From Candidatus Nomurabacteria bacterium (GTDB lineage: Bacteria > Patescibacteriota > Minisyncoccia > Phycocordibacterales > UBA5272): a stretch of DNA of 60,505 nt. The notes under the pieces were generated by a model, which was not told the origin of the DNA, did not search any database, and saw only the letters and a list, made by a program, of their open reading frames with translations. Of this stretch, positions 1-60,505 are shown in pieces (within the stretch, counting starts at the first letter, position 1; the number at the start of each line of letters is the position of its first letter). The position numbers and the translations under genes are program-made. The stretch lies in the NCBI GenBank assembly GCA_037134695.1, contig JBAXLU010000002.1, positions 1 through 60,505 on the forward strand, read 5' to 3'.

Positions 1-58
1 GGTTATTCGACATAGTTTCAAAAAGTTCAAGCGTAGAACGATACCCTGCACAAAATTC

Positions 59-88
59 AAAAAGCAGAATCATATGATTCTGCTTTTT
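59..88. terminator. A-run/palindrome/T-run stem-loop, bidirectional-terminator-like
   Basis: AAAAAGCAGAATCA / TGATTCTGCTTTTT perfect palindrome read directly. The gene it serves lies off the window edge. Confidence 0.45.
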
Positions 89-107
89 GAATTTAAAATA
101 TATGAAT

Positions 108-138
108 AAAAAAACCCGCGGCAGTAAACTGCCGCGGT
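108..138 (-). terminator. Intrinsic terminator of the minus-strand gene 156..569
   Basis: 9-bp GC stem CCGCGGCAG-taaa-CTGCCGCGG. On the minus strand it is followed by a T7 run (plus-strand A7 at 108-114). Confidence 0.65.
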
Positions 139-155
139 TTCCTAAAGTTGTGCAT

Positions 156-569
156 TCACTCAAAGAGCGAATGAACAGAATAGAAATTGTAACGGAAAAG
201 AACCTCCGTTTTACCCCAAGTTGTAAATCCAAGGAACTGAGTCCTTTTATCTTTAGATTGATAGCATCCACCTGGAACAGGATACACACCAAAATGAAAT
301 TTGCCTGAGCATTTTGATGCTTCATTCTCAAAGAATTTATTGATTTGATATTCAGTTTCAACACTGGTCATTGTAACTATTTTCATAGGTACAGCAGTAT
401 CGTTGTCTCTGTAAATCAAAGGGTTGAAATCTTCAGGACTGGGCTTGTTCATAATCAAAAGATATCGTGTATCTCTTTCTATTGAAAGCTTCAGTGGAAC
501 GGGAACCTGTGCTTGTGCATTTGATTGCAATAAAAACAGGACGATTAAAGTTATAAATATTCTTGCCAT
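156..569 (-). CDS. Secreted hypothetical protein (137 aa)
   Basis: ORF with GGAGG 4 nt upstream of the ATG, an N-terminal signal-peptide-like MARIFITLIVLFLLQSNAQA, and its own terminator. Confidence 0.7.
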   Translation of the reverse strand: MARIFITLIVLFLLQSNAQAQVPVPLKLSIERDTRYLLIMNKPSPEDFNPLIYRDNDTAVPMKIVTMTSVETEYQINKFFENEASKCSGKFHFGVYPVPGGCYQSKDKRTQFLGFTTWGKTEVLFRYNFYSVHSLFE

Positions 570-700
570 AATGCCTCCTTTTGTTATTTATGAGCGAGAT
601 TCTACATAACTCTATCATAATTAAAATAAAGTGGTACTCTTCTAAAAAATCAGAAAATGTGTTAGAGTAAAACCCTAATTCGGAAACGAATTGTGTATAT

Positions 701-773
701 GGTGCCTATAGTGTAATGGTTAGCACGCGGGCTTGTGGAGCCCTCAGTTCCGGTTCAAATCCGGATAGGCACA
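701..773 (+). tRNA. tRNA-His (anticodon GTG)
   Basis: Cloverleaf read by eye. Encoded G-1 plus acceptor GTGCCTA/TAGGCAC, D-arm GTGT..GCAC, anticodon loop TTGTGGA (GTG at 735-737), T-arm TCCGG-TTCAAAT-CCGGA, discriminator A, no encoded CCA. Confidence 0.85.
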
Positions 774-782
774 CTTGTAATA

Positions 783-811
783 GTAAAAGACGGCTTCATG
801 CCGTCTTTTAC
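783..811 (+). terminator. Intrinsic terminator after tRNA-His
   Basis: AAAAGACGGC-ttcat-GCCGTCTTTT stem-loop. Confidence 0.7.
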
Positions 812-815
812 TTTA

Positions 816-916
816 CACCATGTGTCTAGTCCGGATTTGAACCGCGGGCCGCAGCGAGCGAAGAGCGAGTGAAGGTTTCGAGCGTAGCAACGCGAGAGGC
901 AAATCCGAATAGGTGT
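816..916. repeat. tRNA-His-derived fragments forming a ~100-nt imperfect hairpin
   Basis: Inverted copy of the tRNA-His T-arm (CGGTTCAAATCCGGA, 15/15, plus coordinates 830-844) plus a degenerate direct copy of its 3' end (CAAATCCGAATAGGTGT, 900-916). The two flank a GC-rich core. Confidence 0.6.
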
Positions 917-1086
917 ATTTGGTTCTTAAAACTGTAGTGAGTGACAGCGAACGAAAGTTGGATAAGACACACCAACAAATAAAAACTAAAAATCTCCTTT
1001 TAAACGAGGGGATTTTTAGTTACAACATTTGGGTACCCTTTAGAGAATTACATAAGAGGTTGGAACTGGTATATAATGTATTTATT

Positions 1087-1902
1087 ATGGATTCCTTAAA
1101 AAATTTAAAACCTGAACAACAGCAACGAGATGATGCTCCTGGGAATTTCAGAGAAAAGCAGGTAGAAAAGCTTACACGTTTTCTTAGGTTAACTTTCTTA
1201 GAAATTTTTAACAATAGAAAAATTGAGGATGTTTTAAAGGATGAAGAAGCAATCAGAAAACTAGTAACAGAGATTTCAAATGAAGAGTATGTTTCAGTTC
1301 TCGGAGTAATTAATTCTGTTTTAAGAAATAAACCAAAAGAAGAGTTTGGTTTATTGGATGGTGAAGGTGTAAAGATGGGTGATATGGATATTTTTCCTAC
1401 CCAAGAAGATAAGCTGGGTTTACTTGCAAAAAGCTTAGATGGAGCAAAAGAGATGATTGTTCAAAATAGAGCAATGGAAGATGTTGCTATTCTTTTATCA
1501 AGCTTGATTACAGCAATTCATCCATTTGTAGATGGAAATGGAAGAACAGCAAAAACAATCTTAATTCTCCTTATGAAAGGTTTTAATGAGGATGTTTTAA
1601 AAACTATTTTGTCAGATAATGATAATTATTCAAATTTGGTTAACTCTGGAGAATTATCATCGATGGCTTTTGGTTTTTTAGAAGAAACTTTTGTCCCTTC
1701 TAACGAATTTGAAAGTTTTGAAACATATATGGAATCAAGAGAGTTTAAGAGGAAACAAGTAGAAATAATGATTGATATTATTGTTAATGAGAATGATTAT
1801 AAAATTGAGTCAGTAGATGGAGGGGAGATTTATACAAGATTTTCAGTACATAAGGAGGGTCTAGAGGAGTACGGCAAATTTTCAAATTTTAGAAATAGCT
1901 AG
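1087..1902 (+). CDS. Fic/DOC family protein (AMPylase-type fold)
   Basis: Fic motif HPFVDGNGRTAK at 1519-1554. The first ATG is at 1087. The 913 start in the ORF track runs through the tRNA-fragment hairpin and is probably an artefactual extension. Confidence 0.75.
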   Translation: MDSLKNLKPEQQQRDDAPGNFREKQVEKLTRFLRLTFLEIFNNRKIEDVLKDEEAIRKLVTEISNEEYVSVLGVINSVLRNKPKEEFGLLDGEGVKMGDMDIFPTQEDKLGLLAKSLDGAKEMIVQNRAMEDVAILLSSLITAIHPFVDGNGRTAKTILILLMKGFNEDVLKTILSDNDNYSNLVNSGELSSMAFGFLEETFVPSNEFESFETYMESREFKRKQVEIMIDIIVNENDYKIESVDGGEIYTRFSVHKEGLEEYGKFSNFRNS

Positions 1903-1917
1903 TTTTTTATAATCTGG

Positions 1918-1940
1918 GTTCTAATCCCGTCTACGACAGT
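1918..1940 (+). repeat. 23-nt direct repeat, copy 1 (tRNA 3'-end-like)
   Basis: GTTCTAATCCCGTCTACGACAGT, identical to 2380-2402. It resembles a T-loop/T-stem/acceptor 3' strand. Confidence 0.7.
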
Positions 1941-1966
1941 ACACCTTGATTTGGTATACTTAGATA

Positions 1967-2386
1967 ATGCTAAGTATACTTACAATTTTTCTTCTAGCTC
2001 TCACATTAAATTTCATCTGGGAGAATATTCATTCTCATCTTTATGATAATTATAAAGGGGGAAGAATTACTCAGTTTATCCTTTTCCGAGCTTCACTTTT
2101 CGACGCGGTTCTTATAACTGCAATAACCTTTCCATTTTTCTATTTTAAAAGTATTAGTCAGTATAGCTGGATGATTCTTATTATAGGATTTGTTGTTGCT
2201 GTGGTAAATGAATGGTATGGCCTAAACACGAAAAGATGGAAATATAAAACATCTATGCCTATTATACCCATACTAAATGTTGGAATAACTCCAGCCATTC
2301 AACTTGCTATTTTAGGTTGCGCCTCCTTTTATCTCTATAAAAATGTTACTAACGTGCTGACGGATTTCTTATTAATTCAGTTCTAA
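1967..2386 (+). CDS. Hypothetical polytopic membrane protein (139 aa)
   Basis: ORF with about 4 hydrophobic segments and no recognised family. The stop codon lies inside repeat copy 2. Confidence 0.55.
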   Translation: MLSILTIFLLALTLNFIWENIHSHLYDNYKGGRITQFILFRASLFDAVLITAITFPFFYFKSISQYSWMILIIGFVVAVVNEWYGLNTKRWKYKTSMPIIPILNVGITPAIQLAILGCASFYLYKNVTNVLTDFLLIQF

Positions 2387-2402
2387 TCCCGTCTACGACA
2401 GT
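2380..2402 (+). repeat. 23-nt direct repeat, copy 2
   Basis: GTTCTAATCCCGTCTACGACAGT, a perfect match to 1918-1940. Confidence 0.7.
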
Positions 2403-2434
2403 GCAACACAATGTAACTGCTATACTTTTCATAT

Positions 2435-2817
2435 ATGATTTCAAAACTTGAAGCTCTACAATTAATAAGAGAATTTCTTGAAAGTGATTTAAAACAAGAA
2501 GAATGGTTTTGTAATATACAAGAATATATTAAGGCAATAGTTTTATACGGTTCAGTCGCAAAGGGTATGAATACTGATTCCTCTGATATTGATGTATTGG
2601 TCATTCTTCCTTTAGAAATAGAAGAAAAATATACACAAGGGGAGTATTTTTATAAATATAAGGACAATGAATAAATATAGTTTGTCGTTCTATTGAAAAA
2701 TTAAGAGAGCTAGCAAAATTAGAAGAAAAAGATTTATTCCAGAGGGAAGTTTTTAGAGATTCAGAAATTATCTGGAGTACGGACGACGAGATTAAAAAAC
2801 TGATAGGAGATTTATGA
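2435..2817 (+). pseudogene. Nucleotidyltransferase-domain (MNT/antitoxin-like) gene interrupted by a frameshift near 2670
   Basis: The first frame gives LYGSVAKGMNTDSSDIDVLVILP (NTase G-S...D-x-D motif) and stops at 2674. Another frame continues with INIVCRSIEKLRELAKLEEKDLFQREVFRDSEIIWSTDDEIKKLIGDL to TGA at 2815-2817. Confidence 0.55.
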
Positions 2818-2881
2818 TTTTACTTCATAAGTGATTTAGTTATTACTTTGAATGTTTGTTTTATCACGTTATACTCAAAAT

Positions 2882-3235
2882 ATGGAAATATTAACCTCCT
2901 ACGAAAAAGAACAACGTCCGTGGGGTAATTTTGAACGTTTTACTCTTAATGAAAAAACGACTGTAAAAATTATTACAGTAGAGGCCAACGAAAGCCTAAG
3001 TTTGCAAAAACATAACAATAGAAGTGAATTTTGGAAGATTCTTTCTGGTTCTGGAATCGTTACAATTGGACAAGAAAAAATAGAAGCAGGGAAAGGGGAC
3101 ACTTTTACAATATCATCTCATGTAGAACATAGAATTACAGCAAAAGAAGAAAATTTTGTTATTTTAGAAATTGCCTTTGGTAATTTTGATGAAACGGATA
3201 TTGAAAGATTAGATGACAAATATGGAAGAAGTTAG
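2882..3235 (+). CDS. Cupin-type mannose-6-phosphate isomerase (type II PMI cupin domain)
   Basis: RPWG...LSLQKHNNRSEFWKILSG...G...H pattern typical of the PMI type II cupin. Start taken at MEILTSYEKE. Confidence 0.65.
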   Translation: MEILTSYEKEQRPWGNFERFTLNEKTTVKIITVEANESLSLQKHNNRSEFWKILSGSGIVTIGQEKIEAGKGDTFTISSHVEHRITAKEENFVILEIAFGNFDETDIERLDDKYGRS

Positions 3236-3247
3236 TTTTTATAAATT

Positions 3248-4390
3248 ATGCACGAACCAATTACAAAAGCAGTCCTTACATATGAATTCATAGGAGTAAT
3301 CATTCTTGTTTTAGGAGTTGTTTTTTTAATTTTTTATAGAGAATTTAAAAAAAGAAAAGAAGAAAGTCTTCGTGTTCCTTTTAAATTAACTCGGTCACAA
3401 GAAAATCCTATTCTTAGTCCACGAGAACATTTACTTTGGGAACAAGTCGGAGTTTTTAATCCAGCAGCTCTTTTATTAAATGGCGATATTCATTTACTTT
3501 ACCGTGCTGTCGGGGGAGATGGTGTGTCTCGTATAGGTTATGCAACAAGTAAAGATGGACTTAATTTTTCTTCTGGTGATACCTATCCTATATTTTCTTT
3601 TGAAAAACCAAGACTTTTATATAGAGGTGTTCAAAAATATGATCCGGTTATGTATCCGTCAGGGGGGAGTTGTGGTGGGTGCGAAGACCCTAGACTTACT
3701 ATATTAGACGGTGTTATATACATGACATTTAATGCTTTTGATGGATGGGATTTCATTCGTATAGGACTTTCAATGATTGATGAAAAAGATTTTTTGAATA
3801 AAAGATGGTCAGCTTGGAGTAAGCCAATATTATTATCCCCACCAGGTGAGATACAGAAAAATTGGATGATATTTCCAGAAAAAATTGATGGAAAATTTGC
3901 GATACTACACTCTATTTCACCAGATATAGAAATTGAATACAGAGAGTCTCTTTCCTCTGTTGGTATTACTGAGCCATTTATTGAAAGTTCTACAGGAGCC
4001 AGATCTGGAGGACGTAAAGATGAATGGGATACACGTATTCGTAGTGCAGGTCCACCACCAGTTAAGACTGATAAAGGATGGCTTGTTCTTTATCATGCAA
4101 ATCAAGATACAGAACCACATAAATATAAATTAGGAGCTAAATTACTTGACCTTGATAATCCAAATAAAGTTATTGCACAGTCTATATTACCAATGTTAGA
4201 GCCAGATGAATGGTATGAAAATGATAGTAAGCCAGGAATTGTATACGCATGTGGAGCTATTATAAAAGAACATGATGGGGAAGAAAATCTATTTGTATAT
4301 TATGGTGGAGGTGATAAATATGTATGTGCTGCACATACACCATTAAACGATTTATTAAATTGGCTTATTAATTATGGAAAGGTAAACTAG
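3248..4390 (+). CDS. GH130-family glycoside phosphorylase (DUF377-like) with N-terminal TM anchor
   Basis: FNPA..LYRAVG...IGYATSKDG, GCEDPRLT and YYGGGD motifs. N-terminal hydrophobic helix. Confidence 0.8.
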   Translation: MHEPITKAVLTYEFIGVIILVLGVVFLIFYREFKKRKEESLRVPFKLTRSQENPILSPREHLLWEQVGVFNPAALLLNGDIHLLYRAVGGDGVSRIGYATSKDGLNFSSGDTYPIFSFEKPRLLYRGVQKYDPVMYPSGGSCGGCEDPRLTILDGVIYMTFNAFDGWDFIRIGLSMIDEKDFLNKRWSAWSKPILLSPPGEIQKNWMIFPEKIDGKFAILHSISPDIEIEYRESLSSVGITEPFIESSTGARSGGRKDEWDTRIRSAGPPPVKTDKGWLVLYHANQDTEPHKYKLGAKLLDLDNPNKVIAQSILPMLEPDEWYENDSKPGIVYACGAIIKEHDGEENLFVYYGGGDKYVCAAHTPLNDLLNWLINYGKVN

Positions 4391-4396
4391 AAATAT

Positions 4397-6334
4397 ATGT
4401 ATACTGTACACCGCTCAATTCATAATCCCATACTTCAGCCAGACGCTGAAAGGTCTTGGGAATCAGTAGCGGTGTTGAATGGTTGTCCGATACAAGGAAA
4501 AGGTGAAGAACTTACTCTTATTTATAGAGCGATTGGAAAGCCGGACTTAGTTTTTTCTCCACAAATAAATAGTTCTATTATTGCAAAAGCAACGTCAAAA
4601 GATGGTAGTCATTTTGATACAACCGCCCCTCTTGTTACAAGAGGGGAAGATTTTGATAGATATGGATGTGAGGATCCAAGGGTAACTTTTTTTGAAGGTA
4701 AATATTATATTTTTTATACAGCCCTTTCAATGATTCCATTTCAAGCAGATGGTATTAAAGTTGCATGTGCTATAAGTGATGACCTAGAAACGATTACAGA
4801 AAAACATCTTATAACTCCTTTTAATGCAAAGGCCATGACTCTTTTTCCAGAACGAGTGAATGGAAAAGTTACTGCTTTATTTACCATACATACTGACCAA
4901 CCACCAGCAAATATTGTGATTGTTCAAGCTAATGATATTTCTGATTTTTGGGATAAAGATTTTTGGGAAAATTGGTATAAGAACTATAACCAAGCAGTAA
5001 TAATTCTTGAGAGAAAAGAAAATGACCATTGTGAAGTTGGGGCTACTCCAATTAAAACAAAAGATGGATGGCTTGTAATTTATTCACATATACAAAATTA
5101 TTTTGACGAAGCTAATCGCATTTTCGGTATTGAGGCTATTTTATTAGATATAAATAATCAATTCCATATCATTGGACGAACGAAGGGTCCGATTCTTGTT
5201 CCTGAAGCCTCTTATGAAAAATATGGAATGGTAAAAAATATAACTTTTCCAAGTGGGGCAATTTTAAAAGAAAACGGTCAGCTTGATATTTATTACGGTG
5301 GGGCAGATACAGTCTGTGCTAGAGCATCTCTTTTTTATAATGATTTAGTTAAAACGATGAAGGAAAACGATGAGTCTATTGTAATTAGATCACCGAAAAA
5401 TCCAACTCTTTTACCAATAAAAGAAAACTCTTTTGAAGAAAGGGCAGTTTTTAATCCTGCGGCCATTATTTTAGAAGGAACGACTTATATTTTATATCGT
5501 GCTATGTCACTTGATAATACTTCTACTATTGGTCTTGCAATAAGCCAAGATGGAGAAATCATTACAGAAAGAATTAAAGAACCAATATATTTACCAAGAG
5601 AAGATTTTGAGAAAAAAGGTGTTATGCCGAGAGGTAATTCTGGATGTGAAGATCCCCGTATTACACAAATCGGCGATACTTTATATATGCTTTACACTGC
5701 ATATAACGCTCTTAATCCACCAGCAGTTGCTTTGACTAGTATAAAAGTATCAGATTTCTTAGCTAGGAATTTTTCTAATTGGTCAAAACCACAACTTATT
5801 TCTCCTAAGACTATTGACGATAAAGATGCCTGCATTATTTCTGAAAAATTCTCACACGGCTATCTTATTTTTCACAGAATTGGATGTCAAATTTGTGCAG
5901 ATTATTTGCCTTCTCTTGAAGGTGATCTCCAGGTGCTTAATCGTTGTATTGAAGTTCTTATGCCAAGACCAGGTATGTGGGATAGTAAAAAAGTAGGAAT
6001 AGCTGGACCACCAATAAAAATAGATGTTGGCTGGTTACTCTTTTATCACGGTGTCTCTGATGATGGAGTTTATCGAATTGGTGCAGCACTTTTTGATTTA
6101 GAAGATCCAACAATTTTATTATCAAGACTTGTTTCTCCGATTTTTGAGCCAAAGGAATCTTATGAAAAAGTGGGACAAATTAATAATGTTGTATTTCCAT
6201 GTGGAGCGACCTTACAAGGGGATACTATTTATATTTATTATGGAGGAGGAGACTCTGTGGTTGGTGTGGCAACTTGTTCATTAAATAAAATTGTTGATTT
6301 ACTTTTACCAAAAGAATTATTTAAAAAAGTTTAA
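4397..6334 (+). CDS. Tandem (double) GH130-family glycoside phosphorylase, 645 aa
   Basis: Two complete repeats of the GH130 pattern: GCEDPRVT...YYGGAD, then FNPAA..LYRAMS...GCEDPRIT...YYGGGD. Confidence 0.8.
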   Translation: MYTVHRSIHNPILQPDAERSWESVAVLNGCPIQGKGEELTLIYRAIGKPDLVFSPQINSSIIAKATSKDGSHFDTTAPLVTRGEDFDRYGCEDPRVTFFEGKYYIFYTALSMIPFQADGIKVACAISDDLETITEKHLITPFNAKAMTLFPERVNGKVTALFTIHTDQPPANIVIVQANDISDFWDKDFWENWYKNYNQAVIILERKENDHCEVGATPIKTKDGWLVIYSHIQNYFDEANRIFGIEAILLDINNQFHIIGRTKGPILVPEASYEKYGMVKNITFPSGAILKENGQLDIYYGGADTVCARASLFYNDLVKTMKENDESIVIRSPKNPTLLPIKENSFEERAVFNPAAIILEGTTYILYRAMSLDNTSTIGLAISQDGEIITERIKEPIYLPREDFEKKGVMPRGNSGCEDPRITQIGDTLYMLYTAYNALNPPAVALTSIKVSDFLARNFSNWSKPQLISPKTIDDKDACIISEKFSHGYLIFHRIGCQICADYLPSLEGDLQVLNRCIEVLMPRPGMWDSKKVGIAGPPIKIDVGWLLFYHGVSDDGVYRIGAALFDLEDPTILLSRLVSPIFEPKESYEKVGQINNVVFPCGATLQGDTIYIYYGGGDSVVGVATCSLNKIVDLLLPKELFKKV

Positions 6335-6336
6335 TT

Positions 6337-7077
6337 ATGAAACCACAAGTAATATTATTTGACCTAGATGATACTTTGACCGAAAGTAAACAAAAAGTAA
6401 GTGAGGAAATGGCACAAGTTTTTTCAAGATTACTTGAAACTAGTAAAGTCGCAATTGTTTCAGGTGCAAAATTTGAACAACAATTAAATCAGTTTATTGA
6501 GTTTCTTCCAAAAGAGTCAAATTTAAAAAATCTTTTTTCTTTTCCTCAAAACGCAGCAGAATGCAGGACTTTTGATGGTAATCTATGGGTAGAGCAGTAC
6601 TCTTTTCTTTTGTTTGATGAAGAAGTCGTCGAAATTACGGGTGCTTTAAACAAGGTTCTTGAGGAAACAAAAATACTTGAAAATGAAGTTTCTTATGGTG
6701 AGTGTATAGAAAATCGTGGAGCACAAATTACTTTTTCTGCATTAGGACAAGATGCCCCTGTTTCTGCTAAAAAAACATGGGATCCTAATCAAATAAAAAG
6801 AAAAGATATACAAAAAAGATTAATGGAAATTATTCCTCAGTATGAGATTGTAATTGGCGGTATGACATCAGTCGATATTACCAAAAAGGGAATTAATAAA
6901 ACAAATGCAGTTACATGGATTTCAGAAAAATTTTCTTTACCAGTATCTGAAATGCTTTACGTTGGAGACAGTCTTTTTCCTGGAGGAAATGATGCAATCG
7001 TTATACAAACAGGAATTCCGACTATTGAGACAAAAAATCCAGAGCAAACAATAGAAATTATAAAGTCTTTTCTTTAA
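6337..7077 (+). CDS. HAD-IIB hydrolase, phosphomannomutase-like
   Basis: N-terminal DxD nucleophile motif LFDLDDTLT, a cap of IIB size, and C-terminal GDS..GGND. Confidence 0.6.
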   Translation: MKPQVILFDLDDTLTESKQKVSEEMAQVFSRLLETSKVAIVSGAKFEQQLNQFIEFLPKESNLKNLFSFPQNAAECRTFDGNLWVEQYSFLLFDEEVVEITGALNKVLEETKILENEVSYGECIENRGAQITFSALGQDAPVSAKKTWDPNQIKRKDIQKRLMEIIPQYEIVIGGMTSVDITKKGINKTNAVTWISEKFSLPVSEMLYVGDSLFPGGNDAIVIQTGIPTIETKNPEQTIEIIKSFL

Positions 7078-7098
7078 AATTTGTTAAGATAAAAATAT

Positions 7099-7590
7099 AT
7101 GAAAACACAGATTATTTCTTTTGAAGATTTTGAGACCATTCGCCAAACCCTTGGAACAATAGTTTGTACTTCGGGTGGCTTTGACCCAGTTCACCCAGGT
7201 CATCTTTCGTGTATACAGGAGTCTAAACAATATGGTGATACGGTAGTTGTGATTGTTAACGGTGATGCTTTTCTTAGAAATAAAAAAGGTAAACCTTTTA
7301 TGGATTTAAAAACTAGAGTTGAAATAATGTCCTATGTTAATGGTGTTGATTATATAATACCTTTTGAAATTGAGGATGATCAAACAGTTATACAAGCTTT
7401 AAAGAAAATACGACCACATATTTTTACAAAAGGTGGAGATAGAATTGACGAAACTTCTATCCCAGAATGGGAAACCTGTATAGAGCATAATATTAAAGTT
7501 ATTTCTGGTGTTGGATATAGTAAGCTTTGGAGTAGTTCAGATTTTCTAAAATCTTGGGTGGAGCATAATGATCAAAACATAACAACATAA
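7099..7590 (+). CDS. Cytidylyl/adenylyltransferase-family nucleotidyltransferase (RfaE domain II-like)
   Basis: GGFDPVHPGH (HxGH nucleotidyltransferase signature), about 160 aa. Confidence 0.7.
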   Translation: MKTQIISFEDFETIRQTLGTIVCTSGGFDPVHPGHLSCIQESKQYGDTVVVIVNGDAFLRNKKGKPFMDLKTRVEIMSYVNGVDYIIPFEIEDDQTVIQALKKIRPHIFTKGGDRIDETSIPEWETCIEHNIKVISGVGYSKLWSSSDFLKSWVEHNDQNITT

Positions 7591-7639
7591 AATTATTTAT
7601 TTTAGTAAATTGTAATTTAAAGCTGGTATAATATGTATA

Positions 7640-9499
7640 ATGAAAAAGATAATTTTCTCTTATGCAGAGAATAGGTATTCTATAGATGTTGCTCTATCTA
7701 TACTTTTGATTTTGGCTTTGTTTGTTCATTATTTTCGTATATTGCCAGAATTAGATAGTGTTATTCTTATAACTTTGGCTTTGCTAGGTGTTTTTCCAGT
7801 TTTTGTAAGTGCTGTTTTTTCTATATTAGAAAAAGAATGGGCTTCTATGGACATGCTGGCATCGATCGCTCTGTTTTTTTCTATTATAAGTAATGAATGG
7901 GCCTCAGCTGTTTTTATAGCACTTATGCTTTCGTCAGCTAGAATTTTGGAAGATATAACAAAGAGTAAAACAAGAAAAAATATTGATGCACTTTTGAAAC
8001 TTCGTCCAGAAAAAGCAAAAGTAAAACAAGACGGTAAAATAGTAGAAATAAGAACAGAAGAGGTAAAAGTTGGTGATATTGTTGTGGTTGATAATGGAGA
8101 TTATATGCCAGTCGATGGCGAGGTGGTTTTAGGTGCCGCATCATTAAATGAGTCTTCTTTAACAGGGGAGTCACTTCCTGTAGGAAAAGAAATTGGTGAT
8201 AAAGTTTCTAGTGGAACTTTTATTTCATCAGGTGGCTTAGAGGTAAAAGCTCTTCATGTTGGCAAAGACACAACGCTAGAAAAAATTATTGCCCTTGTAG
8301 AAAAAGCTGAACTTGAAAAACCAAAGACACAAACTTTGGGAGAAAAGTTTGGGAAAATTTATTTAGCTGTTATGTTTGTGGGTTCTATTTTATTATTTTT
8401 AATTACTAAAAACTTAGCATTGGTCCTGTCTGTTGTGCTTGTGGTGTGTGCAGATGACATAGCTATAGCTATACCGCTTGGCTATCTGCGTGCTATAGGA
8501 TCTGCTGCAAAAATTGGAGTAATTATTAAAGGGGGAAAACATTTGGAGACACTGGGAAATGTAGAGGTTTTTGTTTTTGATAAAACAGGCACCCTAACTA
8601 CAGGGAAATTAAAAGTAACACATGTTTATGCTAGTGAAAAATCAAATGAAGACGAAGTTCTTAAATTGGGGGGAATTGTCTCAGTAAGGTCAAACCACCC
8701 TGTATCTAAATCAATTGCAGAGTTTTCAAAGTTAAAATCTGGAATAGAAATTTATCCAGAAAATGCAACTATTTTTGAGGGTAAGGGAGTAGTAGCAACA
8801 ATAGACAATATCTCTATTGTTTTAGGACGTGATATTTTCTTATCTGAAAAAAATATTTTAATTGAAGAAAATATAAAAAATAAAGCAATAGAATTTGAAA
8901 ATAAAGGTGAGAGTGTTACTTTTATTTCTAAAAATGAAGAAGTCATAGGTTTTTTTGCAGTAGCCGACACAATTAAAAAAGAAGCAAAACAAACAGTGAA
9001 AGAATTATATGATTTAGGAATAAAAAAGATTGTGATGCTTTCAGGGGACAATGAAAGAGTTGTTAGGTCAGTAGCTAATCAGATTGGTATAAAAGAATAT
9101 TATTTTGGTCTTCTTCCAGAAGATAAATTAGAAAAATTAAAAGTTTTAAATAAAAGATATAAACTGGCTATGGTTGGTGACGGGGTAAATGATGCCGCGG
9201 CCCTTTCATTGTCTGATGTAGGTATTGCTATGGGGGCTCTTGGTTCTGATTCTGCTATCGAATCCGCAGAAATTGTTCTCATGAATGATGATGTCTCAGC
9301 AATACCAAAAATAGTAAAATTAGCTAGGAACGTTCATCAGGTTTCTGTACAAGATTTTGGTATTTGGATAGTCACGAATGCTTTTGGCCTAGTTTTGGTA
9401 TTTGCGGGATATATTGGCCCATCAGGTGCGGCTGCTTATAATTTTATTTCTGATTTTTTCCCACTACTTAACTCTTTGCGTGTTAAAGTTGGGAAATAA
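7640..9499 (+). CDS. P-type ATPase (P1B-like architecture, atypical transport motif)
   Basis: FDKTGTLT phosphorylation site, GDGVNDAAAL hinge, TGES actuator motif. No N-terminal CxxC domain. Confidence 0.85.
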   Translation: MKKIIFSYAENRYSIDVALSILLILALFVHYFRILPELDSVILITLALLGVFPVFVSAVFSILEKEWASMDMLASIALFFSIISNEWASAVFIALMLSSARILEDITKSKTRKNIDALLKLRPEKAKVKQDGKIVEIRTEEVKVGDIVVVDNGDYMPVDGEVVLGAASLNESSLTGESLPVGKEIGDKVSSGTFISSGGLEVKALHVGKDTTLEKIIALVEKAELEKPKTQTLGEKFGKIYLAVMFVGSILLFLITKNLALVLSVVLVVCADDIAIAIPLGYLRAIGSAAKIGVIIKGGKHLETLGNVEVFVFDKTGTLTTGKLKVTHVYASEKSNEDEVLKLGGIVSVRSNHPVSKSIAEFSKLKSGIEIYPENATIFEGKGVVATIDNISIVLGRDIFLSEKNILIEENIKNKAIEFENKGESVTFISKNEEVIGFFAVADTIKKEAKQTVKELYDLGIKKIVMLSGDNERVVRSVANQIGIKEYYFGLLPEDKLEKLKVLNKRYKLAMVGDGVNDAAALSLSDVGIAMGALGSDSAIESAEIVLMNDDVSAIPKIVKLARNVHQVSVQDFGIWIVTNAFGLVLVFAGYIGPSGAAAYNFISDFFPLLNSLRVKVGK

Positions 9500-9604
9500 G
9501 TGTAACCTCTTAAGAGAAAGTGGAATAGATTAGAAAGGTAATAAAATAAAGGTTTTTATCTTAGGTGTTGATTTGTATTTACTATAAGTTGCCATCTTTT
9601 AGAC

Positions 9605-10291
9605 GTGATAGATAACTGGTATACTCTCTTGATGGAAGAATTCTTTAATAGACAGTCACTTTTCTGGAAAGATAAGACTATTTTATATCACTTATTAATC
9701 AGTGTTGTTTTGCTAATTGCTTCTTTATTTTTAAATTATTATGCTCGCTCCTATGTAAACAAAAATACATGGGATGTTGCTTCTGATTTGCTTCTAGATA
9801 ATCTACCTGTTTTTAATGTAGCCTTTTTGTTTTTCCAAGGGGCTTTTATTTTTGTACTTATCTTAATAGGTATTTCTTTATTTTACCCTAAACATATTCC
9901 TTTTATTTTAGAGAGCACAGCAGTTTTTTTCTTTGTACGATCATTTTTCATGATTATGACCCATTTATCTGCTCCATCAGTTGAGTATTATAATTATATG
10001 CATCAAGAACATCACATTAAAGAAATTTTGTTTACCATGAGTTCTGGAAATGATTTATTTTTCTCCGCACACACTGGTTATCCATTTCTTTTAGCTTTTA
10101 TATTTTGGCAAAGTAAAAAACTTAGATATTTTTTCTTAGCATGTTCTGTTACTGGTGCCATTGTTGTTATATTGGGACACCTTCATTATTCCATTGATGT
10201 TTTCTCAGCTTTCTTTATTGCTTATGGAATATTTATAATATCAAAAAATCTTTTTAAAAAAGAATACAATTTGATTTCTTTAGAAAGTTAA
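9605..10291 (+). CDS. PAP2-superfamily-like membrane protein (PAP2_C/sphingomyelin-synthase-like)
   Basis: Polytopic, with SAHTGYPF and HYSIDV motifs resembling PAP2 C2/C3. GTG start in the ORF track; an alternative ATG lies at 9632. Confidence 0.5.
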   Translation: MIDNWYTLLMEEFFNRQSLFWKDKTILYHLLISVVLLIASLFLNYYARSYVNKNTWDVASDLLLDNLPVFNVAFLFFQGAFIFVLILIGISLFYPKHIPFILESTAVFFFVRSFFMIMTHLSAPSVEYYNYMHQEHHIKEILFTMSSGNDLFFSAHTGYPFLLAFIFWQSKKLRYFFLACSVTGAIVVILGHLHYSIDVFSAFFIAYGIFIISKNLFKKEYNLISLES

Positions 10292-10292
10292 A

Positions 10293-10871
10293 ATGGAAAA
10301 TATCTTATTATTAATTTCAACATATAGTATTTATATACTATTACCTTTGATGATTGTTGAGGGGCCAATTGTAACTATTATAGCCTCCTTTTTAATTTCA
10401 TCTGGAGTATTACCAGTCAGTATTATTCTTATTTATATATTGGCATTATTAGGTAATATTTTGGGGGATATTAATTATTATGCGATTGGAAGATTTGGAA
10501 GAGAGAAGTTTATAAAAAAATATGGGAAATATATAGGGTTACATGAAGAAAGAGTAGAGTATATTGAAAATCATTATAAGAATAATTTACTTAAAACTTT
10601 TCTTTTTGCAAAAGTAACAGAAGCACCAATAATACCGACACTGGTAGCTGCTGGTATTGCCCGAGTTGATTTTAAGAAATTCTTAGGATTATCAGCCACT
10701 GTTGAGACTTTTAAAGTTTTGATAATCGTTATTATTGGGTATTATTTTGGTAGATTTTATGTGATAATCAATTCTTATTTTAAGAACACTGTCTTTGCTA
10801 TGGGTGTCACATTAATAATTTTAATTTTATTATTTGTTGCATATAAAAATCTTAAAAGAAAAGATTTATGA
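10293..10871 (+). CDS. DedA/VTT-domain membrane protein
   Basis: GNILGDINYYAIGRFGRE motif and topology typical of DedA. Confidence 0.7.
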   Translation: MENILLLISTYSIYILLPLMIVEGPIVTIIASFLISSGVLPVSIILIYILALLGNILGDINYYAIGRFGREKFIKKYGKYIGLHEERVEYIENHYKNNLLKTFLFAKVTEAPIIPTLVAAGIARVDFKKFLGLSATVETFKVLIIVIIGYYFGRFYVIINSYFKNTVFAMGVTLIILILLFVAYKNLKRKDL

Positions 10872-11551
10872 AAAAAATTTCCTGTATCATACCAGCACAC
10901 AATGAAGAAGCTGGAATAGAACAAACACTAAAAGTGCTTAGCGGCCTTATTGGTAAAAATATTTTTGAAGTCATAGTTGTTGACGATGCATCTGTAGATG
11001 CGACTAAAGAAATTATTAAGAAATTTCCAAACGTTAGGTTGGTAGAACATGATATAAATAAAGGAAAGAGTAAAAGTGTTGCTGATGGTATAATCGTGTC
11101 ATCTGGGGAATATGTTTTTTTATTGGATGCTGATTTAAAGTTTTTAAGTGAGAAAAATATTTTTGATTTAATAGATCCAATAGAAAATGAAAAAGCTGAT
11201 GTTTCTATGAGTTATATAAAAAATGCGTGGCCGCTTTTCCCATTTAAAAAAATAGATTATTTGTCTGGGCAAAGAATTTTACCAAAAGACAAAGTTATTA
11301 ATATGTTAGAGGATATGGGGAAATTACCCAGCTATGGTCTGGAAGTTTTTTTAAACAGAATAATTATTAAAAATAAAATGAGATTAGCAGTTGTTCATTG
11401 GTCAGAGGTTGAGAATATTTTTAATCAAGAAAAATATGGATTAATAAAAGGTCTACAAATAGTACTCAAGGTATGGATGAACGTCATTTCTACTGTTGGT
11501 ATTTTGGGAATGTATTATCAGAATATAAAAATGAGAAATCTTTTAATTTAA
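10868..11551 (+). CDS. Glycosyltransferase family 2
   Basis: SCIIPAHNEE...VVDDASVDAT...LLDADL (GT-A DxD) pattern. Confidence 0.8.
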   Translation: MKKISCIIPAHNEEAGIEQTLKVLSGLIGKNIFEVIVVDDASVDATKEIIKKFPNVRLVEHDINKGKSKSVADGIIVSSGEYVFLLDADLKFLSEKNIFDLIDPIENEKADVSMSYIKNAWPLFPFKKIDYLSGQRILPKDKVINMLEDMGKLPSYGLEVFLNRIIIKNKMRLAVVHWSEVENIFNQEKYGLIKGLQIVLKVWMNVISTVGILGMYYQNIKMRNLLI

Positions 11552-11559
11552 TAAAATAT

Positions 11560-12300
11560 ATGAAATTAAGCTTTGTTATTCCAGCATACAATGAAGAGAA
11601 AATTTTAGGGGATTGTTTGGATTCCGTGTTCAAGGAACTTAATCATGGAAATTATGATGCAGAAGTTATTGTTGTAAACAATAAAAGTACTGATCATACT
11701 AAGGAAGTAGCGCTAGCTTTCCCTCTGGTTAAAGTAGTTGATGAAAACAACAAAGGTTTAGTTTTTGCCCGTCGGGCAGGTTTTATGGCTTCGTCCGGTG
11801 ATATTATTGCGAATGTCGATGCTGATACTATTTTAACTAAAGGATGGGTAGAAACTGTTTTTAAGGAATTTGGAAAAGATGGAAAATTAGTTGCATTAAG
11901 TGGGCCTTTTATTTACTACGACCTTAATTTTGTTACTCGAGCTATGGTTAAAGTGTTTTATTTTTTTGGATATATTTTTTATGCAATAAATCATTTTATT
12001 TTTAATAAAGGAGCAATGCTTCAAGGGGGAAATTTTATTGTTAAAAGAGATGCTTTAATTAAAATAGGTGGATTTGATACGACCATTGAATTTTATGGTG
12101 AGGATACAGATATTGCTAAAAGAATAAGTAAAGCTGGGAAAGTTTTGTGGACATTTCGTTTACCTATGTATACTTCAGGTCGTCGCCTAAAAGAAGAGGG
12201 TGTAATTATGACTGGTTTAAGATATGCAATTAACTTTTTTTGGATTTCTGTATTAAGTAAGCCTTTTACAAAAAAACATACAGACATAAGACTGGGATAG
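11560..12300 (+). CDS. Glycosyltransferase family 2
   Basis: SFVIPAYNEE...VVNNKSTDHT...NVDADT. Start moved to the ATG at 11560 because the track ORF's 5' extension overlaps the upstream gene. Confidence 0.8.
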   Translation: MKLSFVIPAYNEEKILGDCLDSVFKELNHGNYDAEVIVVNNKSTDHTKEVALAFPLVKVVDENNKGLVFARRAGFMASSGDIIANVDADTILTKGWVETVFKEFGKDGKLVALSGPFIYYDLNFVTRAMVKVFYFFGYIFYAINHFIFNKGAMLQGGNFIVKRDALIKIGGFDTTIEFYGEDTDIAKRISKAGKVLWTFRLPMYTSGRRLKEEGVIMTGLRYAINFFWISVLSKPFTKKHTDIRLG

Positions 12301-12330
12301 GAGACAGCCTACAGTTAACATCTTACAGAG

Positions 12331-12363
12331 ATACAAGGTGGCCACGAAGTGGCCACCTTGTAT
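12331..12363 (+). terminator. Intrinsic terminator (15-bp stem)
   Basis: ATACAAGGTGGCCAC-gaa-GTGGCCACCTTGTAT. A near-twin of the terminator at 32675-32709. Confidence 0.7.
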
Positions 12364-12428
12364 ATATTCGTATTTTCTAATGTCTACTATCTGTTGTCTA
12401 TCAACTATCCCTGCTATACTAGCAAAAT

Positions 12429-13697
12429 ATGAATCACATTATCTCTAATTTTGACAGTATTGCTACAAATAAATTAAGAATAGATGCTTTATCAATTATT
12501 GAAAAAGGGAGTCTAGCAATAGATACAAATTTGTTAGTAAAGAGAAATATTTCTCTGGAAAATGAAACACTTTCTGTACATGGGCATAAATATAAATTAG
12601 CAGATTTTAGTAGAATTTTTGTTTTTGGTTGCGGAAAGGCGTCATGTAAAGCAGTACAAGAAATAGAAAGTATTTTAGGAAATAAAGTAGCAGGTGGAAT
12701 AGTTATAGATAAACATATAACTGAATGTAATTATGTAAAAGCATATAAAGGATCACACCCACTACCGACTTCTTATAATGTTGAAATATCAGAAAAAATA
12801 AGAGATCTAGCCTCAAGTTTAAATGAAAAAGATTTAGCTATAGTCGTTGTTTCAGGTGGAGGTTCTTCACTTTTATGCCTACCACAGTCTGAATGTGATC
12901 AGGGTAATGAATTATATTCTAATTTTCTAAAATCTGGTGGAAACATAAAAGAGTTAAATATTTTACGTAAACATATTTCAACAATTAAAGCAGGAGGCCT
13001 CGCTAAATTTTTATATCCAGCTACTGTTGTGAGCTTAGTTTTTTGTGATGTTCCAGGGGATCATTTTGGAGAAGTTGCATCAGGTCCTACTTATCTAGAT
13101 CGTTCAACTGTTGCTGACGCAGAAAAAATACTTGATAAACATAGTATAAAAAATGTTTTTAGATTAAATGAAACACCAAAAGAAGAAAAGTATTTTGAAA
13201 AGGTACAAAACATTCCTCTTGTCTCAAATAAGGAAGCATTGCGTGCAATGGAATTGGAAGCAAAAGAAAGAGGCTATGAAGTTATAATTTTAGGAGATGA
13301 AATATATGACACACCAGAAGTATATCTAAAAAATGCTTATGCTAAATTAAAAAGTAAAAGTGTGGTTTTAGCTGGTGGTGAGCTTTCTATAGCCCTTAAA
13401 AAAGAAGGTGGTATAGGAGGAAGAAATCTTTATACGGCGGCAGAAGCATTAGATCTGATTTCAGAAAATGAATTATTTATTGCATATGCAACAGACGGAA
13501 TAGATAATAAGTCAATTTATGCTGGTGGTATTGTTGATTCTGAAACTAAGAATAAAATACATTCTAGAAATTTAGATGTAAAAAAATTACACGAAGAAAA
13601 TAAAGATAGTGAGCTTTTTGAAGAGATTGGCGAGGCTATAGTTACGGGCGATACAGGAAGTAATGTTTCTGATATCTATTTAATGATGAGAAGTTAA
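12429..13697 (+). CDS. Glycerate 2-kinase (MOFRL/DUF4147 family)
   Basis: GCGKAS, GSHPLP, VVSGGGSSLL and LRKHISTIKAGGLA motifs. Confidence 0.8.
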   Translation: MNHIISNFDSIATNKLRIDALSIIEKGSLAIDTNLLVKRNISLENETLSVHGHKYKLADFSRIFVFGCGKASCKAVQEIESILGNKVAGGIVIDKHITECNYVKAYKGSHPLPTSYNVEISEKIRDLASSLNEKDLAIVVVSGGGSSLLCLPQSECDQGNELYSNFLKSGGNIKELNILRKHISTIKAGGLAKFLYPATVVSLVFCDVPGDHFGEVASGPTYLDRSTVADAEKILDKHSIKNVFRLNETPKEEKYFEKVQNIPLVSNKEALRAMELEAKERGYEVIILGDEIYDTPEVYLKNAYAKLKSKSVVLAGGELSIALKKEGGIGGRNLYTAAEALDLISENELFIAYATDGIDNKSIYAGGIVDSETKNKIHSRNLDVKKLHEENKDSELFEEIGEAIVTGDTGSNVSDIYLMMRS

Positions 13698-13707
13698 TTA
13701 AAAATAT

Positions 13708-14931
13708 ATGAATGTAATAAAAAGTATTAATGCAGAAATAATTAATGACTCAAGAAATGTTCCAACCCTCTCCGTTTCTGTTACCACAGACTCAGGTTTT
13801 ATAGGTGTTTGTATGGTTCCGTCCGGTGCTAGTACTGGCAAATATGAGGCTTTTGAATTACGTGATGATGGTACAAGTAAGGGGAATGTTAGTAAAGCAC
13901 AGGAGATTGTTAATACTAAAATTAATGATACTCTTGTTGATTTCGACATTTCTAAACAAAGAGAAATTGATAATTTACTTATAAAATTAGACGGAACAGA
14001 GAATAAATCAAATTTAGGTGGTAATAGTATTTTGGGTGTAAGTATTGCGGTTGCTAAGGCTGCAGCAAAAGCTTCCGGCCGAGAGTTTTATGAATATATG
14101 CAAACTTTAGCAGATGTTACTCCCTCAACAAATTCTCCAAAATTATATTTTAATTTAATAAATGGAGGAAAACATGCAAACACACAACTAGCTTTTCAGG
14201 AATATCATTTAGTTCCACAAGTAGAAAGTATTAAAGAGTCATTAGATATAGCGCAAAAAGTACAAGACGCGCTAGGTGTGATTGTTTTAGAAAAATATGG
14301 GGAGGTATCACGTGGAGATGAAGGTGGTTATGCTGTTCCTACAGAAAATATACGTGAGCCACTAGAACTTTTATCTCAAGCAGTAGAAGTCTGTGGTGTT
14401 ACAGAGAAAGTTAGCTTTGCTATTGATGTAGCTTCGTCATCTTTTTATAATGAAGAAACTAAATTGTATAAAATAGGGGAGGAAAATCATACAAAAGAAG
14501 AATTATATGACACATATTTATCTCTTGTAGAATCTTTCCCAATTATTTCTATAGAAGATCCTTTTCACGAAGAAGATTTTGAAGGCTTTGCTAAACTTCA
14601 ATCCTCCATTCCTTCAATTATTGTTGTGGGAGACGATTTAACTGTAACCAATGTAAAGAGAGTAGAAAAAGCAATTGAAATGAAAAGCATCACTGGAATG
14701 ATAATAAAACCAAATCAAATTGGGACACTTTCAGAAACAATAGACACAATTACTTTTGCACAAAAAAATGGAATTAAATGTATTGTCAGTCACAGAAGTG
14801 GTGAAACCATGGATGATATGATTGCTGACATAACAATGGCATTTAAAACTTTCGGTATAAAGTCCGGAGCACGCGGGCCTCTGGTTCGTGAAGTGAAGTA
14901 TCAAAGATTGTGCGATATAGAAAAAGATTAA
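13708..14931 (+). CDS. eno: Enolase
   Basis: SRNVPTL...VPSGASTG..EA.ELRD..., SHRSGET and full-length similarity to enolase. Confidence 0.95.
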   Translation: MNVIKSINAEIINDSRNVPTLSVSVTTDSGFIGVCMVPSGASTGKYEAFELRDDGTSKGNVSKAQEIVNTKINDTLVDFDISKQREIDNLLIKLDGTENKSNLGGNSILGVSIAVAKAAAKASGREFYEYMQTLADVTPSTNSPKLYFNLINGGKHANTQLAFQEYHLVPQVESIKESLDIAQKVQDALGVIVLEKYGEVSRGDEGGYAVPTENIREPLELLSQAVEVCGVTEKVSFAIDVASSSFYNEETKLYKIGEENHTKEELYDTYLSLVESFPIISIEDPFHEEDFEGFAKLQSSIPSIIVVGDDLTVTNVKRVEKAIEMKSITGMIIKPNQIGTLSETIDTITFAQKNGIKCIVSHRSGETMDDMIADITMAFKTFGIKSGARGPLVREVKYQRLCDIEKD

Positions 14932-14995
14932 TAAATTAATTGGGATACGGTCGCGCCTTAAAGGAAGGTTGCGCGACACGATTCCGCAGAATCGT

Positions 14996-15772
14996 ATGGA
15001 AAGAAAAACAAACATCATAGCAACAATAGGCCCGTCTACAAATAAAAAAGAAATTCTTTTACAAATGGCACCATATATAGATATGGTTAGATTAAATTTT
15101 TCATGGGGAACACATGAGGGAATGAGTGAAATAATTTCTTTAATTAGAGAAGTCAGTGATATAACTGGTAAAAAAATTAAAATAATTCAAGATTTATCCG
15201 GTCCCCGTACTCAAGAAAAAGATGGACATCATTTTACTGATGGGGCAGTGGAGATTATTACAGAAAAAGATTTAAATGATTTAATTTTTGGTGTTTCAAA
15301 GAAAGTTGATTATATAGCAATGTCTTATGTTGGTACGGCAGAGGATATTAAAGATCTTCGTTCACATATATCCATTCTAGGTGCAAGTATTCCTGTTATT
15401 GCAAAAATAGAACGTAAAATTGCTGTAGAAAATATTGAATCTATAATAGACGAATCAGATGCCATAATGATTGCTAGAGGTGATTTAGGTGTAGCTTATC
15501 CAATAGAAGAAATACCTTTTATTGAAAGAAAAATACTTTCATCTTGTAACAAGAAAAATAAATTTGTGATTGTTGCAACAGAAATGTTGCTTTCAATGGT
15601 AAAAAAAGATAGACCAACTAGAGCTGAAGTAACGGATGTTGCTTTTGCTGTAACAGGTGGTGCGAGTGCTGTGATGTTATCTGAGGAAACTACCGAAGGT
15701 GATTATCCGGTTGAGACTGTGGAGATATTAGATAAAATAATTAGAAACGCAGAGGCTCATAAGGTCCTGTAA
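14996..15772 (+). CDS. pyk: Minimal pyruvate kinase (A-domain barrel only)
   Basis: TNIIATIGPS, RLNFSWG, IAKIE, MIARGDLG, PTRAEVTDVA and MLSEET motifs. About 258 aa, with the B-domain and C-domain missing. Confidence 0.75.
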   Translation: MERKTNIIATIGPSTNKKEILLQMAPYIDMVRLNFSWGTHEGMSEIISLIREVSDITGKKIKIIQDLSGPRTQEKDGHHFTDGAVEIITEKDLNDLIFGVSKKVDYIAMSYVGTAEDIKDLRSHISILGASIPVIAKIERKIAVENIESIIDESDAIMIARGDLGVAYPIEEIPFIERKILSSCNKKNKFVIVATEMLLSMVKKDRPTRAEVTDVAFAVTGGASAVMLSEETTEGDYPVETVEILDKIIRNAEAHKVL

Positions 15773-15783
15773 TAATAAAAAAT

Positions 15784-16755
15784 ATGTCAAAATTAATTTA
15801 TATCACACGAAGTATTGGAGATGAAGGAATTCAAATATTAAAAGATAATGGTTATACAGTAGATGTTGGTATTACAGAAGACGCACCATTTAAAGATGAT
15901 TTAATAAAAACTCTTTCACAAAAACCTTATGATGCCCTAGTATCTTTTTTGACTGACCATATTGATAAAGATATTTTCGATGCATGTCCTTCTATAAAAA
16001 TAGTTGCTAATTATGCGGTTGGTTTTAATAATATTAATTTAGAAGATGCAAAAGAGTGTGGGATTATTATAACGAACACTCCAGGTTGTTCGTCTCGCGC
16101 TGTGGCTGAGCATGCGGTTGCCCTTATTCTTTCATTGACAACAAGAGCAACTGAGGGGGATGAATATATTAGGTCTGGTAAATTTACAGGTTGGTCGCCA
16201 ACACTTTTAAATGGGGTTGATTTATCAGGAAAGACAATTGGAATTTTAGGAGGTGGAGCAATTGGTCAAGAGGTTGCATCTATTCTGCATTTTGGTTTTA
16301 ACTGTCCAATTGTTTATTCTGATATTAAAGAGAATGAATTTTTTAAAGAAAATTTAAAGGCTACATTTACTGATAAGGAGACTTTACTTAAAACAAGCGA
16401 CATAGTATCACTACATGTTCCGTTACTTCCAACAACTAAGCATTTAATAAATAAGGAATCTTTAGGTTTGATGAAAAAAGAAGCATTTTTGATAAATACT
16501 TCTCGTGGTCCGGTTATTGATGAGGTTGCATTAGTAGAAGCTCTTAAAAATGGAATTATAAAAGGTGCAGGGCTTGATGTTTTTGAGTTTGAACCAGCAA
16601 TTACAGAAGGTTTAGAAGATATTCCAGACGTTGTTCTTACTCCACACATTGCCTCGTCACGCGCAAGTGTTCGTGCTGAAATGGCAAAAATGGTAGCACA
16701 AAACGTGATATCTTTTTTCGAAAAAGGAGAAGCTGTAAACCCGGTAAATGGTTAA
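15784..16755 (+). CDS. D-2-hydroxyacid dehydrogenase (glycerate dehydrogenase/hydroxypyruvate reductase-like)
   Basis: GILGGGAIGQEVA NAD-binding motif and the SRG...D...TPH catalytic pattern. Confidence 0.85.
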   Translation: MSKLIYITRSIGDEGIQILKDNGYTVDVGITEDAPFKDDLIKTLSQKPYDALVSFLTDHIDKDIFDACPSIKIVANYAVGFNNINLEDAKECGIIITNTPGCSSRAVAEHAVALILSLTTRATEGDEYIRSGKFTGWSPTLLNGVDLSGKTIGILGGGAIGQEVASILHFGFNCPIVYSDIKENEFFKENLKATFTDKETLLKTSDIVSLHVPLLPTTKHLINKESLGLMKKEAFLINTSRGPVIDEVALVEALKNGIIKGAGLDVFEFEPAITEGLEDIPDVVLTPHIASSRASVRAEMAKMVAQNVISFFEKGEAVNPVNG

Positions 16756-16801
16756 TAATTTCTAATTTAGTATTTGTGCTATAATACAGCCATATTTAAA
16801 C

Positions 16802-18484
16802 ATGAAGCGCCACAAATATATCTTTGTTGTTGGGGGCGTTATGTCAGGAGTTGGTAAAGGAATTACCACCTCATCTATTGGGACCATTTTTCAAGCCAAA
16901 GGTTACAGTGTAAATATAATAAAAGCAGATCCATATTTGAATGTGGACGCAGGAACAATGAACCCAACTGAGCATGGGGAAGTTTTTGTTTTAAATAGTG
17001 GATTGGAAACTGATCAAGATATGGGGAATTATGAACGCTTCCTTAATCGTGACGCTAGTGAATTAGATTATATGACTTCAGGTATGGTTTATAGTTCTGT
17101 TATTAAACGTGAACGTGAACTTGGTTATAAAGGAAAATGTGTTGAAGCGGTACCACACATTCGTGAAGAAATAACTTCACGCATAATTGAGAGTGCAAAA
17201 AAAAGTAAATCAGATATTTCAATAATAGAGATCGGTGGAACAATAGGGGATTATCAGAATATTATGTTCATTGAAGCAGCACGTGTTCTTAAATTAGAAA
17301 ATCCAGAAGATGTTGCTGTGATCATGGTTTCCTTCCTTCCTATTCCTGGGACATTAGGTGAAATGAAATCAAAGCCAACACAAAACGCCGTTAGACAGCT
17401 TAATTCTTATGGGCTAAATGCTGATTTTATTATTGCTCGTAGTGAATTTCCGTTAGATGATCGCAGAAAAGAAAAGATTGCGATTTCTTGTAATGTACCA
17501 GCGTCTCGTATTATTTCTGCACCAGACATTGAAAGTATTTATGATGTTCCAGAAAATTTTGAAAAAGATAAGTTGAGTGAAATGTTGGAAAAAATGTTGC
17601 ACATGAAATCACGTAAAATGGATTTAAGTGAATGGTCAGCCTTTGTCCGTAAAGTTAAAAATACTAAGAAAGAGGTTACTATTGCAATTGTTGGAAAATA
17701 TTTTGATACAGGTGATTTTGTTTTATCTGATGCTTATGTTTCTGTTATTGAAGCAATAAAATTCTCAGCTTTTGCTCAGGGTGCAAAACCAAAAATTATT
17801 TGGATGAGTTCAAAGAACTTTGAAGGTGATATTAAAAAATCTGAAAGCTATTGTAAGGAACAATTTTCTAATGTTAGTGGAATTATAGTTCCTGGTGGAT
17901 TTGGAGAAACCGGAGTAGAAGGTAAAATGCGTGTTATTAAATATGCTCGTGAGAATAAAGTGCCATATTTTGGACTTTGCTATGGTATGCAGTTAATGGT
18001 TGTAGAATATGCTAGAAATATGGCGCACTTAACCGGGGCCAACACAACAGAAATAAATAAAGAAACAAAATATCCAGTTATAGATATTATGGAATCTCAA
18101 AAGAAAAATATAAAAGATGGTAATTATGGTGGCTCAATGAGATTGGGTTCTTATCCTTGTGTTTTAAAAGCAGGAACAGTAGCAAGTAAGGCATATGAAA
18201 AATCAGGTAAAGGTAAGATAGTTTCTGGAAAATATATTATTAGTGAGCGTCATCGTCATCGATTTGAGGTTAATAATAAATATATAGAAGATTTAAAAAA
18301 AGCAGGACTTATTTTCTCAGGAACTTCCCCAGATGAAAATCTTATGGAAATAGCTGAGCTTCCAAGAACAGTTCACCCATTTTTCTTGGGTACACAATTC
18401 CATCCAGAATTATTAGCTAGACCACTTGACCCACATCCTTTGTTTACAGAGTTTATAAAAGCAGCGCTTTTAGTAAAGAAATAA
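16802..18484 (+). CDS. pyrG: CTP synthase
   Basis: KYIFVVGGVMSGVGKG, the GLCYGMQ glutaminase site and HRHRFEVN. Confidence 0.95.
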   Translation: MKRHKYIFVVGGVMSGVGKGITTSSIGTIFQAKGYSVNIIKADPYLNVDAGTMNPTEHGEVFVLNSGLETDQDMGNYERFLNRDASELDYMTSGMVYSSVIKRERELGYKGKCVEAVPHIREEITSRIIESAKKSKSDISIIEIGGTIGDYQNIMFIEAARVLKLENPEDVAVIMVSFLPIPGTLGEMKSKPTQNAVRQLNSYGLNADFIIARSEFPLDDRRKEKIAISCNVPASRIISAPDIESIYDVPENFEKDKLSEMLEKMLHMKSRKMDLSEWSAFVRKVKNTKKEVTIAIVGKYFDTGDFVLSDAYVSVIEAIKFSAFAQGAKPKIIWMSSKNFEGDIKKSESYCKEQFSNVSGIIVPGGFGETGVEGKMRVIKYARENKVPYFGLCYGMQLMVVEYARNMAHLTGANTTEINKETKYPVIDIMESQKKNIKDGNYGGSMRLGSYPCVLKAGTVASKAYEKSGKGKIVSGKYIISERHRHRFEVNNKYIEDLKKAGLIFSGTSPDENLMEIAELPRTVHPFFLGTQFHPELLARPLDPHPLFTEFIKAALLVKK

Positions 18485-18521
18485 TTTAAAAAGAAAAAAA
18501 TTAGCGTGATACAATGTAAAT

Positions 18522-18923
18522 ATGAAAAATAATCTTAATCTACCACATGTTCACACTCAAGATCAGCCTAAACTTGTAAAAGAAGGGGTATTTATTATTG
18601 ATAAAGAAGTTTGGAGTACTCAAAAAAGAATTGCAAGAATTTATGGACGAAGTGTCCCGACCATAAATGATCATTTGAAGAAAATGTATCGTGAAAAGGA
18701 ATTAACAAAAGCTTTAACTGAAAGAGCTTTAATGGTTACACAAAAAGAAGGGAAGAAAGAAGTGGCACGTAAGACATATGTTTATAATACAGACGTTGTA
18801 ATTGCTGTTGGTTTCCGTGTAAAAGGGGAATGGGGAAAAGAGTTTCGTGTATGGGCAAGAGAAGTAGTGCGAGAGAGTTATGATCCTTTGGAGCAGATAA
18901 AACATCTAGTAGTTCGTCGTTAA
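18522..18923 (+). CDS. RhuM-family protein, N-terminal portion only
   Basis: YNTDVVIAVGFRVKGEWGKEFRVWAREVV resembles the RhuM core. 133 aa is much shorter than usual for the family. Confidence 0.5.
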   Translation: MKNNLNLPHVHTQDQPKLVKEGVFIIDKEVWSTQKRIARIYGRSVPTINDHLKKMYREKELTKALTERALMVTQKEGKKEVARKTYVYNTDVVIAVGFRVKGEWGKEFRVWAREVVRESYDPLEQIKHLVVRR

Positions 18924-20521
18924 TTTATAACTTTAGGTGGTAATATTCGTTGTCTTGTATAGGATGTGTCGATAGTCCCTTTTTTTCCTGTGTTAAGAAT
19001 ATTATTTGGATCCCATATATTTTTTATTTTAGAAAATATTTCTAAAATTCTTGGTGAATAAAATAGGGGAAGAAAATTTGTTCCAATAATACCGTCTCCA
19101 CTCATTGAACTGCCACTACCTTTATATTTTTTTGCTATAGAAAAACAAGATTCAAATACTTCTATCACTTTGTTTGCAAATGTGTGTATATCATTTGGAA
19201 TAAAAGTAATGACAGAAATATGGCCACTACCAACATTCCCTGTAATGTTAAAAATTAAATGATTCCTATTGTGGTATTTTTCAATGTCAAACAAAGTTTC
19301 TGGTAAGTCGTCAATTGGTACAATTATCCCACCACCCGTAACACAAGGAACAAAAGTTTGACCACTATAACTATCTAATAATTTTTTTATATGATCATAT
19401 TTAGTAAAATTATAAAGATGATTACTGCCACTTATGCAATCAATGTTTTCCTCAGGTAAATTTAAAGATTTTATCAGTCTTTTTTGTTTGTCTTGTAAAT
19501 CTTTCTCATTATTTCCAGATTGATTTGCAACCACTGTTAAAACATGAGGTACGTCAGACGAAACTATTTCCTTATCGTGACTATCATAAGACTTAGAAAG
19601 GTTTTCAAGTAATAAATCGTACATAAAAAGATTATCTACTCCATTTGCTTTGCAAACTAAAACACAATCAGGTAAATTCCAGTATTCGTGGATTCTTATT
19701 AGTGTTGTTCTTTTAAATGTTGGTTTAGGAACAATTCTTAATTTAATACCTGTTATTATTGCAAGAGTTCCCTGAGAGCCAATTATATGATTTATAAGTT
19801 GTCTTGGACCAATACTTTGCCCCCATATGTTATAACCTGAATTATCTTCAGGACAAACTGGTTTACCGCCACGAATTATGTGTGTTTCCTTGGATAATAA
19901 TGGAAATAGTGATTGGTATACAGAAAGTAATTTCCCACTTGGGGTTATGCCATCTTCGATAATATGCTGTTCGCCATTTGAAAGAATAATAGACAAACCA
20001 GTAACCCAGGCACCAATTCCTCCGTGCTCAAAAGAGGAAGGGCTAACATTTTTTGTGGAAACAACACCACCAATTGTATCTTCGTCATTCTGTTCTGTTA
20101 AAAAGGGTATCTCTAATCCCCAACCAGATAAATGTTCTCTTATTTTTTTACAATCAATTCCAGGGTCAACATTTATAATATTTCCCAGCATGTCTAAATG
20201 TTTAATGTTATTAAAATATTTTGTCATGTCAATCACTATTCCTTCAACTAAGGCAGCACCGCTTCCATTTTTGCCATGTCCTTTTACAGAAACTGGAATT
20301 TTAAATTCATCAGCACAAGCTATTATTTTTTTAATATCCTCCACTGTTTTAGGGTAAGCTACTATGTGTGGAAATATCTTACAAGGAGAAAAGTCTTGAC
20401 TATGTTGTTCTAGTGTATGGTATGAAGCATCTATTTCCCCACTTAAAGTTCTAGCTAAATCTGTATACAGTGAGGGGACTTGGGATCTATTAAAGTCCAT
20501 GTTCGTAAAGACTTTTACCAT
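18920..20521 (-). CDS. FAD-binding oxidase (GlcD/PCMH-type FAD_binding_4 domain)
   Basis: N-terminal PCMH FAD-binding pattern (VAYPKTVEDIKKII...PVSVKGHGKNGSG). The start may be the internal MDFNR. Confidence 0.75.
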   Translation of the reverse strand: MVKVFTNMDFNRSQVPSLYTDLARTLSGEIDASYHTLEQHSQDFSPCKIFPHIVAYPKTVEDIKKIIACADEFKIPVSVKGHGKNGSGAALVEGIVIDMTKYFNNIKHLDMLGNIINVDPGIDCKKIREHLSGWGLEIPFLTEQNDEDTIGGVVSTKNVSPSSFEHGGIGAWVTGLSIILSNGEQHIIEDGITPSGKLLSVYQSLFPLLSKETHIIRGGKPVCPEDNSGYNIWGQSIGPRQLINHIIGSQGTLAIITGIKLRIVPKPTFKRTTLIRIHEYWNLPDCVLVCKANGVDNLFMYDLLLENLSKSYDSHDKEIVSSDVPHVLTVVANQSGNNEKDLQDKQKRLIKSLNLPEENIDCISGSNHLYNFTKYDHIKKLLDSYSGQTFVPCVTGGGIIVPIDDLPETLFDIEKYHNRNHLIFNITGNVGSGHISVITFIPNDIHTFANKVIEVFESCFSIAKKYKGSGSSMSGDGIIGTNFLPLFYSPRILEIFSKIKNIWDPNNILNTGKKGTIDTSYTRQRILPPKVIN

Positions 20522-20690
20522 TTAAATATAAAAGTATTATTATTATAACAATAACAAGAATAACGGTTGATATAAGAGCCACCCGGCGTAACTTAAAATA
20601 AGCATTATTTTCAGGTAAAACAGTCAGAGTTTCTTCTGCTAGCTCCTCATTACTTTCTTGTATTGTTTGATCGTAAGAAGATTCATTCAT
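20490..20690 (-). CDS. Small single-pass membrane protein (66 aa)
   Basis: ORF with a C-terminal hydrophobic helix VALISTVILVIVIIIILLYL. No homology recognised. Confidence 0.4.
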   Translation of the reverse strand: MNESSYDQTIQESNEELAEETLTVLPENNAYFKLRRVALISTVILVIVIIIILLYLNGKSLYEHGL

Positions 20691-20807
20691 CTTTTAAGTA
20701 TAGCTTGTTTTTCTATCATTTGTTTGTATTTACTGTCCACACCCTTTTACTTGCAAAAAGTTATATAATAAAGGATATAAATTATTAATGTTTACTTTAT
20801 TTATTTT

Positions 20808-22859
20808 ATGAAATCATTAGCATCCTTTTTCTCAAAAGTTTACTGTTATGTAACAGCTTTTATTGTTGTTGGCTCACCTTTGTTTTTTATCCCAAAAACA
20901 AGTTTTTCGCCAGAAGTTTCATATCAAATGACTATGACGATAGCAATAAGTATAGCGCTTGTTTCTTATATTATTTCAGCTTTAATTACTAGAACATGGC
21001 ATACAATATCTAAGTTAGAATTTCTAGCCTATGGCCTATTTACACTTTCAGTAGTGGGCTCTGTTGTTTTTGCTCGTAATCCAATGTTTTCTCTTTTCGG
21101 AGAATATTTAAATACTTACAATGCTGTATCGCTTCTATCTCTAGTTGCAGTTATGTATCTTGTACGTGCATTACCAGAAGCACTTAGACATAGATTAAAG
21201 ATGCTTTTGGTTGGAATATTAGGTACAGCATCTGTTGTGTTTATATTTTTGATGCTTTTCACAGGGCAGATTATGAATTTCCTCGCAAATCTTTTCAGTG
21301 GCTTCACCAGTCCAGCATCTTTAGCTGCCTATATCGGAATCTTTGTAATAGCCATGCTTTTCTATGTTAAAAGAACAAAGCTGTCTATGGCTTATAAAAT
21401 CTCTCTAGCTTTTGCCGCAGTTGTTATCTTAGCTTGGGCTATTGCGATTTCTGCTAATGACGGGGTTCGTCCTAATTTAACAAGTTCTCTTCTTGTTGGA
21501 AAGGAAGTTCTTATTAAGGATGGATTGTTTGGAATAGGGGCCAATGGCTACTCTCGTGCTTGGCAGTTGTATAGACCACTTAGTGTTGTAGAATCACAAT
21601 ACTTTGGTTCAGATTTTGAACAAGGTTTTGGAACAACTACCACACTCTTCACAACTATTGGTATATTTGGAGTATTAGCATTCATCCTTCTTGGTCTTGC
21701 TGCATTGTACAGTACATACAGAAGTTATCGCGAGGAAAATGATACAGAGGAAAAAGCTATTCTTGAAATTCTTGGTGTAATTCTTCTTTACTTTGCAATC
21801 GTAGCTTGGATAATACCACTATCTTACGCAATGCTTGTTACCTGGATGGTTATAGCAGGACTTGGTCTTGCAAAGGCAAAATTAACAGCTTTTCATCCAA
21901 ATAAAGCAGCAGCATTCGTTCTCGTTCCTCTAGCTGTAATTCTAGTACTGTATTCTTACATGAGTATAAATAAGTCAAGAGCTGGTATGTATTTTAATAA
22001 AGCTGCAAATGCCGTATCTGCAAAAGATAAGACTGCTAATATTGATAATTTAGTTGCGCAGGCCACAAGTATTTATCCATATGATGGATTCTACAGATGG
22101 CATTTAGAGTATATTATTAGTGAGGAAAGAGCTTTTGTTGCACAGGAAAACAAAGACCAAGAGGCAATGAAGAAAACATATTTGGAAAATGCTCAAAAAG
22201 CGGTTGATGCAGGTAAGTCAGCTGTAAAAGCAAATCCCGACAATTATCAAAACTATGTTTCTCTAGGACGTGCTTATGAATTAGCTGTTATGTTTGATAA
22301 AGAAAATGCATATAAAACAGCTAAAAAGTCATATGAGGAGGCTATAAAGTTATATCCGGAGAATCCTTACTTATACGTAATATTAGCTCGTCTTGAGGCA
22401 TCTGCGGGCACTAAGGAGGGTGTTAGAACTCAACTAACAGAAGCTCTAAAGAAGAAGCAAAATTTTGCTGACGCACTGTACTTGATGAGTCAACTAGAAT
22501 CTTCAGAAAGTAAAGGAGAAGAAGCTCTAAAGTATGCAGTTGAAGCTGTTAAGAATGCACCAGGAGATCCATTGGTTTATACACAAGCAGGACTTCTATA
22601 CTATGGAAAGAAGGATTATCAGAACGCTTACACTAACTTGAATACAGCTCTTGAAAAAGATCCAAATAATGCAAACGTTGCTTATTTCCTAGCATTAACT
22701 CTAAGAGATGGTGGACAACCAGGCGCTGCAAAGCAAATCGGTCAGGAACTATTAAGACGTAATCCAGGTAATGCTGATCTAGAAGCTTTTCTTAAATCAA
22801 TAGACACATTAGAGGCACAAGCTACACAAGCAACTTCAAAACCAGCTGCTAAAAAGTAG
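20808..22859 (+). CDS. Polytopic membrane protein with O-antigen-ligase-like core and C-terminal TPR repeats
   Basis: About 390 aa of TM helices including GIGANGYSRAW, then TPR-like repeats (YQNYVSLGRAYE..., AIKLYPENPY...). Confidence 0.55.
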   Translation: MKSLASFFSKVYCYVTAFIVVGSPLFFIPKTSFSPEVSYQMTMTIAISIALVSYIISALITRTWHTISKLEFLAYGLFTLSVVGSVVFARNPMFSLFGEYLNTYNAVSLLSLVAVMYLVRALPEALRHRLKMLLVGILGTASVVFIFLMLFTGQIMNFLANLFSGFTSPASLAAYIGIFVIAMLFYVKRTKLSMAYKISLAFAAVVILAWAIAISANDGVRPNLTSSLLVGKEVLIKDGLFGIGANGYSRAWQLYRPLSVVESQYFGSDFEQGFGTTTTLFTTIGIFGVLAFILLGLAALYSTYRSYREENDTEEKAILEILGVILLYFAIVAWIIPLSYAMLVTWMVIAGLGLAKAKLTAFHPNKAAAFVLVPLAVILVLYSYMSINKSRAGMYFNKAANAVSAKDKTANIDNLVAQATSIYPYDGFYRWHLEYIISEERAFVAQENKDQEAMKKTYLENAQKAVDAGKSAVKANPDNYQNYVSLGRAYELAVMFDKENAYKTAKKSYEEAIKLYPENPYLYVILARLEASAGTKEGVRTQLTEALKKKQNFADALYLMSQLESSESKGEEALKYAVEAVKNAPGDPLVYTQAGLLYYGKKDYQNAYTNLNTALEKDPNNANVAYFLALTLRDGGQPGAAKQIGQELLRRNPGNADLEAFLKSIDTLEAQATQATSKPAAKK

Positions 22860-22860
22860 G

Positions 22861-23496
22861 ATGAAGATTAATGAGATACAATCAACCCTAGATCAATTAA
22901 AAGAAAGACATCCTAAATTAAATGAGGGGCTTATATCCACATTGCTTGGTGCTGGTGGTTGGGATGATGTTTCTATAAAAGAAGCTATAGCTTTATTTAA
23001 ATCTAATCAAGAAACTCCAAGTTTACCGCACCAAGATAATATTTCTTTTCTAGAATTACCGAGTCTTTTGCTGAGTGATAAGAATAAAGGTGAAGATCAA
23101 ATAAAAGAAAAACCAAAGGAATCTTTGGTTGCTTCTTTGGCAGCTAATTTACTTAATAAGAAAGTAAAATTTAAAGCTACTCTGCCAGATGATTTGCCAC
23201 TTAAACCATTTGATTCTTCCCCAAATGTGTGGTCATTTTCAAGGTATAAGGATATTTTTTATGGAAATGAAAAAGAGGAAGATACTGAAGGGGAAGTTGT
23301 TGTAAACAAATCAACTAAAAAAATAAAAGAAGAAAAAGAAAAGATCAATAAGCAGAAAATGTTTAAGATCGTGGAGGTGGACTTAGAAAAGGTTCCTGTA
23401 ACAACAGAAGATGAAGGTATTATTGTTTCTATAGGAATGTTTCTACTTATAATAGTTCTTCTTGTTATATATATGTACCTTAATGGTAGGCTTTAA
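22861..23496 (+). CDS. Hypothetical protein with C-terminal TM anchor
   Basis: ORF abutting the upstream stop, with a lysine/glutamate-rich middle and a C-terminal hydrophobic helix. Confidence 0.55.
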   Translation: MKINEIQSTLDQLKERHPKLNEGLISTLLGAGGWDDVSIKEAIALFKSNQETPSLPHQDNISFLELPSLLLSDKNKGEDQIKEKPKESLVASLAANLLNKKVKFKATLPDDLPLKPFDSSPNVWSFSRYKDIFYGNEKEEDTEGEVVVNKSTKKIKEEKEKINKQKMFKIVEVDLEKVPVTTEDEGIIVSIGMFLLIIVLLVIYMYLNGRL

Positions 23497-23625
23497 ATAG
23501 CTAACAGCTTACTGTCAACAGTTTACAGAAAATACAAAAGCAGTGCCTACGGCACTATTTCTTGTGTTTACTAAACGCTACAGGCTGTACGCTAAACGCT
23601 GCCCCACGTGTTAAACTAAGTTTCT

Positions 23626-24405
23626 ATGGAAAATAATTACGATTTTAAAAAGTTTACTTTTATTAGTGGTGGGGTTGCTCTTATTACAATTGCATTACTC
23701 GCAATCGTTATGAGCTTATCTGAGTGGAAGACTATGAGTCGCGGAGGATCTAACTCTGCATCTATTACAGTTTCAGGTGTTGGAGAAATAACAGCCGCAC
23801 CGGATATTGCAACTGTTAATTTCACAATACGTGAAAGTGCCAAGACAGTACCTGAGGCTCAAAAGTTAGCTGAAGCAAAAATGGTAAAGGCACTTTCTTC
23901 ACTTTCTGCATTAGGGATTGATAAAAAAGATACAAAGACAGTTTCTTATACAGTAAATCCAAAATATGAGTCACAGGCAACTTATTGTACAAATGGATAT
24001 TGTCCAGTTGGTAAAACAACCATAACTGGTTATGAAATAAGTGAATCAGTACAAGTTAAAGTTAGAAAAATTGAAAAAGCAGGAGATGTGTTAGGCGCAT
24101 TAGGTGCAATTAATATTACAGAAATAAGTGGCCCAGAATTTACAGTTGATGATATTAATAAAGCAAACGCTGATGCAAAGGCAAAAGCAATTGCTGACGC
24201 TCGCTCCAAAGCAAAAGCTACAGCAGACGCGCTCGGTGTATCACTCGGGTCTATTACTCAATACTCCGAAGATAATGGTGGATATTATCCAGTTGCCTAT
24301 GGAATGGGTGCTTCAATGAAAAGTCAGGCAATGGATTCAGTTTCTGTTCCAACAGGGGAAAGTGTAATCAAGGCACATGTTTCTGTTACATACAGCGTGA
24401 ACTAG
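23626..24405 (+). CDS. SIMPL/DUF541-family periplasmic protein
   Basis: N-terminal TM, ITVSGVGEITAAPDIATVNFTI and overall SIMPL-like pattern. Confidence 0.7.
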   Translation: MENNYDFKKFTFISGGVALITIALLAIVMSLSEWKTMSRGGSNSASITVSGVGEITAAPDIATVNFTIRESAKTVPEAQKLAEAKMVKALSSLSALGIDKKDTKTVSYTVNPKYESQATYCTNGYCPVGKTTITGYEISESVQVKVRKIEKAGDVLGALGAINITEISGPEFTVDDINKANADAKAKAIADARSKAKATADALGVSLGSITQYSEDNGGYYPVAYGMGASMKSQAMDSVSVPTGESVIKAHVSVTYSVN

Positions 24406-24513
24406 TTCGACGAGCGAGAGCGAGGAAGATACTGAGCACAACAGTACGAAGTGTTAGAAGTTAGGGGTTAGAAGATAATACAGAGACCAGAAGACAGATA
24501 GCAGAAAATACAC

Positions 24514-24541
24514 AAAAACGGCACCTTCGGTGCCGTTTTTG
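24514..24541 (+). terminator. Intrinsic terminator (UUCG tetraloop)
   Basis: AAAAACGGCACC-ttcg-GGTGCCGTTTTT. Confidence 0.85.
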
Positions 24542-24573
24542 CCTTGTAAAATAAGGAATTTTGGTGATTTATA

Positions 24574-24602
24574 TTGACTTTTAGTCCAAAATGTGCTATT
24601 CT
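24574..24602 (+). promoter_or_regulatory. Sigma-70-like promoter of the GC-rich cassette
   Basis: TTGACT (24574-24579), 17 nt spacer, TATTCT (24597-24602). Confidence 0.5.
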
Positions 24603-24635
24603 GTATCAGATAATCGTTCTTTTACAGTTTTTGAT

Positions 24636-24703
24636 GTTTACCATAGCTTCAAGCTTTAATTCCTTCTCAAACTTTGAGAAAAAGGTTTGAAGCTATGGTA
24701 AAC
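24636..24703 (+). promoter_or_regulatory. 68-nt near-perfect palindromic leader hairpin
   Basis: GTTTACCATAGCTTCAA (24636-24652) pairs with TTGAAGCTATGGTAAAC (24687-24703). The stem extends through wobble pairs and is capped by the inner hairpin TTCTCAA-act-TTGAGAA. Confidence 0.6.
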
Positions 24704-24780
24704 AAACTTTCGTTTGAGCCCTCTAGCATGGTAAAGCTACGCTTCTGTGCGTGGTTAGCCAAATTTCAGGAGTTATACAA

Positions 24781-25398
24781 ATGAACAAGCCTTCACAAGG
24801 TCAGGTTCTCAACGCAATCGCCATTTTGATGAATAATGCGGATTGGGGGGCTATAAGTAGCACCAGTTTGCAAAGCTTTATCGACAATCCTCGCGCCGCA
24901 GGGTCACAGTTTACTGCTTTCCTAAAATACGGAGGTGTCGAACAGCCCAAGGTGGTTGTCCATATTGACCGCACCTCTGCTTTCGACCCCGTCGCCTTCA
25001 TCGGCGAAGGCTGGTCGTTTGCCGAAGCACGCAACCCGCGTTCGGCTGCCCTCGGCCTTCTCGATTATTACAGCAAGGTGAAGCTGTCGACGGACTGGCT
25101 GGAAGGCAAGTCGAGTGTCGACGGCGAAACCCGGCGTACGCGAATTCTCGTCGATACCGCAAGCACCCCGCTCAACGCCGACCATTTTCTCGACCTCTGG
25201 AACAACAAAGAAAAGATTCCCGAGGAATGGAAGAAGGTCAAGGGTGTGATCACCTTCGATGGTGATGTCCTTCGGGACTCGCGCGGTGACCGTTACATCC
25301 TGTGCTTGTACTGGAGCGATGGCCGGTGGTCCTGGTACGGCCATTGGCTCGGCCGCAAGTGGCACGCTGCCTACCCGTCTGCCGTTCTGGCAAGTTAG
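24781..25398 (+). CDS. Orphan GC-rich hypothetical protein (205 aa), no family recognised
   Basis: AGGAG (24768-24772) lies 8 nt before ATG 24781. Long open frame in DNA of about 60% G+C. The ORF-track GTG start at 24751 is less likely. Confidence 0.65.
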   Translation: MNKPSQGQVLNAIAILMNNADWGAISSTSLQSFIDNPRAAGSQFTAFLKYGGVEQPKVVVHIDRTSAFDPVAFIGEGWSFAEARNPRSAALGLLDYYSKVKLSTDWLEGKSSVDGETRRTRILVDTASTPLNADHFLDLWNNKEKIPEEWKKVKGVITFDGDVLRDSRGDRYILCLYWSDGRWSWYGHWLGRKWHAAYPSAVLAS

Positions 25399-25623
25399 AA
25401 CTTCGGATTAGTTCACTTAGGTCTTTTAGACCCTTTGACCTTAGTCCTTGAAGCCGATTGGTGCCGTCGGTAACTGCGCTGGCATGGATGACGCCAGTAA
25501 TGTTTACATCGGCCAGCCGGTGCAAAACAAAATACTGGCGGCGGCCATTGCCAAGAACAAATCTTTGTTCTCAAACGGCAATCTGACTGCCGGCAACGCC
25601 AAGAAGTGACAAATGTAGCCACC

Positions 25624-25679
25624 AACCCGCCCCATTGGAGACCCGCAAGCGTCTCCATATGTGAGCGGGTTTTCTTTTT
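25624..25679 (+). terminator. Nested-hairpin intrinsic terminator inside the GC-rich cassette
   Basis: Outer stem AACCCGC (25624-30)/GCGGGTT (25665-71), inner hairpin TGGAGAC/GTCTCCA, then TTTTCTTTTT. Confidence 0.65.
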
Positions 25680-25922
25680 GTATTTAAACCAAACCCCAGT
25701 TTTACATTTTGAAAACCGCCACGGAGCGTGGTAGCGAGTGAGAACGAATTCTCTAGCTTGCCACGGCCAGCCGGCGTGGCAAGAAAAGGACACGGCTTTT
25801 TAAAATGAAAGATAAAAATAAAAAGAAATTTTGAATGATTAGGATTATGTTTTCTTATTTCTATGATCCAGCTACACACAGTGTTGCTGGGTCAAATTTT
25901 GCTATTTGGCCCACAGCAAAAT

Positions 25923-25951
25923 TTGACTTATATAACTAGTTAATGTAATAT
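25923..25951 (+). promoter_or_regulatory. Candidate secE-nusG promoter
   Basis: TTGACT (25923-28), 17 nt spacer, TAATAT (25946-51). The -35 box lies inside the right arm of a 13-bp inverted repeat. Confidence 0.5.
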
Positions 25952-26026
25952 ACAAAGTAACAAATGCCCGCGGGGGTGTTTTTTAGAATAAAGGCTTCAA
26001 ATTAGCCAAAACAAACTAATAACATT

Positions 26027-26209
26027 ATGAATCTATTCACTTATTTTAAGGAAACAAAAGCAGAACTTAAACAAGTTACTTTTCCTAAAACTTCACAAAC
26101 AATAAATTACACAATACTAGTTGTTGTTATATCTATTGTAGTTGCTCTTGTATTAGGAGGAGTCGACTTAGGTTTCAAGACAGTATTAGCAAAGCTTCTC
26201 GCTCGCTAG
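26027..26209 (+). CDS. secE: Preprotein translocase subunit SecE
   Basis: 60 aa, KAELKQVTFP followed by a single TM helix, located upstream of nusG. Confidence 0.9.
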   Translation: MNLFTYFKETKAELKQVTFPKTSQTINYTILVVVISIVVALVLGGVDLGFKTVLAKLLAR

Positions 26210-26229
26210 TATTCTGAATTTCTATTAAC

Positions 26230-26261
26230 TTCCGCCAGAGGCGGATCCGCCTCTGGCGGAA
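26230..26261. repeat. 32-nt perfect palindrome between secE and nusG
   Basis: TTCCGCCAGAGGCGGA|TCCGCCTCTGGCGGAA. Each half also contains its own CCGCC-nnn-GGCGG hairpin. Confidence 0.8.
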
Positions 26262-26280
26262 AAAACTAACATCTAAATCT

Positions 26281-26826
26281 ATGGCTAAACAAGAATTCAC
26301 CGGAGAGCGTCATTGGTATGCAATCCATACATATAGTGGTTACGAAAACGCAGTACAGCGTAATTTAAAACAGCGCATTGAATCTCTTCAAATGGAAGAT
26401 AAGATTTTTGATGTAGTTGTTCCAATTGAAAAGAAAATTAAAGTTAAAGGAACTAAGCGTGTAGAAGTTGAAGAAAAGGTCTATCCTGGATACATTCTAG
26501 TAGATATGATTGTGGACGATAATAGTTGGTATGTTGTTCGTAATACACCCCGCGTTACAGGCTTCGTTGGTGCTGGTACTACACCTGTTCCACTTTCACA
26601 AAAAGAAATTGATTATCTTTTGAATAAAATGAAATCCGGTGAAGTCGAACATGAGATAGTGGTAGAAGTAGGGGAATTAGTTTCTATTATCGATGGTCCA
26701 TTTAAGGAATTCGAAGGAAAGGTTAGCGAGGTAGATAAGTCACGTGGGAAGTTGAAGGTGTTGGTGAATATGTTTGGGCGCGAGACTCCTGTCGAACTTG
26801 ATTTTTTGCAGGTAAAGAAGATCTAA
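26281..26826 (+). CDS. nusG: Transcription termination/antitermination factor NusG
   Basis: [17 protein letters not shown] start and a C-terminal KOW domain ([10 protein letters not shown]). Confidence 0.95.
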
Positions 26827-26933
26827 AAATTACTTCATCTACTTCGTTGTGGGTCCCGCTGGCTCGCTACACCGTACACCTGAGTACGTTTTCGCTCGCC
26901 AGCTCCCCACGCCTTGTATCTAAAGCAATTTTT
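26825..26933. repeat. ~110-nt hairpin-forming intergenic element, copy 1 (MITE/REP-like)
   Basis: Ends AAAAATTACTTCATCTAC ... GTATCTAAAGCAATTTTT are inverted repeats and match the ends of 57103-57216. The interior is itself palindromic but differs in sequence. Confidence 0.6.
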
Positions 26934-27057
26934 GAAATCTTCTTTTCTCAAGTTCCGAATTATTACTTAATTAACAATTGTTAAATTACATAACCTGACT
27001 AAAACGCTAATCTTGAAATGAAGATAAAAACGTGTTAGAATAACCAGACTTTAAATT

Positions 27058-27468
27058 ATGGCAAAGAAAATTACAAAATACGTGAAAGTTCAGATTGAGG
27101 CAGCAAAGGCAACCCCTGCTCCTCCACTTGGTCCTGCCCTAGGACAGGCTGGTGTTCAGATTGGGGATTTCGTTAATAAATTTAACGCTGCAACTCAAGG
27201 AAAGCAAGGAAGAATGACAGTAAAAATCTATGTTTACGAAGATCGTACATATGATTTCGTTATCAAGACTCCAACTGCTACATCTTTGGTTATGAAGTCA
27301 GCTAATGTTGCAAAAGGTAACTCAAAAGGCGGCGCTGGAACAATTTCAAAAGAAAAAGTTCGTGAAATTGCAGAAATTAAGTTAAAAGACTTAACAGCTC
27401 ATACAGTTGAACAAGCTATGAAGATCATAGAAGGAACAGCTAGAAGTATTGGAATAAAAGTTAGTTAA
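27058..27468 (+). CDS. rplK: 50S ribosomal protein L11
   Basis: PAPPLGPALGQAGV and full-length L11 pattern. Confidence 0.95.
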   Translation: MAKKITKYVKVQIEAAKATPAPPLGPALGQAGVQIGDFVNKFNAATQGKQGRMTVKIYVYEDRTYDFVIKTPTATSLVMKSANVAKGNSKGGAGTISKEKVREIAEIKLKDLTAHTVEQAMKIIEGTARSIGIKVS

Positions 27469-27480
27469 TTTAATTAACAC

Positions 27481-27508
27481 AAAAAACCACCCGTTAGGGT
27501 GGTTTTTT
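27481..27508 (+). terminator. Intrinsic terminator after rplK
   Basis: AAAAAACCACCC-gtta-GGGTGGTTTTTT. Confidence 0.85.
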
Positions 27509-27541
27509 GTTTTAGTTACATATTTCTGCTAATATTGTTAT

Positions 27542-28651
27542 ATGAATGAATCAGGAAATGGAGCACTACCATCACAGAAATTACGAGAATTTATTGAAAA
27601 AGGATTTTTCAAAAATATCGATGAGAAAAATATTAGTCCAGCTTCCATTGATGTCACTGTCTCAGGTGAGTGGTATAGAATAGATGGGGTTTTTTTACCT
27701 AAAACAGGGGAGACTATTCCTTCTCTTATAAAAAAATTACATGGTACTCGCCACGCCATTCAGGAACCACTCGAGCACGGCATTATTTATGTTGTTCGTT
27801 TAAATGAAACTTTTGAATTGCCAGAAGACATTTACGCATATTGTAATCCAAAGTCTTCCACTGGTCGTCATGACTTGCATGTTCGTATAGTAAAAGATGA
27901 AACAGCTAGATATGATACTTTACCAAAAGGTAGTAAGGGGGATTTGTGGGCAATAGTAGTACCTCGCTCTTATCCTGTTTTGCTTAGTCCTGGTTTTGCA
28001 ATTAGTCAGGTAAGATTTTTTAATAAAAATACTAGATTCAAAGAGTATGATTTAGAGAACGAATGGCAAAAAAAACCGTTAGTATATTGTTTAACAGGTG
28101 AACCATATTCATATGGAAGTTTTAAAATGAAAGATTCAGATGGTTCAATTTTGCTTACACTTGATTTATCACAAGACGTCGTTGGCTATGAATGCCGTGG
28201 ATCAAATAGAGTTGTTGACTTGAGTTCTCCTAATGGAAGCATAGATTCTTCGGTATTGTTTGTTCCTATTAGAAAAAGTGGAGATAGTATAGTTTTACGA
28301 AAAGATAGTTTTTATATTCTTTCAACAAAAGAAGCTCTAAGAGTTCCACCATACTTAGCAAGTGAAATGGTAGATATGGATTCTCGAACAGGGGAATTTC
28401 GTACCCACTATGCAGGCTTTTTTGATCCAGGATGGGGATGTGGCAAAGATGGTGATGGAAAAGGAAGACCGATCACGCTTGAAGTCCGCACATTTGAAGA
28501 TGTGATAGTTTCTAATGGTCAGCCAATCGGAAAAGTTAAATTTGAAAGAATGTCAGAAATTCCTGAGGTTCATTATGATCAGAAAAATTCAAATTATTTA
28601 ATTCAAACTGGTCCGAAGCTTGCAAAGCAGTTTAAAATTCCTGAAGTCTAG
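27542..28651 (+). CDS. Long-form 2'-deoxycytidine 5'-triphosphate deaminase-family protein (DCD-like, 369 aa)
   Basis: The N-terminal LPSQKLREFIEKG...ISPASIDVTV pattern and overall size resemble the long DCD family. Assignment from memory only. Confidence 0.6.
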   Translation: MNESGNGALPSQKLREFIEKGFFKNIDEKNISPASIDVTVSGEWYRIDGVFLPKTGETIPSLIKKLHGTRHAIQEPLEHGIIYVVRLNETFELPEDIYAYCNPKSSTGRHDLHVRIVKDETARYDTLPKGSKGDLWAIVVPRSYPVLLSPGFAISQVRFFNKNTRFKEYDLENEWQKKPLVYCLTGEPYSYGSFKMKDSDGSILLTLDLSQDVVGYECRGSNRVVDLSSPNGSIDSSVLFVPIRKSGDSIVLRKDSFYILSTKEALRVPPYLASEMVDMDSRTGEFRTHYAGFFDPGWGCGKDGDGKGRPITLEVRTFEDVIVSNGQPIGKVKFERMSEIPEVHYDQKNSNYLIQTGPKLAKQFKIPEV

Positions 28652-28811
28652 AACCTAGTCGTTATATTTTACCAATTACAAAAAGATCATATTTTTCAGG
28701 AGAAAATAATCTGGAAAATGAGGCGATATGAATATCGTCGAGTTTGAAGATTACTTTTATGCTGGGAAATAGGGCTTTTCTGGAATGGTACAAAATATAA
28801 CGACTAGGTTC
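28651..28811. repeat. Inverted-repeat-bounded 161-nt element filling the convergent dcd-like/folA gap
   Basis: GAACCTAGTCGTTATATTTTACC (28651-73) against GGTACAAAATATAACGACTAGGTTC (28787-811). The arms touch both stop codons. Confidence 0.65.
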
Positions 28812-29297
28812 TCAACGAACGTAAGTTACAAATCTTATTTGATAAGGATTATCTTCACTTTTTTCTATTTTATTTTCTGTTTCTTTTTTCCAAATATTTT
28901 GATCAATATCTCCAAAAGTTGTGTCTCCAACAAATTCTTCATCAACATGAGTTATATATAACTTATTTACAATAGGGAGGAATTGTTTATAAATATCCGC
29001 GCCACCAATTACAAAAGCTTCCTCATTTGTATCTTTAAAAAGAGAAACGATTTCATTGATAGAGTGAAAAACCTCTACATTTTCAAATGAAAAATTCTCA
29101 TCACGAGTGATAACAATATTTCTCCTATTAGGAAGTGCTCTACCAATAGAAAGAAAAGTTTTTCTACCCATAATTATTGGGTGTCCAGTTGTTGTATTTT
29201 TAAAAAACTTCATATCAAGTGGAATATTCCAAAGAAGTTTATTTTCATTTCCAATCACATTATTTTTTGATATTGCTGCAATAATAGAGAGGGACAT
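28812..29297 (-). CDS. folA: Dihydrofolate reductase
   Basis: IGNENKLLWNIPLDMKFFKNTT...GRKTF...VIGGADIY pattern. Confidence 0.9.
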   Translation of the reverse strand: MSLSIIAAISKNNVIGNENKLLWNIPLDMKFFKNTTTGHPIIMGRKTFLSIGRALPNRRNIVITRDENFSFENVEVFHSINEIVSLFKDTNEEAFVIGGADIYKQFLPIVNKLYITHVDEEFVGDTTFGDIDQNIWKKETENKIEKSEDNPYQIRFVTYVR

Positions 29298-29299
29298 AT

Positions 29300-30241
29300 T
29301 TATACAGCAATTGGAGCTTTTATAGAATCATGTGGATTATAATCAACAATTTCAAAATCATTTATTGTGAAAGCTGTTATGTCAGTAATGGCAGGATTTA
29401 TTTTCATTGTAGGCATAGGACGTAAATCATTTCTTCTTGCTAATTGTTCATCAGCTTGGGATAAATGATTATTGTATAAATGTACGTCTCCTCCTGTCCA
29501 AACAAACTCTCCTGGAGTAAGTCCGGCCACTTGAGCAATCATCATAGTTAAAAGAGCGTAGGATGCAATATTAAATGGTACACCTAAAAATGTATCACAA
29601 CTTCTTTGATAAAGCTGACAAGAAAGTTTTCCGTTTGCTACGTAGAATTGGAATAAACAGTGACAAGGTGGAAGACCAGCTTTAGCCATTTCATCTATGT
29701 CTGCGACATTCCAAGCAGACACTATCATACGTCTATCATTTGGATTCTTTTTTATTTGTTCAATGACATTTTTTAATTGGTCTATATATCCTCCATTTGG
29801 TGTTGGCCAGTTTCGCCATTGATAACCATAAATAGGGCCGAGACTTCCGTATTCTTTTCTAAATCCCATATCTGTTTTTATCTTTTCAACAAAGGCCTGC
29901 ATCTGTGTTTTCCAGTCGTCGCTGTTCACTATCGGCATTGGTAAATTATTTCTTTGTAAATATGATTTGAATGGCCACTCATCCCAAATGTGCACATTGT
30001 TTTCTGCTAAATATCCTAAATTATTATCACCACGCACAAACCACAAAAGTTCGTGAATAATAGATTTTATTGGAAGTTTTTTTGTTGTTAAAAGGGGAAA
30101 GCCTTTTGATAAATCAAATCGCATTTGATGTCCAAATATAGACAAAGTCCCAGTGCCAGTACGGTCTCCTTTTTGTGTGCCTTCACTTTTTATGCGTTCT
30201 ATGAGATCAAGATATGTGTCATCTACGTGATATGTTTTCAT
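29300..30241 (-). CDS. thyA: Thymidylate synthase (ThyA type)
   Basis: [12 protein letters not shown] and full-length ThyA pattern. First ATG (MKTYHVDD) taken as the start. Confidence 0.95.
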
Positions 30242-30384
30242 ATGCAAAGTATACCTTAAGCTCGAGATTAAAAGCAGTATTTACAGCTTGATTATTATAT
30301 TGTAGAGCTAATTTGCCTCTTTTTAAATTCTCTTTAAAACATGCTACGCTAGTAAGATATTAACCAAAGTAAATTATCCATCAC

Positions 30385-31557
30385 ATGAAAGACAAAATTG
30401 TAGAAAAATTAATCAAAGCGGAGGAAGCAAGACAGAAGAAAGTTATTAATTTAATTGCATCTGAAAACTATGTGTCAGATGATGTTTTGACCGCACTCGG
30501 CTCGTCTCTTACGAATAAATATTCAGAAGGTTATCCAGGACGCAGATATTATGGAGGAAATGTGGTGATTGATCAGATAGAATCTTTGGCTCGTGAACGT
30601 GCGCTTTCACTCTTTAAATTGGACACTAAGAAGTGGCATGTGAATGTACAGCCACTTTCTGGCTCTCCTGCGAATTTCGCTGTCTACGCGGCTTTTGTGC
30701 CGTTAGGTGGCAAAATAATGGGCCTCAAGCTCTCAAGTGGGGGACATTTGACCCACGGACAGCCAGTTTCTATGACTGGTAAAATTTGGAAGCAAGTTCC
30801 ATATGAAGTTGATCCAAAAACAGAAATGCTCAACTATAAAGAAATTGAAAAAATTGCTATGGATGAGAAGCCAGATATTATTGTCGCTGGATTTACTGCA
30901 TATGGAAGAGTGGTGGATTTTAAAAAATTTGCAGGTATTGCAAAAAAGTCAGGGAGCCTACTTATGGTGGACATGTCACACTTTGCAGGATTGGTAGCAG
31001 GGGAAGCATATCCAACGCCATTTCAATATGCAGATATTGTGACCACTACAGTTCACAAGACACTTCGTGGTCCAAGATCTGCTATGATTTTTGTTAAAAA
31101 AGATAAACGCGAAATGGATAAGAAAATTGATAAGACAATTATTCCAGGTCTCCAAGGTGGACCACATAATAATCAAATTGCAGCAGTTGCAGTTGCTTTA
31201 AAAGAGGCTTCTACTCCAGCATTTAAAAAGTATGCAAAGCAAGTTATAAAAAATGCACAAGCCTTTGCTGTAGCACTTGAGAAAAAAGGTTGGCGTGTAA
31301 TTACTGGAGGTACGGATTCACATTTACTACTCGTAGACACATGGGCAGGGGGAAAGGGTTTATCTGGAAAAGAGGCAAGTGATAAATTAGAAAAAGCTGG
31401 AATCATTGTGAACATGAATACGATTCCACAGGATCCACGTGGTGTAATGGATCCGTCTGGTATTCGTCTAGGAACTGCAGCAGAGACTACCCGTGGAGCA
31501 AGAGAGAAAGATTTCGTAGAGATTGCAAATAAGATGGACGCGATTCTTCGTAAATAA
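30385..31557 (+). CDS. glyA: Serine hydroxymethyltransferase
   Basis: INLIASENY, TTTVHKTLRGPR (PLP lysine region). Confidence 0.95.
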   Translation: MKDKIVEKLIKAEEARQKKVINLIASENYVSDDVLTALGSSLTNKYSEGYPGRRYYGGNVVIDQIESLARERALSLFKLDTKKWHVNVQPLSGSPANFAVYAAFVPLGGKIMGLKLSSGGHLTHGQPVSMTGKIWKQVPYEVDPKTEMLNYKEIEKIAMDEKPDIIVAGFTAYGRVVDFKKFAGIAKKSGSLLMVDMSHFAGLVAGEAYPTPFQYADIVTTTVHKTLRGPRSAMIFVKKDKREMDKKIDKTIIPGLQGGPHNNQIAAVAVALKEASTPAFKKYAKQVIKNAQAFAVALEKKGWRVITGGTDSHLLLVDTWAGGKGLSGKEASDKLEKAGIIVNMNTIPQDPRGVMDPSGIRLGTAAETTRGAREKDFVEIANKMDAILRK

Positions 31558-31559
31558 TT

Positions 31560-32222
31560 ATGAAAGGAAAGTTTATTGTTATCGAAGGAACAGATGGTTC
31601 TGGAAAAGGCACACAAGTGCACCTTTTGGTTAAGCGTTTAAAAGCAGACGGTGTTCCTGTTCAAATGGTTGATTTTCCACAATATGAAAATCCATCGAGC
31701 TATTTCGTAGCAAAATATTTACGTGGTGAATATGGTACAGCAGAAGACGTTGGCCCATACAGAGCTTCAATGTTTTATGCACTTGATAGATATGATAAAT
31801 CTTTCGAAATAAAAAAATGGTTAGATGAAGGAATATATGTGATAGCAAATAGATATGTTTCCGCAAACATGGGACACCAAGCTGGGAAAATTGATGATTT
31901 AGAGGAGCGAGATAAATATTTAGAGTGGCTTAATAATCTTGAATATAAAACTTTTGGAATACCAATTCCTGATCAAACTATTTTCCTTTATGTTCCTCCA
32001 GAACTCGGTCAGCAAATGGTAAATCATAAAAATAATCGTAGCTATACTCAAGGTAAAAAGATGGATATTCACGAAGAAGATATTAATCATTTAAAAAAGG
32101 CGTCTGAGGCATATATTTATGTAGCACAAAAATATGGTTGGAAAACTATTCATTGTTCAGAACAGGGGGTGATGTTGAGCCGTGAAGCTATTAATGAAGA
32201 AATATATAATGCAATTAATTAA
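31560..32222 (+). CDS. tmk: Thymidylate kinase
   Basis: FIVIEGTDGSGKGTQ P-loop and DRY motif. Confidence 0.9.
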   Translation: MKGKFIVIEGTDGSGKGTQVHLLVKRLKADGVPVQMVDFPQYENPSSYFVAKYLRGEYGTAEDVGPYRASMFYALDRYDKSFEIKKWLDEGIYVIANRYVSANMGHQAGKIDDLEERDKYLEWLNNLEYKTFGIPIPDQTIFLYVPPELGQQMVNHKNNRSYTQGKKMDIHEEDINHLKKASEAYIYVAQKYGWKTIHCSEQGVMLSREAINEEIYNAIN

Positions 32223-32224
32223 TT

Positions 32225-32644
32225 ATGAAATTATCTGTCAAAAAAATAAATAATGAAGCAGTTTTACCAACAAGAGCTCATAGCTATGACGCTGGAATGG
32301 ATTTATATGTAAACGGTAGACAAGTAATAACTGCACACACTACCATAGCTGTCTCTACTGGTATTTCTATGGAAATACCGGAGGGTTTTGTAGGATTGAT
32401 TTGGGATAAATCATCAGTTGGTGCTAAAGGTTTAAAAACTTTAGGTGGTGTAGTTGATTCAGAATATCGTGGAGAGGTAAAAGTTATTGTTCATAATTTG
32501 AATAATGAAGATATTGTTTTTGAACATGGGCAAAAAATTGCACAAATGTTAATTCAAAAAGTTGAATTAGTAGATATTGAGGAAGTTGCAGACTTATCTT
32601 CTACAGTAAGAGGGGAAGGTGGGTTTGGAAGCACGGGCCAGTAG
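32225..32644 (+). CDS. dut: dUTP diphosphatase
   Basis: AGMDLY, GVVDSEYRGEV and C-terminal RGEGGFGSTG. Confidence 0.95.
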   Translation: MKLSVKKINNEAVLPTRAHSYDAGMDLYVNGRQVITAHTTIAVSTGISMEIPEGFVGLIWDKSSVGAKGLKTLGGVVDSEYRGEVKVIVHNLNNEDIVFEHGQKIAQMLIQKVELVDIEEVADLSSTVRGEGGFGSTGQ

Positions 32645-32674
32645 TCCAAGTTAAAAGTTCATAAAGTAATTCAA

Positions 32675-32709
32675 ATACAATGGCGGCCACGAAGTGGCCG
32701 CCATTGTAT
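32675..32709. terminator. Bidirectional terminator between dut and folD (16-bp stem)
   Basis: ATACAATGGCGGCCAC-gaa-GTGGCCGCCATTGTAT. Confidence 0.8.
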
Positions 32710-32740
32710 TTTCTTGAAACTAAAAACTGGAAACTTGAAA

Positions 32741-33589
32741 CTATCCTTGCATTTCAAACGCTTGCAATAAATTCTCAAATAAAGAAACGATAGTCATCGG
32801 TCCGACCCCACCAGGAACAGGACTTAATGCGTCTGCTTTTTCTGATATCGAAGATGCCATCACATCACCTGTTACTTTATTGTCATCCCCAACACTTATT
32901 CCAACATCAATTATAACAGCATCTTCTTTTATGCATTCTTCTTTAATTAAATCAGGGGAACCAACAGCGACAATTAAAATATCTGCAGTCCTTGTAATAG
33001 AAGCTAAATCTTTTGTATGACTATGACAAATAGTTACGGTTGCATTTCTGTTTATTGAAGCGAGCGCTGTTGGTTTTCCAACAAGAGATGATCTACCAAC
33101 CACCACCACATTTTTGCCATCAAGTGAAATATTGTAGTGTGAAAGTAAAGTAAAAATACCTTTTGTTGTTGCCGGTAAAAGTATTTCATTATTTTCATAA
33201 ACGTGACGAAGGTTAAAAGATGTAAGACCATCAACATCTTTCTTCGGGTCTATAGCCTCTAATATGATCCACGGTCTAATATTTTTAGGAAGGGGAAGTT
33301 GAACAATTATTCCATTTACTGACGGGTCATTACTGTATGTATTTATATTTTTAACTAATTCGTCTTCTGTAATATTATCTTCATATTGTGTATGAGTCAC
33401 GATAGCTCCAACACGCAAAGCAAAACGTTTTTTGTATTCAATATATTTAGCTGAGGCAGGATTATTCCCAACCTGAATAATCACCAAATGTGGTTTGGTA
33501 GAAAGTGTTGAAATCTTAGTTGAAAGTGCAAGTTCGTGTTCTTTTGCAACCTCAGTTCCATTTAATATTGTGAGACTTTTATTTAGCAT
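32741..33589 (-). CDS. folD: Bifunctional methylenetetrahydrofolate dehydrogenase/cyclohydrolase
   Basis: VGNNPASAKYIEYK, VVGRSSLVGKP, PVPGGVGPMT. Confidence 0.95.
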   Translation of the reverse strand: MLNKSLTILNGTEVAKEHELALSTKISTLSTKPHLVIIQVGNNPASAKYIEYKKRFALRVGAIVTHTQYEDNITEDELVKNINTYSNDPSVNGIIVQLPLPKNIRPWIILEAIDPKKDVDGLTSFNLRHVYENNEILLPATTKGIFTLLSHYNISLDGKNVVVVGRSSLVGKPTALASINRNATVTICHSHTKDLASITRTADILIVAVGSPDLIKEECIKEDAVIIDVGISVGDDNKVTGDVMASSISEKADALSPVPGGVGPMTIVSLFENLLQAFEMQG

Positions 33590-33667
33590 ACTTGTATGGA
33601 CAACAATAACACAAAAGTGGGTATTTGATAAGTTCGTTTTTCTAGAAAAATGCGATAGTATAGAGAT

Positions 33668-35362
33668 ATGAATTCCTACAAAGATATATTTGAGGTTCTT
33701 AAAAGTAAGGTAAGTGATGGTGCTACATTTTCTTTATCTCAACCAGAAGACGCACTTCACGGTGATTTTGCAACTAATATTGCTTTCATTCTTGGTAAAG
33801 AAAAAGGTGTTTCTCCAAAAGTTGCAGCTGAGGAGCTGGTTTCTGTTTTACAAGAGGAACTCGCGGACATTGTAGAGAAAATAGAAGTCGCTGGCCCTGG
33901 GTTTATAAATTTCTTTTTAAAAGATGATGTAAGAACAGATGAAGTTGAAGAACTTGCAGAAGGTGCCGTTGTAATTTCTGAAAATAAAGGAAAAGTAATG
34001 GTGGAATATACTGACCCAAATTGTTTTAAAGTTTTTCATATTGGTCACTTGATGGCAAATGCTATAGGTGAGGCAACAGCAAGATTATATGAAGCGAGTG
34101 GTTATGAAGTGATGCGTGTTTGTTATCCATCGGATATTGGTAGAAATGTTGCTATGGGTGTCTGGGGTGTGATGCAAAAAGAAAATGAAAAGCCAAAAGC
34201 TGATGCAGAATTAAAAGATAAAGTTTCATTTTTAGGAATGTGTTACGCTTTTGCAAATGGAGAATTTGAAAGTAATGAAAAATCAAAGATAGAAATAGGG
34301 GAGGTTAATAAAGCAATTTATGATGGGTCTGATGCAAAAGTTATGGAAGTTTATGCCGAAGGGCGAGCTTTATCACTAGAGTATTTTGATCAGCTTTATG
34401 AAAAGTTAGGTACTACTTTTGATAAAACTATTTTTGAATCTGAAGTTGCTGAACCAGGGGCAGAAATTGTGAAAGCAAATATGGGGAAAATCTTTAAAGA
34501 GTCAGACGGTGCAGTTGTTTATAAAGGAGAGCAAGATGGATTACACACGAGAGTATTTTTAACAGCTCAAGGACTTCCAACATATGAAGCAAAAGAGTTA
34601 GGAAATTATGAAAAAAAATTAGATAGTTTACCAGAAGCCTCTTTTTATGTTGTTATTACGGCAAATGAACAAAATGAATATTTTAAGGTTATAAATAAAG
34701 TTACAGAAAAGATTCATCCAGAATTAGTTGATAGACTTGTGCATATTGGTCATGGAATGATGAGACTTCCTACAGGCAAAATGGCGTCTAGAACTGGAAA
34801 TGTAATTGGAGCGGAGGATTTATTGGATATGATTACTGAGAAGCTAAAAGAAAAATTAGCTGACAAGGTCGTGGCATTTTCTGATAGCGATAAATTATTA
34901 AATGATATTGCAGTGGGTGCGATTAAGTTTTCTATATTAAAACAAGCCCCAGGGGGAGATATTGTTTTTGATTTTGATAAATCAATTTCTTTTGAAGGGG
35001 ATTCAGGCCCATATTTACAATATACTCACGCGAGAATTTGTACTCTTTTAGAGAAAGCAAAAGAAGTAGATATAACGACAGAATCTTATGTTGTAGAAAA
35101 TCCCGAAAGAGAATTAGAACAAGTTTTAATTGGATATAGACAGACACTCGAAAAATCTTATAAAGATTTAGGCCCGCATCACATTGTTCAATATTTACTT
35201 TCATTAACAAGAGCTTTTAATGCTATGTATGGACGTACACAAATCGTTGATGTTAATAATAAAGAAAAGAGTGCTTATTATGTAATGCTCGCAACCGCGA
35301 CACAAAAGATTTTAGCTCATGGTTTGCACACACTAGGAATCAAAGCCCCAGAGAGAATGTAA
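33668..35362 (+). CDS. argS: Arginine--tRNA ligase
   Basis: Class I HIGH variant (FHIGHLMAN), a C-terminal anticodon-binding DALR-type region, and overall ArgRS pattern. Confidence 0.9.
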   Translation: MNSYKDIFEVLKSKVSDGATFSLSQPEDALHGDFATNIAFILGKEKGVSPKVAAEELVSVLQEELADIVEKIEVAGPGFINFFLKDDVRTDEVEELAEGAVVISENKGKVMVEYTDPNCFKVFHIGHLMANAIGEATARLYEASGYEVMRVCYPSDIGRNVAMGVWGVMQKENEKPKADAELKDKVSFLGMCYAFANGEFESNEKSKIEIGEVNKAIYDGSDAKVMEVYAEGRALSLEYFDQLYEKLGTTFDKTIFESEVAEPGAEIVKANMGKIFKESDGAVVYKGEQDGLHTRVFLTAQGLPTYEAKELGNYEKKLDSLPEASFYVVITANEQNEYFKVINKVTEKIHPELVDRLVHIGHGMMRLPTGKMASRTGNVIGAEDLLDMITEKLKEKLADKVVAFSDSDKLLNDIAVGAIKFSILKQAPGGDIVFDFDKSISFEGDSGPYLQYTHARICTLLEKAKEVDITTESYVVENPERELEQVLIGYRQTLEKSYKDLGPHHIVQYLLSLTRAFNAMYGRTQIVDVNNKEKSAYYVMLATATQKILAHGLHTLGIKAPERM

Positions 35363-35399
35363 ATCTCTTTATATTTACTCTAATTGAATTTTGTTGTAG

Positions 35400-35576
35400 T
35401 ATAAAGACATAGCATCGACGGGACTAATCACCCCAGAGCACGGGAAGAAATCCGCAAGGAAATTAGAACCCATTTAATGAGAGGATAGAAATGTCCTGAA
35501 TCAAGGTGGTACCACGACTTTAAAAATCGTCCTTGAAAAGCATCTGTTAAAAGTTGCTTTTCAATGGCGATTTTTT
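35400..35576 (+). promoter_or_regulatory. T-box riboswitch leader (transcription-attenuation type)
   Basis: Antiterminator read directly: A1 TCAAGG (35501-06)/CCTTGA (35531-36), 7-nt bulge TGGTACC, A2 ACGA/TCGT, loop CTTTAAAAA. The competing terminator is TCGTCCTTGAAAAGCA (35527-42)/TGCTTTTCAATGGCGA (35555-70) plus T6. Stem I and the specifier were not resolved confidently. Confidence 0.8.
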
Positions 35577-35588
35577 AATTTAATAAAT

Positions 35589-36029
35589 ATGCAAGAAAAA
35601 AAATTACAAAATACACAAAAAGATTCTTTTGATATTTGGAACTCATTAAAAAAAGATTTAAATTCTTCTTCTAAAGAATCGGCAGTTTTTCGTACCAGAG
35701 ATATTTGGTGGACTTCTTTGGGGAAAAATGTTGGTTTTGAAGAAGATGGAAAGAATGAGCTTTTTGAAAGACCTGTTCTTATTCTTAAAAAATGGAACGC
35801 CTCATTTTTTGTTGGTATTCCTTTTACAACAAAGAAAATAATTTCAGAAGAAAATAGTAAGTTTTATCATAGGTATGATCTTAATGATTTTGAACAAGGC
35901 TATGCAATGTTATCTCAGATACGTGTTTTTAGTAGTAAAAGAATACAGAGAAGAATAAAAAAGATGGGGGAAAAAGATTTTGAGGAAGTAAAAAAGAAAT
36001 TGAAAGAAATCCTTTTATTAGAGGAATAA
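35589..36029 (+). CDS. PemK/MazF-family toxin-like protein (solitary)
   Basis: RDIWWTSLGKNVGFEEDGKNELFERPVLIL ... SQIRVFSSKRI matches the MazF/PemK fold signature. No adjacent antitoxin ORF. Confidence 0.7.
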   Translation: MQEKKLQNTQKDSFDIWNSLKKDLNSSSKESAVFRTRDIWWTSLGKNVGFEEDGKNELFERPVLILKKWNASFFVGIPFTTKKIISEENSKFYHRYDLNDFEQGYAMLSQIRVFSSKRIQRRIKKMGEKDFEEVKKKLKEILLLEE

Positions 36030-36120
36030 AAATCGAAACCGCCCTTGTGGGGCGGCTCTCGAGTGCCATCGGCAATTTATACATTAATTATAGACTATAG
36101 GTAAACATTAGTCAATAGAT

Positions 36121-39100
36121 ATGAACAACAACCCAACACCAAAAACAATATCAGAAAAAGAAGAAGAGGTTTTAAATTTCTGGCTTGAAAATAAAATCTT
36201 TGAGAAATCAATGGAAACTCCTGCAAGTGAAAAAGCAAAAGGGGATTTCTCTTTTTACGATGGTCCACCATTTGCGACTGGTCTTCCACACTATGGACAT
36301 ATTTTGGCGGGGACAATTAAAGATGCTGTTCCACGTTATCAAACAATGAACGGTAAAAGTGTTCGCCGTGTTTGGGGTTGGGACTGTCACGGCCTTCCAA
36401 TTGAGAATTTAATTGAGAAAAAACTTGGACTAAAAAGTAAAAAAGATATTGAAGATTTTGGTATTGGTAAGTTTAATAAAGATGCAAATGATAGTGTTCT
36501 TCAATATGAAGAAGAATGGAGAAAAGTAATTCCAAGACTTGGTAGATGGGCTGATATGGATAGACCGTATAAAACGATGGACGCAACATACACAGAAAGT
36601 ATTTGGTGGGCTTGGAAAACTTTGTATGAAAAAGGCTTGGCCTATGAAGGAAATAAAATGATGCACATTTGTCCTCGTTGTGAGACTCCTCTTGCTCAAT
36701 CAGAAGTTGGACTTGAATATCATGATGTTACAGATCTTTCTGTTACGGCTAAATTTGAATTAGTAAATGAAGCTAATACTTTTGTTCTTGCTTGGACTAC
36801 AACACCTTGGACATTACCAGGAAATGTTGCACTTGCTCTTAAACAAGATGCTAATTATGTGAAAGTTTCAATTGAAGGAATGGAAGGAAAATATATTCTT
36901 GCAGAAGAAAGAACTGGAGAAATATTGAAGGAAATGAAATTCGAAGTTTTGGAAACTTTCACGGGGTCAAAATTAATTGGTCAGTCATACAAACCAGTTT
37001 TCCCATATTTTATAGATAAAGAAATTGAAAATAAACAAAATATTTGGAAGATTTGGCATGCAGACTTTATAACATTAGACACTGGTACCGGTATTGCCCA
37101 TGAAGCACCAGCCTTTGGTGCTGAAGATATGGAATTAGCGAAAGCAAATAATTTCCCTGTAATTAAACATGTGAAAATGGACGGGACTTTTATACCGGAT
37201 GTGACGGATTTTGCTGGCATGAAAGTAAAAGTAAAAGATGACACACAGTCTGCTGATATTGAAATCATAAAATGGCTAGCTCACAATGGAAAGCTTTTTG
37301 AAAAACATAAAATAATTCACTCATATCCACTTTGTTGGAGATGTAAAACTCCGCTACTTAACTATGCGACATCGAGTTGGTTTGTTGATGTTCCAAAAAT
37401 GAAGGACAGGTTAATTGAAGAAAATAAAAAAATTGTTTGGGTACCAGAGCATATTCGTGACGGCAGATTTGGTAAATGGTTAGAAGGGGCTCGTGAGTGG
37501 GCAGTGTCCCGTACACGTTATTGGGGTGCACCACTTCCTGTTTGGAAAGATGAGAATGGAGAGATTTTAATTATTGGTTCTTTGAAAGAATTAGCAGAGA
37601 AAAATAAACAAAAGCCAAAAAATGCTTATTATGTAATGCGTCACGGGGAATCTTTTTCTAACATAAATAACGTCATTGATGTTGGGTCAGATGAAAATAA
37701 TCACTTAACAGAAAAAGGTATAACTCAAGTAGTGGGCCAAAGAGATTTTATCAAAGATTTAAATATAGATTTGATATTTTCTTCATCAGTACTTCGAGCT
37801 AAAGAAACAGCAGAAATTGTTAAGGGTGAAAAGGAAATTATTGTTGAAGACAGATTAAGAGAAAGTAGTGATGGTATATATGATGGGAAAGATGTCTCTG
37901 CTTTAGAAAGAGAAGTGGGTAAAGATTATTTAAGATTTGATTATAAGATCGAAGGAGGTGAATCACATCAAGAAATAATGAATCGTGTTATGAATCTTAT
38001 AATGGATTGTGAGAAGGAATATACAAATAAAAATATTTTATTTGTAACTCATGGTGGGCCTGCACGTATGATGCTTGCCGGAGCTGAGATTATTACAGAA
38101 GAGCAAGTCATTAATGGTGATCAAATTAAATCTGGTAATTTATATTTAAACAATGCAGAAATAAGAAAAGTAAATTATAAAATTATTCCACGTGACGAAA
38201 CAGGTGCAGTAAATCTTCACCGTCCATATATTGATGAAATAGAATTAGAGAATAATGGTAAAACTTATAAAAGAATAGGTGATGTTTTTGATTGTTGGTT
38301 TGAATCAGGTTCAATGCCGTTTGCACAACTCCATTATCCATTTGAGAATAAAGAAGTTTTTGATAAAAATTATCCAGCAGACTTTATCGCGGAAGGATTA
38401 GACCAAACTCGTGGATGGTTTTATTCACTTATAAATTTAGGAGTTGGGTTATTTGATAAAGCTCCTTATAAACATGTAGCAGTAAATGGACTTATTTTGG
38501 CAGACACTGGAGAAAAACTCTCTAAGAGTGAGAAGAATTATACAGATCCAATGATTCTTGTAGAAAAATACGGAGCAGATTCAATGCGTTATGCATTATT
38601 ATCTAGTTCTGTTGTTAAGGGAGAGGATTTACTATTTGGAGATGATGTTGTTTCTGATGTTTATAAGAAACTTGTTTCTCGACTACTAAACGTTGTTTCA
38701 TTATATGAAATGAATAAACCTGAAAAAGTTGAAGCAAAAAATAGTTCAAATGATGTTTTGGATATTTGGATGATGTCACGTGTGCATGAATTGGTTCGTG
38801 ATGCAACAAAAGGTTATGAATCATATAAATTGGATGAAGCGACACGTGGTATTGGAGATGTTATTGATGACATTTCTGTTTGGTATACACGTAGATCACG
38901 CGATCGGTTGAAAGGAGACACTGGAGCAGAAGACCAAATGCGTGCTTATGAGACATTAACCTATGTACTTGTAACTTTGTCTAAAGTTATGGCACCAGTT
39001 ATGCCGTTTACCGCTGAAATGGTTTATAAGGCTTTAAATGGAGAGAAAGAATCTGTCCATCTTGAAAGCTGGCCAAAAGGTGGATTAGTTGATGAAGAGG

Positions 39101-39552
39101 TTATTAAAGAAATGAAAAATGTTAGAGACATAGTAACTGTCGCTCTTTCTCTTCGTACTGCATCAAAAATCGCTGTTCGTCAGCCACTTCAAAAGATTAC
39201 CTTAAAAGAGCAGATAAAAAGTGAATATCATAAAATCATTTTAGATGAACTTAATGTTAAGGAAATTGCCTTTGATAATTCTGCTACAGATGCTTGTTTA
39301 TTGGATACTAATATTACTGAGGAATTAAAAATAGAGGGTGATGTTAGAAATCTAATGCGTGCCGTTCAGGATGCTCGTAAGGAAAAAGGTTTAACTCCAA
39401 AAGATTTTATTATTCTTTTGACTAATTATTCTGTTCCTCTAAAGTTTAAAGAAGTATTAATGAATACTTGTAAAATTAGTGAAATAAAAGAGGGGGCAGG
39501 AAAATATAAAGCAGAAACAAGCGGAGGGGAAATTTATTTTGATTTAAATTAA
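36121..39552 (+). CDS. ileS: Isoleucine--tRNA ligase (type 2) with an inserted histidine-phosphatase domain
   Basis: HIGH (PHYGHILAG), KMSKS (KLSKS), the CP1 editing region and NLHRPYID. An extra ~190 aa with RHGES...THGG lies at about 37624-38190. Confidence 0.93.
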   Translation: MNNNPTPKTISEKEEEVLNFWLENKIFEKSMETPASEKAKGDFSFYDGPPFATGLPHYGHILAGTIKDAVPRYQTMNGKSVRRVWGWDCHGLPIENLIEKKLGLKSKKDIEDFGIGKFNKDANDSVLQYEEEWRKVIPRLGRWADMDRPYKTMDATYTESIWWAWKTLYEKGLAYEGNKMMHICPRCETPLAQSEVGLEYHDVTDLSVTAKFELVNEANTFVLAWTTTPWTLPGNVALALKQDANYVKVSIEGMEGKYILAEERTGEILKEMKFEVLETFTGSKLIGQSYKPVFPYFIDKEIENKQNIWKIWHADFITLDTGTGIAHEAPAFGAEDMELAKANNFPVIKHVKMDGTFIPDVTDFAGMKVKVKDDTQSADIEIIKWLAHNGKLFEKHKIIHSYPLCWRCKTPLLNYATSSWFVDVPKMKDRLIEENKKIVWVPEHIRDGRFGKWLEGAREWAVSRTRYWGAPLPVWKDENGEILIIGSLKELAEKNKQKPKNAYYVMRHGESFSNINNVIDVGSDENNHLTEKGITQVVGQRDFIKDLNIDLIFSSSVLRAKETAEIVKGEKEIIVEDRLRESSDGIYDGKDVSALEREVGKDYLRFDYKIEGGESHQEIMNRVMNLIMDCEKEYTNKNILFVTHGGPARMMLAGAEIITEEQVINGDQIKSGNLYLNNAEIRKVNYKIIPRDETGAVNLHRPYIDEIELENNGKTYKRIGDVFDCWFESGSMPFAQLHYPFENKEVFDKNYPADFIAEGLDQTRGWFYSLINLGVGLFDKAPYKHVAVNGLILADTGEKLSKSEKNYTDPMILVEKYGADSMRYALLSSSVVKGEDLLFGDDVVSDVYKKLVSRLLNVVSLYEMNKPEKVEAKNSSNDVLDIWMMSRVHELVRDATKGYESYKLDEATRGIGDVIDDISVWYTRRSRDRLKGDTGAEDQMRAYETLTYVLVTLSKVMAPVMPFTAEMVYKALNGEKESVHLESWPKGGLVDEEVIKEMKNVRDIVTVALSLRTASKIAVRQPLQKITLKEQIKSEYHKIILDELNVKEIAFDNSATDACLLDTNITEELKIEGDVRNLMRAVQDARKEKGLTPKDFIILLTNYSVPLKFKEVLMNTCKISEIKEGAGKYKAETSGGEIYFDLN

Positions 39553-39556
39553 ATTA

Positions 39557-39587
39557 GCAAAAGTGGCGCCGTAGGCGCCACTTTTGC
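39557..39587 (+). terminator. Intrinsic terminator after ileS
   Basis: GCAAAAGTGGCGCC-gta-GGCGCCACTTTTGC. Confidence 0.85.
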
Positions 39588-39633
39588 TCGTATTTACTGT
39601 TAGCTGTAGACTGTTAACTATAAGTTGCCCCAA

Positions 39634-40188
39634 ATGTCCATAGAAAAATACACAACTAAATGTTTAGTGATAACCTCTTTTGATCAAAATGAAAATGATC
39701 GTGTATATAAATTATTTACGCGTGAATTTGGTTTACTTATTGCTCACGCCAAGAGTATTCGTAAATTAGAAAGTAAGTTACGTTCTCATATTCTTCCACG
39801 AACAGTTAGTCTTGTAACTCTAGTTAAAGGAAAAGAAGTTTGGCGTTTAGTCGGTGCCGAAGAGCAAAAAGCGTCATCTGTAATTATTCATGAAGTTACG
39901 GAATTAATTTCACGATTTATACATGGGGAGGAACCTCATATTGTTCTTTATGATAGAGTTGAAGAATTTCTTAGAGAGTCTGATAATTATGACAAACAAA
40001 AAGTTAGGATTTTGTTTTATTATATTCTGTTGGTTGAACTTGGTTATGCAGATGTAAAAGTGATTGGAATAAAAAATATAAAAGAGTATAGGGGGTGGAA
40101 TATTGATGATTTATACACCCACTTCCTTTTATCTGAGAAAACGGTTAAGGATCACATTAGAAAGGTCGTTAAAGATATACAACTATAA
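39634..40188 (+). CDS. recO: DNA repair protein RecO (short form)
   Basis: OB-fold N-terminus pattern (ND RVYKLFTREFGLL...) and size/position consistent with RecO. First ATG used. Confidence 0.65.
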   Translation: MSIEKYTTKCLVITSFDQNENDRVYKLFTREFGLLIAHAKSIRKLESKLRSHILPRTVSLVTLVKGKEVWRLVGAEEQKASSVIIHEVTELISRFIHGEEPHIVLYDRVEEFLRESDNYDKQKVRILFYYILLVELGYADVKVIGIKNIKEYRGWNIDDLYTHFLLSEKTVKDHIRKVVKDIQL

Positions 40189-40350
40189 GTCGAAAGTTGA
40201 AAGTCTATAAAGTTTATAAAGTAAATACAAATCAGCCCCGCTTACCTTGCTCATAAAAATAAAGATTCAATGAATTTCATTAAAAATTAAAAATTGGAAA
40301 TTGAAAATTAAATTTATGTAACCATAAATTTGTTTGTTATACTGTCACAT

Positions 40351-42225
40351 ATGAATCCACCAGAAGAAAATAATGAATTACACCAAATTGATAATTTGGA
40401 GTATAAACTATATGATCCAAAGCAGGTTGGTAATGAAACTGCTAGACATATGATTTCTAGTCGTAAAGAAGAAGAGGTTAAAACAAACTGGGTAGAGATT
40501 ACACCAATAATAAAACCAATCGATGAAGTTGAGACAAGTTATTCTTTTGGTACAAAAATACTTTTTTTCGCACTTATTTTTTTATTTGCAGTACTGTCTT
40601 TCACAGCTTGGAGAGTTTTGTCTTCTAGAAATGTTGTTTCTGTGGATAATATTGATATAACACTTGAAAATAAACCATATGTAGATGGAGGAGAAACTAC
40701 ACCTTTTAGTGTTTCTGTTTTTAATAGAAATACTTCTCCGTTACAAGAAGCAACCATAACAATTTCTTATGAAAAAGGTATTGGGGCTTTAGATGAACAA
40801 CAAAAAGTTTATGAAAAAAGAGATTTGGGAACAATATTACCGAACGTTATAAAGAAAGAAGATTTAAATATTACTTTATATGGAGCAGCAGATGAAACTA
40901 GAGTTATTTCTGTTAAGTTGGAGTATAAAGTTGCTGGAACTAATGCTGTTTTTAATAAACCTACAACAACACAAGTTGTTTTGAAAACTCCTCCGATTTC
41001 TGTTCACATAGATGGTCCAGAAACCTTGGTACAAGGGCAAGATGGTATTTTTAATATTTCTATTATTAATAATACTTCAACAGAAATTAAAGATAGTTTG
41101 TTGTCGGTTTCATTACCAACAACGTTTAAGATGACTCAATCAGACCCAAAACCAAATACAAAAGGGATGATGTGGGTTTTACCATCTGTTTTCCCTGGTG
41201 CGACGTCAACAGTAACGATATCGGGGTCTTTTACTGGTGTACCAGGAGAAGTGGATACGATTAAAGCAAGCGTTGGAAGTGCTTCGTCTGCGGTTAATCA
41301 GATGGGCGTTGTTTATTCACAAGAGGGTCATAGTATTTCTATAACTTCTCCGTTATTAGCTTTGAATGCTCATTTAGAAACAGATAGAGGAAGCGCAGAG
41401 AATCTCCGCTATGGGGACAAGGCCGTTGTCTATGTTTCTTACGAAAATAAAAATGATAAGGCTTTGCGAGATGTTTCTATTGTAGTAAATGTTGGAGGAG
41501 ATGCTCCGATTATATCTTCTGTATCTTCTGATTATGGTTATTATAATTCAATTAATAAAACTATTACATTTAATACGTCTACTAATCGTGAACTATCCTC
41601 TGTTGCTCCAGGTGGTAAAGGAGAGTTTAGAATTTCTATCCCTATAATTTTAAAAGGAAATAGTTCTCCTAAACTTTCTCTTGTTATTGATGGTAAAGCA
41701 TCATCTGTTTCAAAAGATGATTCTGCTACAGAATTTTCAAAATCTTGGAATGTTGAAGGAAATGCTACGTTTAGTGCTACTACCGCTTATAAAAACTCAA
41801 CTTTTATAAATAGTGGACCACTGCCTCCAAAAGCAAATGTTAGCACGACTTATAGTGCACACTTAGTTGCTTCTGCTCAAAACGCGTTAGTTAATTCTAA
41901 AGTATCATTTATATTACCAGCTTATGTAACTTTCACAGGGACTTTTGCTACGGGAACAAATGTAACTTATAACGATAGAACCAGAACTGTTGTATGGAAT
42001 ATAGGAAATATATCAGCTGGAGGAGTTGTTTTTAATGACATTAAACTTAGTGTAAAGCCTTCTCAGAGTCATGTAGGAAATATGCCACCAATAACATCTA
42101 GTGTTACTTTAGAAGCTGATGAGGCCGACAGTAAAGCATTAGTAAGAACAATAACTAATCCATTAACTACAGATATTTCTAGAGAACAGGGCACAAATGA
42201 CCTCTCTCATGTAATTGCTAATTAG
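40351..42225 (+). CDS. Large membrane-anchored hypothetical protein (beta-rich, S/T/N-rich ectodomain)
   Basis: One N-terminal TM helix followed by about 530 aa of repetitive beta-strand-like sequence. No family recognised. Confidence 0.7.
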   Translation: MNPPEENNELHQIDNLEYKLYDPKQVGNETARHMISSRKEEEVKTNWVEITPIIKPIDEVETSYSFGTKILFFALIFLFAVLSFTAWRVLSSRNVVSVDNIDITLENKPYVDGGETTPFSVSVFNRNTSPLQEATITISYEKGIGALDEQQKVYEKRDLGTILPNVIKKEDLNITLYGAADETRVISVKLEYKVAGTNAVFNKPTTTQVVLKTPPISVHIDGPETLVQGQDGIFNISIINNTSTEIKDSLLSVSLPTTFKMTQSDPKPNTKGMMWVLPSVFPGATSTVTISGSFTGVPGEVDTIKASVGSASSAVNQMGVVYSQEGHSISITSPLLALNAHLETDRGSAENLRYGDKAVVYVSYENKNDKALRDVSIVVNVGGDAPIISSVSSDYGYYNSINKTITFNTSTNRELSSVAPGGKGEFRISIPIILKGNSSPKLSLVIDGKASSVSKDDSATEFSKSWNVEGNATFSATTAYKNSTFINSGPLPPKANVSTTYSAHLVASAQNALVNSKVSFILPAYVTFTGTFATGTNVTYNDRTRTVVWNIGNISAGGVVFNDIKLSVKPSQSHVGNMPPITSSVTLEADEADSKALVRTITNPLTTDISREQGTNDLSHVIAN

Positions 42226-42268
42226 ACTAGAGTCTATAAAGTCGAAAGTCCATAAAGTCTATAAAGCT

Positions 42269-42295
42269 GAAAGCGACCCCGAAGGGGTCGCTTTC
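42269..42295 (+). terminator. Intrinsic terminator (GCGACCCC-GAA-GGGGTCGC family)
   Basis: GAAAGCGACCCC-gaa-GGGGTCGCTTTC. The same core recurs at 50325 and 50819. Confidence 0.8.
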
Positions 42296-42359
42296 ATCTC
42301 CAACTTTTAACTTCATAAACTTTATGAACTTTTAACTATTTTTATGTTAGGATAACTGT

Positions 42360-43412
42360 ATGAAAGAGACAATTAATGTAGTTATTCCAACCTCAACAAT
42401 TATAAAAGTTTTAGCCTGGGTTTCTATTTTTGCAGGATTATTTTTTGTCAGTGATTTTGTTATAGCTCTTTTAGTTGCGGTTATTATTGCTTCTGCAACT
42501 GAAATGCCTGTTAAATTAATGATGAGTTGGGGTATTCCAAGAGGAATTTCGGTTACAATTATTTTTTTAACATTAATAGCAATTGTCTCATCTGTTGCTT
42601 TTATTTTTGTGCCACCACTAGCTGATGACATAGCTCGTTTTGTTAAAGTCTTACCTCAAATACTAGACTCAGTACGTATTTTTGGAAGTGATATGGGATT
42701 TAAAGATTTATCTGTATCAATTTCTGATCTATCAAAAGGAATTTCTAAGGGCCAGATTTTAACAATATTAAAAGATGCTATTTTTGGTTCAACTGGATTT
42801 TTTGCAACAACATCTGTAGTTTTTAGAGGAATTGTTAATACAGTTCTTACATTTGTTTTAGCTTTTTATTTAGCTCTTGAGGAACGTGGTGTACAGAAAT
42901 TTTTACGTTTAGTAACTCCTAAAATATACGAGCATTATGTTGAAGATTTATGGTCACGAGCACAGAAAAAAATAGGTCTTTGGATGCAAGGACAAATTTT
43001 GCTTTCTTTACTTGTGGCACTTTTGGTTTATGTTCCAAATCTAATTCTAAATATGCCATACGCGGCACTACTCTCAATTCTTGCATTTATTGGAGAGTTG
43101 GTACCTATGATTGGCCTTACTTTTTCTGCTATACCAGCTCTCTTTATTGCTTGGACTCATGGTGGTTCAAATCTACTAATAACTGTTTCTGTAATTTATT
43201 TAATTATTGGACAATTAGAAAGCCACATATTTTATCCAAGGGTTATGAATAAATTAGTTGGAGTCCCATCAGTTATAGTTATAATCGCTCTTGTGGTCGG
43301 AGCTAAATTGGCTGGCATTTGGGGTGTTATACTTTCAGTGCCACTGGCTTCTATTTTTATGGAATTAGCAAATGATTTAGAAAAGAGAAAAAATATTGGA
43401 GCGGAACTATAA
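42360..43412 (+). CDS. AI-2E family transporter (PerM/UPF0118)
   Basis: About 8 TM helices with the typical central soluble loop and a C-terminal GLxGxxLxxPL-like pattern. Confidence 0.7.
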   Translation: MKETINVVIPTSTIIKVLAWVSIFAGLFFVSDFVIALLVAVIIASATEMPVKLMMSWGIPRGISVTIIFLTLIAIVSSVAFIFVPPLADDIARFVKVLPQILDSVRIFGSDMGFKDLSVSISDLSKGISKGQILTILKDAIFGSTGFFATTSVVFRGIVNTVLTFVLAFYLALEERGVQKFLRLVTPKIYEHYVEDLWSRAQKKIGLWMQGQILLSLLVALLVYVPNLILNMPYAALLSILAFIGELVPMIGLTFSAIPALFIAWTHGGSNLLITVSVIYLIIGQLESHIFYPRVMNKLVGVPSVIVIIALVVGAKLAGIWGVILSVPLASIFMELANDLEKRKNIGAEL

Positions 43413-43415
43413 TTT

Positions 43416-44852
43416 ATGAATAAACCTTTTTATATAACAACAACGCTTCCTTATGTAAATGCTGAACCTCATTTGGGTCACGCTATGGAATTTGTTAGAG
43501 CAGATGTAATTGCAAGATATAAAAAGTCACTTGGGTATGATGTATTCTTTAATACAGGAACAGATGAGCATGGTATAAAAATTTTAGAAGGAGCAGAAAA
43601 GGAGGGAATGAATGTGCAAGATTATGTAGATAGAAATGCTTTACGATTCAAGGAGTTGTATCCAAAACTTGGGATTACAGATGACATTCATTTTATTCGT
43701 ACAACTGATGATAAGCATATTAAAGCCGCGCAAGAAATTTGGAAGAGATGTTTTGATAATGGTTATATTTACAAAAAGGAATATGAAGCCAAGTATTGTG
43801 TTGGTTGTGAGCTTTATAAAACAGACAGCGAACTTGAAAATGGAAAATGTCCGATTCATCCAAATCGCGATATCGAAATCATAAAAGAAGAAAATTATTT
43901 TTTTGCATTTTCAAAGATTGAAAGTAAATTACGTGAACTTTATGAAAAGAATCCAACTTTAGTTATTCCAGATTTTAGATTTAATGAAATTAAAGCATTC
44001 TTGGATAGAGGATTGGAAGATTTTTCTATATCACGACTTAAAAGTAAAATGTCATGGGGAGTGCCTGTACCAGGGGATGATGAGCATGTGATGTATGTAT
44101 GGTTTGATGCATTAACAAGTTATATTTCTACACTTGGATGGCCTGATGAGGGTGGAGATTTTAAATATTGGAAAGAAGGTACACCGGTGCAATATTGTGG
44201 TAAGGACAATCTACGACAGCAGTCTGCTATTTGGCAAGGTATGCTTTTAGCTGCAGGACTTCCAACTACTACGAATATTATTATTGATGGGTTTATTATC
44301 TCAGGTGGGCAAAAAATGAGTAAATCTATTGGAAATGTAATAAATCCATTTGATATTCTTGAAATGTTTAAAGATGTTACTGATTATCCTGAAGATATTC
44401 TTCGATTTGTTTTACTTCATGAAGTTCCAAGTTTTGAAGATGGAGATATAACTATCGAATCAATTAAGACTGCATATACTGCGTATCTAGCAAATGGAAT
44501 TGGGAATCTAACGAGTCGTATTATGAAAATGGCCACTACAAACGGGGTAAGACAACAGACAATAGATAAAAGACAACAGAAAGAAATACATGAATACGAC
44601 TTGAATGTATCGATAAAAGAAATTATGCATGAGGTAAGTTTGATTGATGAATATATTGCTACAAATGAACCGTTTAAAGTTATAAAAACAGACACAGAAA
44701 AGGGAAAAGAAATGATAGAACACTGCCTAGCGTCTCTGGAAATTGTAGCAGAAGATTTATCTTCTTATTTGCCTCGTACTTCTTTAAAAATTCTAGAATG
44801 TATTAGAGAAAATAAAATGCCAGAAAAACCGCTGTTTAACAGACTTCCATAA
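43416..44852 (+). CDS. metG: Methionine--tRNA ligase (short form)
   Basis: PYVNAEPHLGHA (HIGH), KMSKS and the CxxC...CP zinc knuckle. Confidence 0.93.
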   Translation: MNKPFYITTTLPYVNAEPHLGHAMEFVRADVIARYKKSLGYDVFFNTGTDEHGIKILEGAEKEGMNVQDYVDRNALRFKELYPKLGITDDIHFIRTTDDKHIKAAQEIWKRCFDNGYIYKKEYEAKYCVGCELYKTDSELENGKCPIHPNRDIEIIKEENYFFAFSKIESKLRELYEKNPTLVIPDFRFNEIKAFLDRGLEDFSISRLKSKMSWGVPVPGDDEHVMYVWFDALTSYISTLGWPDEGGDFKYWKEGTPVQYCGKDNLRQQSAIWQGMLLAAGLPTTTNIIIDGFIISGGQKMSKSIGNVINPFDILEMFKDVTDYPEDILRFVLLHEVPSFEDGDITIESIKTAYTAYLANGIGNLTSRIMKMATTNGVRQQTIDKRQQKEIHEYDLNVSIKEIMHEVSLIDEYIATNEPFKVIKTDTEKGKEMIEHCLASLEIVAEDLSSYLPRTSLKILECIRENKMPEKPLFNRLP

Positions 44853-44861
44853 TTAATAATT

Positions 44862-45473
44862 ATGACACCAAAGACAAAAGGTTTAATTGATATAGCACGG
44901 CTAACTTTCAAGTTTGCTTTAGTTGATAGAGTGACTATGCTAGAGGATGGAGAGATGTATGAGTCAGATACTGACCATACGGTCATGCTTGCTGTTTGTG
45001 CCTGTGCTTTGGTTGAATCTTTGTATAAAGATAAATTAGATATTGGTAAAGTTGCACAATTCGCAATAGTCCATGATTTAGTAGAAGCTTATGCTGGGGA
45101 CACTAATTCCATAAACATAACAGACGAAAACCGTGAGGCTAAAGAAATAAGAGAAGCTGAATCTTTGAAAAGAATAGAAGGTGAATTAGGTGGCGTATAT
45201 CCATGGGTTCATAAAACAATAGAAGAATATGAAAGATTGGATACAAAAGAAGCTCAGTTTATAAAAACTTTAGACAAAGTAATGCCAAAGATTTCACATG
45301 CCTTAAATAAGGGGATAGCTCTTAAAAAACTTGGCGTATCTAAAGAGGAAACAGAAAGCCATTTTTTGGTTCAGACTAAAGAATATAAAGAAAAATATGG
45401 AAAAGATTTTCCCGAGCTTATAGATATTCTAGAAGAGGTTATGGATATTACTGTAAAAGAAGCTTATGTATAA
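44862..45473 (+). CDS. HD-domain phosphohydrolase (YfbR-like 5'-deoxynucleotidase)
   Basis: SDTDHT ... VHDLVEAYAGDT HD signature. Confidence 0.7.
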   Translation: MTPKTKGLIDIARLTFKFALVDRVTMLEDGEMYESDTDHTVMLAVCACALVESLYKDKLDIGKVAQFAIVHDLVEAYAGDTNSINITDENREAKEIREAESLKRIEGELGGVYPWVHKTIEEYERLDTKEAQFIKTLDKVMPKISHALNKGIALKKLGVSKEETESHFLVQTKEYKEKYGKDFPELIDILEEVMDITVKEAYV

Positions 45474-45511
45474 TTTTTGACAGATATATACAAAGTATAT
45501 ATAATATATAT

Positions 45512-45784
45512 ATGACTACAAAAGTAATTTTTAATGTGGATGCAAAAGCAAAAGTATTAGCAATGAAAGAAGCCAAGAAACAAGGACTTACTCTTTCGTA
45601 TTTTTTAAGCCAAACAGTTCACGAGTTAGCCCAAGGAGAAAGAAGGGTTGAGGTAGTAGAGACTCTTAATAAAAAAACAATCAAAAGTATTTTACAAGCA
45701 AAAAAGGATTTTAAAGCAGGTAAAAATATTTCACCATCTTTTACAGACTCTAAAAAGGCATTGCAGTGGCTTCATTCAAAATAA
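45512..45784 (+). CDS. Type II antitoxin, RelB/DinJ-like ribbon-helix-helix
   Basis: The N-terminal beta-strand/helix pattern VIFNVDAKAKVLAMKEAKKQGLTLSYFL, sitting directly upstream of the toxin with a 1-nt gap. Confidence 0.6.
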   Translation: MTTKVIFNVDAKAKVLAMKEAKKQGLTLSYFLSQTVHELAQGERRVEVVETLNKKTIKSILQAKKDFKAGKNISPSFTDSKKALQWLHSK

Positions 45785-46045
45785 ATGAAAATAGAGTTTA
45801 GCCATAAATTCAAAAAGAAATTAAATAAGCTCCCTTTTTCAATACAGGAAAAATTTGATAAGAGGTTTTTACTTTTTTGCGATGATTCTTTTCACCCACT
45901 TCTTCATAATCATTCAGTTGATCCACCATTTACAGATACAAGAAGTATAAATATAACTGGAGATTACAGAGCCCTTTTTATGAAAGAAGGAGAAAATTAT
46001 TTTATATTTGTGGACATTGGGACCCATAGCGAACTATATGACTAA
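45785..46045 (+). CDS. Type II toxin, RelE/YafQ-family mRNA interferase
   Basis: 86 aa, with an HPLLHNHSV...GDYRALF pattern typical of RelE/YafQ toxins. Confidence 0.65.
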   Translation: MKIEFSHKFKKKLNKLPFSIQEKFDKRFLLFCDDSFHPLLHNHSVDPPFTDTRSINITGDYRALFMKEGENYFIFVDIGTHSELYD

Positions 46046-46880
46046 TTATAATTTTTTTGACATACATTCACATTTACACGATAAAGCTTTTAAACCTGAT
46101 TTAGAGGAGGTAATTTCTGAAATGAAACAAAATGGTTTCGGAACCATTACAGTTGGTACTGGTTTAAAAGAAAGTCGTAATGCTATAGCATTAGCCGACG
46201 CACATCCTAATATTTTCGCAACAGTTGGTCTTCATCCAGCAGATAATCCTCTTGAGGTTTATGATGGGGAAGCATTTGAAAAACTTGCAAGACATGAAAA
46301 AGTTGTAGCCGTGGGGGAGTGTGGACTAGATTATTATTATATTGAAACTTTTTTTGCAAAAGAGAAAGATGAAAAAGGAATAACTTGGAATGAAAATGAA
46401 GAGAAAGAAAGACAGAAAAAAGTTTTTCAAAAACAAATAGACTTAGCGGTGAGTGTTGGCAAACCTCTTATGTTACACGGTAGACCAACCAAAGGCAGTA
46501 TGGATGCTTACGAAGATATGCTGTCTATGTTAGAGGTTGCGAAAAAAATACATGGAGATAAATTAAAAGGGGACGCACATTTTTTTGCTGGAGATATAGA
46601 TATTGCGAAAAGATTTATAGACATTGATTTCACTGTTAGTTTTTCAGGTGTTATAACATTCACCCATGATTATGACGATGTAGTTCGCTATGTTCCACTT
46701 CATATGATGCATGCCGAAACTGATAGTCCATACGCAACACCCGCGCCATTTCGTGGGAAGCGAAATACCCCACTTTTAGTACAGGAAATTGTGGCGAAAA
46801 TAGCTGTTTTAAGACAGGAACCATTTGAAGAAGTAAGACTTCAGTTATTAGAAAATGCAAAGAGAGATTTTGGTGTATAA
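46038..46880 (+). CDS. tatD: TatD-family metal-dependent DNase/hydrolase
   Basis: FFDIHSHL, GECGLDYY, the HGR region and ETDSPY motifs. Its ATG overlaps the toxin stop (ATGACTAA). Confidence 0.85.
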   Translation: MTNYNFFDIHSHLHDKAFKPDLEEVISEMKQNGFGTITVGTGLKESRNAIALADAHPNIFATVGLHPADNPLEVYDGEAFEKLARHEKVVAVGECGLDYYYIETFFAKEKDEKGITWNENEEKERQKKVFQKQIDLAVSVGKPLMLHGRPTKGSMDAYEDMLSMLEVAKKIHGDKLKGDAHFFAGDIDIAKRFIDIDFTVSFSGVITFTHDYDDVVRYVPLHMMHAETDSPYATPAPFRGKRNTPLLVQEIVAKIAVLRQEPFEEVRLQLLENAKRDFGV

Positions 46881-46889
46881 TTAGTTTCA

Positions 46890-47840
46890 ATGAAATCTAT
46901 TAAGATTATTGAAGTTAAGTCAGATATTGGAGCAGGAATCCCGGGTGCAAGTTTAGCTATTGATGAAATTAAAAAAATCGCTTCCGAAATTGGAAGCGAT
47001 TTTTTTAAATGTTATGAAAGTTTTGAAATCAAAAATATAAGTGAAAAAGAGAAAGACAATGATTATTTTGTCTGTGCTAAAAATATAAAAGATACACTTA
47101 ATATAAGTGAGAATATAGCAAAACATGTGAAAAATATTTTGGAAGAAGAAAATTTTCCATTAGTTATAAGTGGTGATCACAGTTCTGCAATTGGGGCAAT
47201 TGCAGGTATTAAAATGGCTGATAAAAATAAAAGGGTGGGGGTTGTATGGATTGATGCTCATGCAGATTTACACTCACCATATACAACACCGTCTGGAAAC
47301 ATGCACGGTATGCCGGTGCTCGCTTCATTGGGAATTGATAATTTTGAAATGAAAGTAAGGGATATAAATGAAGAGATTTTTAATGAATGGGAAAAAATAA
47401 AAAATATTGGTGGGATTTTTCCTAAAATAAATTTTGAAGATTTATTTTATGTAGGCTTGCGCGATTATGAAGAACAAGAAAAACGTTTAATAGATAAATA
47501 TAATTTACCTGTAATTACATCTAGAGAAATTACAGATTTTGGAACAGAAAAAGTTGTCGATAAGATTTTAAAGACTCTTTCTAATTGTGATTATATTTAT
47601 ATTTCATTTGATGTTGATTCACTTGATCCTTCTGTAAGTTGTGGGACGGGTATATCGATACCAAACGGTTTAAAAGAAATAGAAGCAACAGAAATAATCC
47701 TTGGACTTATAAAAAGTGAGAAAATTTGTTGTTTTGAAATAACTGAGGTTAATCCAATGCTTGATAAAGATAAACCAATGGCAAAAGTAGCTTTTAATCT
47801 TTTAGAAAAAGTTGCAGCTCAATTAAATAAAGGTTTTTAA
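46890..47840 (+). CDS. Arginase/agmatinase/formiminoglutamase-family ureohydrolase
   Basis: GDHSSAIG, WIDAHADLHSP and SFDVDSLDP Mn-binding motifs. Confidence 0.8.
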   Translation: MKSIKIIEVKSDIGAGIPGASLAIDEIKKIASEIGSDFFKCYESFEIKNISEKEKDNDYFVCAKNIKDTLNISENIAKHVKNILEEENFPLVISGDHSSAIGAIAGIKMADKNKRVGVVWIDAHADLHSPYTTPSGNMHGMPVLASLGIDNFEMKVRDINEEIFNEWEKIKNIGGIFPKINFEDLFYVGLRDYEEQEKRLIDKYNLPVITSREITDFGTEKVVDKILKTLSNCDYIYISFDVDSLDPSVSCGTGISIPNGLKEIEATEIILGLIKSEKICCFEITEVNPMLDKDKPMAKVAFNLLEKVAAQLNKGF

Positions 47841-47922
47841 AGAAATTATATTGACTTTTTTCTATTAAACGCGCAGTATTAAGTTAGCCAGTACACTCAC
47901 TAACCAACGAAAGGAGGGCGAC

Positions 47923-48231
47923 ATGGCTACTGAAAGCAAAAGACCAACGCGTACCCATGTGTCCGGGTTCGTTAAGGGTTTTCACGAAAATCGTGGACAT
48001 GGTGTGATAACTTTTAGGGTTATTGAGCAGAAATTTGTTCTGCCAAGAACGTCGACATTTGCCTCGGAGATCACCAAGGCGAAAAAGAATGATTGGAATG
48101 TCATTGTTCTCTTTAGTGAAGATGGGACAGTTCATCCAAAAATCACAGGCGTCATTACTAAGCCAAAATGGCGCCAACACAATGCTGCTGCTGCTGGAGA
48201 AGACTATGAGACTGTGAAAGCTCTCAAGTAG
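47923..48231 (+). CDS. Hypothetical protein (102 aa), weak cold-shock/OB-like N-terminal pattern
   Basis: Strong AAAGGAGGG SD before the ATG and its own terminator. GFVKGFHENRGHGVITF loosely resembles the CSD pattern G-x-V-K-x-F...G-x-G-x-I. About 50% G+C in a sampled line. Confidence 0.6.
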   Translation: MATESKRPTRTHVSGFVKGFHENRGHGVITFRVIEQKFVLPRTSTFASEITKAKKNDWNVIVLFSEDGTVHPKITGVITKPKWRQHNAAAAGEDYETVKALK

Positions 48232-48357
48232 GTTCCATTATGTGGTTTTTAGCAGATAGGGCCTGACTGCATACAAGCGGTTAGGTCTTTTCTTTTTACT
48301 TGTAATTAAAGAATGATAGTAGTAGAATTTTGCTAAATAACAAAAGAAAGGTTTTCT

Positions 48358-48786
48358 ATGTTAATTATTGTTCAAATTATCTTTATTCTCCTGACTGCTT
48401 TCTTTCTTGGTAGAGCTTTTGCAAAATTTATGAATTCTTTATTGCGTCAGCTGTTTGGTTTACCTTGTGAAAAAAATACTGGTAAATTATCGATGTATGC
48501 TACAAAAAGTCAAAAAGCCTCATTCCATTTATTTAGAAATATAATGGCCTCGCAGATTGTTTTAACTCCATTATTTACTTCTATTCTTCTAATGTCTGAA
48601 ATATTTTATGTACAGACGATAAATGGGGTAGCTTTTATTGATTTTTATGATGCGCTGATGTATATAGCCGTTTCTCTACTTTTGTCTTTATTGTGGATAA
48701 TAATTGTTCTATTTTCTGTCACGCACAGCAAAAGAATCTTTTATTTATTCACAAGGGAATTGAAACATAGAAAGCCATCAAGATGA
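48358..48786 (+). CDS. Hypothetical membrane protein (142 aa)
   Basis: ORF with about 4 hydrophobic segments. No family recognised. Confidence 0.5.
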   Translation: MLIIVQIIFILLTAFFLGRAFAKFMNSLLRQLFGLPCEKNTGKLSMYATKSQKASFHLFRNIMASQIVLTPLFTSILLMSEIFYVQTINGVAFIDFYDALMYIAVSLLLSLLWIIIVLFSVTHSKRIFYLFTRELKHRKPSR

Positions 48787-48868
48787 TGTTTTCATCCAAG
48801 ACAAGGCCGATTGCTTACCAGCAGTCAGGCCTTTTCTTTTGCCTTATTTCGTGTTAGAGTATGGGACT

Positions 48869-49393
48869 ATGACTGAAATAAATGAAACCATAGTAGACAG
48901 CCGAGTGTACGAAATTTCTTTCATCTTTGATAACAAACTAGATGAAAGTGCGGCGCTTGAGAAAGGAAACGCGATCAAGCAGTCTATTGCTACCCTAGGA
49001 GGTAGCTTCATTTCAGAAGAAGCTCCGTATATGCGTGAGCTTGCTTATGAAATGACACGCGTTGTTAATAACATGAATGTTCGTTTCAATGTCGGATATT
49101 TTGGATGGATAAAATTCGAAATGGAAGGCTCTAAAGTTAAGGAACTTGAAAAAGGTCTTAAACTCGATGAAGAAATTGTGCGCTTTATGATTGTATCAAC
49201 TGTTCGCGAGAATACTGTTTATACAAAACGTGCTCCAGTTATAAAAGCAGAATCTCTAGTAAACAATGAAGATGATATCAACATTGATACAACAAAAGAA
49301 CCTGAGCTTATAATTGATTCTGTTCCTGAAATTTTTGCAGAAATTGCACCGGAAGTTGTAGTTGAAGAAGTAGCTAGCGAGGAAACTAAATAA
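48869..49393 (+). CDS. rpsF: 30S ribosomal protein S6 with acidic C-terminal extension
   Basis: YEISFIF start pattern and the rpsF-ssb-rpsR context. Start taken at MTEINE. Confidence 0.85.
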   Translation: MTEINETIVDSRVYEISFIFDNKLDESAALEKGNAIKQSIATLGGSFISEEAPYMRELAYEMTRVVNNMNVRFNVGYFGWIKFEMEGSKVKELEKGLKLDEEIVRFMIVSTVRENTVYTKRAPVIKAESLVNNEDDINIDTTKEPELIIDSVPEIFAEIAPEVVVEEVASEETK

Positions 49394-49502
49394 GGATTAC
49401 ACTTAAGATAGCCATTAGCCTGTAGCCATTAGGCGTTAGCTAATCTGAATTCAATTACTAAGCTAATAGCTAAAGGCTAAAAGCCAATAGCTGTAAAAAA
49501 CT

Positions 49503-49973
49503 ATGTATTTAAACAAAGTATTTGTTTACGGAAACCTTACTCGTGACCCAGAACAGAAATCTCTTCCTAATGGAACAGCTGTAACTAACTTCTCTTTAGC
49601 AACTAATCGTATTTATAAAGATGCGGCAGGAGCTAAGCAAGAGCAAGTTGAGTATCACAATATAGTAGTTTTCGGAAGACAAGCAGAAACCAGTGCTCAG
49701 TACCTTAAAAAAGGCCAAGGTGTAATGATAGAAGGACGCATACAAACACGCTCATGGGATGATAAAGTCTCAGGAGAAAAAAAGTATCGTACAGAAATTA
49801 TTGCAGACTCTGTTCAATTCGGACCTAAATCAGGTGGAGCTCCATCAGCTGGAAGTGAAGGACATACTGCAAATAAAATAAGTAATGCAACACCAACACC
49901 TACAGCAGTACCAGATTTGGAAACTATAGATTACGGAGATTCCAATATAAACGTCGACGACATACCCTTCTAA
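49503..49973 (+). CDS. ssb: Single-stranded DNA-binding protein
   Basis: NKVFVYGNLTRDPE OB-fold start and the C-terminal DDIPF tip. Confidence 0.93.
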   Translation: MYLNKVFVYGNLTRDPEQKSLPNGTAVTNFSLATNRIYKDAAGAKQEQVEYHNIVVFGRQAETSAQYLKKGQGVMIEGRIQTRSWDDKVSGEKKYRTEIIADSVQFGPKSGGAPSAGSEGHTANKISNATPTPTAVPDLETIDYGDSNINVDDIPF

Positions 49974-50058
49974 AAGACGCAGAAAATCGCAGAACAAACG
50001 CGGAAATTATGCGGAAGGAATTCTTACATCAAAATAAACATAAAATTACTAAGCTTAT

Positions 50059-50262
50059 ATGAAAAAACAAGATCACTTTAATCAAAACAATATAAAATTC
50101 ATTGACTACAAGGACACAGAAATTCTTGCAAAGTTTTTGAACCCACACGCTCGTATTCTTAACCGTCGTAAGACTGGCTTAACAGCCAAGAATCAGCGTG
50201 CACTTGCAAATGCTATTAAGCGTTCAAGGTTTATGGGACTCCTCCCGTATGTTTCTCATTAG
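50059..50262 (+). CDS. rpsR: 30S ribosomal protein S18
   Basis: IDYKDTEILAKFLN...GLTAKNQRALANAIKRSRFMGLLPY. Confidence 0.93.
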   Translation: MKKQDHFNQNNIKFIDYKDTEILAKFLNPHARILNRRKTGLTAKNQRALANAIKRSRFMGLLPYVSH

Positions 50263-50324
50263 AGAAACATCGCAGACCTCAGCAGACTAAGGCAGACCAC
50301 ACAAACGAAACACAACACAAAAGC

Positions 50325-50345
50325 GACCCCGAAGGGGTCTTTTTT
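50325..50345 (+). terminator. Intrinsic terminator after rpsR
   Basis: GACCCC-gaa-GGGGTC followed by T6. Confidence 0.75.
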
Positions 50346-50363
50346 GTATGCTAAACTATTGTA

Positions 50364-50753
50364 ATGATAAAAATTTTAATATTATTAATTTTAGTCGTAC
50401 TAGTCAAGTATATTTTCTTTAAAAGAAAATTAGTAGATTCAAGTTTGTTTAGAATACAATTACTTGATATATTTATAAGTTTTTTTCTACCATTTTTAGG
50501 TCTAGGATTACTTTTTTATATATTTGAAGCACCTAAAGATGGAAGTATTTTAGTTAGAGCTATAGGAAGCGCAGCTTTCTTTTTCCTGGTATCAGTTGTC
50601 ATTACTATCTTTTTAGTATATAAATTTTTTAGATACATTTTTGGTATCAAAAATAAAGAAAAAAGAGATAATGAAATGATTAAAAATGATCAGACCATTA
50701 CTAATAATAATCTTGAAACCTCTTTTTTTTCAAAAGTAGAAAAAACTGAGTAA
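50364..50753 (+). CDS. Hypothetical membrane protein (129 aa)
   Basis: ORF with 3-4 hydrophobic helices, bracketed by the rpsR fragment duplication. Confidence 0.5.
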   Translation: MIKILILLILVVLVKYIFFKRKLVDSSLFRIQLLDIFISFFLPFLGLGLLFYIFEAPKDGSILVRAIGSAAFFFLVSVVITIFLVYKFFRYIFGIKNKEKRDNEMIKNDQTITNNNLETSFFSKVEKTE

Positions 50754-50766
50754 GTGACTATCCTTA

Positions 50767-50792
50767 TACAAGGACACAGAAATTCTTGCAAA
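50767..50792 (+). repeat. 26-nt duplicate of an internal rpsR segment
   Basis: TACAAGGACACAGAAATTCTTGCAAA, identical to 50107-50132 inside rpsR. Confidence 0.85.
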
Positions 50793-50818
50793 ACGTAAGT
50801 TACTAAATATAAAGAGCC

Positions 50819-50845
50819 AAAAGCGACCCCGAAGGGGTCGCTTTT
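50819..50845 (+). terminator. Intrinsic terminator (duplicate of the rpsR terminator core)
   Basis: AAAAGCGACCCC-gaa-GGGGTCGCTTTT. Confidence 0.8.
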
Positions 50846-50877
50846 GCTTTTATTTTTTAAGTGTATACTTATATTAT

Positions 50878-51144
50878 ATGAATTTTATAAACCCAGAATC
50901 ACATGTTGAGCAGGATAATTCGCCAGCTATGAGATTTAATAATCTTATTTTAGATTTAAAAAATCTTCCAAAAGGGGCTGATGTAGAAATCGATGAAAAA
51001 AGAAGAATTCACGGTGAATTAACAAGAATTGCAAAAAATGAATTGTCTGATGGTAGACGTGTAAAGGCTCTTGCTTCTGCACATGAAGCATTGGAAATAT
51101 CTTTGATGGACCCTAAGGGTTTAGATGAAAAGTATTTAGTTTAG
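50878..51144 (+). CDS. Hypothetical protein (88 aa)
   Basis: Isolated ORF lying between two terminators. No family recognised. Confidence 0.45.
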   Translation: MNFINPESHVEQDNSPAMRFNNLILDLKNLPKGADVEIDEKRRIHGELTRIAKNELSDGRRVKALASAHEALEISLMDPKGLDEKYLV

Positions 51145-51154
51145 TTTTTAAATT

Positions 51155-51196
51155 AAAAAAGCAGGGGTTTGCCTTTGGCAAACTCGTGCTTTTTTG
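51155..51196 (+). terminator. Intrinsic terminator
   Basis: AAAAAAGCAGGGGTTTGCC-ttt-GGCAAACTCGTGCTTTTTT (2 mismatches in the stem). Confidence 0.65.
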
Positions 51197-51290
51197 CTAG
51201 TATGTAAGGTATTATTTACTAATATTTTTGTATCGTATTGGGTGTTTGTATTTTCTACTTTCTACCCACTACTTTCTACCTTCTAAATAT

Positions 51291-51902
51291 ATGCATCCAA
51301 AAAAAGAAAGAACATTTGTTATATTAAAACCAGACGCAATACAGCGTGGACTGGTTGGGGAAATAATCCAGCGTTTTGAACGCATTGGACTTAAAATTGT
51401 TGGCTTAAAAATGCACATGGTTAATGAAGAAACTCTTTGGGCTCATTATAATAAAGATGATGCTTGGTATACAAAGAAGGGAGGGAATATTGTTGAGAAT
51501 AAAAAGAAGCTTGGTATGCCAATAGAAAAGGAAGCTATTGAATATGGAAAGGATATTATCCGTGCCATGGTTCACTATATGTGTTCATCTCCAGTAGTTT
51601 CTCTTGTTATCGAAGGTAACGGTTCTCAAGCTGTAGTAAAGCGTCTTGTAGGAAGTACAGAACCATCTACCGCAGATACTGGAACTATAAGAGGAGACTA
51701 CTCTTTAGATTCATATTTCCTTTGTGATACAGATGGATCTCGTGGAATGAGAAATCTAATTCATTGTACTGATCCAGCAGATGGAGAGGGTGCATATGAT
51801 AGAGAAGTTAATCTTTGGTTTACAAAAGAAGAAGTTATTAATTATCGTTTAGTTGCAGAAGCAATGTTGTACGATGTAAATTTGGATTCAATACTCGAAT
51901 AA
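51291..51902 (+). CDS. ndk: Nucleoside-diphosphate kinase (long form with insertions)
   Basis: ERTFVILKPDAIQRGLVGEII, GTIRGDY and NLIHCTD (catalytic His region). Start at the ATG at 51291. Confidence 0.85.
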   Translation: MHPKKERTFVILKPDAIQRGLVGEIIQRFERIGLKIVGLKMHMVNEETLWAHYNKDDAWYTKKGGNIVENKKKLGMPIEKEAIEYGKDIIRAMVHYMCSSPVVSLVIEGNGSQAVVKRLVGSTEPSTADTGTIRGDYSLDSYFLCDTDGSRGMRNLIHCTDPADGEGAYDREVNLWFTKEEVINYRLVAEAMLYDVNLDSILE

Positions 51903-51931
51903 CAGATTAGAGTTTAGACTAACATAAATAC

Positions 51932-51961
51932 AAAAAGTCGCACCGAAGGTGCGACTTTTTG
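51932..51961 (+). terminator. Intrinsic terminator after ndk
   Basis: AAAAAGTCGCACC-gaa-GGTGCGACTTTTT. Confidence 0.85.
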
Positions 51962-52031
51962 TGGCTACGCTATAAACATACATTTTATTCGAAGAATGAT
52001 GGTACTATATAGTTATTACTAAAAAACTTTT

Positions 52032-54098
52032 ATGAAAAATATTCTAATCAAAGGGTTATTTGTCTCTGTTTCAATTCTTTTTATAACTTCATCCTCCTCA
52101 GCCCTTACTTGTACAAATCTTACAAAACCTCTTGCTAATGGTTCTAAAGACAGTGAAGTATTAAAGTTACAACAATTTCTTTTTGATGGTGGATATTTAA
52201 GTACAAAACCAAATGGGTATTTTGGAGCAGGTACTTTAACTGCCTTAAAGAAGTTTCAGAAAGCTAATGGACTTGCACAGGTGGGGAGTGTTGGACCAGG
52301 GACGAGGAGTAAAATAAAAGAGGTAAGTTGTAATGACAGTGTTTCAAATAATATTTTATCTAAAAAAATGGTTGGTATAGTTAATCAATCTGAAAGTAAT
52401 ATTATAAAAAATAATGTTAGTACTACTACTTCAAATAAATATTACACAGAAAAGTGTCCAATCATTACTCGTGAATTGGCAAAAAAAATTAGAAGTACGG
52501 AAGTTGACGAACAAGTAATAAAGTTACAAGATTTTTTGCGTGAGCAAAACACATACATAAAATCACCATCAGGAATTTTCGACGAATATACATATCGTGC
52601 TGTTGCAGAATGGCAAGAGTTAGCTGGTTTAAATGGTAAAATAAAACAATTAGGTGTTGTTGATTTAAAGACGATTGAGGAGATGAATAAACTTTGTGTC
52701 GTCGGTAAGTCCACTTTCCCAGAGTCAGGAGATGTATTTTTTACACCAAATAAAGTTCCAACTATACCTTTACCAAATGGATGGAAAGTAACAGTGTTAC
52801 TTGATAATAAAATATCCAACAGTACACAAAAATCTGGTTTGCAGACCAAGGTTACTTTTGTTGATGAAAATAATTCACACCATCGCGGTCTTACATATGA
52901 ACTTTACTTAAACGGAGGAAGTACTGGAAATGATATTGCTAAAGCAGAATTACCAATAATTGAGAATCTTTCACAGAAAGCAAAGGATAATGGGTGGGAA
53001 TTTATTAGTAAGAAAGTGGTACCAGATTATTCTGCCCCCATAACTGAAGTGTTTTATGAAGGAAATTCTGATTTAACAGGCCCAGATTCTATATTTCAGA
53101 CTAGAATCATATCTTTTACAGGATATACTTATGTTTTGACTGGCGTGTCATCAAAAAAATATATGTCAAATCAAAACATTCACGCTTGGTACGAAAGTAT
53201 ATTTCAAAATCTCTATGTCCCATCTTTTAGTAAGACAGCCGAGATGGGGATTCCGATGTATAAAGACGTTGGAGCTAGAATTGATGCGTTTAGGTCTGAA
53301 CCAAAAGGGATTGCTAAAGATTTTTATGTAGATAAATGTCCAGTTATTACACAAGATTTATTTTATGGTGATACAGATAAAGATACAGATGGGCAAGTCG
53401 CGTTGATTCAGAATATGCTTGTAAATCTTTATAAGATGTACCCATTGCTATGGCTAGGGGAAGATAATAGAATATTTGACTCACTAACAGAAATGTTAGT
53501 AATAAAATTTCAAAGAGAAATGGGACTTGAGGGATCTGGTGGTATTGGTGTAAAAACAAGAGAGGTTATAAAAAATTACTGTAAGATTAAAAATAACAGC
53601 ACACAGTCATCTTCGACAGTGGGCTTAGTATCAACTTCAACCACTCTAATACAAAAAAATCTTACATCAGAACCAAGTCTTAAAATTACTACTCCTAACG
53701 GAGGTCAGAGTATCAAGATTGGGAGTAATTATCGTATTTTTTGGGAAACACAATTAATTCCTAAAAATGCACAACTTGACGCAGAGGTCTTTGAGATTAC
53801 AGGAGACACAATAGTATTTAACAAAAGTGGCGGGTGTTCTAATTGTGTAGGGGGTGGTCTACGGTCTGGTTTATCAGCAGTATTCCCTGTAAATGAAGGA
53901 CCTGGGAGTACTGAATGGAAATCAGCAGGTGTAACATATTCTGGAACTAAATTAAAAGCTGGAAATCATTATGTTATAAAAGCAGTAGTGAGTAAAACAG
54001 GAACATATGAAAAAGGGGAATGTCCGAAATCCTACTCAGTATGTACTATAGATATTGCAACTGATTGGAGTGATGGTGTATTTACGCTTGTGAATTAA
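52032..54098 (+). CDS. Secreted protein with three peptidoglycan-binding (PG_binding_1-like) domains
   Basis: Signal peptide, and a repeated LQ.FL...GY......G.FG..T..A...FQ...GL pattern at about aa 40-95, 160-210 and 455-510. Confidence 0.7.
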   Translation: MKNILIKGLFVSVSILFITSSSSALTCTNLTKPLANGSKDSEVLKLQQFLFDGGYLSTKPNGYFGAGTLTALKKFQKANGLAQVGSVGPGTRSKIKEVSCNDSVSNNILSKKMVGIVNQSESNIIKNNVSTTTSNKYYTEKCPIITRELAKKIRSTEVDEQVIKLQDFLREQNTYIKSPSGIFDEYTYRAVAEWQELAGLNGKIKQLGVVDLKTIEEMNKLCVVGKSTFPESGDVFFTPNKVPTIPLPNGWKVTVLLDNKISNSTQKSGLQTKVTFVDENNSHHRGLTYELYLNGGSTGNDIAKAELPIIENLSQKAKDNGWEFISKKVVPDYSAPITEVFYEGNSDLTGPDSIFQTRIISFTGYTYVLTGVSSKKYMSNQNIHAWYESIFQNLYVPSFSKTAEMGIPMYKDVGARIDAFRSEPKGIAKDFYVDKCPVITQDLFYGDTDKDTDGQVALIQNMLVNLYKMYPLLWLGEDNRIFDSLTEMLVIKFQREMGLEGSGGIGVKTREVIKNYCKIKNNSTQSSSTVGLVSTSTTLIQKNLTSEPSLKITTPNGGQSIKIGSNYRIFWETQLIPKNAQLDAEVFEITGDTIVFNKSGGCSNCVGGGLRSGLSAVFPVNEGPGSTEWKSAGVTYSGTKLKAGNHYVIKAVVSKTGTYEKGECPKSYSVCTIDIATDWSDGVFTLVN

Positions 54099-54215
54099 TA
54101 TCTTAACCCCATGAAGTTTTGGTGTAGTAGGATAGTATTTTCATTAAAAATTAGAAATTAAAAATTTATTATATTCAGCTTTACTTTTTTCTTTTCAAGA
54201 ATATAATAATAAGTA

Positions 54216-54368
54216 GGGTGCTTAGGTATTTTTCTGGATAAAACATCTTTGGGCTAAGAAATATTGAGAACTGCATCGTGGTGCTATTCGTTTTCTGCCC
54301 ACCTGACTTAAATCATCAGGAAGATGTCCTAAGTGTCCGAGTAAAAAATCCCCATTAGGGGATTTTTT
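54216..54368 (+). ncRNA. Candidate structured small RNA of unknown class
   Basis: TTTACT-16-TATAAT promoter (54180-54207). An 11-bp closing helix pairs 54216-26 with 54328-38. Inner helices are ACATCTT/AAGATGT and TGGGC/GCCCA, with a hairpin CCTGA/TCAGG. Strong terminator AAAAAATCCCC-atta-GGGGATTTTTT. No ORF. Confidence 0.45.
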
Positions 54369-54397
54369 ACTGCAATTTTTATTTTCTTCTTATTGTT

Positions 54398-54475
54398 GTC
54401 ATTCCAGCGAAAGCTGGAATCCAGTGTTATGTATTCCAATTAAGACACTGGATTCCAAATCAAGTTTGGAATGAC
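54398..54475. repeat. 78-nt cluster of interlocking inverted repeats built on GGAAT/ATTCC
   Basis: ATTCCAGC-gaaa-GCTGGAAT; GGAATCCAGTGT...ACACTGGATTCC (12 bp); ATTCCAAA-tcaag-TTTGGAAT; outer pair GTCATTCC/GGAATGAC. Confidence 0.6.
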
Positions 54476-54555
54476 ATGGGTTCGGGTCTTTTTTTGTATT
54501 TTGCTACAGGTTACGAGCTAAAAGCTACCAGCTACCCTATGTTATACTTTAATTA

Positions 54556-54915
54556 ATGAAATCAGTCTTTTTTTCTCTACTATTTCTTCTAATTTTATTC
54601 TTAGTATCACATTATATTTTTGAGCCAACATATTTATATTATGAAATATGGTGGTTAGATATTCCGATGCATTTATTAGGAGGATTAGGGGTTGGATTTG
54701 TAATAATGTCTATTGCGAAATTTTATGATTTGAAACTTTCACTCCTACAAATTTTTCTCTTGTTTATGGTTGTCGCTATAGTTTGGGAAATTTATGAATA
54801 TGCCCGTGGTATTATGGTTTACGATGACATCTCTAAATATTTAGATACAGTAAAAGATATCGTGATGGGGAGTATTGGTTTGTATAGCTCCTACTCATTA
54901 ATCAAAAGAAAATAA
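54556..54915 (+). CDS. Hypothetical membrane protein (119 aa)
   Basis: ORF with 4 hydrophobic helices. No family recognised. Confidence 0.55.
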   Translation: MKSVFFSLLFLLILFLVSHYIFEPTYLYYEIWWLDIPMHLLGGLGVGFVIMSIAKFYDLKLSLLQIFLLFMVVAIVWEIYEYARGIMVYDDISKYLDTVKDIVMGSIGLYSSYSLIKRK

Positions 54916-54973
54916 TAAATTTATGTATTCGTATTATCTAAAATCTAATGTCTAATCTCTAAAATCTACCCCT

Positions 54974-56347
54974 ATGTCTACATTTAAAGTTACTTTTGCG
55001 GGAGGTGCACTAATGCCAACAGGTTCTAATTTTCTAGTTGAATTTGGTGGAAAGAAAATTTTGATTGACTGTGGTCTTGTTCAGGGTGAGAAATACACTA
55101 TTCCAATAAATAGTGAACCTTTTTCTTATGATACAAAAAGTGTAGATGCACTTTTTGTTACTCACGCTCACTTAGATCATGTAGGTAGAATTCCACGTCT
55201 TGTACGTGATGGGTTTCGCGGCAAAATTTATAGTACAGCACCAACTCGCGAAATGGCAGAGCTTATAATGCTGGACTCAATGGGTGTTCTTGGAAAAGAA
55301 GCTGCTCATGATGGAGTTGAACCATTTTATTTAGAAAAAGATGTTTTAGAAAGTATGCATTTATGGTCTGATACTTTAGAATACGAAAAACCATTTGTAT
55401 TTAAAACAGATGACGGTGACGCGAATATTACATATCACGATGCAGGTCATATATTAGGAAGTGGAATTATTGAGATTGCTTACAAAGGTAAAAAGCTTGC
55501 TTTTACTGGTGACCTTGGAAACACACCATCTCCACTTATGAAAGATACTACTTTATTAAAAGATATTGATTATCTTGTAATGGAAAGTGTTTATGGTGAT
55601 AGAAATCATAAAGATAAAGACAGACGTATTGAAATTTTTAAAGAGGCAGTTACTACAACCATAAATCAAGGTGGCACAGTTTTGATACCAGCTTTTTCTA
55701 TTGAGCGTACCCAAGAAATGCTACTAGCTTTTAATGAGCTTGTTGAAGGAAAACAGATTCCTGAAGTTCCAGTTTATTTGGATTCACCGCTTGGAATAAA
55801 TATCACCAAAGTTTATAAAAAATATGATAGTTGGTTTAATGAAAATATTGAAAAAATAATTAAAAGTGGAGATGACATTTTTGCATTTAAAGGACTCGTT
55901 CAAACTCCTTCACCTGAGGAGAGTAAAGCTATAAATAATGATCATCGTCCTAAGGTTATTATCGCTGGAAGCGGTATGAGTAATGGTGGCAGAATTGTTC
56001 ATCATGAAGCGAGGTATTTACCAGATCCAAAAAATACAATTATTATTGTAGGGTATCAAGCAGTAAATACTTTAGGGCGTCATATCGTAGAAGGGGAGAA
56101 AGAAGTGTTTATTCACGGTCAGCCAGTTAAGGTTAATGCACGGCTTGTAAACATTCATGGATTTTCTGCGCATAAAGATTCTGATAGATTGATAGAATTC
56201 GTCGCATCAACTGCGCCTACATTAAAAAAAGTTTTTGTAGTTTTAGGTGAACCAAAGAGTGCATATTTCCTTGGTCAGCATATTCACGAAACTTATGATT
56301 TACCAGTTCTTGTTCCTGAAAAAGGAGATGTTGTAGAACTGGAATAG
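54974..56347 (+). CDS. MBL-fold beta-CASP ribonuclease (RNase J/CPSF-like)
   Basis: THAHLDHVGRIP (HxHxDH), a beta-CASP region and a C-terminal FSAHKD motif. Confidence 0.8.
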   Translation: MSTFKVTFAGGALMPTGSNFLVEFGGKKILIDCGLVQGEKYTIPINSEPFSYDTKSVDALFVTHAHLDHVGRIPRLVRDGFRGKIYSTAPTREMAELIMLDSMGVLGKEAAHDGVEPFYLEKDVLESMHLWSDTLEYEKPFVFKTDDGDANITYHDAGHILGSGIIEIAYKGKKLAFTGDLGNTPSPLMKDTTLLKDIDYLVMESVYGDRNHKDKDRRIEIFKEAVTTTINQGGTVLIPAFSIERTQEMLLAFNELVEGKQIPEVPVYLDSPLGINITKVYKKYDSWFNENIEKIIKSGDDIFAFKGLVQTPSPEESKAINNDHRPKVIIAGSGMSNGGRIVHHEARYLPDPKNTIIIVGYQAVNTLGRHIVEGEKEVFIHGQPVKVNARLVNIHGFSAHKDSDRLIEFVASTAPTLKKVFVVLGEPKSAYFLGQHIHETYDLPVLVPEKGDVVELE

Positions 56348-56384
56348 TCCAGCCAAGAGTACTTGGCTGGACTATTCCAGTTCT
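56335..56384. terminator. 23-bp perfect hairpin spanning the stop codon of the beta-CASP RNase gene
   Basis: AGAACTGGAATAGTCCAGCCAAG-agta-CTTGGCTGGACTATTCCAGTTCT. Confidence 0.6.
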
Positions 56385-56527
56385 AAATTTTTAATTTTAC
56401 AATTTTCAATTTTCAAACAAATGCAAAATGCATAATTTTCAGGTGGATTGTATTTACATTGAAAATTGGAAATTGATAATTGAAAATTCCACAGCTTGGA
56501 TACAAGCTGTGGTGATATACTATTCTC

Positions 56528-57103
56528 ATGAAATCTCAACGAATAACAATTAGTGTTTCTGGTGCTGCTGAAATTACTCACTGTGGTCCAACAGTTATAC
56601 CACTAGCAAAAGAAATAGGTCGTGAAATTGCACGCCAAGGTGCTCAAATAGTTACAGGGGCAACTAGTGGTTTTCCTATGTATGCTGCTGAAGGCGCAAA
56701 GGAAGCAGGGGGATTTTCTTTTGGTCTTTCACCCGCTGGAAGTAAAAAAGAACATGTGGAAGTTTATCGTTTACCCCTTAAGGCATTGGATGCAGTTGTA
56801 TACACAGGGTTTGGTTTCCCAGGCAGGGATTTAATGCTTGTAAGGTCATCAGATGCTGTTGTTATTGGTTGTGGGCGTATTGGGACTATCCATGAGTTTA
56901 CTGTTGCCTGGGAGGCAAATATGCCCTTAGGAGTGCTAGAGGGCGAGTGGGCAACGGATGAAGTTATTAGGAATATTATAAAAGAAGGAAATAGGGAAAA
57001 TCCTAATGTTATTTTCGAAAAAGACCCGAAAGTTTTGATTGAAAAATTGATTGCAATGGTACGAAAACAGGAGGATTCTAATGAACCCAACATAAGGCTT
57101 TAG
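56528..57103 (+). CDS. TIGR00725/LOG-like (SLOG) Rossmann-fold protein
   Basis: ISVSGAA...IVTGATSGFPMYAAEGA...GRIGTIHEF pattern. Confidence 0.6.
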   Translation: MKSQRITISVSGAAEITHCGPTVIPLAKEIGREIARQGAQIVTGATSGFPMYAAEGAKEAGGFSFGLSPAGSKKEHVEVYRLPLKALDAVVYTGFGFPGRDLMLVRSSDAVVIGCGRIGTIHEFTVAWEANMPLGVLEGEWATDEVIRNIIKEGNRENPNVIFEKDPKVLIEKLIAMVRKQEDSNEPNIRL

Positions 57104-57216
57104 TCAAAAATTACTTCATCTACTTTGTCGCTACGGAATTTTTCGTCGTCAATGTACTCCTTCGTACATCTCCTAGAAAAATTTCTAAGCTTCGCGTATC
57201 TGAAGCAATTTTTGAC
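57103..57216. repeat. ~110-nt hairpin-forming intergenic element, copy 2
   Basis: GTCAAAAATTACTTCATCTAC ... GTATCTGAAGCAATTTTTGAC. The termini match copy 1 at 26825-26933, and the interior is palindromic. Confidence 0.6.
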
Positions 57217-57254
57217 TAAAGGTAAATACTGGTGGTAAGATAAATAAAAAAGAT

Positions 57255-57788
57255 ATGATATATTTTATAACTGGAAACAAGAATAAGTTTGAGGAGGTGA
57301 AGTCTATTTTGCCAGACATTGAACAGCTTGATATTGACTTGCCAGAAATCCAAGAGATGGATGCACATAAAATAATCAAAACTAAACTAGAAGAAGCACA
57401 GAAGCACCAAAAAGGAGAATTTATTGTTGAGGATAATTCATTATACCTTGAAGCGATGAATGGACTTCCTGGACCTTTTATAAAATGGTTCTTAAAGACT
57501 ATTGGAAAAGAAGGTTTATATAAACTGGCAGAAACATTTGGAAATTACAAGGCAGAAGCAAAAGTTGTAATTGGTTACTCTGACCCTTCCGGAAACGTAG
57601 AGTTTTTTAAAGGAACAACAAAGGGAACAATTGTATCACCGAGGGGTGAGGGAGGATTTGGATGGGACCCAATATTTTTACCAGATGGTCATACAAAAAC
57701 TTTTGCAGAAATGGATGCATCCGAAAAGAATGAAATAAGTATGAGACGAATTGCAACACAAAAATTGAATGAATTTTTGAAAAAATAA
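57255..57788 (+). CDS. rdgB: Non-canonical purine NTP pyrophosphatase (RdgB/HAM1)
   Basis: IYFITGNKNKFEEV, GLPGPFIKWF and FGWDPIF motifs. Confidence 0.88.
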   Translation: MIYFITGNKNKFEEVKSILPDIEQLDIDLPEIQEMDAHKIIKTKLEEAQKHQKGEFIVEDNSLYLEAMNGLPGPFIKWFLKTIGKEGLYKLAETFGNYKAEAKVVIGYSDPSGNVEFFKGTTKGTIVSPRGEGGFGWDPIFLPDGHTKTFAEMDASEKNEISMRRIATQKLNEFLKK

Positions 57789-57790
57789 CA

Positions 57791-57819
57791 AAAAAGCGAT
57801 GCACTTGCATCGCTTTTTT
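57791..57819. terminator. Bidirectional terminator between rdgB and rplT
   Basis: AAAAAGCGATGCA-ct-TGCATCGCTTTTTT. Confidence 0.8.
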
Positions 57820-57830
57820 ATTTATTTAAA

Positions 57831-58178
57831 CTAAGCTTTTACTTGATCAACAATTCTTGTAAAAGTCTCTGGATTTTCTGCTGCAAGTTCTGCAAGCATT
57901 TTACGGTTTAGGACCATTCCTTTCTTTGTAAGCTTATCAATGAAAACAGAGTAGGTGATACCAATAGCACGAAGTCCTGCATTTAGACGAGTTGTCCAAA
58001 GGCGACGCATATCAGTCTTCTTATCCTTTCTGTGAGCGAATGCATAAGCTCCCGCTTTACGAAGAGCAACTTTTGCTTCAACTTCTTTTGTACTACGTCC
58101 AAAGCGATATCCTTTAGCTGCCTTTAGGACATTGCGACGATGCTTCATTGCTATTTTGCTTCTTTTTACGCGTGACAT
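57831..58178 (-). CDS. rplT: 50S ribosomal protein L20
   Basis: MSRVKRS...KGYRFGRS...WTTRLNA pattern. Confidence 0.95.
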   Translation of the reverse strand: MSRVKRSKIAMKHRRNVLKAAKGYRFGRSTKEVEAKVALRKAGAYAFAHRKDKKTDMRRLWTTRLNAGLRAIGITYSVFIDKLTKKGMVLNRKMLAELAAENPETFTRIVDQVKA

Positions 58179-58226
58179 GGTAGTGGTTGATAGTTACTGG
58201 TTAGTAGTTTATGGTAATACAAATTC

Positions 58227-58415
58227 TTATAGCAGACCTGGTAGAAAACGAGACTTTTCCTTTCCTGTCATTGCAAAATTCTGTCCACGCTTTTGAGCTA
58301 ATTGCTTTGAGCGAGATGTTTTTGCATTGAAATGGTTAAGTCCTGGCTTTCGGCCGATGATCTTACCATTTTTTGTGACTTTGAGTCTCTTTAGGAATGA
58401 TTTGTTTGTCTTCAT
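58227..58415 (-). CDS. rpmI: 50S ribosomal protein L35
   Basis: MKTNKSFLKRLKVTKNGKI...H pattern, upstream of rplT. Confidence 0.9.
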   Translation of the reverse strand: MKTNKSFLKRLKVTKNGKIIGRKPGLNHFNAKTSRSKQLAQKRGQNFAMTGKEKSRFLPGLL

Positions 58416-58601
58416 ATGTTTACTTCAAGAATTGAAGATAGTTGCACTATTCTAACATAATTTCGTAAGAAATCAAATAGCAATCAGGTTATTGTTATTT
58501 TGAAGTAAACATCGCAGATTTACGCAGACTTAATGCAGAAGGTCGCAGAAAGGATGCGATGCATTTTTCTGCGTAGTCTGCCTAAGTTTGTGAGGTCTGC
58601 G

Positions 58602-58665
58602 GAAAAGGCGAAATAATAAAAAGAGCGACGCTTTAGCGTCGCTCTTTTTATTATTTCGCCTTTTC
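58602..58665 (-). terminator. 31-bp perfect hairpin overlapping the infC stop
   Basis: GAAAAGGCGAAATAATAAAAAGAGCGACGCT (58602-32) pairs perfectly with 58635-65. The right arm includes the last infC codons (EKAK stop). Confidence 0.7.
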
Positions 58666-59163
58666 GAGAACGATCATCATAGACTTCGGTATTTTCTTCA
58701 ACGGCTCTGCAATCTTATATTCTGCTGGAATAACAGCGAGTATTCTGTCCATACGAGTGCGTAGGAACTTGTCATCCATATATTTCGTACGGCCTTTTAA
58801 TTGCAAATCAATCTTTACACGATGGCCTTCGTTTATCCATTCAGCAGCTTTCTTAGCTTTAATCATAATGTCATTTTCACCAATAGCCACACTTATTTGT
58901 ATAGTTTTTGTTTCAGTAACGTGAGCTTTTGCTTTAACTTCTTTTAATTTTTTAGAAGTTTCATATGTGTACTTTCCATAATCTGCAATGCGAGCGACAG
59001 GTGGTTCAGCGTGAGGGGAGACTTCAATCAAATCAAGACCGACATTTTTTGCAGCTTGTATTGCTTCTTCTTTTGTAAGCACGCCCAAGTTTTCACCTTG
59101 ATGTCCAATGACACGGAGTTTAAGCGAACGTATATTATTATTGATGTTTACTTTTTCTGCCAA
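58651..59163 (-). CDS. infC: Translation initiation factor IF-3
   Basis: INNNIRSLKLRVIG...LDLIEVSP... full IF-3 pattern. Non-ATG (TTG) start in the track, consistent with the unusual starts typical of infC. Confidence 0.92.
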   Translation of the reverse strand: MAEKVNINNNIRSLKLRVIGHQGENLGVLTKEEAIQAAKNVGLDLIEVSPHAEPPVARIADYGKYTYETSKKLKEVKAKAHVTETKTIQISVAIGENDIMIKAKKAAEWINEGHRVKIDLQLKGRTKYMDDKFLRTRMDRILAVIPAEYKIAEPLKKIPKSMMIVLEKAK

Positions 59164-59235
59164 AGCTTTATATAAGTGGATTATAGCATGAAATGAAGAA
59201 AAAAGAATGAGGCAAGATTTTTATACAAATTAGAG

Positions 59236-59390
59236 TTTGAAAAGTGGAAGGGGTTCGGCTACAAATCTTTTTTCGCCGTCGCTCAAAAAGTTCGCAGCCC
59301 GCCTCTCGTGGTGCCGCTTGGAAGCGGACACATCACTGCGACCATTCGAACCCCTCACGTACATGAAGCAGTTCATGTACTCGCTTCCAC
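59236..59390 (-). repeat. Degenerate duplicates of the tmRNA 3' tRNA-like end
   Basis: On the minus strand, 59388-59319 reads GGAAGCG...GGGGTTCGAAT...CGCTTCCA (perfect 7-bp acceptor pairing, decayed T-arm). Further fragments are CACGAGAGGCGGG and GCCGAACCCCTTCCAC (59244-62). Confidence 0.6.
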
Positions 59391-59434
59391 AAAATAAATT
59401 AGACCGCATCATATGATGCGGTCTAATTTATTTT
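59391..59434 (-). terminator. 44-nt perfect palindrome terminating ssrA
   Basis: AAAATAAATTAGACCGCATCAT|ATGATGCGGTCTAATTTATTTT. Confidence 0.8.
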
Positions 59435-59435
59435 G

Positions 59436-59823
59436 TGGAAGCGGAGGGGTTCGAACCCTCGTGTATACCGGAACGGTGAACGCGTCTACTGTATATAGTT
59501 TGCTTATTGTATTCGCATTTATTATATAAAACAAACGAAAACAATAAATGTATAGCATAATTATTTCGATTAAATTGCTATGCTACAAAGTAATCTACCT
59601 CCGCTGTTATATTGCCCAGACCTTTTCCGCAGATACGAAAGGGAAGGACACCAGATCGGTCTAAATTAGACGAATGCTGGAACTAGACCAAACGCATAAG
59701 GCGAAGGAATAGCTTTTCCAGTTGTTTTTGCAACATGGGTTCTCTAAAGTTTACGAGTTATAGAGAAGTCTCGATACAGCACATACAACCATTATCGACA
59801 TATCAAAGCCAAAGTACGCTCCC
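59436..59823 (-). ncRNA. ssrA: tmRNA (SsrA)
   Basis: On the minus strand, 5' GGGAGCG pairs with 3' CGCTTCC-A, with the G3:U pair. T-arm GAGGG-TTCGAAC-CCCTC and a CUCGUAAA element are present. Candidate tag ORF is GCA AAA ACA ... GUC UAA (AKTTGKAIPSPYAFGLVPAFV), with its stop in hairpin GTCTA-att-TAGAC. Located directly downstream of smpB. Confidence 0.85.
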
Positions 59824-59836
59824 GTATATCCAGCGT

Positions 59837-59914
59837 GTAGCAATTAGCAGGTAGCTTTTAAATTCTTTGTATCGAATCTGAGTTGCTACAGACTACAGGC
59901 TAAAGGCTACTAGC
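59837..59914. repeat. Direct repeat flanking smpB, copy A (between smpB stop and ssrA 5' end)
   Basis: Shares the blocks GTAGC.ATTAGC, ATTAGCAGGTAG, TAGCTTTTAAATTC, TGCTACA and CTACAGGCTAAAGGCTAC.AGC with 60346-60434. Confidence 0.65.
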
Positions 59915-60341
59915 TTTCCCGTAGTTCTCTACGGGAAATGTCATTCTTGATATTTTCTCGCTTGTCATGCTTTTGTAATTTCTTACAAAGAGCGACCTCG
60001 CACTTGACGAGGTTATTTTTAATATACAACGAAATAGGGTGTAATGTCAAGTCTTTTTTCTCTTCTATCACAGCTAATTTAGCTATTTCGTCCTTTTTAA
60101 GTAACAGGCGTCTGGTTCTATGTTCATCGTATGATTTTGGGGTATTTGCTGGCTGATATGGTGGAATATATGACCCAACTAGAAAAGCCTCGCCACCACG
60201 AATTATGACCTTGCTACCATCTAAACCACCAAGCTTATTACGCAAGGATTTAACCTCATGGCCTTCTAATTCCATGCCAGCCTGATATGTGTCTATGACA
60301 TCGTATGTCATACGTAGTTTTTTGTTTTCTACTAGTTTCAT
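59910..60341 (-). CDS. smpB: SsrA-binding protein SmpB
   Basis: NKKLRMTYDVIDTYQAGMELEGHEVKSLR ... full SmpB pattern. Confidence 0.93.
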   Translation of the reverse strand: MKLVENKKLRMTYDVIDTYQAGMELEGHEVKSLRNKLGGLDGSKVIIRGGEAFLVGSYIPPYQPANTPKSYDEHRTRRLLLKKDEIAKLAVIEEKKDLTLHPISLYIKNNLVKCEVALCKKLQKHDKRENIKNDISRRELRES

Positions 60342-60345
60342 TTGG

Positions 60346-60434
60346 GTAGCGATTAGCTATTAGCAGGTAGTTTGTAGCTTTTAAATTCAGAGTTTCTGAA
60401 TTTTGCTACATTCTACAGGCTAAAGGCTACAAGC
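60346..60434. repeat. Direct repeat flanking smpB, copy B (upstream of smpB)
   Basis: See copy A. By eye about 80% identity across about 80 nt, with small indels. Confidence 0.65.
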
Positions 60435-60505
60435 TTGCTTTATTGTATCATGTGTTAGAATGTCTTCTATGAAGAATACAAAATTATCGAAAAATGAAGG
60501 AATTA

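Follow-up and report, generated by a model that had tools for sequence, protein, structure and literature searches.

The insert at about 24.58–25.93 kb of the window, by which we mean the whole stretch of 60,505 nt from Candidatus Nomurabacteria bacterium that was analysed, is very probably the target module of a diversity-generating retroelement (DGR) of the CPR type, which has become detached from its element and now occupies the variable intergenic slot that separates the SIMPL gene from secE. DGRs are reverse-transcriptase systems that rewrite the tip of a binding protein, and the first catalogue of those in CPR/Patescibacteria is reportedly that of Paul et al. 2017. The module with its DGR target gene is a type of element that is already known, and the DGR mechanism is left unchanged by it; the conserved structured leader RNA of the target module seems to be undescribed. 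The module consists, in this order, of a sigma-70-type promoter, a structured leader of ~170 nt, the gene of a 205-aa variable protein, a 126-nt variable repeat (VR) at its 3' end and a post-VR element of ~55 nt (Table 1). Complete relatives have, downstream of this module, a terminator and a promoter, then a conserved pre-TR RNA, the template repeat (TR), a reverse-strand avd and the reverse transcriptase (RT).

Table 1. Features of the insert and its flanks (positions in the window)
Feature	Position	Strand	Basis or remark
SIMPL-gene terminator hairpin	24512..24542	+	terminator scan; host DNA outside the insert; conserved in L107, L108–L110
Promoter P1, TTGACT-17-TATTCT, drives the cassette	24574..24602	+	promoter scan
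Structured 5' leader of the variable-protein gene	24606..24780	+	covariance-model match 24611–24731
Leader main hairpin P1, with apical hairpin	24635–24704	+	fold and covariation
Leader hairpin P2	24703–24716	+	
Conserved leader box GAGCCCTCTAGCA	24716–24728	+	
Shine-Dalgarno AGGAG	24768–24772	+	spaced 8 nt from the ATG at 24781
DGR variable (target) protein gene, 205 aa	24781..25398	+	homology to DGR targets
Variable repeat (VR), putatively rewritten by mutagenic retrohoming	25268..25393	+	last 126 nt of the ORF, against the L002 TR
Post-VR element, VR/TR divergence point (GTTAG...)	25394..25452	+	conserved in all aligned family loci, RT present or absent
3' remnant, last ~52 codons of a small secreted-protein gene	25448..25609	+	phmmer
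Intrinsic terminator of the truncated gene, nested hairpin and T-run	25624..25680	+	dG -13.6 kcal/mol, z -3.7
Unconserved cargo tail, hairpin cluster 25705–25806 (z -4.3), then AT-rich	25705..25868	+	fold
Right flank common to L108	25869..25951	+	homology to L108 resumes at ~25869
secE promoter P2, TTGACT-17-TAATAT	25923–25951	+	promoter scan; its TTGACTT is the right insert edge against L107

Results

The variable-protein family

An earlier note on this DNA had described the 205-codon ORF, which could be located as predicted, as an orphan in which no family or motif was recognised. The lack of a named family was borne out, as the ORF finds no match in Pfam, NCBIfam, PHROG or the PDB sequences: searches of Pfam, NCBIfam and PHROGs with the ORF and its relatives gave nothing consistent, and a sequence-profile search of the PDB gave no match. 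Its orphan status was not, since 92 unnamed homologues were retrieved, almost all from CPR/Patescibacteria and none with a Pfam domain. The window protein is 50–82% identical to proteins whose genes carry VR/TR pairs beside Avd and RVT_1, and downstream of the homologue L001, L002, L003, L099–L101, L103 and L104 have bAvd, on the minus strand, and then RVT_1. An RT was found 0.5–1.9 kb downstream in 31 of the 92 fetched loci and an Avd in 32 of the 92, and about two thirds of the family loci carry no RT in the sequence fetched, though some of them lie on short contigs. From a metagenome scan for close relatives only six loci emerged, none closer than 68%. The exact protein is called on three contigs, L012 (1.3 kb) and two of 50–200 kb, the latter presumably including the window's own.

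CPR DGR targets without recognisable domains or transmembrane segment have been described as clade 2 (Roux et al. 2021, PMC8144416), and the window gene resembles them in lacking both. Its relatives come almost exclusively from CPR MAGs and, where complete, comprise target gene, TR, Avd and an RVT_1 RT with adenine-specific VR/TR mismatches; the window copy differs from these CPR DGRs in having no TR, avd or RT in 60 kb and in being fused to a foreign gene fragment.

Two classes of homologue bear on the origin of the ORF. Over residues 1–45 its identity is 80% with class A (208 aa) and about 25% with class B (181–196 aa), whereas over residues 81–162 it is 39% with class A and 93% with class B. 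The ORF is thus a mosaic of a class-A-like start and a class-B-like core.

The AF2 domain model of residues 68–205 is of high confidence (pLDDT 96.9, pTM 0.90). Its order of secondary-structure elements is compatible with C-type-lectin-fold (CLec) domains, and the family shares further traits with the CLec variable proteins Mtd, TvpA and AvpA (PMC5006420): a C-terminal VR encodes antiparallel beta-sheet strands after two helices, and invariant W/Y aromatics are interspersed with variable positions. AvpA is, like the window family, unassignable by sequence methods (PMC5006420). In contrast to these likenesses, Foldseek searches of the PDB with full-length and domain-only models, and of BFVD, gave nothing significant, neither to known DGR variable proteins nor to any other PDB entry (best PDB E 0.23), and CLec chains appeared only at E 0.2–3 with a TM of about 0.2.

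Adenine signature of the variable repeat

Aligned over 126 nt with the TR of L002, a heterologous template, the window VR shows 22 mismatches, 20 of them at TR adenines, which on this alignment is the signature of DGR mutagenesis. In the control against the VR of L002 there is no adenine bias (8 of 24 mismatches at adenines). At the non-adenine positions 90 of 93 match the class A TR; this match does not date the last mutagenesis, because the class A TRs show no nucleotide differences between genomes whose genes are 15% apart. VR/TR pairs of 120–130 nt, with mismatches almost only at TR adenines, are present in about 35 loci. Active diversification is visible at the sequence level among the class A relatives: P0016, P0019 and P0021 share 165 aa without a single difference, while 11–14 of their 43 VR residues vary. 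For the window protein, the databases contain no near-identical relative. The VR motif of the window family, LYWxDGxWxWxxxWLxxxWxAxxPSAVLAS, is one that we take to be unlike the usual FGE-type motif.

Within the 60.5-kb window, neither an RT nor an Avd was detected by tblastn with two RTs and two Avds (best E 2.1), and blastn with the VR revealed no TR, that is, no second copy of 25230–25420. No cognate TR, avd or RT having been found, the window copy is tied to DGRs by homology and by the comparison with a TR of a different genome.

Post-VR element, junction and 3' tail

The conserved element directly after the VR contains the stop codon as well as an inverted repeat, the short GGTCT-TTT-AGACC, whose hairpin is predicted to be weak (z -2.3 for the window and between -0.2 and -1.6 for three relatives). 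By analogy, it would be equivalent to the IMH and hairpin that serve as target-recognition element in the Bordetella phage BPP-1 (Guo et al. 2011, PMC3240598). As in mtd of BPP-1, the VR lies at the 3' end of the ORF, VR/TR homology ends at a defined point (directly after GTTCTGGCAA) and the next stretch is conserved and holds a short inverted repeat. In contrast to BPP-1, the window has neither a (GC)14 element nor a GC-rich stem of 7–10 bp with a GRNA loop, its weakly favoured stem (GGTCT/AGACC) being 5 bp long; and while sequences upstream of the VR are dispensable in BPP-1, the window family keeps a conserved leader.

DNA homology to the family ends at ~25452, before the family terminator, and no family locus matches beyond. 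At ~25450 lies a recombination junction, which joins the module to the 3' part of a gene unrelated to it. The remnant frame (in-frame stop at 25442, GC3 0.67) returned only itself when its 52-aa peptide was searched against a word-indexed protein set, and exhaustive phmmer then aligned it to the C-terminal end of proteins of 99–192 aa (five of 152–192 aa), with 54% identity to residues 99–152 of P0214 (E 1.4e-6) and further matches in P0215, P0217, P0218, P0219 and P0222. The terminator of the truncated gene, whose hairpin at 25624–25672 is equalled by none of 200 shuffles, is predicted to end the cassette transcript now. Blastn of 25399–25840 against phages and plasmids gave no match, blastn and tblastx of 25440–25860 against all fetched loci gave only weak matches of at most 49 nt besides the identical contig L012, and the tail from 25705 to 25868 is matched nowhere among the fetched loci, the phages or the plasmids. 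The nested terminator and the several hairpins that the earlier note saw downstream of the ORF are thus present; the ~400 nt that contain them are not simply untranslated, as 25448–25609 is a gene remnant. The supposed structured 3' RNA arm dissolves into ~55 conserved nucleotides, a truncated foreign gene, a terminator and unconserved hairpins.

The structured leader

The promoter, the Shine-Dalgarno sequence and the start codon are as read from the DNA before, and a promoter of the TTGAC-17-TATAAT type precedes the family leader in L002, L019, L016 and L021–L023 as well. The leader palindrome is 70 nt long with 23-nt arms that are 91% complementary, and the suggestion that it forms part of a structured element is substantiated by comparison: with model R1, 46 full-length copies were found on the plus strand (E<=1e-3), those whose coordinates were compared adjoining the family gene on its upstream side. 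The helix of hairpin P1 is 92.5% paired in these copies, with compensatory change in 10 of 15 pairs, against 31–55% pairing in slid controls, and almost all of them can form the apical hairpin as well as P2. In Rfam 15, at gathering and E-value thresholds, the leader and the 3' region gave only sub-threshold miRNA-hairpin hits, on the palindrome, and seven complete family loci found no match in Rfam including the RT-associated motifs; no description of the conserved leader was found in the literature searched. The window leader lacks the motif CTAACTTGC, which most DGR-linked copies retain. That the leader hairpin might be attC-like or belong to an integron was considered and dropped, as no fit to the core-site consensus is apparent and there is no integrase.

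Insertion site and composition

The empty-site comparison proposed earlier could be made with L107, whose SIMPL protein is 93% identical and in which the SIMPL gene lies only 210 nt from secE. Compared with L107, the insert is delimited by two TTGACTT -35 boxes, at 24582..25932, the left edge being the -35 box of promoter P1; compared with L108, which has the same flanks as the window and a different cargo in the slot, it extends over about 24606..25868. L108 also has TTGACTTTTAGTCYAAAAYGTGCTAT, from the promoter P1 region, in common with the window. A hairpin at 25890–25927 (z -5.6), whose 3' arm holds the -35 box of secE promoter P2, is kept in L108 via compensatory changes (TTTTGC/GCAAAA to TTTCGCC/GGCGAAA). 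The direct repeat that was thought to bracket the insert (24548–69 and 25815–40) is AT-rich and of near-chance quality, with a third match at 7581, and was rejected as an insertion scar because its left copy belongs to the host and recurs in the empty site L107. In agreement with the earlier note, the cassette contains no ORF for an integrase, recombinase or transposase; of the other marks of an autonomous mobile element or integron cassette, terminal inverted repeats are likewise absent from the insert and no attC is apparent. There is no target duplication beyond the 7-nt TTGACTT, which is also the sole terminal repeat and constitutes the -35 boxes of the two promoters.

Previous hand counts of composition are exact (38/60 G+C at 25081–25140, 16/60 at 26041–26100). 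Between 24850 and 25800 GC amounts to 54.3%, compared with 34.0% for the rest of the window; the window's highest 951-nt GC stretch lies within this island (0.536 against a mean of 0.343, sd 0.033), as does its GC-richest 500-nt bin (0.570). Across 84 loci, GC of the variable-protein gene averages 0.559, independent of host GC, with a GC3 of 0.66–0.80 against 0.29–0.45 for the RT of the same cassettes, and an equivalent GC contrast exists at 74 of 91 family loci from many independent assemblies. Since GC richness is a trait of this gene family in every host, high GC alone is no evidence of recent acquisition, and "foreign composition" loses its meaning as a sign of it; what stands is that the SIMPL–secE interval has received a self-contained, compositionally distinct insert. 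A-specific depletion as the source of the high GC was rejected, A and T being equally low. No description of a host-independent GC of the target gene was found in the literature searched.

Discussion

A variable protein of this kind would bind a ligand, with its specificity probably located on the VR-encoded beta-sheet face. In the underlying mechanism, TR RNA is copied into cDNA with errors at adenines and this cDNA then replaces the VR; a class-A-type DGR would have written the window VR before or during the history of the chimeric gene. Expressed from its own promoter and with a fixed VR, the window copy would more likely than not be frozen. It is also possible, if rather doubtful, that we are looking at a remote and still active target, in which a complete class-A-type DGR elsewhere in the genome rewrites 25268–25393 in trans. 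Non-adjacent or remote targets are known, e.g. from Treponema denticola, and have been reported for DGR lineages other than CPR (Wu et al. 2018, PMC5758913), while in the Bordetella phage avd-TR-RT can act in trans with IMH and hairpin sufficing as target (Guo et al. 2011, PMC3240598), so that both remoteness and trans action are documented. Like such remote targets, the window has a VR-bearing gene away from the RT with the downstream recognition element kept; unlike them, it offers no TR in its 60.5 kb, whereas theirs are defined by a TR of the same genome which matches the VR except for A-to-N changes. Action in trans would suit the intact state of ORF, promoter, leader, VR scaffold and post-VR element, the placement of the VR differences from the class A TR at adenines, and the combination of a class-B-like core with a class-A-like VR, which is the expected product of retrohoming from a class A TR; within the family, L022 has a second VR 8 kb from its TR and L045 has two VRs per TR. 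Against it stand, besides the missing RT, avd and TR, the arrival or rearrangement of the module together with a foreign gene fragment, the lack of any VR variant of the window protein in the databases searched, where three contigs encode the same protein, and the loss of CTAACTTGC from the window leader. Furthermore, in four same-genome pairs (L016/L081, L030/L037, L038/L063 and L079/L092) no solitary VR matched the TR of the other locus.

Following the earlier note, the unit could be read as an RNA-plus-protein system not described so far, or as a mobile cassette of autonomous kind, with an orphan protein between two large structured RNA arms. The 5' leader is truly conserved, structured and absent from Rfam, the unit is an insertion relative to L107 and the protein has no named family, all of which speak for this reading; nevertheless, we hold it to be very improbable, as the ORF family consists of the variable (target) proteins of CPR-type DGRs, tied to TR-avd-RT in 31 loci and bearing VR/TR signatures, the 3' arm is conserved over 55 nt only, with the rest being truncated gene and terminators, and the insert has no recombinase, no terminal inverted repeats, TTGACTT as sole target duplication and a proposed repeat whose left copy is host DNA.

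Least probable of all is an assembly chimera or contaminant, by which GC-rich DNA of a foreign organism would have been wrongly joined into the AT-rich contig of a CPR bacterium. The sharp 20-point GC jump and the ends of the relatives' contigs L110 and L012 near the insertion site could be cited for it. Against it, L012, an independent Logan contig, matches 24480–25781 at 100% and spans the left junction and the island, which argues against a chimera at that junction, the exact protein recurs on the two contigs of 50–200 kb, L108 has the identical flank arrangement around another cargo, the GC contrast is repeated in independently assembled family loci, and the AT-rich leader, which is part of the family's unit, passes without a break into the GC-rich ORF.

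For the detached target module that we propose, the leader of ~110–170 nt may, tentatively, represent a new class of cis-acting RNA for CPR DGR targets, acting as a two-state switch. The base of helix P1 would compete with a downstream helix, and the 5' motif CTAACTTGC of the leader would base-pair with GCAAGTTAG, the end of the VR together with the stop codon, so that this pairing would couple target expression, or RNA/DNA structure, to retrohoming.

Conclusions

Where no RT lies nearby, a "compositionally foreign orphan ORF" of a CPR genome can still be identified as a DGR variable protein, and high GC in this variable-protein family is not to be taken as recent transfer. The window, L005 and L009 contain target modules cut at different points past the VR and delimit what a target must keep. 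The family offers a compact VR-bearing domain of 140 residues with a confident model and no structural match. If the leader were indeed a switch, the host-independent GC of ~56% and the confident, unmatched fold would be further undescribed properties of this DGR clade. The covariation of the leader, together with an apparent alternative helix, suggests that the expression of these hypervariable proteins is regulated.

The DGR target family

The 205-aa ORF, which the earlier note had described as an orphan of no recognised family, indeed matched nothing in Pfam, NCBIfam, PHROG or the PDB sequences, but it has 92 homologues, every one unnamed, which genomic context links to diversity-generating retroelements (DGRs). 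In loci L001, L002, L003, L099–L101, L103 and L104, a bAvd gene on the reverse strand and then an RVT_1 reverse transcriptase (RT) come after the homologue, whose last ~126–130 nt are repeated 450–500 nt downstream at 85–87% identity. Adenines of the downstream copy account for 14 of 16 mismatches in L001 and 18 of 19 in L002, the signature of a variable repeat (VR) in the target gene and its template repeat (TR) in a DGR. Family identity therefore follows from bAvd, RVT_1 and the repeat pairs. Over the 92 loci, an RT lies 0.5–1.9 kb downstream in 31, Avd at the same distance in 32, and adenine-specific VR/TR pairs occur in about 35. Scanning one genome per species yielded 147 relatives, and the 80 kept derive almost throughout from CPR/Patescibacteria MAGs. 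Targets without recognisable domains are already known from CPR DGRs (PMC8144416). Diversification is visible in the class A (208-aa) proteins P0016, P0019 and P0021, which share 165 identical residues and differ at 11–14 of 43 VR residues.

Several loci depart from the simple arrangement. Both L022 and L045 carry two VRs per single TR, in L045 within two tandem family genes with a leader each. The TR is identical at 130 of 130 positions in L002, L099/L103 and L104, whose target-gene 5' parts differ by 3–15%. L016, on a 680-kb contig, has no RT or avd within 7–8 kb either side of target and TR; a second family gene, L081, lies 280 kb away, and its VR does not fit the L016 TR. In L019, 7 TR adenines are lost, by eye several positions now match its own VR, and the flank holds no RT or avd, so that this locus looks like a decaying element.

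For the C-terminal domain, residues 68–205, AF2 confidently predicted a pair of helices leading into a five-stranded sheet, most of which is encoded by the VR (pLDDT 96.9, pTM 0.90). Foldseek, as proposed in the earlier note, returned nothing significant from PDB or BFVD; the best-ranked hits are largely C-type lectin domains, but at E 0.2–3 and TM about 0.2. The VR domain would be either a strongly diverged subclass of C-type lectins or another fold accommodating DGR variation. In escaping in silico assignment it resembles AvpA (PMC5006420).

The window copy

Aligned to the L002 TR, 20 of the 22 mismatches of the window VR fall on TR adenines, while mismatches to VRs of other loci lack adenine bias. 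At non-adenine positions it agrees with the class A TR at 90 of 93, compared with 84 of 94 and 78 of 93 for TRs of class B (181–196-aa members). The leader and residues 1–45 are likewise class-A-like (80% against ~25% to class B), residues 81–162 class-B-like (93% against 39% to class A), and the gene is a mosaic of both classes. RT, Avd and TR were found nowhere across the 60.5 kb window. Rfam and ARAGORN report nothing in it besides tRNA-His and a tmRNA gene scoring 82 bits; neither search placed a tRNA-Trp before secE.

Hand counts of G+C in two 60-nt stretches were exact on recount, and the TTGACT-17-TATTCT promoter, AGGAG-8-ATG, 205-codon ORF and nested terminator described from the sequence are all present, with more hairpins besides; the palindrome exists as well, with 70 rather than 68 nt. 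Window positions 24480–25781 recur at 100% identity in an independently assembled Logan contig (L012, 1302 nt), so neither the left junction nor the island can be put down to a single faulty assembly. GC content is 54.3% at 24850–25800 against 34.0% in the remainder, which had been read as foreign composition. However, the variable-protein gene averages 0.559 ± 0.057 GC over 84 loci with flanks of 0.28–0.63 (slope of gene on flank GC 0.29), and the contrast is therefore a family trait whatever the host GC. RT and avd are AT-rich within cassettes whose target gene is at ~0.56, GC3 being 0.66–0.80 in the variable-protein gene and 0.29–0.45 in the RT of the same cassettes. Adenine-specific depletion as the source of high GC was ruled out, as none was seen.

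VR/TR divergence starts directly after GTTCTGGCAA, and a conserved ~55-nt element follows the stop codon in all aligned loci. In complete loci this is succeeded by an intrinsic terminator, a promoter-like site, a conserved ~270-nt pre-TR region, the TR, reverse-strand avd and RT. Family homology of the window ends at ~25452, ahead of the terminator position; the solitary copies L005 and L009 end later, past the terminator and past the TR promoter, respectively. The pre-TR region, preceded by TTGAC..TACAAT, is conserved in L001, L002, L003, L016, L019, L099 and L104 (alignment A3), matches nothing in Rfam, and presumably forms the 5' portion of the template RNA of the DGR.

In the window, the supposed GC-rich 3' RNA arm resolves into a truncated foreign gene, its own terminator and about 190 nt of unconserved hairpins, given C-terminal protein matches and an in-frame stop. 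The best match of the remnant ORF is P0214 (residues 99–152, 54% identity, E 1.4e-6); the family (P0214, P0215, P0217, P0218, P0219, P0222) has no Pfam domain, shares the C-terminal motif YIGxPxQNxMLAxAIxKNxxLFxxGNLTxxxAKKW and, judged from sequence, has a hydrophobic, signal-peptide-like N-terminus in most members. As the stop at 25442 shows, the first two thirds of the foreign gene are absent.

Coordinates of features in the window and in related loci
Feature	Locus	Position	Strand	Remarks
tRNA-His	window	702–774	+
Promoter P1	window	24574–24602
Palindrome	window	24635–24704
ORF	window	24781–25398	+
C-terminal domain	window	24982–25395
VR	window	25268–25393	+	126 nt aligned to L002 TR, 22 mismatches
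VR end + stop	window	25390–25398
Remnant ORF	window	25448–25609		GC3 0.67; aligns to C-terminal ~50 residues of unnamed proteins (99–192 aa)
Terminator	window	25624–25672
Slot hairpin	window	25890–25927
tmRNA	window	59433–59823	-
Slot flanks	window	24574–24605, 25869–25951
Slot flanks	L107	985–1060
Slot flanks	L108	5860–5905, 6780–6870
Motif/VR end	L002	5856–5864/6619–6627
Pre-TR region	L002	~6690–6957
TR	L002	6958–7087
TR	L099/L103	5958–6087
TR	L104	5967–6096
Target + TR	L016	8996–9121		VMEP01000001.1; 9/9 mismatches at adenines
TR	L019	8867–8996
Second VR	L022	12–141 vs 8973–9098		8 kb upstream; 14/19 mismatches at adenines
VRs; TR	L045	8281–8403, 9192–9314; 9655–9777

The structured leader

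Even distant family members retain the promoter and a ~110-nt leader core. Covariance model R1 retrieved 46 full-length + strand copies (E<=1e-3) which, by the coordinates of the copies compared, adjoin a family gene on its upstream side; the solitary L005 and L009 have the leader too. The Rfam and covariation analyses which the earlier note had called for gave no Rfam 15 family and a covarying main hairpin (P1, 15 bp; distinct from promoter P1). This hairpin is 92.5% paired, against 31–55% in slid controls, with compensatory change in 10 pairs and 115 double-change cells where shuffles give 33, counted on alignments of related sequences fitted to the model. Among 13 solid pairs, 26 G–U stand against 11 A–C, a mild argument for a + strand RNA rather than a DNA palindrome. 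Folding yields an apical hairpin in nearly all copies.

One leader subtype has a 6-mer immediately ahead of a conserved CC.CT.GCA box that could pair without mismatch with the 3' strand of the P1 base (GACTAC, GACCAT, GGCGAC or GGCTAC, for example). In alignment A8 (46 leader copies, L001–L104; window equivalent 24690–24728), 13 of 41 distinct copies reach 6/6, as do 0 of 2000 shuffles. This second partner for the strand suggests that the leader may adopt two mutually exclusive conformations in the manner of a regulatory switch. The window leader belongs to the other subtype, with a separate local hairpin at 24703–24716.

The conserved leader 5' motif CTAACTTGC is moreover exactly reverse-complementary to GCAAGTTAG, which comprises the invariant end of the VR and the stop codon. 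Four copies (L045 twice, L039 and L033) display a matching co-change of TCAACTTGC with GCAAGTTGA, significant when every copy is counted (4 of 5000 shuffles) and no longer so once duplicates are collapsed. In the window (~24628–24636) the motif is lost. Leader function and this long-range pairing are put forward as hypotheses.

A variable slot and the fate of the window copy

Comparison of the SIMPL–secE junction in relatives, also proposed earlier, revealed an empty site. In L107, whose SIMPL protein is 93% identical, no more than 210 nt separate the SIMPL gene from secE, and they hold the SIMPL terminator and then a single promoter, ATTGACTT-17-GTAATAT. Against L107 the insert spans 24582..25932 with TTGACTT of the two -35 boxes as edges, and the direct repeat formerly thought to bracket it is not the boundary. 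L108 and L109 (85% identical) have both flanks in common with the window, promoter P1 on the left and a covarying hairpin plus promoter P2 on the right; their cargo differs, a 188-aa ORF of 44% GC without family match. This right-hand hairpin (z -5.6), with which the slot ends, covaries between window and L108 and includes the secE promoter's -35 box. L110 diverges directly past the SIMPL terminator. Within this lineage the SIMPL–secE spacer is a slot of variable content: L107 has nothing there, the window the DGR target module, and L108 and L109 the 188-aa ORF.

The window copy is a solitary DGR target module. Non-adjacent DGR targets are known (PMC5758913), and IMH plus hairpin alone define a target, with avd-TR-RT working in trans (PMC3240598). 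That the window copy is still served in trans is the less likely reading: the module is fused to a foreign gene fragment, no DGR part lies within 60 kb, VR variants are absent from the databases searched and the leader 5' motif has decayed. For these same reasons we lean towards a window copy that is frozen.

Follow-up and report, generated by a model that had tools for sequence, protein, structure and literature searches.

A GC-rich mosaic of a DGR target remnant, a putative gene stump, a terminator and a folded repeat in a Nomurabacteria-type CPR genome

Described systems and the layout of the locus

In DGR target sites, such as the mtd VR-IMH-hairpin of Bordetella phage BPP-1, Treponema TvpA and those of CPR and DPANN genomes, a variable repeat (VR) lies at the 3' end of a C-type-lectin-like gene, the VR and its TR differ specifically at adenines, and conserved sequence stands just 3' of the VR. 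The locus described here shares this arrangement, with a gene product that appears C-type-lectin-like. In its relatives, as in the described sites, a GC-rich hairpin with a 4-nt loop and modules of TR, Avd and RT follow, whereas the assembly studied here is without hairpin, TR, Avd and RT. Guo et al. 2011 (PMC3240598) found that DGR homing depends on a hairpin located 4-34 bp past the VR on its downstream side. In this lineage VR and hairpin are set farther apart, by a spacer of about 55 nt whose sequence is conserved, and the hairpin loop reads TACT where GRNA is reported (PMC3240598).

Short, non-coding, multi-copy intergenic repeats are a second point of comparison, among them REP/REPIN, ERIC, Correia, RUP/BOX and the Rickettsia palindromic elements. 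The element found at this locus resembles them in all these respects, and also in a copy number that varies strongly between relatives, a frequent position beside terminators, a long-hairpin fold and the occurrence of nested and tandem forms. Conserved terminal inverted repeats show the reverse of its pattern, in which the stems vary and the unpaired tip is conserved. Unlike the RAYT-mobilised REP/REPIN and the IS200/IS605 miniatures, the element co-occurs with no RAYT/Y1 or other transposase, and unlike MITEs of the ERIC, Correia and RUP type it is without sequence-conserved terminal inverted repeats, with no duplication seen in the genus. A further difference from such dispersed repeats is that the copies of any one genome have diverged in sequence and remain 95-99% paired. 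Group IIC introns insert after intrinsic terminators (PMC3240598), and the element likewise stands by preference a few bases past the hairpin and T-run of a terminator. At 131 nt it is far too small for such an intron, it has neither intron domains nor an Rfam intron match, and RT presence does not track its copy number.

The window, that is, the whole stretch of 60,505 nucleotides that was analysed, has a G+C content of about 0.33. The locus, flanked by a DUF541 (SIMPL) gene and secE, is a slot of variable content, and 100-nt windows over 25400-25800 have a G+C of 0.44-0.56. The rise over this tail noted in a preliminary description of the DNA was thus borne out (about 50% against a 33% background), although the GC-rich island begins about 600 nt upstream of the tail, within a 215-aa ORF. 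The preliminary description treated the tail as one unit of about 400 nt and took its G+C as a sign of structured RNA. Instead, 25399 to ~25832 is a mosaic of a DGR target remnant, a gene stump, a terminator and a copy of a folded repeat (Table 1), and these four segments differ in their relatives and histories. The tail owes its G+C to several separate sources, namely the A-depleted VR that adjoins it, the fragment of a foreign gene, the terminator, a core motif rich in G+C and the nested GC mini-repeat. The A-depleted VR and the foreign gene stump account for the compositional oddity without a new RNA gene.

Table 1. Features of the GC-rich region, in positions of the window
Feature	Position	Strand	Basis
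DGR variable (target) protein, 215-aa ORF	24751..25398	+	homologues, neighbour genes, AF2 model
Variable repeat (VR) of the DGR target gene	25264..25397	+	12% A, 64% G+C
Conserved post-VR segment, truncated	25399..25450	+	72-95% identity after VRs in relatives
Putative gene stump (pseudogene fragment), holding micro-ORF 25484-25609	25451..25609	+	C-terminal homology
Intrinsic terminator, nested hairpin then TTTTCTTTTT	25624..25679	+	-25.8 kcal/mol, z = -5.0
Branched-hairpin repeat, one copy	25678..25832	+	covariance model R1, 95.7 bits, E 1.7e-15
Folded body of this copy	25699..25813	+	MFE -42.3 kcal/mol, z = -4.1
Nested GC-rich palindromic mini-repeat in P3 apical loop	25757..25783	.	found in one other copy, G028:C27

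That the whole ~400-nt tail is a single structured RNA gene, as its raised G+C and several hairpins might suggest, is almost certainly wrong. The post-VR segment recurs solely after DGR variable repeats, the next segment is protein-coding by homology, and a strong terminator stands in the middle of the tail. The folded repeat recurs independently at other loci, and at the same locus of a related genome (G034) the terminator and repeat stand without the first two segments. Consistent with the earlier failure to find a known RNA signature, an Rfam 15 covariance scan of 23500-27500 (E <= 10) gave no relevant match and ARAGORN found no tRNA in the region. What holds of the RNA gene proposed earlier is the part at 25678-25832, an RNA-type fold in a covarying family; the 400 nt are not one gene. 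An independent Logan contig, probably from the source run, covers 24600-25781 with 0 differences and bridges the internal junctions, which are therefore not artefacts of MAG assembly. Minus-strand frames of 126 and 102 aa also traverse the tail, so that the micro-ORF is not its only open frame as had been stated; both look spurious. We consider that the tail as a whole is best explained as what gene turnover has left in this slot, a DGR remnant, a gene stump and a non-autonomous, structure-dependent dispersed repeat, with a probability of roughly 0.6.

The DGR target gene and the junction at 25451

The true start of the 215-aa ORF likely gives a protein of 205 aa. It has 91 homologues, none with a Pfam domain, and one of these (P0002, 82% identical) adjoins bAvd and RVT_1 genes on its own contig. 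The AF2 model has pLDDT >90 at residues 80-215, and structural alignment of residues 101-215 with VIA-align returned mainly C-type-lectin-like domains, including TvpA 2y3c, although weakly (Z 3.5-5.1). Foldseek against the PDB also gave weak rows (E >= 0.14), and a PDB sequence-profile search with the family of the ORF gave 0 matches. These weak matches suggest that the predicted C-terminal domain is C-type-lectin-like.

Relatives carry a second copy of the VR, the TR, 400-550 nt downstream of it. At four related loci the VR/TR differences fall at TR adenines in 17/17, 15/15, 17/17 and 16/18 cases. The VR of the window, compared with the TRs of three relatives, mismatches at 24/38, 19/32 and 19/30 adenines and at 8/92, 10/94 and 9/100 other bases, respectively, and these adenine-specific mismatches imply that it was a DGR target in the past. 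As such, the upstream GC-rich ORF is a DGR target gene. RT genes stand beside such loci in relatives (G001:C7, G030:C17, G010:C1, G003:C53), and RVT_1 is present in 26 of the 52 genomes of the genus. The window's own genome (G000, 96% complete) has neither RVT_1 (PF00078) nor bAvd (PF22296), and a TR-like copy of the VR was not found in its assembly. The target is orphaned as far as the assembly goes; TR and RT could sit in the ~4% that is unassembled, since repeats break assemblies. Orphan DGR targets are common in CPR genomes.

The sequence directly after the ORF stop had been read as a host-like stutter spacer. It is instead a conserved sequence that follows homologous genes in at least 10 further genomes or contigs, standing after the VRs in G007, G001, G010, G018, G030, G025, G028, G042 and two metagenome contigs, and it is missing after TRs. 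In the relatives this 52-nt segment leads directly into GTCCCGCRYGG-TACT-CCRYGCGGGAC and a T-run, a hairpin with an 11-bp GC stem and a 4-nt TACT loop. The window departs from the alignment of its relatives at 25451, and the GC hairpin is absent. The DGR arrangement is therefore truncated at this position. By analogy with the described systems, the relatives' hairpin is placed where a DGR target-recognition hairpin would stand and also serves as the terminator, although its TACT loop misfits the GRNA consensus reported for phage DGRs. The post-VR segment itself folds weakly (z = -2.4); its position and conservation suggest that it would form part of the target site and act in targeting.

Homology of a different kind begins exactly at the end of the conserved DGR segment. 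A phmmer search against 1.84 billion representatives matched the frame to P0093, P0094, P0098, P0096, P0101 and P0097 (52-58% identity, E 1e-6 to 1e-3), and the matches are always to the C-terminal ~52 residues of proteins of ~150 aa. The parent family consists of secreted proteins of ~150 aa with no Pfam domain, a signal peptide and a Cys-rich N-terminal two-thirds. The stump occupies positions 100-153 of 154 in a family profile of which its own sequence is one row, and stop codons lie in frame upstream of it. In the full-length alignment of the parent family, the signal peptide and Cys-containing N-terminal two-thirds have no counterpart in the window. The parent family was not found in the 52 genus genomes, and the stump DNA had 0 matches in 60 relatives.

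Both forms of the micro-ORF that had been described, the 41-codon ATG frame (25484..25609) and its TTG-extended form (25448..25609, 53 aa), are present. The preliminary description offered it as a gene, with a decayed fragment of a protein gene as the opposing possibility, and the C-terminal homology indicates such a fragment. A real small-protein gene of 41 or 53 codons is very improbable, even though the frame is open, ends 15 nt short of a terminator and keeps the most conserved motif of the parent, YIGxPxQN...GNLTA..AKK. It is without the parent's signal peptide and Cys-rich two-thirds, no counterpart was found in the 52 genus genomes, and there is no promoter-like site in 25399-25484. No Shine-Dalgarno sequence is apparent by inspection, in agreement with the earlier description. 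Moreover, the homology runs upstream past the ATG to the junction at 25451, which is expected of a truncated frame and not of a gene with its own start. The segment is thus judged from its homology to be the stump of a gene and not a gene for a peptide. One deletion or recombination event may have joined the DGR remnant to the end of a foreign gene at 25451, and this fusion would have left a VR that is frozen and a stump, the micro-ORF, that is dead.

The nested terminator that had been described after this frame is confirmed by its fold. It starts 15 nt after the TGA at 25607-09 and has the features of an intrinsic terminator; a simple scan for terminators did not report it, its loop being too large. 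It was probably the terminator of the truncated gene. At the same place in G034:C48 stands CCCGC-loop-GCGGG-TTTTCTTTTTGTATTT, and the 3' arm and T-run are common to the window and this syntenic locus.

A repeat family with a covarying fold

The three hairpins reported after the terminator, CCACG-gag-CGTGG (25719-31), GAGAA-cgaa-TTCTC (25740-53) and CTTGCCACG...CGTGGCAAG (25757-83), are all present. What had been missed is a 20-bp long-range stem, P1 (25699-25718 with 25793-25813), which encloses all three. Together they belong to one copy of a family of ~130 nt (131), in which a long closing stem P1 is combined with the hairpins P2 and P3 and an A-rich tail. P2 carries the conserved motifs CGGAG, GGGUA and CGAG, and P3 an AGCA loop and a bulged A. 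These unpaired motifs are nearly invariant across copies, whereas the P1 arms vary at nearly every position.

Covariation analysis on homologues, which had been suggested as a check, was run for the element and gave very strong covariation. Pairing in three alignments was 92.1%, 95.1% and 99.0%, against 77%, 69% and 65% in shuffled controls and 42-57% in slid controls, and compensatory change was found in 21/33, 30/33 and 31/33 pairs of the same alignments. The two alignments with 95-99% pairing and 30-31 of 33 compensated pairs take in 14 genera. Eight loci with better copies gave 0 relevant matches in Rfam (E <= 5). The family is absent from Rfam and its fold is very strongly supported. Kink-turn and hammerhead readings of the P2 loop were rejected, as the P2b pairs covary as Watson-Crick pairs; CUGANGA-like strings occur in few copies, inside the variable loop only.

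The copy in the window is not a typical one, with a shortened P2, a degenerate 5' strand of P3 and an insertion in the P3 loop. This insert is the third hairpin named above. It puts a second mini-repeat inside the element's loop, as would suit a dispersed repeat. Elsewhere the insert occurs in G028:C27 alone, which has CTGCCTCGCCGGCAAGGCGGGC at the same loop position in opposite orientation. The 22-mer CTGCCTCGCCGGCAAGGCGGGC is found four more times in G000 (C1:15900, C7:11837, C30:3845, C3:28091); the window insert differs from its core by 1 mismatch, on the minus strand. Contig depth rises from 95 to 444 at the repeat in source-run contigs. The 10-mer GGCCAGCCGG does occur twice, as had been noticed, at 25511 and at 25765 (not 25764). 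The first is part of the gene stump (codons IGQPV), the second of the loop of the nested mini-repeat. The chance expectation of 0.03 comes from shuffles of the whole AT-rich window and is too low for GC-rich DNA. No functional link between the copies was found, and their origin is possibly templated or a matter of chance.

Two further candidates at this copy were rejected. An outer helix P0 between UUUCUUUUU (25671-79) and AAAAAGAAA (25817-25) is complementary in the window; on flanks across the genus, matched flanks gave -6.96 and mismatched ones -7.09 kcal/mol, and since matched flanks pair no better, P0 is without copy-specific support. A small minus-strand ORF, on the idea of a type I toxin, falls away because by inspection the window and C1 copies have different minus-strand frames and there is no conserved ORF.

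By covariance model R1, the window's own genome has 5-6 copies. Across the genus, 41 of 52 genomes have 1-13 copies each and 11 have none, two of the latter being 100% complete. In the rest of the order the element is found in 27 of 150 genomes (26 of 131 genera), with up to 20 copies. Integron attC sites have R''/R' core sites (RYYYAAC...GTTRRRY) and stand in arrays beside an integrase gene. The copies of the element are scattered singly over many contigs, in no arrays, and inspection found no GTTRRRY core at their ends. In viral contigs there were 10 exact matches to the core pattern, 0 of which are the element by covariance model.

Many copies abut the T-run of a terminator, a few bases after its hairpin. 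The upstream neighbours are all different, mostly small ORFs without Pfam domain and often GC-enriched. The downstream neighbours are recurrent housekeeping genes, each with its own consensus promoter, and the element recurs upstream of the genes for a DEAD-box helicase, rpsA, rpsB, secE-nusG, rpoB and HU. Upstream of the DEAD-box helicase gene it is present in 14 of 30 genomes and missing from the other 16, and the occupying subtypes differ. In a tree of 45 copies the grouping matches neither locus nor genome, and truncated, nested and tandem copies are found at C3 and in G034. In co-directional gaps 19 copies are co-oriented and 6 opposite, a bias towards the flanking genes that counts against a dispersed repeat; convergent gaps have 0 copies, and 6 high-scoring copies are antisense to both neighbours. 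Copies from the same genome are divergent, carry true double substitutions and are nearly perfectly paired, a pattern that would also fit selection on a functional RNA at each site.

Readings of the repeat family

The element family is most likely a non-autonomous, structure-dependent repeat. It may spread by copying or recombination into the gaps that separate intrinsic terminators from the promoters of housekeeping genes, entering just past the terminator, and its conserved tip could be a surface recognised by a copying or binding agent; any transcript of it would be a structured RNA. Distribution and site turnover were observed directly; mobility and the nature of the copying machinery are inferred.

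Candidates for this machinery have been sought among transposases and RTs. Y1_Tnp (PF01797) is absent from G000 and from genomes with 11 (G029), 6 (G023) and 6 (G102) copies, the element was not found beside Y1 genes, and a link with Y1 transposases was rejected as there is no correlation with copy number. Similarly, RT-driven retro-mobility, by analogy with hairpin targeting in DGRs and group IIC introns, was rejected because RT presence does not track copy number, and RVT_1 is absent from G000, G029, G032 and G011. That no transposase, recombinase or RT correlates with the element counts against a dispersed repeat. No target-site duplication was found between the filled site of G023 and the empty site of G096, the one pair whose flanks are both conserved; among 21 copies from other genera, 5-6 have a direct repeat of GAGCGA on either side of the core.

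A tentative alternative is that the element is a functional ncRNA family, cis- or trans-acting, in which each copy would be held by selection, for example as a protein-binding RNA or as an insulator or processing module between a terminator and the next promoter. Turnover would then be the gain and loss of regulatory modules and not selfish spread. The compensated pairing across 14 genera, the nearly invariant unpaired nucleotides, the double substitutions with pairing kept among paralogues of one genome, the 19:6 orientation bias and the recurrence upstream of the same housekeeping genes are all consistent with this. On the plus strand G-U also slightly outnumbers A-C (29 vs 18), which fits as well, though these counts are not decisive for the strand of action. 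Other observations argue against it. No promoter of its own is conserved: the 5' motif TTGTATTT lacks proper -10 spacing and is a generic terminator tail in the window's own genome, found at 131 of 446 terminator-like sites. Its form TTGTATTTAAA was rejected as a promoter, being such a generic tail in which TG abuts the hexamer without extended -10 spacing. The downstream gene has a consensus TTGACA-17-TAxAAT promoter that follows the element, which is therefore outside the leader of that gene. Moreover, 11 of 52 genus genomes and about 80% of the order's sampled genera are without the element, its tree does not follow locus, and the 6 antisense copies are also unfavourable.

Could the element work as DNA, neither mobile nor transcribed? 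It would then form a cruciform or a single-stranded structure ahead of strongly transcribed genes and serve as a sink for supercoils or as a signal for replication or recombination. Its site between a terminator and a strong promoter is suitable, and with 92.6% Watson-Crick pairs and 2.5% G-U, both strands could fold. Such a role is nonetheless improbable, as a cruciform has no need of asymmetric conserved unpaired motifs and a bulged A, and patchy spread and site turnover misfit a core chromosomal signal.

The non-autonomous repeat and an RNA function could also be combined. It is possible, if doubtful, that the element is a new class of functional structured RNA across this CPR order, carried on or acting as a mobile repeat that homes just past terminators. 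Such an RNA might bind a protein or be small and process itself, with the CGGAG/GGGUA/CGAG tip and AGCA loop as the core for activity or binding. Like small multi-copy structured RNAs such as the self-cleaving ribozyme classes, it has dispersed copies and is predicted to have three helices around conserved unpaired nucleotides. Another likeness is a candidate ACCC/GGGU pairing of the 5' flank with the P2 loop, which reaches 4 bp or more in 17 of 36 copies. Unlike those classes, the element is matched by no Rfam covariance model, be it of a ribozyme or of another family, and the candidate pseudoknot, which shows wobble variation only and no compensation, is unproven.

To summarize, the locus documents the decay of a DGR, in which the diversified VR and the post-VR segment outlast the hairpin, the template and the enzymes, and this decayed layout is useful for annotating orphan DGR targets. 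The repeat family is patchy over at least 27 genera and reaches 20 copies in genomes of 0.8 Mb. The covariance model in hand can be used for searching metatranscriptomes. In streamlined genomes in which every copy is paired, either mobile DNA of fast turnover or an RNA with a function must explain the element.

The GC-rich island and its diversity-generating target gene

The GC-rich tail at 25399-25800 is the 3' end of an island of about 1 kb with 50-63% G+C, in a genome (G000; 0.72 Mb, 96% complete, about 33% G+C) of which the window is contig C2. The junctions within the island are not MAG chimeras, because 24600-25781 is matched without a single difference by an independently assembled contig of the probable source run. 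In the preliminary description the tail was read as a possible RNA gene and/or micro-ORF. The observation itself is largely real: the sequence does contain the ORF, the nested terminator and the three hairpins, with the 10-mer occurring at both 25511 and 25765, and no Rfam family or tRNA was matched in the tail. A 20-bp long-range stem around all three hairpins had been overlooked. However, the stretch is a composite of differing segments, and neither the reading as a single RNA gene nor that as a micro-ORF is supported.

Features of the island, its flanks and the dispersed mini-repeat
Feature	Position	Strand	Remarks
DUF541/SIMPL gene	23626-24405		one flank of the island
Recurrent segment	24403-24450		just 3' of the SIMPL gene; also at C13:8758, C22:2460 and in relatives
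Bidirectional terminator-like hairpin	24512-24542		14 bp; 3' of the SIMPL gene
215-aa ORF, DGR variable protein	24751-25398	+
Nested hairpin + TTTTCTTTTT, terminator	25624-25679		-25.8 kcal/mol, z = -5.0
TTGACT-17-TAATAT	25923-25951		upstream of secE; found by a scan
Conserved segment (GGGTGTTTTTTAGAATAAAGG...)	25945-25994		upstream of secE; at least 90% conserved in most genus genomes, above surrounding coding regions
secE-nusG-rplK	26027 onward		other flank of the island
Mini-repeat CCTGCCTCGCCGGCAAGGCGGG	C1:15900, C7:11837, C30:3845, C3:28091		G000

The 215-aa ORF belongs to a diversity-generating retroelement (DGR). On the contig of its 82% identical homologue (P0002), bAvd and reverse transcriptase (RT) genes lie just downstream. 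At four related loci a second copy of the gene's final ~126 nt lies 400-550 nt downstream, and the differences between gene and copy are confined to adenines of the downstream copy (17/17, 15/15, 17/17 and 16/18). Such a pattern is the DGR signature: the copy within the gene is the variable repeat (VR) and the downstream one the template repeat (TR). Several of these loci are adjoined by RT genes. The window VR (25264-25397) mismatches three relatives' TRs at 24/38, 19/32 and 19/30 adenines, compared to 8/92, 10/94 and 9/100 non-adenine positions. It contains only 12% adenine, and much of the island's high G+C is explained by this. For the predicted C-terminal domain there are weak C-type-lectin-like matches (Z 3.5-5.1), including the DGR protein TvpA. 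Complete DGRs (target, TR and RT) occur at related loci in relatives (L058, L009, L011, L014 and L023), with Avd too in L058, and an RVT_1 gene is found in 26 of 52 genus genomes, G000 having none.

Missing retroelement parts and a gene stump

The 52 nt following the ORF (25399-25450) had been taken for a stuttering spacer, but the same sequence is conserved in other genomes. In a DNA search of 60 relatives, 25376-25450 recurs in many genus genomes, always directly 3' of homologues of the 215-aa ORF. The 52 nt are therefore a conserved sequence located 3' of the VR, not of the TR. In relatives it leads directly into an 11-bp GC hairpin, GTCCCGCRYGG-TACT-CCRYGCGGGAC, with a T-run, in which the R/Y changes compensate. 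Homing of the phage BPP-1 DGR needs a hairpin a short way 3' of the VR, given as a general feature (PMC3240598); from its position and conservation, the hairpin would play this role in the present lineage. It is absent from the window because the sequence departs from the relatives at 25451, and no RT, Avd or TR-like copy is present in the G000 assembly (which does not cover about 4% of the genome). With hairpin, RT, Avd and TR missing, the gene is therefore an orphaned, frozen DGR target, within this same limit of ~4% unassembled sequence.

The adjoining segment, 25451-25609, had zero DNA matches among the relatives searched. When 1.84 billion sequences were searched exhaustively with phmmer, its 53-aa frame (the 41-codon micro-ORF extended to a TTG start) aligned to the C-termini of ~150-aa proteins with 52-58% identity and E values of 1e-6 to 1e-3. 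These proteins start with a signal-like segment and contain Cys residues in their middle part, and both regions are missing from the window. A profile search of 52 genus genomes did not find the family; the match of the window to this profile arises partly by construction, as its own sequence was included. The homology begins exactly at the junction, upstream of which the in-frame codons are stops, and the frame ends 15 nt 5' of the strong terminator. The supposed peptide gene is what remains of a GC-rich protein gene that has decayed, an outcome which the preliminary description had itself named as refuting its reading. In the simplest history, one deletion or recombination would have taken the DGR hairpin-TR-accessory module together with the 5' two-thirds of the neighbouring gene. 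At the syntenic locus of one relative (G034) a different 81-aa ORF fills the slot, and from the 3' arm of the terminator onward the sequence is common to G034 and the window; in another (G028) the slot holds a DGR target with TR. The slot between the SIMPL gene and secE is a gene-turnover hot spot.

The terminator's T-run + GTATTT tail is generic in G000, with TGTAT within 22 nt at 131 of 446 terminator-like sites (for example C1:15863, C1:67713 and window 32703 and 50339), and resembles a terminator tail specific to the lineage, or else a re-initiation signal.

A branched-hairpin repeat across the order

The RNA gene reading survives in part, as a structured element with covariation at 25678-25832, portions of which are also present on contigs C1 and C3. 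A first alignment of ten copies from seven genomes gave one common fold, with compensatory change at 21/33 pairs. In this fold the closing stem (P1) has 16 bp; P2 has 3+3 bp, its internal loop being GGA/GA and its other loop GGGUA; and P3, of 11 bp, carries a bulged A together with an AGCA loop. The covariance model located 6 copies in G000, copies in 41/52 genus genomes (1-13 each) and in 27/150 further genomes of the order, representing 26/131 genera (up to 20 each). In alignments fitted to the model, 95.1% of cells were paired among 36 genus copies (69% shuffled, 45-57% in slid controls; 30/33 pairs compensated) and 99.0% among 21 copies from 14 other genera (65% shuffled; 31/33 pairs compensated); the pattern is the same in the hand-built alignment A2. 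Nothing resembling the element was found in Rfam.

We consider the element a dispersed repeat that depends on its structure and turns over fast, at a probability of about 0.5. Copy number is highly variable, with zero copies in two 100%-complete genus genomes; the site upstream of a DEAD-box helicase gene is filled in 14/30 genomes and empty in 16/30, with differing subtypes; a 45-copy tree tracks neither locus nor genome; and truncated, nested and tandem forms exist. Many copies begin a few bases from a terminator T-run. Upstream neighbours are all different, mostly small and often GC-enriched ORFs without a Pfam domain, one being another DGR target, and downstream lie recurrent housekeeping genes, each with its own consensus promoter. 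The nearly invariant unpaired tip, the retention of pairing in every divergent copy and an orientation bias of 19:6 with neighbouring genes are what a dedicated functional RNA has in its favour; this main rival, compatible with a dispersed repeat, seems rather unlikely. Several results speak against the known ways of mobilising such a repeat: neither Y1 transposase nor reverse transcriptase tracks the element, no target-site duplication was seen within the genus, and viral contigs did not contain it. In several copies from other genera (L123, L124, L127, L130 and L132), GAGCGA-like direct repeats flank the folded core on both sides and may represent either a duplicated target site or a site of insertion that is conserved; these copies abut a long minus-strand open frame.

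Beside the C1 copy, between it and an oxidoreductase gene, lies a small unit (C1:48898-49050; L002 1245-1400) with a TAGAAT box, an SD-ATG mini-frame (MPMVK) and its own terminator. The DEAD-box helicase gene (L073-L102, ~30 genus genomes; G000:C3:28226-28430) has a near-consensus promoter, TTGACA-N14-TGCTATAAT, and a long conserved leader of ~170 nt (ATTATTTCCTTATGGATATC...GTAGTCAGG...) without an Rfam match, which could be a cis-regulatory leader.

The window copy and its nested mini-repeat

The window copy is a variant (95.7 bits) in which P2 has lost one base pair on both sides, leaving the CCACG/CGTGG hairpin, and the degenerate 5' strand of P3 forms the GAGAA/TTCTC hairpin. A GC-rich palindrome of 23-27 nt is inserted in the P3 loop (25757-25783) and is one of a separate set of 22-nt palindromic mini-repeats, with four more copies in G000. 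A G028 copy of the element carries the mini-repeat in the same loop (L018 ~257-278), so that it is nested in the P3 apical loop of two independent copies in opposite orientations. In composite copies at L003 1510-1730 (G000:C3:27665-27885) and L012 1140-890 (G034:C48), a 5' half-element precedes the spacer GGATTGAAATAATTTTT and a further copy, the junction lying at the conserved core; in the C3 composite, pairing links the outer 5' arm to the inner copy's 3' arm. Such composites are suggestive of recombination at the core, or of template switching there.

What is new here is thus, first, the tail of an orphaned DGR target and, second, one copy of a structured repeat that occurs across the order and has not been catalogued.

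What the first reader, a model, noticed from the sequence alone, without database searches (positions are those of the whole stretch)
37624..38190. Histidine-phosphatase (phosphoglycerate-mutase-like) domain inserted inside isoleucyl-tRNA synthetase
In type-2 IleRS as I recall it, roughly 15-40 residues separate the conserved YWGAPLPVW...IGS segment from NLHRPYID. Here there are about 190 extra residues. They carry the branch-1 histidine phosphatase hallmarks in order: YYVMRHGESFSN (RHG nucleophile loop), SSSVLRAKETAE, and FVTHGGPARMM (second catalytic His). The catalytic residues look intact, which suggests an active phosphatase or mutase embedded in the synthetase. I know of no described IleRS with this insertion.
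Basis: partly seen in the sequence, partly recalled or inferred. Interest (0 to 1): 0.65.

Follow-up and report, generated by a model that had tools for sequence, protein, structure and literature searches.

The report
Phosphatase nested inside isoleucyl-tRNA synthetase
The isoleucyl-tRNA synthetase of this tiny-genome (Nomurabacteria-type, CPR) bacterium carries a complete, apparently active histidine phosphatase in a loop of its catalytic body; the design is real, is shared by many related species and was mentioned once in print in 2013, but its substrate is unknown.

Summary
Confirmed. Window 36121-39552 (+) is one 1143-aa type-2 IleRS. Residues ~496-690 are a full branch-1 histidine phosphatase (Pfam His_Phos_1, E=3e-29; insert-alone AF2 pLDDT 91; TM ~0.8 to PhoE, GpgP, PspA). 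It sits in the CP3 subdomain, where solved IleRS2 has about 10 residues.

All catalytic residues (R507, H508, N514, R559, E581, H644) are invariant in 114 homologs. dN/dS of the insert is 0.12-0.16. IleRS keeps HYGH, KLSKS and its editing motifs.

Of 80 IleRS loci from species-representative genomes, 28 have the domain nested, 2 have it as a separate gene directly upstream (argS-phosphatase-ileS), and 50 have none within 4 kb. Nested and upstream copies form one clade. A second phosphatase lineage nests at a second CP3 site in Peregrinibacteria, and a third lies inside gatCAB next to a NUDIX gene.

It is not undescribed: Kantor et al. 2013 noted an SR1 IleRS split by PGM and NUDIX domains, and this scan has flagged the architecture about 500 times on other DNA.

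The substrate is unknown. My odds: about 45% a small-molecule phosphatase co-expressed with IleRS, about 30% direct help for tRNA charging.

The parts
36121..39552 (+). ileS: type-2 isoleucyl-tRNA synthetase with a nested phosphatase, 1143 aa
   Evidence: Single ORF. TIGR00392 847 bits in two stretches. AF2 pLDDT 85.6, pTM 0.77. Foldseek TM 0.82 (target-normalised) to 8c8v.
36121..37605 (+). IleRS N-terminal body (aa 1-495): first half of the Rossmann fold with HYGH (aa 57-60, nt 36289-36300), the CP1 editing domain with TTTPWTLPGN (aa 226-235, nt 36796-36825), CP2, and the first half of CP3
   Evidence: Pfam tRNA-synt_1 stretch 17-504. Alignment to 8c8v residues 10-474. These motif residues are invariant or nearly so in 114 homologs.
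37606..38190 (+). Nested branch-1 histidine phosphatase (aa ~496-690), equivalent to a whole free-standing gene
   Evidence: His_Phos_1 E=3e-29. Insert-alone AF2 pLDDT 91.2. TM ~0.8 to GpgP, PhoE and PspA. Its ends match the N- and C-termini of the free-standing orthologs. dN/dS 0.12-0.16.
37639..37647 (+). R507-H508-G509: nucleophile loop of the phosphatase
   Evidence: R and H are 100% and G 97% conserved in 114 homologs. They are also invariant across 117 free-standing relatives.
37795..37797 (+). R559: second phosphate-pocket arginine
   Evidence: Invariant.
37861..37863 (+). E581: predicted general acid
   Evidence: Invariant. It aligns with the Glu of the PhoE 'RLREIHLG' segment.
38050..38052 (+). 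H644: second catalytic histidine (THGG)
   Evidence: Invariant.
38188..38211 (+). C-terminal junction PRDETGAV (aa 690-697), leading into NLHRPYID
   Evidence: P690, R691, D692 and G695 are invariant in the close family. A related P-[HR]-[ND]-x..E-L linker is shared by nested forms in different host clades and is absent from insert-less IleRS.
38191..39552 (+). IleRS C-terminal body: rest of CP3, second half of the Rossmann fold with KLSKS (aa 799-803, nt 38515-38529), the anticodon-binding domain and the DUF5915 C-terminal domain
   Evidence: Pfam Anticodon_1 and DUF5915. Alignment to 8c8v residues 485-851.
33668..35362 (+). argS, the conserved upstream neighbour
   Evidence: The argS...ileS order is kept in orthologs L012 and L013. 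It is also kept in loci where the phosphatase is a separate gene: L001, L049 and L090.
39556..39588 (.). 15-bp GC-rich hairpin directly after the ileS stop codon (terminator-like)
   Evidence: This is a consensus scan only.

Best explanation
A whole small histidine phosphatase gene of the PhoE/PspA/CobC/GpgP type has been nested in frame inside a fully functional type-2 IleRS. In sister lineages the same gene lies directly upstream of ileS, in an argS-phosphatase-ileS string. The insertion site is the loop between the two halves of the CP3 knuckle. Shown here: both enzymes are intact and under purifying selection. Inferred: the phosphatase hydrolyses a phosphomonoester in two steps. H508 attacks the phosphate held by R507, N514, R559 and H644, E581 protonates the leaving group, and water then releases phosphate from phospho-H508. 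It is a phosphatase, not the glycolytic mutase. My most likely reading is that the substrate is a small phosphorylated metabolite or nucleotide, and that nesting (like the earlier operon position) mainly guarantees one-to-one co-expression with an essential, strongly expressed enzyme. On this reading the phosphatase does not take part in the aminoacylation reaction itself.
For: Identity and integrity: Pfam and NCBIfam scores, confident models, and a fold closest to small-molecule phosphatases (GpgP, PhoE, PspA, CobC, HFP) at TM ~0.8. Catalytic residues are invariant and dN/dS is 0.12-0.16. IleRS motifs are conserved. Origin: the nearest free-standing relative lies 2 nt upstream of an insert-less ileS. 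Two Staskawiczbacteria genomes have argS-phosphatase-ileS with gaps of 4-5 nt. Nested and upstream copies form one clade with SH-aLRT 97, and the nested segment matches the free-standing protein end to end. For a loose coupling: 50 of 80 IleRS2 loci, including several CPR lineages, have no such gene within 4 kb. The nested domain here is acidic (net -10, pI 4.95), unlike an RNA binder. The same loop region also hosts unrelated domains such as an IS200-like Y1 transposase and a GNAT. No step of the IleRS reaction has a phosphomonoester intermediate (established enzymology).
Against: Linkage to ileS is unusually strict. In the 80-locus scan the domain is either nested or immediately upstream, never merely nearby. 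A second phosphatase lineage is nested at a second CP3 site, and a third lies inside gatCAB with a NUDIX gene in two arrangements. The free-standing ileS-upstream orthologs are strongly basic (pI ~10, net +18 to +24), as expected for proteins that bind RNA or an acidic partner. These points fit a working link with tRNA charging better than chance co-expression does.
Confidence: 0.45

Rival explanations
1. The phosphatase works with the synthetase as a third catalytic site. It would clear a phosphate that blocks charging. One candidate is a 3'-phosphate on the tRNA acceptor end, or the 3'-phosphate left after a NUDIX enzyme trims a toxSAS-type 3'-pyrophosphate. Another is a phosphorylated adenylate-like by-product or poison aimed at class Ia synthetases and GatCAB.
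For: ileS linkage is conserved across a wide radiation, as nested or immediately upstream copies. A second lineage nested independently at a second CP3 site. A third lineage is paired with NUDIX inside gatCAB in both gene orders. A NUDIX domain is nested in a class-I synthetase that Pfam assigns to the leucyl type. Kantor 2013 reports NUDIX plus two PGM domains in an SR1 IleRS. Free-standing ileS-upstream orthologs have pI ~10 while nested ones are near neutral or acidic, as if the tether replaced an RNA- or partner-binding surface. A conserved, non-flexible-looking junction is shared among nested forms. tRNA 3'-CCA pyrophosphorylation is a real form of damage (bioRxiv 10.1101/2021.04.30.441581).
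Against: No histidine phosphatase is known to act on RNA ends (my knowledge; no paper found). The nearest folds are metabolite phosphatases. Most IleRS2, including many CPR enzymes, do without it. Six of nine sampled free-standing relatives are not next to tRNA-charging genes. The charge contrast rests on three proteins from basic-leaning genomes. The distance from H508 to the tRNA path could not be measured.
Confidence: 0.3
2. The domain now serves mainly as a scaffold or sensor. It would stabilise CP3 in place of the lost zinc knuckle, or bind a phospho-metabolite and tune IleRS activity to it, with turnover being secondary.
For: It sits between the two Cys pairs of the CP3 knuckle, and this window's lineage has lost all four Cys. 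The junction residues are strongly conserved.
Against: Many nested hosts keep all four Cys (L014, L023, L048, L025, L024, L028...), and some insert-less IleRS also lack them (L041, L073, L078), so insert and zinc loss are not coupled. Strict invariance of every catalytic residue, including the nucleophile and the acid, argues for catalysis, not just binding.
Confidence: 0.12
3. It is the cell's cofactor-dependent phosphoglycerate mutase (glycolysis) fused to IleRS.
For: The best NCBIfam sub-model is archaeal dPGM, NF038349. CPR genomes have patchy glycolysis (general knowledge).
Against: NF038349 scores 76-81 bits against a cut-off of 225, and TIGR01258 scores 22.6 against 81.7. The second His lies in THGGP, not the HGNS I recall for dPGM (recollection, not tested). 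The region between E581 and H644 is short, about 62 aa, as in PhoE-type phosphatases. The closest folds are phosphatases.
Confidence: 0.05
4. Artefact: a chimeric assembly, or a selfish in-frame cassette that is decaying.
For: Earlier notes on this genome report in-frame selfish repeats inside essential genes (not tested here). An IS200-like domain is nested in one relative.
Against: The same architecture appears in all of the best 120 database hits from independent assemblies. dN/dS is 0.12-0.16. Catalytic residues are invariant. The fold is confident.
Confidence: 0.01

Closest known systems
Bacterial and eukaryote-like type-2 IleRS (Priestia megaterium IleRS2 8c8u/8c8v; T. thermophilus 1ILE; C. 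albicans 6LDK; S. cerevisiae 8WND)
   Same: The whole synthetase body matches: E=2e-210 by sequence and TM 0.82 by fold. It has the HxGH and KxSKS motifs, the CP1 editing motifs, the anticodon-binding domain and the DUF5915 C-terminal domain.
   Different: About 204 residues stand where 8c8v has about 10, inside CP3 (CP3 is residues 473-534 of 6LDK per PMC7191050; the alignment break is at about 498). This window's CP3 also lacks the four Cys found in T. thermophilus and P. megaterium and in many CPR relatives.
Small branch-1 histidine phosphatases: PhoE/YhfR (1H2E, 1EBB), PspA (4IJ5), CobC (6E4B, 6NRU), GpgP Rv2419c (4QIH, 6S2Q), riboflavin-pathway HFP (9MMH)
   Same: The fold matches at TM ~0.8. 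It has the same catalytic set (RHG, N, R, E, H) and a similar size of about 190 aa with a short cap.
   Different: Sequence identity is only 20-27%. No equivalog cut-off is reached, so the substrate cannot be transferred from these enzymes. The domain is embedded in another enzyme, not free.
SR1 (Absconditabacteria) IleRS described by Kantor et al. 2013, mBio (PMC3812714)
   Same: An IleRS interrupted by phosphoglycerate-mutase-family domains in a CPR bacterium. This is the only description in print that I found.
   Different: That protein has a NUDIX domain plus two PGM domains and was noted in one sentence with no analysis. Here there is one domain at one CP3 site, in a Nomurabacteria-type (Paceibacteria) lineage.
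NCBIfam NF040702 ileS_w_GNAT (IleRS with an N-acetyltransferase domain)
   Same: Precedent for an IleRS that has acquired an extra enzyme domain. One relative found here carries both a GNAT and the phosphatase (P0317).
   Different: A different enzyme family is involved. The query scores 299 bits against a cut-off of 1999, so it is not a member.
CP1 editing domain of class Ia synthetases
   Same: A hydrolytic domain nested in the Rossmann fold of IleRS, ValRS and LeuRS. This shows that the fold tolerates and exploits nested catalytic modules (established knowledge).
   Different: CP1 is universal and acts on mischarged tRNA. The phosphatase is lineage-specific, lies in CP3 and has no known substrate.
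Bifunctional RNase H / CobC-type acid phosphatase (Rv2228c type, NF005567)
   Same: A small His_Phos_1 domain joined to a nucleic-acid enzyme. The insert matches the phosphatase half of that model.
   Different: That is an end-to-end fusion, not a nesting. The score is 53-55 bits against a cut-off of 326.

Membership tests
Isoleucine--tRNA ligase (TIGR00392 equivalog), type 2 | Whole-protein score above the curated cut-off | tested here: met
   847.2 bits against 621.4, in two stretches split by the insert.
Isoleucine--tRNA ligase (TIGR00392 equivalog), type 2 | Class I signature motifs HxGH and KMSKS | tested here: met
   HYGH at residues 57-60 and KLSKS at 799-803. H57 and G59 are nearly invariant and K799, S801, K802 and S803 invariant in 114 homologs.
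Isoleucine--tRNA ligase (TIGR00392 equivalog), type 2 | CP1 editing-site motifs (Thr-rich TTTPWT peptide, conserved Asp) | tested here: met
   T226-N235 (TTTPWTLPGN) and D336 are invariant.
Isoleucine--tRNA ligase (TIGR00392 equivalog), type 2 | Closer to type-2 than to type-1 structures | tested here: met
   8c8v (IleRS2) E=2e-210 against 1ffy/8c9e (type 1) E=1e-82 to 1e-89. TM 0.82 against 0.74.
Isoleucine--tRNA ligase (TIGR00392 equivalog), type 2 | Aminoacylation of tRNA-Ile, and sole ileS of the genome | not testable with these tools
   Only one ileS lies in the 60-kb window. The whole-genome search was shut.
Histidine phosphatase superfamily, branch 1 (PF00300) | Score above the Pfam gathering threshold | tested here: met
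   102-107 bits against 21.7.
Histidine phosphatase superfamily, branch 1 (PF00300) | Catalytic set: RHG nucleophile loop, second Arg, Glu acid, second His | tested here: met
   R507, H508, G509, R559, E581 and H644 are present and invariant or nearly so.
Histidine phosphatase superfamily, branch 1 (PF00300) | Alpha/beta fold of the family | tested here: met
   AF2 pLDDT 91.2. Foldseek E=1e-14 and TM ~0.8 to 6s2q, 4qih, 1h2e and 4ij5.
Histidine phosphatase superfamily, branch 1 (PF00300) | Phosphatase activity | not testable with these tools
   Requires an enzyme assay.
Cofactor-dependent phosphoglycerate mutase (TIGR01258; NF038349) | Score above the curated cut-off | tested here: not met
   TIGR01258 22.6 against 81.7; NF038349 76-81 against 225.
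Alpha-ribazole phosphatase CobC (TIGR03162) | Score above the curated cut-off | tested here: not met
   71-76 bits against 162.9.
Phosphoserine phosphatase PspA / PSP1 (NF045917, NF009994) | Score above the curated cut-off | tested here: not met
   44-49 against 350; 63-66 against 277.
Phosphohistidine phosphatase SixA (TIGR00249) | Score above the curated cut-off | tested here: not met
   35.2 against 74.5, and only the N-terminal third matches.
Mupirocin-resistant IleRS MupA / MupB (NF000257, NF000258) | Score above the curated cut-off | tested here: not met
   683-691 bits against 1900. This is general type-2 similarity only.

The most novel reading that the evidence does not exclude
The nested phosphatase is a third active site of the synthetase. 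It would remove a blocking phosphate from the tRNA acceptor end so that damaged tRNA can be recharged. That phosphate could be a 3'-phosphate, or the 3'-phosphate remaining after a NUDIX partner trims a 3'-pyrophosphate. Alternatively it would destroy a phosphorylated adenylate-type poison or by-product. The same phosphatase-plus-NUDIX toolkit would have been recruited repeatedly by enzymes that hold the tRNA 3' end (IleRS, a leucyl-type class-I synthetase, GatCAB).
Probability: 0.3. Interest if true: 0.85.

Novelty: new member of a known kind. Interest (0 to 1): 0.5.

Why it matters
Aminoacyl-tRNA synthetases are among the best-studied enzymes, and only two catalytic activities (synthesis and editing) are known in class Ia. 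Here a conserved, apparently active third enzyme sits in the catalytic body across a large bacterial radiation, tightly tied to ileS either as a nested domain or as the upstream gene. That arrangement is uncharacterised. If it acts on tRNA ends or on adenylate-like compounds, it would reveal a new quality-control or repair step in translation, and possibly a defence against tRNA-targeting toxins. If it is only a co-expressed housekeeping phosphatase, it is still a clean natural example of whole-enzyme nesting in a surface loop, and useful for understanding CPR genome economy and for protein engineering. For annotation: NCBI names close relatives only 'class I tRNA ligase family protein'. They should be called isoleucine--tRNA ligase with a nested histidine phosphatase.

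Tried and rejected
These were whether there is a second ileS, other His_Phos_1 or PGM genes, or NUDIX partners.

2. I wanted the distance from H508 to the synthetic and editing sites, but AF2 coordinates are not exposed to the Python box. The docking geometry is therefore untested.

3. I tested whether the gene between argS and ileS is conserved. The window's 146-aa ORF is a MazF/PemK-like toxin and has no similarity to the 163-aa gene at the same place in L001. That slot is variable.

4. I considered that the insert replaced the CP3 zinc knuckle, and rejected it. The insert lies between the two Cys pairs, many nested hosts keep all four Cys, and some insert-less enzymes lack them.

5. I considered a single clean origin with vertical descent. 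The phosphatase tree has one clade for the single nested copies, but the IleRS body tree puts nested hosts in at least five supported positions. Repeated gain, repeated loss and CP3-cassette recombination cannot be separated here. Both trees are quick searches with SH-aLRT support only.

6. I tested whether ileS or gatCAB adjacency is general for the family. It is not: 6 of 9 sampled free-standing relatives sit in unrelated contexts.

7. Literature searches for IleRS with histidine phosphatase, PGM domain or Patescibacteria found only Kantor 2013.
Full report
**Observation**

Window 36121-39552 (+) is a single 1143-aa ORF. The finding's coordinates (37624-38190) are residues 502-690. Pfam places tRNA-synt_1 on both sides and His_Phos_1 at residues 504-662 (E=3.3e-29). 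NCBIfam's ileS equivalog TIGR00392 scores 847 bits against a cut-off of 621, in two stretches.

**Where the insert sits**

Against solved type-2 IleRS (P. megaterium 8c8v), query 10-491 aligns with chain 10-474 and query 696-1053 with chain 485-851. About 204 residues therefore stand where the solved enzyme has about 10. The alignment to C. albicans IleRS (6LDK) breaks at about residue 498. That paper defines CP3 as residues 473-534 and notes a zinc motif in the T. thermophilus CP3 (PMC7191050).

A junction alignment of 32 IleRS shows that every single nested copy lies at the same place. That place is the loop between the two Cys pairs of the CP3 knuckle, just before the conserved (D/N)LHRPYID. 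Many nested hosts keep all four Cys. This window's lineage has lost them, but so have some insert-less enzymes (L041, L073, L078). Zinc loss and insertion are therefore not coupled.

**Is each enzyme intact?**

- *IleRS.* HYGH (57-60), KLSKS (799-803), the editing peptide TTTPWTLPGN (226-235) and D336 are invariant or nearly so in 114 full-length homologs. The AF2 model (pLDDT 85.6, pTM 0.77) superposes on 8c8v at TM 0.82.
- *Phosphatase.* R507, H508, N514, R559, E581, H644 and G645 are 100% conserved and G509 is 97% conserved. The same R, H, G, R, E, H set is invariant in 117 free-standing relatives.
- *Fold.* The insert alone folds with pLDDT 91.2 and pTM 0.89. It matches GpgP (4qih, 6s2q), PhoE (1h2e), PspA (4ij5), CobC (6e4b) and HFP (9mmh) at TM about 0.8.
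- *Selection.* dN/dS against a 93%-identical ortholog is 0.12 for the insert, 0.043 for the N-terminal body and 0.085 for the C-terminal body. Against a 72% ortholog the values are 0.16, 0.10 and 0.19.
- *Sub-family.* No sub-family model reaches its cut-off (dPGM, CobC, PspA, SixA). It is a member of the superfamily with an unassigned substrate, and not a canonical mutase.

**How widespread, and is it known?**

A region-restricted search found 1179 hits, and all of the best 120 are IleRS of about 1140-1200 aa carrying PF00300. Source labels include Nomurabacteria, Pacebacteria and Parcubacteria. NCBI names them only 'class I tRNA ligase family protein'.

An exhaustive profile-free search with the insert gave 9660 hits (850 at E<=1e-10) in hosts of many lengths. 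Of 20 larger hosts that I scanned, 19 are IleRS-type class-I synthetases or fragments. They carry one to four phosphatase copies. One has a copy just before the anticodon-binding domain. One also carries an IS200-like Y1 transposase domain and a GNAT.

In print I found only one sentence, in Kantor et al. 2013 (PMC3812714). [quoted passage not shown] This scan has also flagged the architecture about 500 times in other genomes. I used those notes only as leads and re-tested them.

**Origin**

Free-standing relatives are at most 41% identical (most 26-38%; the 41% hit, P0127, is itself an IleRS fragment). The closest one (P0122) lies in argS - 163-aa gene - phosphatase - ileS, 2 nt upstream of an insert-less 950-aa ileS. 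This window has argS - MazF-like ORF - ileS with the nested phosphatase, and its orthologs keep that order.

A scan of species-representative genomes returned 80 IleRS2 loci with 4-kb flanks. An HMM scan of all six-frame ORFs gave:

| Arrangement | Loci |
|---|---|
| Single nested copy | 22 |
| Double nested copy (all labelled Peregrinibacteria/Peribacteria) | 6 |
| Separate gene immediately upstream (Staskawiczbacteria; argS-phosphatase-ileS, gaps 4-5 nt) | 2 |
| None within 4 kb (includes Moran-, Falkow-, Uhr- and Gottesmanbacteria and all non-CPR) | 50 |

The domain is never merely nearby.

In a tree of 79 domains, all 22 single nested copies, the three ileS-upstream genes and one other free gene (P0146) form one clade (SH-aLRT 97). 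Peregrinibacteria copy 1 is a separate clade. Copy 2 groups elsewhere, among free-standing genes (99). Copy 2 also occupies a second site about 12 residues downstream. Nesting in IleRS therefore happened at least twice.

The nested segment matches the free-standing protein from its N-terminus (M-K-L-N-N-x-YYILRHG against K-N-x-YYVMRHG) to its C-terminus. A whole gene was nested.

The IleRS body tree, with insert columns removed, places nested hosts in at least five supported positions. Yet nested forms share a derived linker, P-[HR]-[ND]-x..E-L. Repeated gain, repeated loss and recombination of a CP3 cassette cannot be separated here. Both trees are quick searches with SH-aLRT support only.

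**What does it do?**

The chemistry is inferred from the family: hydrolysis of a phosphomonoester through phospho-H508. The substrate is unknown.

*For a working link with tRNA charging*
- The ileS linkage is strict.
- There is a second independent nesting.
- A third phosphatase lineage lies inside gatCAB next to a NUDIX gene, in both gene orders.
- A NUDIX domain is nested in a class-I synthetase that Pfam assigns to the leucyl type.
- There is a charge contrast. The three free-standing ileS-upstream orthologs have pI of about 10 (net +18 to +24). Nested copies average -2.3, and this one is -10 with pI 4.95. It is as if the covalent tether replaced an RNA- or partner-binding surface.
- A NUDIX-plus-phosphatase pair could in principle turn a 3'-pyrophosphorylated CCA end back into a 3'-OH. 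toxSAS enzymes are known to cause that damage (10.1101/2021.04.30.441581).

*Against*
- The nearest folds are metabolite phosphatases.
- Most IleRS2 lack the domain.
- Six of nine sampled free-standing relatives sit in unrelated contexts.
- The loop also accepts unrelated domains.
- The charge contrast rests on n=3, from genomes with basic-leaning ORFs.
- I could not survey the genome.

*My odds*

| Reading | Odds |
|---|---|
| Small-molecule phosphatase kept with IleRS mainly for co-expression | ~45% |
| Direct role in tRNA charging or repair, or detoxification | ~30% |
| Scaffold or sensor | ~12% |
| Glycolytic mutase | ~5% |
| Artefact | ~1% |

**Verdict**

This is a real, conserved and apparently active enzyme-within-an-enzyme. 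It is a further member of an architecture already noted in print and in databases, but it has never been characterised. Interest is moderate. It would become high if the phosphatase proves to act on tRNA or on adenylate-type compounds.

Noticed in passing
window 35589-36029 (+): A 146-aa PemK/MazF-like toxin ORF (Pfam E=3e-10) lies between argS and ileS, with no plus-strand ORF of 25 aa or more upstream that could be an antitoxin. The slot is variable: the 93% ortholog has an unrelated 501-aa gene there, and the 72% ortholog has no gene called there.
   Followed up: partly
L005 5234-6418 and L009 3564-4621: gatC and gatA are separated by a histidine phosphatase and a NUDIX hydrolase, in the order HisPhos-NUDIX in one genome and NUDIX-HisPhos in another, with gaps of a few nucleotides. 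Both lie in a murT-gatD-gatCAB-dnaE string. Earlier first-reader notes report similar gatCAB interruptions in other genomes.
   Followed up: partly
L011 1-2082: [quoted passage not shown] It is followed by Sua5, SHMT, a free histidine phosphatase of the ileS-linked clade, a metallo-beta-lactamase/Apyc1-like gene and a CYTH gene.
   Followed up: partly
protein P0317 (1066 aa, from the representative library): An IleRS that carries an IS200-like Y1 transposase domain (residues 340-461), a histidine phosphatase (680-854) and a GNAT acetyltransferase (935-1063), all in one polypeptide.
   Followed up: no
proteins P0243, P0306, P0254, P0290, P0386: IleRS relatives with two to four tandem phosphatase copies. 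P0254 has one copy (871-1061) directly before the anticodon-binding domain, which is a different insertion point.
   Followed up: partly
window 39556-39588: A perfect 15-bp GC-rich hairpin lies 4 nt after the ileS stop codon. It looks like a terminator on both strands.
   Followed up: no
window 40330-42225 (+): A 631-aa ORF with no Pfam match is conserved downstream of recO in both orthologous loci, as genes of 622-624 aa with only a faint CLIPPER hit.
   Followed up: no
window 59433-59823 (-) and 702-774 (+): A full-length tmRNA gene (Rfam 82 bits) and a tRNA-His(GTG). ARAGORN did not report the tmRNA.
   Followed up: no
L023, L027 and several 'Candidatus Saccharibacteria' TPA records: Record labels such as Spirochaetia, Gammaproteobacteria and Saccharibacteria are attached to contigs whose IleRS and phosphatase cluster with Paceibacteria-type sequences. 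These are probably mislabelled or mis-binned MAG contigs.
   Followed up: no
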